Source of the DNA: Octopus bimaculoides
Taxonomy: Eukaryota
DNA: 62,667 bases
NCBI RefSeq assembly: GCF_001194135.2
Contig: NC_068984.1
Span: forward strand, 31,058,724-31,121,390
Direction: 5' to 3'
Position 1 is the first letter of the stretch, and every line of letters starts with the position of its first letter. The notes beneath the pieces were generated by a model. It ran no database searches. It saw only the letters and a list, made by a program, of their open reading frames with translations, and was not told the origin of the DNA. A program made the position numbers and the translations under genes. Of this stretch, positions 1-62,667 are shown piece after piece.

Positions 1-49
<49 letters not shown>

Positions 50-1249
50 TTCAAATACATTTATATTAGCTTCAGAAAATTTATTCCTGAACACAACTTT
101 CTATGATCAGATATCAAATGGGTCAACAGTTACAAGTTCTCACAACGTATAGCATCCGAAATTTTCTTCTAGTCCTCTTCCAATATTCACAAATAAATGG
201 GAACCACAATATTGATAATTTCTGACTTGATTACTGGTAACAATATTGTTTCCCTGATTATGTAAATATATCAACTGTTGAACATTTGCATTGACTATAT
301 TGGACAAATTATTGCTAAGACTGCTGACATATGTTAATGTATTCTTGGAACACTCTTGCAGGAAAGTGTTTCTAAGCCTTCATATTACTTTCTTTCTTCT
401 ATCCTAAACACACTTTATTATTGCTTTGTTTTCCAAGGATATATATGTGTGTGTGTTTGTGTCTTGTGTACATATACATATATACATATATACATATGCA
501 TACATACATGCATTCATAGGCCAACTAATGAACTAGCAACACTCATGCCTAGTGTATGAGTGTTTGACTTTGTATGTATATATGTGTGTTTGTGTGTGTG
601 TTTGTGTGTGTGTGTGCATGTGTATGTGTGTGTATAAATTTAATTAGAGGATATGTTAACTTCATGAAGGGATGGTTGCATCCAAGGAAATACTGGTTCA
701 ATACCTAGTATTTTTGGTGAATGAAATTCCTTTAAAACAATAGGATTATGTTAAGCATATAGTTTATATCCAATGAAAAGAAAAAAAGACAATGGAAATA
801 AAGAAGTCAATAATATGTTTATATATGTATATATATATATATATATGTATATNNNNNNNNNNNNNNNNNNNNNNNNNNNNNNNNNNNNNNNNNNNNNNNN
901 NNNNNNNNNNNNNNNNNNNNNNNNNNNNNNNNNNNNNNNNNNNNNNNNNNNNNNNNNNNNNNNNNNNNNNNNNNNNNNNNNNNNNNNNNNNNNNNNNNNN
1001 NNNNNNNNNNNNNNNNNNNNNNNNNNNNNNNNNNNNNNNNNNNNNNNNNNNNNNNNNNNNNNNNNNNNNNNNNNNNNNNNNNNNNNNNNNNNNNNNNNNN
1101 NNNNNNNNNNNNNNNNNNNNNNNNNNNNNNNNNNNNNNNNNNNNNNNNNNNNNNNNNNNNNNNNNNNNNNNNNNNNNNNNNNNNNNNNNNNNNNNNNNNN
1201 NNNNNNNNNNNNNNNNNNNNNNNNNNNNNNNNNNNNNNNNNNNNNNNNN

Positions 1250-1281
<32 letters not shown>

Positions 1282-1862
1282 ATACATATGTATATATATA
1301 AATATAATATATATATATATAATACATTCACACATATTATATACATACACATATACACATAAAGGTATATTGCTACCCTGTGGAACTAATTGGTGTGTAC
1401 ACATACACACATTCACATTGATACATACACACATACAAATATTTTTATATTAGCTTTGGAAAAGTATTCCCTCAACACAATATTCTAATATCACCTCTCC
1501 TGGGTGGGAATCTGTGAGACACTCTAAAACAATGAAACTTTTACTATCTACAGTAAGATTACTATTCTTCCAATGCACCGGGTTTAATTTTCAAGGTTGG
1601 CACATAGTACTTACACTTCTCTCTCTTTAATGTTGTATCTTCTCTCATGCTTTTACCAATCTTTTGCCCTTCATCTCCTAGTATAAAGTTGGTCGCTTTG
1701 TATTTTGTAGTCATGCAAATTGCATGATGGCCTCACTAGTGGTGGTAGCATGCAAAAAGCACCCAATGCATGCCCTAAAGTGGCTGGTGTTAGGAAGGGT
1801 TCCGTCAATAAAGACTTTGTCAAAGCAGACACTAGCATATGATGTAGTCATATATATATATA

Positions 1863-2035
1863 GGGAGAGTTCACAAGACAACAAAATACGAAGACAGGCA
1901 GTGTAGACAACAAACAGATGTATTAGTTTGATGCTCGGGAAGTGAATAAGTCTTTAATGTTTTGAGCCTACGCTCTTCCACAGAAAGAAACAAGGAAGGA
2001 AAATGAAGAATGTGTAGTGGCTAGCGATCTACCAA

Positions 2036-2037
<2 letters not shown>
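1863..2037 (-). mobile_element. Terminal (pLTR-like) fragment of a Penelope-like element, same family as 26660-27948, with a decayed hammerhead motif at 1950-1987
   Basis: The reverse complement CTTTCTGTGGAAGAGCGTAGGCTCAAAACATTAAAGAC aligns to the 27816-27852 motif. The flanking sequence matches 27850-27948 and both end at a (TA)n tract. Confidence 0.7.
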
Positions 2038-2071
<34 letters not shown>

Positions 2072-2157
2072 ATTTTCGCAGAGGATGTAGCAACCGTTAC
2101 CAATATGAAAATGGTAGCAAAGGAATTGAAACAACTGACAACAACAACAACAACAAC

Positions 2158-2197
<40 letters not shown>

Positions 2198-3166
2198 NNN
2201 NNNNNNNNNNNNNNNNNNNNNNNNNNNNNNNNNNNNNNNNNNNNNNNNNNNNNNNNNNNNNNNNNNNNNNNNNNNNNNNNNNNNNNNNNNNNNNNNNNNN
2301 NNNNNNNNNNNNNNNNNNNNNNNNNNNNNNNNNNNNNNNNNNNNNNNNNNNNNNNNNNNNNNNNNNNNNNNNNNNNNNNNNNNNNNNNNNNNNNNNNNNN
2401 NNNNNNNNNNNNNNNNNNNNNNNNNNNNNNNNNNNNNNNNNNNNNNNNNNNNNNNNNNNNNNNNNNNNNNNNNNNNNNNNNNNNNNNNNNNNNNNNNNNN
2501 NNNNNNNNNNNNNNNNNNNNNNNNNNNNNNNNNNNNNNNNNNNNNNNNNNNNNNNNNNNNNNNNNNNNNNNNNNNNNNNNNNNNNNNNNNNNNNNNNNNN
2601 NNNNNNNNNNNNNNNNNNNNNNNNNNNNNNNNNNNNNNNNNNNNNNNNNNNNNNNNNNNNNNNNNNNNNNNNNNNNNNNNNNNNNNNNNNNNNNNNNNNN
2701 NNNNNNNNNNNNNNNNNNNNNNNNNNNNNNNNNNNNNNNNNNNNNNNNNNNNNNNNNNNNNNNNNNNNNNNNNNNNNNNNNNNNNNNNNNNNNNNNNNNN
2801 NNNNNNNNNNNNNNNNNNNNNNNNNNNNNNNNNNNNNNNNNNNNNNNNNNNNNNNNNNNNNNNNNNNNNNNNNNNNNNNNNNNNNNNNNNNNNNNNNNNN
2901 NNNNNNNNNNNNNNNNNNNNNNNNNNNNNNTATATGGATAGGTATACTGGTAAAGTGTATGTATGCATATGTATACGGGTAATATAGTATAGTAAAGAGA
3001 AATAAACAAAATAATTAATTAATCTAGTGGAAATCCACAGGAGAGCAATAAAAATAGAAAATTAAGGAGTTATCTCCCCTATAATAACAAAGACGAAAGC
3101 TAACGATATCCTAAAGACCTAATAATAGTTATGTATGTGTTTTTTCGTGTTTTGTTCGAAAGGTAA

Positions 3167-3250
3167 CCACTCCTGAAGAAGTGCCAAACGTCTAAATCCA
3201 ATGGACCAGTCACTGGATAAGTTTGGCACAGAAATGTTAACTAAGAGTGG
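3167..3250 (+). ncRNA. Hammerhead-ribozyme-like motif with a long branched stem II
   Basis: CCACTC-CTGAAGA-A-GTGCCAAAC...GTTTGGCAC-A-GAAA-TGTTAACTAA-GAGTGG: perfect 6-bp stem I, CUGANGA core, perfect 9-bp stem II with an inner ATCCA/TGGAT hairpin, and GAAA. The stem III/cleavage-site register is imperfect. Confidence 0.55.
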
Positions 3251-3753
3251 TGAATAAATCGATATATCGAATTTGAAGTCTCTGTCTCTTTTGAATATGA
3301 AAATTTAAAAGTTTAAAAACCTTATGATACATATATATATCCTTGGTAAAAAATGCTATCATGCAATTTATGTGTGCATGTATGTGTGAATGAGTGAATG
3401 CAAAATTATTTTATATATAGTCATGGAATCACAGAATTAGTACAACACTGGGCAAAACATCTTGTGGTATTTTACATTTTCAGTTTTAATCCCATTGTGG
3501 TGAACTTTTCTTTATATTGTCCAGCATCATTAATATAATTACCAATTGAGTAATGTTGTCAATTTAAACATCTGGCCTCAGGTCTATATAAGAAATTAAT
3601 ACTGAGTTGTTTTGTAAAGGCACAAGGCCAATGTTTGCCTTAATAGTGGCCAAGTAAATTGAATTGATGATAGAATTTTTTATCTTATTTTGATTAGAAT
3701 AACTCAAAAGGATGATAGATACTGAATGTGAATAATTTCCATGCAACATTTAA

Positions 3754-3975
3754 CCCTTTCAATATTAATCTGGCTGAAGCCACCTCTGGCTCTGTAGTAC
3801 AAATATCTTGTTTCCATAAGGTTTAACTTAAAATCTTCCACCAAACCTTAGTCACAATTTTTATTCCTAACACTAGCTTAATGATAACGAAGTTATTTTA
3901 CTAAATTCTTTGTTATATTTAAAATTAATTGACAAAAACTCAGAGCTTCTCAAAATAAATACAGTAACAAAAGGG
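3754..3975. mobile_element. piggyBac-type MITE
   Basis: TTAA at 3750-3753 and 3976-3979 flanks termini CCCTTT...AAAGGG. 222 bp, non-coding. Confidence 0.75.
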
Positions 3976-4554
3976 TTAATCTAACATTCTGCTTGTCACT
4001 ATTTCATAACTATTATTATTAATACCAATTTCCCCAAGAAATCGATATCGGTCTCAAAAATATATGAGGGCATTGCATTGGTCAAATGAATAAGATGTCA
4101 GTTACCTGGTTAAACTCTCCTAATCTTGTATTCTGCCAGTAGCATTCCAAACTACTTACTTAGCAGTCCAACTGATAAGGAAAAGAAAGTTTGAAGCAGT
4201 AAATTAATTGGTAGTTGATATGTGGTGTTGGTGTTTGTAGCTTGAGATTTGGATCTGTCTAGATATGAATAATGTTATTAATATTTGTGATAAGCACTAC
4301 AGTATAAGAAGTAACCTTCAGGTGATATAGCTTTGATTTTTAACTAAATCTGTTGGACTTAGTCAAAAGTATGAATGTCCTATTTTTCAATACCAAAACC
4401 CAGTTTCAAGACTTAACAATATTGCAGCATGATAGCAGAAATGTTAGAACACAAATTTCACAGGAATCAACCTTGCTTTCTTCTCCCATAGAGTCACTAG
4501 GTTGATGATTTTCTTGTCTACATTCTGTCTGGTATAAACTTCGTATTGATAAAC

Positions 4555-4770
4555 TTTTACTCTTTTACACTTTTACTTGTTTCAGTCATTTGACTGTGGA
4601 CATGCAGGAGCACTGCCTTTAGTCAAGCAAATCGACCCCAGGACTTCTTTGTAAGCCTAGTACTTATTCTATCAGTCTCTTTTGCCGAACCGCTAAGTTA
4701 CGGGGATGTAAACACAATAGCATCGGTTGTCAAGCGATGTTGGTGGGGACAAACACAGACACACAAACTT

Positions 4771-4801
<31 letters not shown>

Positions 4802-4974
4802 CATACATATATGCGACGGGCTTCTTTCAGTTTCCGTCTACCGAATCCACTCACAAGGCTTTGGGCAGCCCGAGGCTATAGTAGAAGACACTTGCGCAAG
4901 ATGCCCACAGTGGGATTAAGCCAGGAACCATGTGGTTGGTAAGCAAACTACTTACCACAGCCACTCCTGCACCT
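4555..4974 (-). mobile_element. Near full-length tRNA-derived SINE (octopus OR-type, CORE-like domain) with internal (CA)n(TA)n
   Basis: The minus strand has a tRNA-like head (GGAGTGGCTGTGGTAAG...GGTTCCTGGCTTAATCCC), a CORE-like GCATCTTGCGCAAGTGTCTT segment and an AAAAGAGTAAAAG tail. Related copies lie at 13400, 29555, 33066, 38310, 45385 and 62160. Confidence 0.85.
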
Positions 4975-5685
4975 GATATATATATGAAAAAAAAACAACA
5001 AATCAATATGTTTTTAAGTATTGTACAATCACAATGGTAGAGCTGAGTTCTAATTAAGCTTTGTTCACAGTTTCAATTTCTATTTCTGATAAAAGTTATT
5101 CGATTTTGCCTATGTTGATGAAACTTTCAGGAAAGTTACAAACATAGTACAGCATTCAGTCTATTGGAGTAATATCTTTATAAGCAATCAACATTCATTT
5201 TCTGACAAACATATAAAAGGATGCATCACTGTTTATATATTCTTAATTGAGAATGATTTTTATATTCATGTGTTGAGTATACATATTATGTTGGGGACAA
5301 TATTACTTATTACCCTATAATGGATCATTGCATTAAAACTGACAACTTTGTTATCAGATTTTTATTCAAAGCAAGTTCAATATTTTTTCTCTAATACAGC
5401 CAGAAATATTTGGCTTGAAGGGCTAGAATCAACTGGAAATTGATCATGCATCACAAACATGACTTATTTATTTCTATGTATTTTATGTCATGCATTTTTG
5501 CCAATGATAGCATTGGCTGTGTGTTTTCAATGGCTGATTCTTGTTTTACTGAATTTATGATGACGGGCATGATAAAGAGGCATCTGTGTCACTAAGGTGG
5601 AAGAAATACTACAATGTATCTTTGTTTAAATGCACCAGCACATAGGGCTTTTTGCTGGTCTGCACAACTTTTGCTGATATACATT

Positions 5686-6018
5686 GAGATCGTTGCCATT
5701 CAAGCAAGATCGTTGCCAATCGAGCAAGATCGTTGCCAGTGCCACTGGACTGTCTCCTGTGCAGGTGGCACGTAAACTACACCATTCCGAGTGTGACCGC
5801 TGCCAGTACCGCCTGACTGGCCTTCATGCCGGTGGCACGTAAAAGCATCCACTACACTCTCGGAGCGGTTGGCGTTAGGAAGGGCATCCAGCTGTAGAAA
5901 CTCTGCCAAATTAGATTGGAGCCTGGTGCAGCCATCCAGTTTGCCAGTCCTCAGTCAAATCGTCCAACCCATGCTAGCATGGAAAGCAGACGTTAAACGA
6001 TGATGATGATGATGACGA
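5686..6018 (+). mobile_element. Octopus short interspersed repeat with an RTE-like 3' end and (GAT)n tail; the 5' part has three ~20-bp tandem units
   Basis: GGCGTTAGGAAGGGCATCCAGCTGTAGAAACTCTGCC...CAACCCATGCTAGCATGGAAAGCAGACGTTAAACGATGATGAT. Highly similar copies at 25065, 29222 and 45500. Confidence 0.85.
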
Positions 6019-6423
6019 TATCATGCATGCTTTCACACAATTTCTATCATCCACATGTCACAAAGCACTGGTATACAATGTTATGGTAAAATGCATTTCC
6101 TTAAATATTACATAGCAGGATTGAACCTGGAATCTCATGATTACAAAGTGTATAACTGCTTACTGCTAGTTATACTTTACTCTGTAACACCGGTTCAAAT
6201 AATTGTCTTAAACCTTCAAGTTTTATTAGTTACATTCAGATAAATCTAATTAATAAAACTTGACTTGGAAAAAAAAAAAAGAAATCCATAATTCTGTTTC
6301 AGACTGTATTTCTTACTTCAAAGAATGATGAAATATTGATGTCACTTAAGATCTTGTGAGAATAATAAAATGGAGATTCTACAAAGTCACATCTTGAGAT
6401 AAGGTCAGATGACTAGTTTATGA

Positions 6424-6996
6424 CAGCATTTTTCAAAGTGGGTAATATTGCCCCCTTGGCAGGGAAGGGGAAGATTTTATAAGTATACTATGGACCAAGG
6501 GAGCAGCAGAGAGGGGAAAAGATGCATTCGTGCATATTGCTTTTTTTAGTTTTTAATGCCTATTTATGTTTACTTTAAAAAAAATTTACATTTATCTTAA
6601 AAGAAATTTAAACATAATTATTATGATTAAATTAACCTCTGTTACAACAATGGTAATGACAATAACAATGACACAATCAACAATAATAACTGACTTCAAA
6701 ATGTGAATTAATTAATAAAGCCAAAAATATACTTCCTATGCATGTAAATTATAAACAAAAGCCAAAAGTTTAAATTAAACATCATTACTAAACTTTTGAT
6801 GTATTTCTAAGTAAGCAGTAAAGAGAGTTAGTGTATCTGTGTCCTTAAGAAACACCCTGACTCGTATACGTGCATATATGCATTTGTACATGTGGCACAT
6901 TTAATTTTACTGAATTATAATGTGGTGTGGAGGGCATTGGCAAGGTGTTAAAACAAAAGAATAGGAACAATAGTTTAGAAAATTTGAGAAACACTG
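6424..6996. mobile_element. Decayed hAT-like non-autonomous DNA transposon
   Basis: The termini CAGCATTTTTCAAA and TTTGAGAAACACTG form an 11/14 inverted repeat of the CAGTG type. The target-site duplication is no longer recognisable. Confidence 0.45.
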
Positions 6997-7249
6997 ATTA
7001 TCTCATGGTATATAAGATATTTATGGTAATAAAATGATCTCACCCCTGATCAAAACAATGCTAGGCAAGGCCAATCCTTAATTTTCTGTCTATGGAAATA
7101 TAAAAGATAAAAATGATATTTGCTTACATTTATCTGAATACATTCATTACACATTATAATAATAACTAAAATATTGTAGTGCTTAAGTACACACAGACAC
7201 ACACACACACACACATGCACTATCACTCTCCATTGATAGAAATACTTAG

Positions 7250-8130
7250 GGTCAAGGTCTGGATAGAGAAGGAATTATTTGCACAAATTTTGGAAAAAAT
7301 TTAAGGAGGTTCTGAGACTGTAAGAAACTTTAAAGGGAGTTGAACAGCAGATGGCATTAAGAGAAGAAACCCTTCCACTTATGCAAGTATTTCAGCTTTT
7401 GATTCCTTAGTCTATAAAGGAGATGGATTGCATCCAGGCCATGCATTTTGGATGCTCTTTTGCTTCCACATTTTGTAAAACTGTTATATTCTATCTTGCA
7501 GTTTTATGGATGGTCAAGTGCTCAAAAGCTAAGTCACTTTGAATGTTGTGACCACTTCAGTAGGGGACACCAGTTGTACATAAAGTAAATTATGCTTTCT
7601 CAAGTTCTATTTCATTCTCCTTGACCAGATCCCATTGGTACTGTTTTCAGCTGATTTTTCCATTGTTTCTAGTGTTCTCATTCTCTTTTACCAGAAATTG
7701 AGAGCTGTTACCTGAGATCATAGGAAGATTTACTCCCAAACCCACCTTGCTTTAGCTTGGAAACCACATTCTCACAAGTTGTTGGCCCAATTGACATATT
7801 TCTTACGTTAATTGCTGGAGGTTTCATTTATTCTGCTTTCACATGGCAAAGTGAGTTCAACCAGAAGCCCTTGTTTGGATGAAACTAAGTAGAGTACAAT
7901 ATGTCAGCTCATACCACTTTTGTTGAAGAATTGTGGAAGATTTTACCATTCTGGAAAGCCTGCTTAGTACTCTTAGTCATCATTCTACCCAAATAATCCA
8001 GCTTCCATCATCTGATTGGCACAGCTTTTCAAAGCCATAATTTTTTCCTCTCACTGTGCAAGAATATTGACAGGACTTTTGTAGGCATAGTTCTGATATT
8101 TTAGAGGCTGAAAATATTTATAAATTATAT
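7250..8130 (-). mobile_element. Heavily decayed non-LTR retrotransposon remnant (possibly L1/Tx1-like 3' region)
   Basis: Non-repetitive, more GC-rich block with short broken minus-strand frames that resemble a C-terminal zinc-knuckle region. Many stops; the family assignment is tentative. Confidence 0.3.
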
Positions 8131-9214
8131 ACCCTTTCATTAAGTTGTAGACAGAAAAAATATGCAGAGTAAAGGATTTCCAAAAGTTATAAGAGAAAAT
8201 ATTTCATTCACAGGTTTCTGTAGCTGAAATGGAATGGAGGTAACTAAGGAATGTTTGTAATCATATAGTTGGGGAATGTTAATCTAATTCTTTCAAGTAC
8301 ACAAAGTGGTAATGACCATAAACAGTCAAGGAAATATAATAATAAATGTATATAAACTTAGTATGAAGTCATCTATTTCTGTATGACATAGTTTTCAGCA
8401 CATCTAATTGGTTTAAGTAAAGTTTATCTTTGTAAGAGTGTTGGCAATTCCAAAACAGAAACTAAGATTATATTATAGAAATTAATCTCATTCTTTGCTT
8501 TAAGTAAATATGATAATATATATATAAATTCAAACCTATATGCATCTCACACACATGTGAACACAAACACACTCACACACACGCATGCATGCACACAACA
8601 TACATGTACACATTTATACAAGGCAAATTGTAGTATGTGACTGATATGTAGGTGCACATATGTATGTGTATATATATGTGTGTGTGTGAGTGTGTTCAAT
8701 AAGAAAATATATATATGTACATACATGTTCTATAAAAGTAATAAATAATCATGAGTATGCATATCTACTATATATAAATACATATATGTGTGTGTGCGTG
8801 TTTGTGTACATATGTGTTTGTGCACATGTGTGTGTGTGTGTGCATGTATTTATATATATCCAAGATGTGTTCGATTTTCGAAGACACTTTCAAAAGCTCT
8901 AACTTTCTTCTAACTTACACTTTTTGTATTTTACTTTCCAAACAAATAATGTCAGACATCAGGTTGACTCAGCAAAGGAAAAGGCACACCGTAGTCATTG
9001 CCTTAAATGCACAGCATTGTGATATAGAGAAAGCTTGCTTCTTGAAAGTTGCTTGGTCTTTCATTGTTAAAGTTTGAAAGGAGTTGGAGGATGCTGATAG
9101 GGATTCAGCATCTGTAGCTGAATGCAGAATACATGCACAAGGTTCTAATACCACCAGAGAACATAACTTTGCACTGAAGTCCAAGAAATAATTAACAAAA
9201 TCCCCCCGAAAGAC

Positions 9215-9431
9215 ATTATTTACATTTGACAGATATTTGTCCTCATCTTGTTTGTTGTTAACACAACATTTCGGCTGATATACTCTCTAGCCTTCATCAG
9301 GTGTGTCGGGTAAATTTCGAAACTGGGTTCCCATTCCTAAGGTATTTTTCGATGTTATCATTATTACTATTATTGTTGTTGTTGTTGTTGTTTGTCTTCT
9401 TCTTCTTCTTCTTTTTCTTCTTCTTCTTCTT

Positions 9432-9462
<31 letters not shown>

Positions 9463-9552
9463 TTATTATTATTATTATTCAGGTCACTGCCTGGAATTGA
9501 ACTCGGAATCTTGGGGTTAGTAGCCTGTGCACTTAACCACTACGCCATATGC
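9215..9552 (-). mobile_element. tRNA-headed SINE-like element carrying a PLE-type hammerhead ribozyme (complete copy)
   Basis: Minus strand: A box TGGCGTAGTGG, B box GAGTTCAATTCC, compound (AAT)/(AAG)/(AAC) tract, linker, HHR, AT-rich tail. Homologous to 49796-49941 and 51895-52370. Confidence 0.8.
9260..9306 (-). ncRNA. Minimal type I hammerhead ribozyme motif (CpG-decayed stem III loop)
   Basis: ACAC-CTGATGA-A-GGCT(AGAGAGTATATC)AGCC-GAAA-TG-TT-GTGT. Stem I ACAC/GTGT and stem II GGCT/AGCC. Confidence 0.7.
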
Positions 9553-11078
9553 AATTAGAGTCATTACAATTAATGTCATTACAAAGACCCTCAAGATTTC
9601 AGAATGCACCATCAGAAGAGCTGTGCATAAGAACATCCAGTACAAGCTGTATATGATGTGGAGGGGTCAGTTTATGCTTGAGGAGTCAGTTTATACTGGA
9701 GAGGTCATTTTATACTGGATGTGACAAAAGAGAATCTTTCAATCCGTGCAAATTGCTTGCTAAACAAGTTAAAATGTCAAGTGGCTGGAATGTTTTCGTT
9801 TTTCTCTGATACTAAAAATTTCACTCAGCGCCAAAGGATAAACTGAAGAAACAACAGATGGTTATGCAGAGACCTGAATGAGGTTTTAACAGTTATGCAT
9901 ACTAAGATACTACCGACTGTGATGGTTCTGTTAGTCATAAATAACAAGTAAGATGTCATGCTTCTTCACTTTTTTTTTTCACAAGAATTAACAGCCAATG
10001 CCACTGTCTACACAGAGGTGCTGGAGAAAGTTGTGAGGCCTTGACTACAAAGTACACAACAGAAGACCATGTCTTACAACAAAACTCTGCACCATCTCAT
10101 AAAGCTAGGACAGCCCAAATATGATCGTGTTCTTCCGGGAACATGGCTTCCTAGCTCACCAGACCTCAATCCACTGCACTATTATTTATGGGATGCAGTC
10201 AAGAAAAGTCAGGCAACACTCCCATAACACCATGCTGTCTCTGAAGCCCACCATCACAAGCACTATGTCAAAAATTTATGAAGATCATCTAAATCGGGCA
10301 GGTCAACACTTTCAACCCTGTACTGCAGTAGCTATTGATGCTAACAGTGGATTAATTAAATATATGCTTGTGTATGAACAGCTATGATACATTGCAGTTA
10401 AATGTAGGCTATGAATGAAAAGATAAGCAAAGACTAGAAAAATATGAAACTAGCATGCACTCTTGATGTGCAATGTCAATAAGCATGTAAAACAAAGCAC
10501 AAATATTTTGAGGTAAAATCTGTTCAAATGTGGAATCAAATGCAATGCGCAAGAGAGAATACTATGCTAGTTTGGTCATGAGATGTACATAGATGCAAAT
10601 AGTTTCATAAGAAAGTAGTGATCACTAAACATGGATAGATATCTGTGGAAGTGGGTAGATCTGCAAAGACATGAGATGGAAGTAATGAAGAGCAATTTCA
10701 AGCTGTTGAGACTCATGGAAGAGACAACAAAGGAGTAAGATGATTGGTGATTTGCTGTACATGAGGAGACTCAACCAATTCAGAACAAATGAGGGCCTAA
10801 AAGCATATGGCTTCTGTCTCATCCATAGCATGTACTATGTACCAAGCTTTCCCTGAAGACATCTTCTTAACAGACATTCTCCCATCAGTCCTCATACTAT
10901 GGTCTTACTTACATAAATGCTGTAATTATATGAGAACAGAAGTGCACATTTCGTTACCCTTTGTGTTACCAGTTATCCTCTCCTTGGGACCACTTCCCTC
11001 ATTTTCAGTATTTACCCATGCCACTATTTTTCTCTGAATGCACTTTTCTCTTAAACACACACACACACACACACACAC

Positions 11079-11119
<41 letters not shown>

Positions 11120-12040
11120 TATGTATATGGGAGCAGGAGAGGGTATACACTTGAAATATGATTCTAAAACTGATTTCTTTTGAGTAATAAAAATTAATTT
11201 CTTTTACATCAGGATGAACTAATAATAGGATGGTTAAACCAAGAATATTACTGGTTTGTATTTTACAAACTCTAAAGGTAGGAACAATAAATACATATGC
11301 TACAAGATTTCAACTAAGAATAGAGAAGAATGAGAACAAATTTTGCAAATTATTTAATGCAGCACTCCAATCTTTTTTGCCCACAAAATATATTGTAAAT
11401 ACCTTAAATTTACCTAATGTGAATGAATACAGCTGTCTGGTGAAGTGGGAGACTAGGCCCTACTTCACAGTTTTTTTTATAATTAGTGTTAGTTTATTCA
11501 ACTCTCATATTCTTCCCTCATCGACTTCTACTCTTCTTCCTCACTAGCTTATTGTTATTATATTCTAGAAATTATTGTTATTTTCATATGTGGAATGTGT
11601 GCCATTGTTCTGCTTAGAAATCTGTATATTATTTTGTAGGTGAACAAATTTTCTGTCAATTTAGTTGTGATTCTTCGGGAATAGTTCTGTCGATAATGGT
11701 ACTGGAGTATCATATCAACTTCATCGCATTCTTCACTATATAAATATATAACACAATGTTTTCTCCTTCAGTAGTATTCAATAATTTTCCTTTTCCTTTT
11801 AGATATATATATATATATAATATATAATTAATATCAATATTAAAATTAAACATTCTGAAGTGTATTGTAAAACTTACCCTATCATCTGCAGACACATTCG
11901 TCATTTTGAATACTAATGTGTTAGTTCAGTCCTATATTGTTTTGATGTATCAAATGCTAGTAGTCTCTGATGTTTCTTTAATGGTACTAGATAATCTGTT
12001 CATCTCTCTCTCTTACTCTCTTTCTACAAGAAAATCTGTT

Positions 12041-12106
<66 letters not shown>

Positions 12107-26064: not shown

Positions 26065-26659
26065 GTATTTCTATTTCAAAATATATGTGTGTGTGTATGT
26101 ATGTATATGCATACATACATACATACATATATGTAATCACAATTGTCATTTAACCTCCACTTTTCCAAGCTTCCATGGGTCAGATGGAATATTTGTTGAG
26201 GTAGCTTTCCAGTGACCAGATGCCTTTTCTGTCACCGACATTCCTGTGTTTCCAAGAAAGGTAATATTTCTCCAAGACTGGAAACAAACATTGCTTATGT
26301 CAAAGTGATGCTTGAATACAACTGTCATATGATGCCAAGACATGGGTACACACACACTCATACACACATGGACAATTACCCATCCACTCGCAGACCCACA
26401 TACACATAGGCTTCTTTCAGTTTCCACTACTAAATCTATTGGCAAAACTTTGGTTGGTTTGGAGCTGTAGCAGAAGACACTTACCCTACGTGCAGTGAAA
26501 CTTAACATGAGTGTACATGCTTGAGAAGCAAGCTTTTCAGGCACACATTCATGCCTGCACTTATATGTACATATATATGTGTGTGTGTGTGTATATATGT
26601 CTTTGTGTGTGTGTATATATGTTTGTGCATGTGTGTATTTGTGTATTTGAGTGTCCGTG

Positions 26660-27948
26660 TGAACAGGGATTAATCTTCTATCTTCGCTCCTTTGCACCAC
26701 ATGGGCTCAACTCCCCTCCACTCTTCATCTAACCCCCTCCTCCTGTCTCTCTCCCCCACCCTCACTCCTACCACCCATCTCTCCCCTCCCCCACCACCTG
26801 CTCCGACTCCTACTTCTTTGTATGTCTCTTCACCTCTCTTCACTCCTACTTCTCTTCCTACTTCTCTTCATTCCTACTTCTCTTCCTACTTCTCTTCATT
26901 CCTACTTCNNNNNNNNNNNNNNNNNNNNNNNNNNNNNNNNNNNNNNNNNNNNNNNNNNNNNNNNNNNNNNNNNNNNNNNNNNNNNNNNNNNNNNNNNNNN
27001 NNNNNNNNNNNNNNNNNNNNNNNNNNNNNNNNNNNNNNNNNNNNNNNNNNNNNNNNNNNNNNNNNNNNNNNNNNNNNNNNNNNNNNNNNNNNNNNNNNNN
27101 NNNNNNNNNNNNNNNNNNNNNNNNNNNNNNNNNNNNNNNNNNNNNNNNNNNNNNNNNNNNNNNNNNNNNNNNNNNNNNNNNNNNNNNNNNNNNNNNNNNN
27201 NNNNNNNNNNNNNNNNNNNNNNNNNNNNNNNNNNNNNNNNNNNNNNNNNNNNNNNNNNNNNNNNNNNNNNNNNNNNNNNNNNNNNNNNNNNNNNNNNNNN
27301 NNNNNNNNNNNNNNNNNNNNNNNNNNNNNNNNNNNNNNNNNNNNNNNNNNNNNNNNNNNNNNNNNNNNNNNNNNNNNNNNNNNNNNNNNNNNNNNNNNNN
27401 NNNNNNNNNNNNNNNNNNNNNNNNNNNNNNNNNNNNNNNNNNNNNNNNNNNNNNNNNNNNNNNNNNNNNNNNNNNNNNNNNNNNNNNNNNNNNNNNNNNN
27501 NNNNNNNNNNNNNNNNNNNNNNNNNNNNNNNNNNNNNNNNNNNNNNNNNNNNNNNNNNNNNNNNNNNNNNNNNNNNNNNNNNNNNNNNNNNNNNNNNNNN
27601 NNNNNNNNNNNNNNNNNNNNNNNNNNACGTCAAGATCACCAGCATTCTACCTCCCACACACAGCCCCTCGTTCCCGATCACCGTTTGTTATCTCCCCCTT
27701 TCTTAGCTCTCCTGAAAAAAGAATTTCTAACTTCCGGTCAGCCATTATTATGATTGACCGTTGACTGAACACTATTCAATTTTTTTTCTCCGTGTTTTTC
27801 TCCTTGTCTCCGTATTCTTTCTGTTGAAGAGCGTAGCTCGAAACGTCAAAGACTTTCCGTATTCCCGAGCGTCATACTAATATATCCTTTTGTTATTTAC
27901 ACCACCTGTCCTCGTCTGTTGTTATTATTTGTATATTCTCCCATATAT
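26660..27948 (+). mobile_element. 3' end of a Penelope-like element spanning a gap: GIY-YIG C-terminus, pyrimidine-rich UTR with a 28-bp tandem unit, and terminal HHR
   Basis: EQGLIFYLRSFAPHGLNSPPLFI* at 26661-26732 resembles the PLE ORF terminus (EQ.LIF.L...P.G.N). The CpG-rich terminal segment after the gap carries the HHR motif. Continuity across the gap is inferred. Confidence 0.7.
27816..27852 (+). ncRNA. Minimal hammerhead-like motif with a CUGUUGA core
   Basis: TCTTT-CTGTTGA-A-GAGC(GTA)GCTC-GAAA-CG-TC-AAAGA: 5-bp stem I, 4-bp stem II, GUC triplet, and A6 replaced by U. Confidence 0.7.
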
Positions 27949-28325
27949 ATATATCTGCCTACATGTCTGCCTTCATATTACTTATCATCTTCAAAATGTA
28001 ATGACATGACTGTGATATAATTTCACTCAATTTCCTCTGGACTATTACCAACTTGTGAAACACATTACTCTAAATGTAGTTACAGTAACCAATTCTCTGC
28101 AACATTCTTAGACTGCATCACTTGTTCTCAAAATCTGGTGTGGTTCCACACAGTTCAGCAGTGAACTCACAAGCTGATACAGCTACTGCAGGAAGTATCA
28201 ATTCAGACAACTAAACTATGTATTTTACATGCATGAAACAATGAGACTTAGGTTTATCTAATTTATATTTTAATAATACATGCATGAAACAATATAATTT
28301 TTCATACTTTCCCGGTTTCTCACAG

Positions 28326-28369
28326 ATCCTGACCTAGATTTTGCAAATTTTCCTTCAGAGGGCAGATAG
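28326..28369 (+). CDS. Candidate 44-nt exon encoding (D)PDLDFANFPSEGR*; gene unknown
   Basis: Acceptor TTTTTCATACTTTCCCGGTTTCTCACAG| and donor AG|GTGGGT. Only one frame is open, ending in TAG at the donor. No partner exons identified. Confidence 0.25.
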
Positions 28370-28734
28370 GTGGGTGCCTGAAGCTTTCTAGCATTGAAAT
28401 GCATTTTGTCATCCTCATCATTACCCTTTTAGAGGGCAATGCTTAAAGTGATGATTTTTTTAAAACTGGAGTATTGGACCCTAACATTACAGGAATTGAA
28501 GAGTTTATAATACCTATGGGTCCTAAGGAAACGTTTTTTACCTTAATTAGCACCTGGAAGTCGCTAGTTACACTGTTTGAAATTTCTCAGTTGAATGGAA
28601 GATTGAACCAGATTAGTTTTCTCTTTCTGACTATTTTTGGGTACAGAGTTAGGAATAGGTGTCCTCCATATATACTGACTTATTGGTAAAACCACTTCTT
28701 GCTAACACCTTAATTAGAAGCCCTGTTCAAGCCA

Positions 28735-29190
28735 TTTTTTTCTCATGATAAATTAGAGTTCCTCCAACATTAGCACGCCATCATCTCACTGGCCCAATTT
28801 TTTTTTCTCCCCTTGATATTCACTGGTCGAAGAAGTGGCTTCAATCTGGCTACTCTACCATAGTAACCAAACTTGTAGAGATACCTGACAGCTGTTCTGG
28901 GACTGACATCAATTTGTTCTGCTATGTCAGAGGCCTTGCAATGAAGATTGTCCTCCATACATCACTTAACAAAGCAAAGAGTCCTGCCAGAGGGCCCTGG
29001 TTGACCTGGACAAGGTGATGTGAACTCCTTCCCTTCTCTAGTGAATTTCACAACCACTCTATTAACTGTAGAAAGTGGGATCCCAATGTTTTCTGTGATT
29101 TTATGCTGATGAAGTCCACCTTTAGATTGATACACAATACAGCCTGTTTGAAATTTAGACAGTTCCAAGGCTTCTTTTGTATGTGGCAGG
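28735..29190 (-). mobile_element. Tc1 transposase N-terminal remnant (internally deleted)
   Basis: [11 protein letters not shown]...[15 protein letters not shown] (HTH) and DIAEQIDVSPRTAVRYLYKFGYYGRVARLKPLLRPVN (Tc3-type second HTH and KPLL motif), with an in-frame stop between them. Confidence 0.85.
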
Positions 29191-29221
29191 ATTAAACAGT
29201 CGTATATGGAACCTGAAACAT

Positions 29222-29457
29222 AAAAATGTCCATCATCATCATCATCGTTTAACGTCCTCTTTCCATGCTAGCATGGGTTGGACGATTTGACTGAGGACTG
29301 GTGAAACCGGATGGCAACACCAGGCTCCAATCTAGTTTGGCAGAGTTTCTACAGCTGGATGCCCTTCCTAACGCCAACCACTCAGAGAGTGTAGTGGGTG
29401 CTTTTACGTGTCACCCGCACGAAGGCCAGTCAGGCGGTACTGGCAACGGCCACGCTC
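29222..29457 (-). mobile_element. Young copy of the RTE-tailed short repeat
   Basis: CATCATCATCGTTTAACGTCC...GGCAACGGCCACGC, with CpGs largely intact. Confidence 0.85.
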
Positions 29458-29554
29458 TATTCATAAAAAATATATAAATCTTTTGAAGTTAAAATAAATA
29501 TAAAACAATGTTTTATGGGGTGTCTATTTACTTCTGTTACGTCATTGTATATAT

Positions 29555-29712
29555 ACAACGGGCTTCTTTCAATTTCCATCTACCAAATCCACTCACAAGG
29601 CTTTGGTCAGCCCAAAGGCTATAGTAGAAGACATTTGACAAGGTGTCATGCAGTAGGACTGAACCCAGAACCATGTGATTTGGAAGCAAGCTTCTTACCA
29701 CACAGCCATGCA
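29555..29712 (-). mobile_element. 5' half of an OR/CORE-type SINE
   Basis: Matches 4810-4974. Confidence 0.75.
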
Positions 29713-30384
29713 TATATGTATGTATGTATGTATGTGTGTGTGTATTGAGAGAGAGAGGGAGAGAGAGACAGACAGACAGTTAGACAGACAAAGGGAGACA
29801 CACAAACACACACACACACACACACACAGAGGCACAGGCATGCTTATATGAAAAACTGAAAAGCAGCCAATTGTATAAATGTGGGTGTGTGTATGCATGC
29901 ATGTGTGTGTGTGTGTGTGTCATTGTGTTTATACGCCCACCATTGCTTGACAACCAGTGTTGGTATGCTTATGTTTCCTGCTTGGCAAGAAAGGCCTCTA
30001 GAATAAGTACCAGGCTTTGAAAATAAGTACTGAGTTTAGATCATTCAACTACTATTCTTAAAGGCAGTGTTCTGGCATGAAACAAGTAAATGAAAAAGAA
30101 AGAAGATAAAAAGATACATACACATGCATATATTTAAGTAAAATATCAGTCTCAAATAAAACTCTGTTCAATTTTGTGACTCAACATTTTCCGTCTCACT
30201 GTTGGATGTCTGAAGATTAAAGTTTATTGCACAGCAAAATGAGGCCCAATAGAGAATTACAAAATGGATTTACAAACATACAGAGCTATGAAACTGCAAA
30301 CATTGACATGTAAAACTATTTATATGCTTGTAGATTAGAATGTGTATTTATGTTTTAAATACATTATGCTCACTGAATATACAC

Positions 30385-30437
<53 letters not shown>

Positions 30438-30608
30438 AGGATTGCTTCAATATTCAAGGGGTAGTCTGAAGTATCTAAGCAACCAGGGGATAGTTAAATC
30501 CGAGGCACTCTTGGAGATTACATGTGTGGGTACCGTCTTTGTTAGAAGGTATCCAGAGGCAGGTAATTTATTGTTTAAACTGCAGTTTATAATTATATAA
30601 TTCTCCAC

Positions 30609-30648
<40 letters not shown>

Positions 30649-33065
30649 NNNNNNNNNNNNNNNNNNNNNNNNNNNNNNNNNNNNNNNNNNNNNNNNNNNN
30701 NNNNNNNNNNNNNNNNNNNNNNNNNNNNNNNNNNNNNNNNNNNNNNNNNNNNNNNNNNNNNNNNNNNNNNNNNNNNNNNNNNNNNNNNNNNNNNNNNNNN
30801 NNNNNNNNNNNNNNNNNNNNNNNNNNNNNNNNNNNNNNNNNNNNNNNNNNNNNNNNNNNNNNNNNNNNNNNNNNNNNNNNNNNNNNNNNNNNNNNNNNNN
30901 NNNNNNNNNNNNNNNNNNNNNNNNNNNNNNNNNNNNNNNNNNNNNNNNNNNNNNNNNNNNNNNNNNNNNNNNNNNNNNNNNNNNNNNNNNNNNNNNNNNN
31001 NNNNNNNNNNNNNNNNNNNNNNNNNNNNNNNNNNNNNNNNNNNNNNNNNNNNNNNNNNNNNNNNNNNNNNNNNNNNNNNNNNNNNNNNNNNNNNNNNNNN
31101 NNNNNNNNNNNNNNNNNNNNNNNNNNNNNNNNNNNNNNNNNNNNNNNNNNNNNNNNNNNNNNNNNNNNNNNNNNNNNNNNNNNNNNNNNNNNNNNNNNNN
31201 NNNNNNNNNNNNNNNNNNNNNNNNNNNNNNNNNNNNNNNNNNNNNNNNNNNNNNNNNNNNNNNNNNNNNNNNNNNNNNNNNNNNNNNNNNNNNNNNNNNN
31301 NNNNNNNNNNNNNNNNNNNNNNNNNNNNNNNNNNNNNNNNNNNNNNNNNNNNNNNNNNNNNNNNNNNNNNNNNNNNNNNNNNNNNNNNNNNNNNNNNNNN
31401 NNNNNNNNNNNNNNNNNNNNNNNNNNNNNNNNNNNNNNNNNNNNNNNNNNNNNNNNNNNNNNNNNNNNNNNNNNNNNNNNNNNNNNNNNNNNNNNNNNNN
31501 NNNNNNNNNNNNNNNNNNNNNNNNNNNNNNNNNNNNNNNNNNNNNNNNNNNNNNNNNNNNNNNNNNNNNNNNNNNNNNNNNNNNNNNNNNNNNNNNNNNN
31601 NTTTATACGCTCATATAATATGTATGTATTTGCCTGTCTGTATGTCTAAATATGTGTTTGCATGTATCTATGTGTTGGTTAGTATGCATGTATGTGTGTG
31701 TGTGTATGTGTATGGGTAGATATGCTTATATGTGATATGTATGTACATTTGTACTTGTGCAAGTCTACATGTGCATTAGTGTATGTATTGATGTGTGCAT
31801 GTATGTGTGTGTGTGTGTGTGTCTGTGTCTGTGCGTGTGTGTATAAGACACTCGTGTCATGAGTTATGATCTACATTGTAATCCATACAGTGAATTTTAA
31901 GGGCACAAATTTCACACACACCACACACACATACACATTTATATATTTTGCCCCTAAATTCATATTAAGCATTGATTTCAAATAACGTCAGATTTTAATG
32001 TCAAGTGGTAATATGGGACACATACTGATTATTTCTTTGTGTATGCACNNNNNNNNNNNNNNNNNNNNNNNNNNNNNNNNNNNNNNNNNNNNNNNNNNNN
32101 NNNNNNNNNNNNNNNNNNNNNNNNNNNNNNNNNNNNNNNNNNNNNNNNNNNNNNNNNNNNNNNNNNNNNNNNNNNNNNNNNNNNNNNNNNNNNNNNNNNN
32201 NNNNNNNNNNNNNNNNNNNNNNNNNNNNNNNNNNNNNNNNNNNNNNNNNNNNNNNNNNNNNNNNNNNNNNNNNNNNNNNNNNNNNNNNNNNNNNNNNNNN
32301 NNNNNNNNNNNNNNNNNNNNNNNNNNNNNNNNNNNNNNNNNNNNNNNNNNNNNNNNNNNNNNNNNNNNNNNNNNNNNNNNNNNNNNNNNNNNNNNNNNNN
32401 NNNNNNNNNNNNNNNNNNNNNNNNNNNNNNNNNNNNNNNNNNNNNNNNNNNNNNNNNNNNNNNNNNNNNNNNNNNNNNNNNNNNNNNNNNNNNNNNNNNN
32501 NNNNNNNNNNNNNNNNNNNNNNNNNNNNNNNNNNNNNNNNNNNNNNNNNNNNNNNNNNNNNNNNNNNNNNNNNNNNNNNNNNNNNNNNNNNNNNNNNNNN
32601 NNNNNNNNNNNNNNNNNNNNNNNNNNNNNNNNNNNNNNNNNNNNNNNNNNNNNNNNNNNNNNNNNNNNNNNNNNNNNNNNNNNNNNNNNNNNNNNNNNNN
32701 NNNNNNNNNNNNNNNNNNNNNNNNNNNNNNNNNNNNNNNNNNNNNNNNNNNNNNNNNNNNNNNNNNNNNNNNNNNNNNNNNNNNNNNNNNNNNNNNNNTA
32801 ATGTCAAGTGGTAATATGGGACACATACTGATTATTTCTTTGTGTATGCACGTGTGTGTGGCTCACTCTGCATACACACGTGTGTGTGTGTGTGTGTGAA
32901 TATGCATGTATATGTGTGTGTGTGCTTGCCTGCCTAGCATGTGTATGTGTGCATGTTGTGTTGCAGTAATTTCTGTCATAATACATTGATGAATATAATT
33001 GGGTATTATATTATAAATGAAGCTCTTATAACAAACATAAGTAAGAAACGTTTTATTAGTGCACA

Positions 33066-33170
33066 TATAGGTGCAGGAGTGGCTGTGTGATAAGTAGCTT
33101 GCTAACCAACCACATGAATCCGGGTTCAGTCCCACTGCGTTGCACCTTGGGTGAGTGTCTTCTACTATAT
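33066..33170 (+). mobile_element. 5' head of an OR/CORE-type SINE
   Basis: AGGTGCAGGAGTGGCTGTGTGATAAG...CGGGTTCAGTCCCACTGCGTTGCACCTTGGGTGAGTGTCTTC. Confidence 0.8.
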
Positions 33171-33842
33171 GATTTTTTGTTTGGATGCTCCTCCAGTCAC
33201 CAAGCCCTCTCTGTTTCCATGTAAGTAGTCTTTTTTGCCTGTTTATTCTCTATTACACATGCACAAGCATGCACACACACACACACACATACACACATGA
33301 ATGTATATGTGTGTGTGCCCATACATAGCGAAATACAAAGAGTCATAACTATTCAGTGTACAAAATTTCATCTGCTGTCTTAATTTTAAGATAATTATTT
33401 TAAAATAAGTGTACTTATCAATTGATTCAATTATTCAAATACCATAATGTAATCAAATATTGATTTGCAGATAGATTTTGTTATTTAATGTATCAAAAAG
33501 CCAATCAGTCAGACCTGAAGCTCTATGTTTGACATTGTTTCACTTTAAGTTTAGTAAATAAATTACTGGTGCATTAATAGTATTTTGTTTCAATGTTATG
33601 GAGACACTCTACATAATAATCATCTGTAAACAACTTCTCTCTCCATACAAGAACTTCATGGACAGTAAAAAAAACAATAATAAACTAATTAACACACACA
33701 TGTACACACACTATCACACACATATACCCAACCCATGCTAGCATGGAACAGAGACGTTAAATTATGATGAGACATTCATACACACACGTATATATATTTA
33801 TAAGCATATATATATGTATATGTACGTATATATATATGTATA

Positions 33843-33913
<71 letters not shown>

Positions 33914-34189
33914 NNNNNNNNNNNNNNNNNNNNNNNNNNNNNNNNNNNNNNNNNNNNNNNNNNNNNNNNNNNNNNNNNNNNNNNNNNNNNNNNNNNNNNN
34001 NNNNNNNNNNNNNNNNNNNNNNNNNNNNAAACAATCAGATACCAATAAATTCAAATGGAATTAATTTCCAACGAAGTTCCTCATATATGACAAGTAGATC
34101 CAAACATTGCTTAGAAGAATTTCAAGAAATATACATTTCCACTTCAACATCATCTATTTTACATCTATTGAAGACATGTTAATTCCTTG

Positions 34190-35050
34190 TTTTTACATCC
34201 CCCCGCCCAAAGTTTAATAATATTTTCTCGGCCTCTGTATGATTTTGAAATTTCTTTTTGCCTTTGTACATCAATTGTTTTTAACTTTGTCTTCGTTGGA
34301 ATTTGCTCTTAGCCTTAATAGCAGGGTGAGCCATCTTTTCCCTAAGTTTTTGTTGTTGTTCTGGTTCATTAACATTAAATTTTATTTGTAGTTTCTTTGG
34401 GAGGATGGTCGGTGTTGAATTAAGACATTTTCATGTTTCCGATTTTCCATTATTTTTAATTTTTAGAAATACTAAAAATTTTTGAAATACTGACAATTAT
34501 CTTTAATTTTTAGAAATACGAAAAGAACAGAAAGAGATTTCCTCCAACCTCATAGTCCTATCCAACACAATCGACGAAATAACACCTACACTAAGGAAAC
34601 GTTTGAAGACGGCAAAAGAAAAACGGAAGTAACGGCAGTATCTAAACCCTCAACCAGTTACGTAAAACTATAGAAATCGTGATGTTCCAGAAGCTGGAAC
34701 AAAGTAAAAGAAAAACTGAACTAGAAGATAACATCAACCTGCAACGAGAAACCTCTGCAATCGAAAACACTATTAAACATATTTGGAACCAAAATATCGC
34801 AGCCCATAAATTTGCTTTTTGGAACATTTGGGAATAATGGCAAAGCGAAATATATAAAAAAACGGCTCAATATACCACCGACAATCCTCTCAAACAGACT
34901 ACAAATAAAACCTATTGCTAATGAACACGAATAACAACAAAAACTTAGAATAAAGATGGCTCTCGACAAATTCAAAATGGAAACCTTGCTATTACGGTTA
35001 AGAGCAAATTCCAGCGAAGAAACTTTAAAACAATTGATGCACAAGGATTT
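34190..35050. mobile_element. Two diverged fragments of one element (probably the N-terminal ORF region of a Penelope-like element) in inverted orientation
   Basis: 34261-34420 (minus) aligns with 34875-35047 (plus), e.g. CCGACCATCCTCCCAAAGAAACTACAAATAAAA vs CCGACAATCCTCTCAAACAGACTACAAATAAAA. The PLE identity is recalled, not searched. Confidence 0.5.
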
Positions 35051-35363
35051 AACATCTCTTTAACGGTAGGGGGAGAAGTGCTCTTTGGTTCTCGAATTAT
35101 GAATCTCACTTCGAAAACGAGTACTCTACCGAGAACTCATTCCCAGAGAAAGTTAAAATCCACAAACCCCATTCTCCACTGATTAATTAAACACCTAAAT
35201 ATGGAAATTATATTTACCAACCTCATAAGGACAATTCAAGGATTATTCAACAAGATAATACAAGTAAACGAATGTGTGTGTGTGCATATAAGTATACACA
35301 CACACACACATATAGATATATATATATATACATACTCACATACATATATATGTGTGTATATAC

Positions 35364-35398
<35 letters not shown>

Positions 35399-35807
35399 GC
35401 ACCTGTAGTGATACAGCCTGCACTGATAGATTCAGAATATCCTTCTTGAAAGGGACAATTGCAGGATTGTCGTGCTGAATAAAGATTTGTGCTAAATCCA
35501 TCTTCAATTTCCGTCATCAATTATTGATGTATATACATAACAGTATCATTATACTCTTGTAGTGGTTGGCTTTAAGAAGGGCATCCAGCCATAGAAACAA
35601 TGCCAAATCATATTGGAGTCTGGTGCAGCCCCTCAGTTTACCAGTCTTGGTCAAACCATCCAACCCATGTCAGCATGGACAACAGACGCTAAATAATGAT
35701 GACACATATATATATATATATATATANNNNNNNNNNNNNNNNNNNNNNNNNNNNNNNNNNNNNNNNNNNNNNNNNNNNNNNNNNNNNNNNNNNNNNNNNG
35801 TGAGAGA

Positions 35808-35962
35808 CATACTCACCGGTAGAATTTCCACTTATTTCTTTTTTATTTAAAAAAATTTCCATTGCATCTTACAACCTTTACAATAGTATTGAAAAGGTAA
35901 GATATAATGAAAATTTTTTTTAAATAAAAAAGATATGAGTGGAAATTTTACCGGTGAGTGTG
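35808..35962. mobile_element. Foldback MITE with Tc1-like termini
   Basis: ~65-bp arms at roughly 85% identity (CATACTCACCGGTAGAATTTCCAC... / ...GTGGAAATTTTACCGGTGAGTGTG) around a ~25-nt loop. Confidence 0.8.
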
Positions 35963-36067
35963 TTAAATTATAAAGCACTAAAAGAGAATGACTCTCCCCA
36001 GACACAACAGAATATGCTTCAACACACGAACTCACATAAAGAATCTTGCAAACCAAATCCAAAGACG

Positions 36068-36098
<31 letters not shown>

Positions 36099-37255
36099 AC
36101 TCACAATTATAATAGGCTTATACAAGCCATTCCATGGCCAGTTAAAGATGTCATACAGAAACTGATAAAACTTTTCTCCATGAAAATACTGTATATAGAA
36201 TACATTTTTTATATACATAGTTGGCTAAAATCTATGGATATTCTCAGAATAGGGAATATATTTTCGACACAGTAGTATATTTCCAGTGATTATTTTCCAT
36301 GGGAAATTTTGTGAAATTTCTAACTAGAATTTATTTTCAGATAAAATAAAATTTACATATTTTAAATAATAATTTCCATTAAGAGCATACACACTTGTTT
36401 CCTGCTTCCTGATTTTTTAAATGGGCAATTTTGAAAGGGTGAAATCTGAATATAAACATGCTTCATACATTGTTTACCAAAATAATGAAGACATTATGAA
36501 TTTTAAAACTGCACCATAAGTGATTTCTTAACCATTGTCAAACTGGTACCAACTATATTTCTCTCCCTAATATATTTTAATGCTGAATGTTGACATTCGT
36601 ATTAAAATGGCTTCTACACTGATTCCTCTTTCTTGTGTAAACATATCTGTTTAAATACAGGTATTGGCAATTGTACATGCACCAGTAATATGTACTTATA
36701 TGAAGGCTAATATTGATAACTATTACATAGATTACTCTCTAATACCCTGAAGGATCAGGCTCCAGTTAAAACGTTATGGATTACTTAAAATCAGTGTCAT
36801 TTAGCAACCTTTCTATTGAAACTATTTGTATAAAAGAAAATGTTTGTATCAATATTTTGCATATTAGCTTTTCCAGACTATCCTTAAGAGAAATAATACT
36901 CCAAAATTGCTACACACCCATTAACACCCATGCCTGCATGGACACATGCATGTACATAAATACATAAATAACAAAAGTATATATGTATATGTCTAAATAT
37001 ATATATACATCATATATAGATGTGTATATACACGCACATCATTATCAACCTCATCATCATTTAATGTTTGTTTTCCATGCTGGCATGGGTTGGATGGTTT
37101 GAAAGGAGCTGGCCAGGTGAAGAGCTGTCCAGGCTGCATGGCCGTTCTGGATGCCCTTCCTAATACAAACCACTTTACAGAGTGTGCTGGGTGCTTTTAC
37201 ACAACATCACAGACCCACACACACACAAATATATATGTACGTATATATGTATGTA

Positions 37256-37321
<66 letters not shown>

Positions 37322-38980
37322 ATTATCATCATCATCATTTAACCTCCATTTGTCAATGCTGCCATGGGTTGGACGGTTTGACTTGGGCTGGCAAACTAGA
37401 AGGCTGCACCAGCCTCCTGTCTGATTTGGCATGGTTTCTACAGTTGGATACCCTTCTTCATGCCGCTGTATATATATATTGTGGATGGTGGCATTAGAAA
37501 GGGTATCAAACTAGAAAACATGCTAAAGCAGACACGAGACTATGATGCAGTCCTTGGTTCATCGAATTCTTGTCAAACCATCCATTCGATGCCAACAGAA
37601 ACATGGAGTTTAAATGATGTTGTCTATGATGATATATATACATATGTGATTAAGTATTTAAAAAAAAATTATGACTGCTTTGCTCTTGGTTTAAAATTTA
37701 GTATGAGTTATTAGAGGTAGTTTTGTTTTACATATATTCAGTTTGTCTGCAGATAAGCTTATATTAATTTACACCCAGTGTAGTAGACAAAATATATGCC
37801 TGTCATAATACACCTGATAAAACTTAGTCTTTTTAAAATGCTACCATATTTTAAAACATTTAAGTAACATTTGCAAATGTTACTTTATGAATTTTTCAAG
37901 ATATCTTAAACTACCACAAATATGCATGCCAGTATTCAAATTTGTTGAATGTTCAGATAAATGGTCATTGTAATTTGAAATATCATAATATCCTTTCTTT
38001 TCTATTATAGGTACTGAAATTTTGGGTGTGGAGCTAGTTTATTACAATGATATTTATTAACACTTTATTTTACTAACTCCAAAAGGATGAAAGGCAAAGT
38101 AACCCACAGTAGTCTTTGTACTCAGAACATAAAGCGATGCTAGAAATACCACAAAACATTTTGTCTGACACAGTAATGGTTCTGCCAACTCTTCAGCTTT
38201 ATATCATAATTCTGTAATATCATAATATCATAGGTATCTATGCCCACTGTAAAGAAGTCAGTAGCATGTTAGCTGACTTTTTCTTTTTTACATACCCCTT
38301 CTGGTTTTTAGTCACAGGTGTGGTTGCAAAATATGACGTCTGCTTCCCAACCACATGGTTCAATCCCACTGCATGGCACCTTCGGCAAGTGTCTTCAACA
38401 TTACCCTCAGTTGGACCAAAGCCTTATGAGTGGATTTAGCAGAAGGAAACTAAAAGAAGACATTATATCAGCTGCTGTTTAACAGCCACACCCACTAAAT
38501 ATGAAAAGTCTGCAATATGAAAGATCTAACCCCAGCAAGCTTAAGAGCTTCACTATGACATGATATGTGCCTTCCATACACACTGATTGCCTCTTCCTAA
38601 TAACAGTCTTCAAGTTCTCTACCATCACTTCTGTGTCCCTATTAGTAATCTCCTTATATAGTAATGAGCACATTGTTTTCATATATTTGTATACATATAT
38701 ATATTTGTCCAGAATCATGCCGGACGCAGAGGAGGAGAGAGAATAGTAATTCAGTGAGTGAAGGAAAAGTAGTGAGAGTAATAGCCATAGCTGAGAGAGA
38801 GTGAGAGAAATTAATAGCAATGAGAAAAAGGAAGGGGTGATAGATGAATAAGGAAGGAAAGAGTGAAAAAATATCAGTTTCAACTCTGTGAGAGTATATA
38901 TGCGTATGTGTGTGTGTGTACAAGGGAAGTATGTGATTGTTTGTACGTGTGATTATTATGTACCTTATTTTGTATCTTAT

Positions 38981-52366: not shown

Positions 52367-52370
<4 letters not shown>
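51895..52370. mobile_element. Head-to-head inverted pair of the HHR-bearing SINE-like element
   Basis: The minus copy (51895-52074) is truncated before the HHR. The plus copy (52070-52370) has the HHR. The two are joined in the tRNA head via a GGTTA microhomology. Confidence 0.88.
52237..52282 (+). ncRNA. Minimal type I hammerhead ribozyme motif (best-preserved copy)
   Basis: GACAC-CTGATGA-A-GGCTG(GAGGGTATAT)CAGCC-GAAA-CG-TT-GTGA: palindromic AACGTT at stem III, and a predicted cut after 52277. Confidence 0.8.
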
Positions 52371-52414
<44 letters not shown>

Positions 52415-52689
52415 CCAAAGATATATATACATACACAATCAAATTTAGGGAATGGAGCAGGTAAAATCCAGGCTACATGTTTCCTAATGAATTGATCCTA
52501 CACCTGGATCTTTGGATCTTACATTTACATATCATTGGATATATATAAACCCTGCCTCACCTCCTCTGTTCTTCAATCAGCTTCAGCTACTCATTTTTCT
52601 GTCCATAGGACCCCCTTCGGCCATATATTACAATGGGATTGCACCTACAAAGTTATTCTCCAAGGCACAAGTCCGGGCAAGGTTGTTTA

Positions 52690-52940
52690 TGGAAGACCAG
52701 CAGTCGCCCATGCATATCAGCCTCCCCTCACCATGCCACCGATGTTATCCAAGGGAAAGCAAAGGCCGATACAGCTTGGCACCAGTAACGTCGCAACTCA
52801 TTTCTATAGTTGTGTGAACTGAAGCAACGTGAAATAAAGTGTCTTGCTCAAAAACACAACACGCAGCCTGGTCCAGGAATCAAACTCACAACCTCACAAT
52901 CGTAAGCTTGATGCTCTAACCACTGAGCCATACGCCTTCA
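52690..52940 (-). mobile_element. tRNA-derived SINE of a further family
   Basis: Minus strand TGAAGGCGTATGGCTCAGTGGTTAGAGCATC (A box), GTGAGTTTGATTCC (B box), then GTTGTGTTTTTGAGCAAGACACTTT. A partial plus copy lies near 50745. Confidence 0.8.
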
Positions 52941-53685
52941 CTTCTGTCCATACCTTCCTGAATTATCTCGAAATACTGAGCTTCTGTTTCTTGCACAGCC
53001 TTTTTGATACTCCTATCCATTTTGCTACAGCGTTCAAAAATTGATCCTTGAAATATTGATATTTAATGTGCAGATTTCCTTGAATTTCTGTAAATTTTTT
53101 TTATTAAACGCTTTGAAGATGTTGGATCATTTAAATATCATGAATATGTCATATTCCTTGGAAAGATTTCATTGATTTTTCATTTTGTTTCTTACTGTTC
53201 TAGAAGATGATATTGTATTAGTGATGTCACTGGTGGTTTCAAGATTTTGTTTCCTTTTAACATATGAGGCTTTACATAAATGGCCATTTCAAGTTATTGG
53301 TTTGAAACGAATATTTTCCTCGTGATTAGAAATGTTTTTCTTTCTTTTATGATTTCATTGTAATAGTTTTATTTAGCTTCAAGTATTACTACATTCCTGG
53401 AGTGAGGCCAGGAAATTGGAGTGCACAATATTGATATTCAGATATCTATCATTTCTTTCGACACTTGTATCATTCACCAAAACACCCACCACTACCTATA
53501 TGAAATCCATAACATTATGAAAGACAAAATATGTATTAAAGCTTTGTATGATGGATCTAGAGGATATTATGAAAGTAATTCCATTGGCTTGGTACATTCT
53601 TAATGTTGTTTCAGAAGAAATAAAAAAGAAAACAGGAAAGGAAGAAAAAGCAAAGAACAAATTTCTTCTTCTTCTTCTTCTTCTT

Positions 53686-53757
<72 letters not shown>

Positions 53758-53776
53758 TTTTATTATTATTATTATT

Positions 53777-56690
53777 TTCATTAGCATCTTCTTTCAATCC
53801 TGTTTCCATTTCTTGCTGAATATCTTCATGACACTTAGAGCAGAGAAACGTACTGTATACATTGGTAGGGGGAAAAAAAGAAAGAAAATTCACAGCGGAA
53901 ATGCTCTTCCAATACATACCAGTAGACACTCTTTTGCACTTCCTTCATGGATGGTAAGCCAGGGACCATTCTTAAATAATTCTCAGTTCCTTTTTTGATC
54001 ATTCCAAGTGTTTCTACAATCACTGGTGCTGTAACAGGCTTTAGATGCCACATCTTTTCGATTTCGATTTGCAAATCTTTATATTTTCTGAGCTTATCAA
54101 ATTATTTTGCTGAGATATTATGGTCACAGAGTATGCTCATGCCACACAACAATATCTGGTTGATTTGCTTTGATGGTCTGGTCTGTACATACTGGGAAAT
54201 CCCAAAGAATAGTTATATTTTCTCCCTCAGTTACAGCCTCAGGTTAGTGCTTGCACCATTTGTCAGCAGTTTTGATTTTATAATGCTGACACATTATCCA
54301 ATATAGATATTAGCCAACTCTGTCATGTCTTGATTTGTACTACACAGGTGCTAAAACCTTACATCCAGAGATTAGGTGGTCTACTGTTTCTATCCCATTG
54401 TTGCAGTATCAGCACTTTGGGTCTATACCATTTTTCATTACATTGGCTTGATAGTTCTGGGTCAATAAGCTCTGATCTTGGGCAGCCAGGAGAAAGCCTT
54501 TACTCTCTGCTTTTAGCCCTGAACTCCATAGCCACTGATGAGTGTGCTTCTGGCCAACATCAGCTTGTTTGCTACAGACCACATATTTGCCAAGCAGAGG
54601 GTTTTGTTCCTACCTATCAGCCAATTATTCAAATGCATTTTGCTTTGCTATTGAGTTCACTTTCTTTTGTGACTACAGTTGCTGCACTTTCCTCATGCTG
54701 TTCAACTTGGGTATTTTGCATAATGTTTTGCACTCTTTCATAACAGAATGAAGCTTCTTACATCTTCCATGGTTTTCAACGAGCTTTAGCATCCAGGCAC
54801 TAGATGTTTCAAGATATTTTGCCAGTCCAATTGTGGTGGTTTTGTAAGAGATTTCAAATTGGATCAAGCCTCGACTCCTTCAGCTCTGGGGAGGTAAAGA
54901 CGATCTGTGTCTCCCTTTGAGTGGTGCATTTCATTGAAAGTCAGCAGCTTATGGATTTTTTGTCAATCATCCTTATTTCGCTCATATTGCAGTTCAACAC
55001 GTTGAACTGTAAATAACAACTGGAATTGTTAAGGAATTTATAGCTGGCACTTTGTAACGTGTATTTAACTCAGATTTTAGGACTGCACAAACTCTCCTGT
55101 AACACTTCTGCCTGATCTTCTCTTTATTGCATGTTGAATACCAGAGCCCTCATTTATTCCATGATATTTGTAAGTTTGTTCATGCTCAAGTTCTTTTATG
55201 ACTGTCAACATTCAACACCACTGAATTTGAAGTCTTCAGTTTCCCTTTCTGGAAAGTGGTCTTGACACATTTATTCAGACCAAATTCCATCCCGATGTCA
55301 TCACTGAATGCTTTCACAGTTCGTAGTAATCCTTCAAGCTTATTATCGTCTTTGCCATAGAGTTTTAAGTCATCCTTATAAAATATATGACTTATTTTCT
55401 TGTCACCATTTTATATCCATGCCCTTTTCTGTTGAGTTCACTTGTAAGGGGTATCAGGGCTATGCAGAAAATTAAAGGTGAAAGTGAGTCACCTTGGAAA
55501 ATGTTGCAGTTGATATTAATATTTTTTGTGGTTAGTACTCCATTAGATTAGTATAATTGGAGGTTCGTATTTGACATTGACATGTTGTGCTTCAGTTTGA
55601 AATTACAGGAGAAATTTTGAAGATATCCATCGATTTCAAGATCCATGAATGTGTTATGCTTCTGAAGGCCTTCTTATAATCAATCCATGCAGAATTGAAA
55701 TTTCTGTGTTTGTTATGACAGTTCTCAAGGATCATGTCATTGATTAAGAGTTGGTTGTTGCATCCATATGAACCTTGTCAGCACCATTTTTGTTCAGCGG
55801 GGAAAATATTGTTCTGTTCCATAAATTTGTATGTTGTCTCCACAAGGATGGATGTTAAAACTTTATACATGTTATGGGCTGATAGTTCTGGGGAAATTTG
55901 GTTTCATTATTCTTTGGGAGTAGGTAAATAATAACTCTTGCTAACCAATCAGGTTTTTCATAGGATCTCTCATTAAATAACTGGACTACCTTTTTGTGCG
56001 CACACAGGAGTGAAGCAAGCCAGAAATTTGGCACCCTATCATGACCAGAAGATTTCTACTTATGAGCCTTCTTGAGTGTCATCCTTAGGTCTGCTATTGT
56101 AATGTTTTCCCATGCTTGTTCTGGTAAGTTTTGGTAGGATCCTTCTGTGCATCTAATCCAGTCTACATTTTCATTGTAAGTCTTTTCATCACTCCAGATA
56201 TTTTCCCAGAAGTTTTCAACCTCTTCCATGCAGGGACTCTTCAATGGTTATTTTCTCCCTCCCTATTTCTCTGTAGAATGTTTTTGCATTGGATGTGAAC
56301 AGTTTATTTTGCTTGTAAAATTTGTTTCTCTTCTCAAATATTTGTATTCTTTGAGATTTTACTTGGATTTTTGCTGCAATATTTCTTTTGCTGAAAGTTC
56401 TTCTCTTGGTGAGAGTCTATGTTTTCTATTCCTCATTCTTCTTTTCTGGTTTTTACATCATTTCCACAGATTAGATCATTCAATATTGATATTTCACCTC
56501 TCATTATTTCAATCAGTTTTTCAATTTTACTTTTCCAGGTTGGAATTCTTCTCCGGTTTGCATTTTTTTGTTTTTTCAGAGGCATACAATTATCTTAGCG
56601 GCTGTATAAATAATTTCATTTAATTCAGTGAGATCTGGTTTTAGTTTTTGTATAATTTCCTTTGTTACATAGTTTCCAATTTGTTACAGT
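53777..56690 (-). mobile_element. 5'-truncated, frameshifted R4/Dong-clade RLE LINE (RT plus restriction-like endonuclease)
   Basis: EEVENFWENIWSDEK, KISHIFYKDDLKLYGKDD (RT), TILWDFPV.TD.TIKANQPDIVV (RLE) and QIEIEKMWHLKPVTAPVIVETLGMIKKGTENYL. The 3' end runs into (TAA)n/(AAG)n. Confidence 0.92.
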
Positions 56691-56973
56691 CACTTGCCGA
56701 GACAAACCCAGCATCCTGGGGCAAGTGAAGGATAAAAGATATTACATTATGACGGAAAGCTTGGTGGGGGGAGAGGTATTCATGTAATATAATCATGTAA
56801 TACGACATAGACATTTAAATGGATAGGGTTTTTCTAAGGATGTGGGCAGTGCTTGTCGGCACAATCCTTTGGATTTCTCTGAGACCTGGTTCTCTTGGGA
56901 TCTTATCTAGATGTTTCTGACATCCCTTCCTTATCTTACCTAGGTCACCTGCAATAACAGGAACAGTTCTCAT
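56690..56973 (-). mobile_element. Short R4/Dong 3' fragment directly upstream of the long copy
   Basis: RTVPVIAGDLGKIRKGCQKHLDKIPREPGLREIQRIVPTSTAHILRKTLSI* plus 3' UTR, beginning right after (TAA)n. Confidence 0.85.
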
Positions 56974-57008
56974 TATTATTATTATTGTTGTTGTTGTTGT
57001 GGTTGCTG

Positions 57009-57039
<31 letters not shown>

Positions 57040-57293
57040 CATTTAAGACAAAGCATTTTGCATGCTGGGACAAACATTTAGAGGTATTTTGTGTCATTAT
57101 GTTCTGTGTTCAAGATAGACTCTGCCTTTCATCTTTTTGAGGTCAAAGAATCAAGTACAAGTTAAGACAGGGGTTGATGTGATTGATTATCCTGCTTCCC
57201 TCAAATTCCAGGCCTTGTGCCTATATTGGAAAGGATCATTATTGTTGTTGTTGCTTTTATTGTTGTTGTTATTATTATTATTATTATTATTAT

Positions 57294-57334
<41 letters not shown>

Positions 57335-57337
57335 TTG

Positions 57338-57505
57338 TTGCCTTTGCACAGCTTCTAACGCCGGAGATGTACTACGGTGTCAGCTGTTCACTATCAGTGA
57401 ACTAAGGTAACACATCTTATTTTTAGAGCACCTTCCGGAGTTTTTGAGCAGTTACAAGCAGTGCTATTTTCTGCCAGTGTTTGACCCTTATTGTAGCCCC
57501 TATTC
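57338..57505 (-). mobile_element. Very short R4/Dong 3' end embedded in TAA-type repeats
   Basis: WQKIALLVTAQKLRKVL* (stop at 57423-57425) followed by a UTR with the hairpin GTTCACT-GAT-AGTGAAC. Trinucleotide tracts on both sides. Confidence 0.75.
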
Positions 57506-58019
57506 TTCTTCTTCTTATTATTATTATTATTATTATTAATACCAATAAATGATGTGTTGTTTAATGTCCTATTTTTTCTCATGTACACCCAAAAGTAACT
57601 GAAAGTATCAATAACCAGTTTTACATATATTTACATAAATCTATATATATGTGTGTATAAAATATATATGTATTATAGAATTTCATTAAATATTTTATAC
57701 ACACAGGATAAATCCATAACAAAAATTAAATAATAAATGTAAGTAATAATCAAAAACAACTGAGTTGTTCGCAAACAGTGCAAAAATTGCTAATACATAC
57801 CTGGCTTTGATACTGCACTCTCCTGATCCCAAGCAGTTACATTTGAAAATAGAATGGAAATAGAATGTGTACTTATTGAAACTCATCTTTAAACTGTTTG
57901 TTTTAAATAATTAATCCGCAAATCTCCATATAACAAATAAATATTACAATATTTATATACTGAACATGTGCAATTTTAATCTTAATGTATAAGATATATA
58001 TACAGGGAGGTTTTGACTT

Positions 58020-58760
58020 TTAGACAACTTCAGTACATACAATATTTCTTGTTAGACTCTGTATATCATGATGGTCCTGACGTCTTGGATTTGAATTGCA
58101 ATTGAGGAACTCATTTTGGTGAGCAATAATTCTAATCTTGTCTGGGTTTCCAACCCTGCTTATAGCAATATATAATTAACCGTGAGTGAAACTTGGATTT
58201 GGTAAGTAAATGCCACATTTTGACGGACTCTATCCTTGGCTTTTGTTTATGGAAATTGCAAAAGCTGATCTTATTAGAAATTTAAGTTTTGTAGTGTGAA
58301 GGGTAAGTTAGAATCAGAAGGCCTTAAACTGATCCGAGGAATCAGAACAATTTGTCCGACATCAACTCCAATCAATTTTTTTGCAGTTACAATTTTATAC
58401 CTTGTGCTGTTATAATGACCGTTTTTGTGATCAAGATTTCTGAGTAACATTATTGGTGCTCCAATTTTTGATTTAATCTTATGCAGAGGAAGATCACTGA
58501 TAGAAATTCTTCTCTTCGTTCCTGTGATACATTTTCTGGGGCTGCACGATGTTGTTGAGCATCTTGATGTAGAATTTCTTCTCTTCTTCCCTATGATAAA
58601 TTTTCTCGGGCTGCATGACGTTGTTGAGCATTTTGGTGCAAAATTTCTCCTCTCCTTTCCTGTGATATATGTTCTCTTGCTATTTTATATTGTTGAGAGT
58701 CCTGTAGTCAAATTTCCGAGCTTCGTGCTTGACTTAAGTTAGCCCATGCTTCTCTCTATC
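58020..58760 (-). mobile_element. Internally deleted Helitron: 23-aa N-terminal repeats fused to the PIF1-like helicase C-terminus
   Basis: LPLHKIKSKIGAPIMLLRNLD..NGHYNSTRY ... IVLIPRISLRPSDSNLPFTL / AFAISINKSQG*S..KCGIYLPNPSFTHG*LYIAISRV. Upstream there are 3-4 copies of a 69-bp unit. Confidence 0.9.
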
Positions 58761-59719
58761 ATTTTTAAAGCTTTCATATCTGTGAACCTCAAAAACTTTT
58801 ATTACCCATCAACCTATTACAGAAAATTAAACCTCCTTGTACTCCTAACTTTATTGTATTTTAAATACTTATTTTATTGTCTCTCATCTTCCTTCCAATC
58901 TTACTAATGGTATTACCCTTTTGTCTTGTTAAAATCCAACCATGTTGTCTGAGATACACTAACACGGGAGGGTATCATTTGAAGGAGATTTGGTTGCTAT
59001 TTGTCGCACGTCGGGCGATTGCATAGATGTTTTGTTGAAGTATCAATTGCTGAAAAAGCAACAGGTAAAAGAAAAGAGTCCCCAATGTCGCCCACAGTTA
59101 GAATACTGCAACCTGAGTCTATGTATCTATGTACTAACTCTCCTTTTCCTTTCATCTATGTATCTACTGTCTCTCTCACTTTCTCTCTCACTTCCTCTGT
59201 GTCCCTCCTCTCCCCTACTTTTAATTTAACAATGTGTGCATGTATCTATGTATCTACTTTATTTTTAATCTATGTAATTCTTACCATCGGACTACAGGTA
59301 AAATTAGACTATTATTATTATCATTATTATTATTGATTTGTTTATTTCACTTTTATTTGAGTATTGAAAGCATAAAGGAAAATGATGAAATGTCAGGAAA
59401 ACATTTGGAAAGCATATGGATATTCAGTTGCTTGGGCAACCATCGGCATTGTTCAAGACTATTTGGATACATAGACACCTGTTGTTATGTCTGGTTATTT
59501 GTATTTGTGTAACATTCCCTGTTTTTTTCTGTCCTTGTTTTCGTATACACTCGCTGCTTTCTTCCAAGGAATCTAATGCTCTTAGCTTAGTTTTCCCTTG
59601 GCCAGATTGGAGCAATCTGCAGTATAACCAGCCGAAATCATAGATGTTCCATGTGTTGGAATGATTTTTTTCATTGGTTCAGGAATTTTCAGAAGAAGCA
59701 GGATAGAGCAGGAGAGTTT

Positions 59720-61000
59720 TTTTTCTATTTTACCCTGTCCCTGAATGTATGTGTATGTATGTTGCATAAATCTCACCTTAAAAACATCGTTTATTATGCC
59801 TCATTTTTGTAATGTCATTGGATAATATGCAATCACAGATTATGAATGGTGGAATTTTCAACATCATAGATTAGAGCATGGGATGTAGTCTGTATGGGTG
59901 CATTTTGTTTCTGTTGTAGTGATCTTAGAAGCAATATTATTTAAGCGGGAGTAGATCTCTTTAACGTTGTGGAAATTAAAACATTTTTGATAGTTGTTAG
60001 GTGCTTGAGAACAACTTTCCAATAAAGAAGCAGAATGCTTCTAGGCACATTAGTGGTTACAGCTAAATTTGATAAAAGATTGACTCAGATTACTTTTTTT
60101 CTATATCTCAAGTTTGAGGTAGGAATTTTGCCATATACACCAAATTGTTAGTAAAACTGTTCTTGGTTGTGCCTCATTATAATGTCCATTGATATACTGG
60201 TGATTCTTTTGCTGTTGCCTGTGACTAGATATCTAATTATAGTCTGGAAGTGGTTGGAATTCATGTGGATGAAAATTTCTTTTGGAATAGCATTTGTCTC
60301 AGTGTCTAGGATAACATACAGGTAGTAGACCATTGTTAAGTTGGTGGCCACAATTATACTGAGGCTGAATTCGTTAAAAATACTTCTAAGATGCTTTCTA
60401 AACTTTTCGATCTCTTGGCTGCTTGTATGGCTTGAGATTGCCAAGCCATCATCCTTACGCTACATGAAAGTTTGCTGGAGGGTAAGATCTTTTGTGCCCC
60501 CAAAATAGATAACCCAATGAGATCAATGACATTGGCTCAGTCATAACTTCATAAAGTGGGTTTCCTTCTATCCTATTTTCATACAGTTCAATCCACCGTA
60601 AAGAAGAAGTGACTTCTTAGCATTCGTGGTTATTCTAATATTGAAGTCACTGATTCTAGTAAATTATTTCCTGAAGTTAGGAGCTTTCAGGAAGAGAAAT
60701 TTTTTATAAGAAAGGGATATATTATCATAGTTTTCTAGTTGCATTTCATCCCAGTCTGCTGTATTCAATGTAAAGGTAGTCTTTCTGCAAAAGATTTAGG
60801 GCTTTGCATTCGACAGGCAGTCATTAAGTTTCTTGATTTTCTGTTTTAAGATAATTTAACATCCAACTGAAAATTATTTAAGTATGAAATATTATTGGGA
60901 CACTTGAAGTAGAAACACCTATAACCTTGTGTTTTGCATCTATATCTGATTTCAGCATCTAATGAAGTTTAAGAACACTAGACAGAATTACCTTAGAGTT
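59720..61000 (-). mobile_element. Decayed Penelope-like element, RT and linker region
   Basis: ISDFNIRITTNAKKSLL, SYD*ANVIDLIGLSIL, (R)KDDGLAISSHTS (YRDDGL motif) and FIHMNSNH, in the expected PLE order. Confidence 0.8.
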
Positions 61001-62159
61001 CAGAATAACTGCCCAATGCGATGATTACAATACAAGAATTATTATTTTCCATGACCAATTTGCTGAACTATATAGAAATATTAATGTGTTATACTTGCAA
61101 GGATACTCATCAAAATACAGATCCTTGTAAATATAAACTGCACTTTACATGAGATCCTGACATGAGGTAACACGATCTTACTACAAGTAATGGAATCACT
61201 GCTATATCTATTGATGAACATGGTGTGCCCTCAGAAATTAGAAGTATTGTAATTCACCCAAGAATACACCTACATCTCATATTTCTCTTGCTCTTTTGAA
61301 CTTAAGTGTTATCTTCAAATATTTTTCATCAGTGAGCTTGGATGTCACAATGATATGCAGTATGTTGAATAATAACAAGCCTGCATTTGAAATAAGGTAA
61401 CTATGCACATGTTCAACTGCTATCATCTTGCCTTGTGTGCAAGATGATAGCAACAGACAAAAGCTTATTCAACAACATTTAACTGATGCATTTGTCCCAG
61501 CTGAAGGTATTATTTACAGTTTGTAAGAAATGAATATTCTCAGTTGTAAATTCAACAGTACAATCGACAGATGGATAACCTTGCAGCTGAAGAAGACCAA
61601 TATTTATTATACTTATACTGTATCTTATTTACAGTAAAAAAAGTAAGAAAATTCATAAAACATGGATTTCCATAAGTCTCACTAGTTATTATATTTAGAG
61701 TTGTTATTTTCATTGTTTTTGTTTTTACTGTTGGATATTATTCATATTGTTATTAAATATAATCATTATCATTATATTAGCGTCCAATTTTCCATAATTG
61801 CATGGGTCAGACAGAGTCATTAAAGCTGATTATCCATGGTCAGATGCTCTTTCTGATTTCAAGGCTTACCTATTTCCAAGCAAAATAATGTTTCTACATG
61901 GCTGCACCTGTTTTCATGAAAGATGATAAACAAGCAACATCTACAACTGCTGCACAATGTCCAGACAAAAGGAAACGATGTTACTCAGTAGAATTTCAAT
62001 TCAAGATTGTTTTACACAATCCTAGGATTTCTTTTTTTAGTACAACTATGACTGACAAAGTCCATTTTCCAACTTCCATTCTTAAAGAAACTTTGTGCCT
62101 CTGGCCAATGAATCTGTTGAGACACCATAATGTAGCTTGCATTATAGTATGTTTTTTAT

Positions 62160-62398
62160 TCTTTTATTCTTTTACTTGTTTCAGTCATTTGTGACTGCAG
62201 CTATGCTGGAGCACCACCTTGAATATTTTTTTTTTTAGTTGAAGCAATCCAGGAATTATTTGTAAGTCTAGTACTTATTGTATTGGTCTCTTTTGCCGAA
62301 CTACTAAGTTAGATGGATGTAAACACACCAACATCGGTTGTCAGGTGACAGTAAGGGGAGAAACACAGATACAAAGAAACACACATATAAATATACAT

Positions 62399-62440
<42 letters not shown>
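62160..62440 (-). mobile_element. 3' half of an OR/CORE-type SINE
   Basis: Matches 4555-4800 and is cut at its internal (CATA)n(TA)n tract by the RTE insertion. Confidence 0.8.
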
Positions 62441-62441
<1 letters not shown>

Positions 62442-62667
62442 AAGAGAATGAATGGGAGAAAGAGAGCCTGCCGTATGTCGACCCAATAGAGGGACCAGCT
62501 ATCCGAGTTGATAGTACCAGGGTAGATAAAGCAATTAAGAGTATGAAGACCGGGAAAGCCCCCGGCCCATCAGGAATCACTGCAGAGATGCTCAAAATAT
62601 CTGGCAGTGTTGGCTATAGCCTAGTCACCCGTATTACGAACCAGGTGTTACACGAAGGAGTCATACC
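62441..62667 (+). mobile_element. RTE-clade LINE ORF fragment (start of the RT region), running off the window
   Basis: 75 uninterrupted codons: KENEWEKESLPYVDPIEGPAIRVDSTRVDKAIKSMKTGKAPGPSGITAEMLKISGSVGYSLVTRITNQVLHEGVI. It contains the K..KAPG.DG(I)-type pre-RT motif and retains CpGs. Confidence 0.88.

What the first reader, a model, noticed from the sequence alone, without database searches (positions are those of the whole stretch)
9215..9552. tRNA-headed SINE-like element carrying a Penelope-type hammerhead ribozyme
Seen: a ~300-nt non-coding unit made of a tRNA-like head with A box (TGGCGTAGTGG) and B box (GTTCRATTC), an (AAT)n tract, a linker, a minimal hammerhead (CTGATGA-A-stem II-GAAA-YG-TT-stem I) and a short tail. 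It recurs at 49796, 51895 and 52070. The sense strand of both HHR-containing copies has no run of four T, so there is no Pol III terminator despite the AT-rich context. There is no poly(A) and no obvious TSD. Established: minimal hammerheads with a 1-bp stem III and palindromic loop are typical of PLE pseudo-LTRs and of retrozymes, whereas typical SINEs borrow 3' ends from LINEs. Inference: this is a Pol III-driven, self-cleaving non-autonomous retroelement mobilised by PLE RT/GIY-YIG machinery, i.e. a SINE-retrozyme hybrid. I am not aware of a description of this combination, but have not searched.
Basis: partly seen in the sequence, partly recalled or inferred. Interest (0 to 1): 0.9.

Follow-up and report, generated by a model that had tools for sequence, protein, structure and literature searches.

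The report
Octopus SINE carrying a minimal hammerhead motif
An old, mostly decayed octopus repeat joins a tRNA-type polymerase III promoter head to a tail holding a Penelope-type minimal hammerhead ribozyme motif; it is real but rests on one complete copy, and flatworm SINE-like elements already show the same combination.

Summary
On the minus strand, 9552->9214 is a 339-nt non-coding unit. It has a head with canonical A and B boxes, an (AAT)n(GAA)n(CAA)n tract, a 52-nt linker, a minimal type-I hammerhead (HHR) motif and a 51-nt tail. Three partial copies exist (52068-52333, 51894-52075, 49801-49940).

The HHR motif shows every hallmark published for Penelope-like element (PLE) minimal hammerheads. 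My descriptor hits only copies A and B in about 175 kb of sequence, against 0.003 hits per shuffled window.

All three heads in the window are followed by (AAT)n plus the same linker, so head and HHR body form one repeated unit.

Limits:
- Only copy A is complete.
- Copies differ by 9-16%.
- There is no covariation signal (three sequences), no tandem or dimer arrangement, no target-site duplication and no identified partner element.
- The absence of TTTT is not statistically notable.
- I could reach only 30 kb more octopus DNA, and it held no copy.

The PLE-mobilised, self-cleaving SINE reading is therefore plausible but unproven.

The combination is not unprecedented. Schistosoma Sm-alpha and Sj-alpha are tRNA-derived, Pol III-type SINE-like elements with hammerheads. 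Metazoan retrozymes are already proposed to be PLE-dependent, SINE-like elements.

Verdict: a new variant of a known kind, of moderate interest.

The parts
9479..9552 (-). Copy A: tRNA-type SINE head with A box (9537-9547, TGGCGTAGTGG) and B box (9493-9504, GAGTTCAATTCC)
   Evidence: Sequence; coordinates. It is the only A+B box pair at tRNA spacing in the window, against 0.06 in shuffles. About 68% similar to the head of an ordinary octopus SINE in L002:5553-5624. ARAGORN detects it only at the 80% threshold.
9357..9478 (-). Copy A: internal microsatellite tract (AAT)7(GAA)~24...(CAA)6(AAT)n
   Evidence: TRF 9395-9461, period 3. The same position is occupied by (AAT)n in B and by (AAT)n(CAA)n in C.
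9305..9356 (-). Copy A: 52-nt linker (AACATCGAAAAATACCTTAGGAATGGGAACCCAG...)
   Evidence: This is the part conserved across all four copies. The nhmmer body profile hits A, B, C and D only.
9261..9304 (-). Copy A: minimal type-I hammerhead motif. Stem I 5' strand 9301-9304, CUGAUGA 9294-9300, bulged A 9293, stem II hairpin 9273-9292, GAAA 9269-9272, UG 9267-9268, U16.1 9266, U17 9265. Predicted cleavage between 9265 and 9264. Stem I 3' strand 9261-9264.
   Evidence: Descriptor hit; coordinates. The hammerhead fold is -7.0 kcal/mol against an MFE of -11.7, because the (AC)n/(GU)n stem I has a competing register.
9214..9264 (-). Copy A: 51-nt tail downstream of the predicted cleavage site, ending ...AAATGTAAATAATG
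   Evidence: The 3' boundary is shared by A, B and D, after which the flanks diverge. No poly(A) or TSD. The first TTTT lies 15 nt downstream in the flank.
52068..52333 (+). Copy B: head lacking the first ~13 nt, then (AAT)n, linker, intact hammerhead core (52239-52280, cleavage between 52277 and 52278, ACGU palindrome at 15.1-16.1) and tail
   Evidence: The hammerhead fold is -10.1 against an MFE of -10.7.
51894..52075 (-). Copy C: inverted, 5'-truncated head, then (AAT)n(CAA)n and 43 nt of linker; no hammerhead. Abuts B head-to-head, sharing GGGGTTAA (52068-52075).
49801..49940 (-). Copy D: (AAT)6, linker, dead hammerhead (CUGAAAA, 20-nt deletion of the stem I 3' strand) and tail. Preceded by the 5' half of a different octopus SINE (49941-50087).

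Best explanation
This is an old family of composite, tRNA-derived SINEs in an Octopus genome.

How it is built:
- A Pol III head (A and B boxes) of the kind used by ordinary octopus SINEs is joined through an unstable internal (AAT)n microsatellite to a 3' module of about 150 nt.
- That module contains a Penelope-type minimal hammerhead motif followed by a 51-nt tail.
- The 3' module was most probably captured from the 3' end or pseudo-LTR of a Penelope-like element (PLE).

Proposed working, all inferred:
- Pol III starts at the head and reads through the T4-free unit to a terminator in the flank.
- PLE RT/GIY-YIG machinery recognises the PLE-like 3' module and copies the RNA by target-primed reverse transcription. 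This gives 5'-truncated copies, inverted copies and clustered copies.
- The hammerhead, if active at all, would act only as an intermolecular dimer through the ACGU/AUGU palindrome. It is more likely a passenger or a recognition feature of the borrowed PLE end than a processing site needed for each round of copying.

Shown here: the anatomy, the repeated unit, and the conformity of the hammerhead motif to the PLE type.

Inferred: transcription, the PLE partner, and cleavage.

In this window only copy A is complete. All copies are 9-16% diverged, so the family looks long inactive here.
For: - Repeated unit: all three heads are followed by (AAT)n plus the same linker, all four bodies start at the same linker base, and there are no solo heads.
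- Promoter: perfect A box and near-consensus B box at tRNA spacing, unique in the window. The head is related to that of a conventional SINE in O. bimaculoides locus L002.
- Hammerhead: core CUGAUGA...GAAA intact in A and B; bulged nucleotide after A9; G10.1-C11.1; ACGU palindrome in B; H17 = U. The descriptor hits only A and B, with 0.003 hits per shuffled window. These are the features listed for PLE minimal hammerheads in PMC4209133.
- PLE context: a remnant at 60151-60459(-) is homologous to RT+GIY-YIG proteins. PLEs are among the more abundant shared TE families, with expansions in octopus (PMC8967140).
- PLE-like insertion habits: the inverted 5'-truncated copy C abuts B, and B, C and D lie within 2.5 kb. 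The habits are described in PMC8557442, PMC6765202 and PMC8969392.
- The unit has no poly(A) and no simple-repeat 3' end of the LINE type.
- The window is Octopus: 84 repeat matches of up to 98% identity to O. bimaculoides CM046617.1.
Against: - There are only two independent loci and one complete copy. No copy was found in 30 kb of another O. bimaculoides region.
- No partner PLE 3' end was found.
- There is no covariation: three sequences, 323 of 500 shuffles as good.
- Stem I is only 3-4 bp. In copy A a competing register is 4.7 kcal/mol more stable.
- No second hammerhead lies in cis to form a dimer.
- Genomic copies keep the 51 nt beyond the cleavage site, so cleavage is not part of making the copied template.
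- The absence of TTTT is expected from composition.
- No TSD.
- Rfam hammerhead and tRNA models give nothing at E <= 10.
- Copy D carries the same body behind a different SINE, and (AAT)n tracts also sit at the 5' junctions of LINE fragments here. Juxtaposition at microsatellites is therefore possible.
Confidence: 0.5

Rival explanations
1. Juxtaposition, not one element. A simple SINE (head plus (AAT)n tail) and a separate short PLE-derived fragment or non-autonomous element ((AAT)n-linker-hammerhead-tail) lie side by side. This would happen because retroelements here insert into, or template-switch at, (AAT)n microsatellites.
For: - Copy D has the same body joined through (AAT)6 to the 5' half of an unrelated octopus SINE.
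- The LINE at 56250->53838(-) ends in (AAT)n(GAA)n, the same order as in copy A.
- A 5'-truncated LINE fragment at 57000->56850(-) is also preceded by (AAT)n(CAA)n(AAT)n.
- PLEs are reported to prefer microsatellite targets, and most minimal hammerheads are dispersed single motifs thought to be truncated PLEs (PMC8557442; PMC4209133).
Against: - All three heads carry the body, and none is solo.
- All four bodies begin at the same linker base, which random 5' truncation of a PLE would not give.
- The 3' flanks are not (AAT)n, so the body is not sitting inside a microsatellite.
Confidence: 0.25
2. An ordinary LINE-dependent SINE. The unit is mobilised by an I/Nimb-like LINE with a (TAA)n-type 3' end, and the hammerhead-like motif is an inert relic or a chance resemblance.
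For: - The unit ends in ...AATGTAAATAATG. The LINE in the window ends in ...AATGAAAATAAT(AAT)n, a 12-nt match placed exactly at both 3' termini.
- The head type is shared with conventional octopus SINEs.
- Minimal hammerheads are barely active in vitro (PMC4209133).
Against: - The 3' similarity is not significant (P = 0.06-0.27 in shuffles).
- The three copies that retain the 3' end (A, B and D) end at the same ATAATG without a variable repeat tail.
Confidence: 0.15
3. A chance motif in a locally duplicated sequence. The copies are segmental duplicates or rearrangement products, not a transposable family, and the hammerhead likeness is coincidental.
For: B, C and D lie within 2.5 kb. There were no copies in 30 kb of another octopus region or in any public collection scanned.
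Against: - Copy A is 40 kb away in an unrelated context, beside a DNA-transposon remnant.
- The flanks of the copies are unrelated to one another.
- Divergence of 9-16% with sharp shared boundaries is typical of dispersed repeats.
- The descriptor gives 0.003 hits per shuffled window.
Confidence: 0.1

Closest known systems
Sm-alpha / Sj-alpha SINE-like retroposons of Schistosoma (Ferbeyre et al. 1998; Laha et al. 2000; as described in PMC2770079, PMC6765202 and PMC8490949)
   Same: A short non-coding interspersed repeat with a tRNA-derived, Pol III-type promoter followed by a type-I hammerhead. It lives in a genome that also holds PLEs with minimal hammerheads.
   Different: Sm-alpha carries a canonical, efficient hammerhead with loop-loop contacts that Rfam recognises, is often in tandem arrays and is found in a flatworm. 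Here the hammerhead is the PLE-type minimal form (1-bp helix III, bulge after A9), the copies are single or inverted, an internal (AAT)n tract separates promoter and ribozyme, and the host is a cephalopod.
Minimal hammerheads of Penelope-like element pseudo-LTRs (Cervera & de la Pena 2014, PMC4209133; Lunse et al. 2017)
   Same: Core, bulged nucleotide between 9 and 10.1, G10.1-C11.1, palindromic 15.2/16.2, short helix I and no helix III hairpin. Many occur as dispersed single motifs.
   Different: Those sit in the terminal repeats of an RT/GIY-YIG-coding element or its truncated remains. This one sits behind a Pol III head with a fixed 5' boundary. Helix II is shorter (4-6 bp against 6-8).
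Metazoan non-LTR retrozymes (Cervera & de la Pena 2020, PMC7229834; PMC7761336; Li et al. 2026 bioRxiv)
   Same: A small (~300 nt), AT-rich, non-coding, hammerhead-bearing non-autonomous element, proposed to depend on PLEs and described as a kind of SINE.
   Different: Retrozymes are tandem repeats with one hammerhead per unit, are expressed as circRNAs, and are stated to lack promoters. This unit is not tandem and has a Pol III promoter.
Composite tRNA-derived SINEs of molluscs with internal microsatellites (Matetovici et al. 2016, PMC4758252) and octopus tRNA-derived SINE families (classed tRNA-Core and tRNA-Deu in PMC8967140)
   Same: Modular head, body and tail build. The head is related to other octopus SINE heads. 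An internal microsatellite has a precedent in the Haliotis MESC SINE with (CA)n.
   Different: Those carry LINE-type tails or terminal simple repeats and no ribozyme motif.

Membership tests
tRNA-derived SINE (SINE2) | Internal Pol III promoter: A box and B box at tRNA spacing | tested here: met
   Copy A has TGGCGTAGTGG and GAGTTCAATTCC about 44 nt apart. This pair is unique in the window, against 0.06 in shuffles. Copies B and C have lost the A box.
tRNA-derived SINE (SINE2) | Head recognisably derived from a tRNA (cloverleaf) | tested here: inconclusive
   ARAGORN finds 0 at default settings and calls the head only at the 80% threshold, with inconsistent anticodons. Rfam tRNA gives no hit at E <= 10. 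The head is about 68% similar to another octopus SINE head.
tRNA-derived SINE (SINE2) | Short, non-coding, dispersed in many copies with shared termini | tested here: inconclusive
   The unit is 339 nt and non-coding. There are four copies at two loci with shared linker-start and 3'-end boundaries. Genome-wide copy number could not be measured, and 30 kb of other octopus DNA held none.
tRNA-derived SINE (SINE2) | Target-site duplications | tested here: not met
   No direct repeat adjoins the ends of A, of the B/C pair or of D. At 9-16% divergence short TSDs could be erased, and PLE insertions often lack clear TSDs (PMC8557442).
tRNA-derived SINE (SINE2) | 3' tail shared with an autonomous partner, or an A-rich or simple-repeat tail | tested here: inconclusive
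   There is no poly(A) or repeat tail. Only a 12-nt, non-significant terminal match to the LINE in the window was found. No PLE 3' end was available to compare.
PLE-type minimal hammerhead | Conserved core C3-A9, G12-A14, A15.1-U16.1 and H17 | tested here: met
   A and B have CUGAUGA...GAAA-NG-U-U. D is mutated to CUGAAAA.
PLE-type minimal hammerhead | Unpaired nucleotide between 9 and 10.1; G10.1-C11.1; palindromic 15.2/16.2; no helix III hairpin; helix I of 4-5 bp | tested here: met
   Bulged A; GGCU/AGCC; ACGU in B and AUGU (wobble) in A; helix I of 4 bp in A and 3 bp in B. Criteria are from PMC4209133.
PLE-type minimal hammerhead | Location in the pseudo-LTR of an RT/GIY-YIG element, or tandem or nearby partner motifs for dimer formation | tested here: not met
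   No ORF adjoins the unit. There is no tandem copy. The nearest second intact motif is 43 kb away, on the other strand. A decayed PLE remnant at 60151-60459 has no hammerhead nearby.
PLE-type minimal hammerhead | Covariation in helices I and II | tested here: inconclusive
   Three sequences, one double change involving the dead copy D, and 323 of 500 shuffles as good.
PLE-type minimal hammerhead | Self-cleavage at H17 (as a dimer) | not testable with these tools
   Needs in vitro transcription of monomer, dimer and trans mixtures.
Hammerhead ribozyme, Rfam type I/III models | Score against the curated covariance models | tested here: not met
   No hammerhead family hit at gathering score in the window or at E <= 10 in 9100-9700. 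This is expected for motifs without a helix III hairpin.
Metazoan non-LTR retrozyme | Head-to-tail tandem repeats of ~170-400 nt, each with a hammerhead | tested here: not met
   No tandem arrangement. B and C are inverted, and C lacks the hammerhead.
Metazoan non-LTR retrozyme | Expression as circular RNA | not testable with these tools
   Needs RNA data.
Sm-alpha-like SINE with hammerhead | tRNA-derived Pol III head plus a canonical type-I hammerhead with helix III and loop-loop contacts | tested here: not met
   The head criterion is met. The hammerhead is the minimal form, and the Rfam Hammerhead models are silent. The resemblance is one of architecture, not of sequence family.

The most novel reading that the evidence does not exclude
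This is the first example of a true SINE (Pol III tRNA-type head) whose 3' module is borrowed from a Penelope-like element rather than a LINE. PLE RT/GIY-YIG enzymes would then have their own Pol III-driven parasites, carrying the PLE minimal hammerhead. The (AAT)n joint, and copy D with a second head type, would show how heads are swapped onto the PLE tail by template switching.
Probability: 0.35. Interest if true: 0.65.

Novelty: new variant of a known kind. Interest (0 to 1): 0.45.

Why it matters
SINEs are defined by their dependence on LINEs. Metazoan retrozymes and the thousands of dispersed minimal hammerheads have no known promoter and no proven mobiliser.

A unit that physically links a Pol III promoter to a PLE-type hammerhead tail would give three things:
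- a concrete candidate for a PLE-dependent SINE;
- a natural construct for testing what PLE hammerheads do (processing, RT recognition or nothing);
- a bridge between the Schistosoma Sm-alpha elements, retrozymes and PLEs.

Octopus genomes are SINE-dominated, so the family can be counted and dated easily once a whole genome is searched.

If head and tail turn out to be merely neighbours at a microsatellite, the finding reduces to an ordinary truncated PLE fragment beside an ordinary SINE.

Tried and rejected
RNA and structure checks:
- Rfam at gathering score on the whole window and at E <= 10 on 9100-9700: no tRNA or hammerhead family.
- ARAGORN: nothing at default settings.
- Covariation count on the three hammerhead copies: uninformative.
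- TSD search: none.
- Paralogous empty sites for the flanks of A, B, C and D in the window and loci: none.
- LINE 3' end against the SINE 3' module: only a 12-nt terminal match, not significant.

Scans of public collections:
- The hammerhead 32-mer against metagenome, viral and prokaryote genome contigs: 0 matches.
- The linker pattern against metagenome contigs: 0 matches.

Attempts to reach more octopus DNA through proteins:
- The element's open antisense frame as a protein query, to catch spurious ORFs: nothing.
- A read-through of the LINE RT: 302 hits, none from octopus.
- Locus L006 from one of those hits shares only LINE similarity with the window.
- Exact look-up of 10 window ORFs, run twice: not in the collection, so I could not walk along the source contig.
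- A chimeric Tc1 + RTE + Pif1 query: one O. bimaculoides protein, giving L002 (30.5 kb). L002 confirmed the host genus but holds no copy.
- ENA loci L001 and L003-L005 are not octopus.

Readings rejected:
- A hammerhead with a long helix III formed by GUUG...CAAC. It would need an A15.1-A16.1 mismatch and leaves no helix I.
- 'Retrozyme' as the name for this element, because there are no tandem units.
- Absence of TTTT as evidence of Pol III adaptation.

Full report
**What is there**

The feature lies on the minus strand. Read 9552->9214, it is a 339-nt non-coding unit with five parts:
- A 74-nt head (9552-9479) with A box TGGCGTAGTGG (9547-9537) and B box GAGTTCAATTCC (9504-9493).
- A 122-nt microsatellite tract, (AAT)7(GAA)~24...(CAA)6(AAT)n (9478-9357; TRF).
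- A 52-nt linker (9356-9305).
- A minimal type-I hammerhead motif (9304-9261): ACAC-CUGAUGA-A-GGCU[AGAGAGUAUAUC]AGCC-GAAA-UG-U-U|GUGU. The predicted cleavage site is between 9265 and 9264.
- A 51-nt tail ending ...AAATGTAAATAATG (9264-9214).

**Is it more than chance?**

An A box followed at tRNA distance by a B box occurs exactly once in the window, at 9547(-). Shuffles give 0.06 with relaxed consensi and 0.0 with strict ones.

I wrote a minimal-hammerhead descriptor with these requirements: CUGANGA, an optional 1-nt bulge, a helix II of at least 4 bp closed by G10.1-C11.1, GAAA, 0-4 nt, U, H, and a helix I of at least 3 bp. It hits only copy A and copy B on both strands of the window, against 0.003 hits per shuffled window. 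It hits nothing in 112 kb of other fetched loci. The descriptor was written after I had seen the motif, so the figure is somewhat optimistic. Even so, the features it checks are those published for Penelope-like element (PLE) hammerheads.

Absence of TTTT in the sense strand is true for A and B. It is expected from the A-rich, T-poor composition (P = 0.76 and 0.53 in shuffles). It is therefore compatible with Pol III read-through but is not evidence for it. Copy A has a TTTT 15 nt beyond its 3' end.

ARAGORN and Rfam do not call the head a tRNA. The head is a SINE-type promoter module rather than a recognisable tRNA.

**The copies**

blastn and nhmmer profiles find three heads and four bodies.
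- Copy B (52068-52333, +) lacks about 13 nt of the head. It has (AAT)n, linker, an intact hammerhead (52239-52280, with a perfect ACGU palindrome at 15.1-16.1) and the tail.
- Copy C (51894-52075, -) is inverted and abuts B head-to-head, sharing GGGGTTAA. It has half a head, (AAT)n(CAA)n and 43 nt of linker, then breaks off before the hammerhead.
- Copy D (49801-49940, -) has (AAT)6, linker, a dead core (CUGAAAA, that is G8A), a 20-nt deletion removing the 3' strand of helix I, and the tail. It is preceded by the 5' half of a different, abundant octopus SINE (49941-50087).

Pairwise divergence outside the microsatellite is 9-16%. I found no TSD for any copy and no paralogous empty site.

**One unit or two neighbours?**

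All three heads are followed by (AAT)n and then the same linker. No head stands alone. All four bodies begin at the same linker base, and the three bodies that reach the 3' end stop at the same ATAATG. Random 5' truncation of a PLE would not give a fixed 5' boundary. The 3' flanks are not (AAT)n, so the body does not sit inside a microsatellite. This favours a composite element with an internal, unstable microsatellite, for which the Haliotis MESC SINE is a precedent (PMC4758252).

Three observations argue the other way:
- B and C may not be independent, so there are in effect two loci.
- Copy D shows the body behind another head.
- (AAT)n tracts also form the 3' end of a LINE (53776-53663) and the 5' junction of a LINE fragment. 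Microsatellite-mediated juxtaposition or template switching is therefore a live rival.

**What kind of hammerhead?**

Cervera & de la Pena (PMC4209133) list features that emerged for PLE minimal hammerheads beyond the search descriptor. [quoted passage not shown] Activity was seen only as dimers and was weak in vitro.

Copies A and B show all of these sequence features. Helix II is 4 bp in A and 6 bp in B. Helix I is 4 bp in A and 3 bp in B.

The hammerhead fold is near the MFE for B (-10.1 against -10.7 kcal/mol). It is disfavoured for A (-7.0 against -11.7) because the (AC)n/(GU)n helix I can slip by one register.

Covariation cannot be judged from three sequences. Rfam hammerhead models are silent, as expected for motifs without a helix III hairpin.

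**Context**

The window is from an Octopus genome:
- A Tc1-like remnant is 66% identical to O. bimaculoides LOC128249697.
- The 30.5-kb locus around that gene (L002, CM046617.1) shares 84 repeat matches of up to 98% identity with the window.
- L002 holds no copy of the body.
- L002 does hold a conventional SINE whose head is about 68% similar to that of copy A, including both boxes. The head is therefore a bona fide octopus SINE head.

A decayed PLE remnant lies at 60151-60459(-). Its homologues carry an RT-like region, a CxC linker and a GIY-YIG domain. The literature reports Penelope among the more abundant shared TE families in cephalopods, with expansions in octopus (PMC8967140).

PLEs are 5'-truncated on insertion, often carry an inverted 5'-truncated copy upstream, and tend to insert next to earlier copies (PMC8557442; PMC6765202; PMC8969392). 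The B/C inverted pair and the B/C/D cluster fit that habit, although C lacks the 3' end that a simple 5'-truncated copy should keep.

**Most likely mechanism (about 0.5)**

I read this as a composite tRNA-type SINE whose 3' module was captured from a PLE 3' end.
- Pol III would start at the head and run through the T4-free unit into the flank.
- PLE RT/EN would recognise the borrowed 3' module.
- The hammerhead is probably a passenger or a recognition feature. All copies keep the 51 nt beyond the cleavage site, so the copied template was uncleaved. No second hammerhead lies in cis, so any cleavage would need trans dimers.

The anatomy and the motif's conformity to type are shown. Transcription, the partner and cleavage are inferred.

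**Rivals**
- Juxtaposition of a simple SINE and a PLE fragment at (AAT)n: 0.25.
- An ordinary LINE-dependent SINE with an inert hammerhead relic: 0.15. The only support is a 12-nt, non-significant match at both 3' termini.
- Local duplication with a chance motif: 0.1.

**Comparison with known systems**

- Sm-alpha and Sj-alpha of Schistosoma are tRNA-derived SINE-like elements, apparently transcribed by Pol III, that carry active hammerheads (PMC2770079; PMC6765202; PMC8490949).
- Metazoan non-LTR retrozymes have been called a kind of SINE and proposed, then argued, to be non-autonomous PLE derivatives (PMC7761336; PMC8969392; bioRxiv 10.64898/2026.07.22.740005).

Two things differ here:
- The hammerhead is the PLE minimal form rather than the canonical Sm-alpha form.
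- It is linked to a Pol III head, whereas retrozymes are said to lack promoters.

The unit is not a retrozyme, because it is not tandem. I found no report of a tRNA-headed SINE with a PLE-type tail in the searched literature. Absence from that library is not proof.

**Limits**

All attempts to reach more octopus DNA gave only 30 kb. Genome-wide co-occurrence, the partner element, covariation and the exact termini remain untested. They are straightforward to test with a whole octopus assembly.

Noticed in passing
window 53663-56250 (- strand): Frameshifted non-LTR (LINE) reverse-transcriptase remnant. Its 3' end runs into (AAT)n(GAA)n (53776-53663), the same repeat order as inside SINE copy A.
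   Followed up: partly
window 60151-60459 (- strand): Decayed Penelope-like element remnant. The 103-aa frame has 54 homologues at E <= 1e-3. The long ones carry an RT-like region, a CxC linker and a GIY-YIG domain. No hammerhead motif lies nearby.
   Followed up: partly
window 49941-50087 (- strand) and 57060-57245 (+ strand): Copies of the abundant octopus SINE (GAGTTCAAATTCCGCCGAGGTC...). The first is cut after about 150 nt and joined through (AAT)6 to hammerhead-body copy D, giving a second head type on the same body.
   Followed up: partly
window 9553-9585 (- strand): A 15-nt tandem duplication (TAATGACATTAATTG / TAATGACTCTAATTG) lies directly upstream of the head of copy A. Unexplained; it might be a PLE-style terminal extension or part of the host transposon.
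   Followed up: no
window 9560-10400 (+ strand): Remnant of a DDE (Tc1/mariner-like) transposase (...WLPSSPDLNPLHYYLWDAVK...) lies immediately beside copy A. It includes a 19-nt x3.2 tandem repeat at 9659-9719.
   Followed up: no
window 28773-29267 (- strand): Tc1-like transposase remnant (HTH region), 66% identical to O. bimaculoides LOC128249697. I used it to reach octopus locus L002.
   Followed up: yes
window 58277-58697 (- strand): Pif1/Helitron-like helicase fragment (Pfam Pif1_2B_dom, E = 8e-10), preceded by a 69-nt tandem repeat (2.6-2.8 copies).
   Followed up: no
window 56850-57045 (- strand): A 5'-truncated LINE C-terminal fragment is preceded by (AAT)n(CAA)n(AAT)n. Trinucleotide tracts therefore mark the 5' junctions of several retroelement fragments in this window, which suggests microsatellite-targeted insertion or template switching.
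   Followed up: no
window, about 13 runs of N (5267 N in total), e.g. 850-1250, 2198-2930, 26910-27620, 32050-32790: Assembly gaps sit next to (TA)n/(TATG)n microsatellites, typical of a short-read scaffold. Gaps at about 50360-50420 and 51360-51770 lie between copies D and C and could hide further copies.
   Followed up: no
L002:5553-5830 (O. bimaculoides CM046617.1): A conventional tRNA-derived SINE whose head resembles that of copy A (both boxes, GAGTTCAATTCC-GGCAGTG) but continues into a different, long body. This shows that the head module is shared between SINE families.
   Followed up: partly
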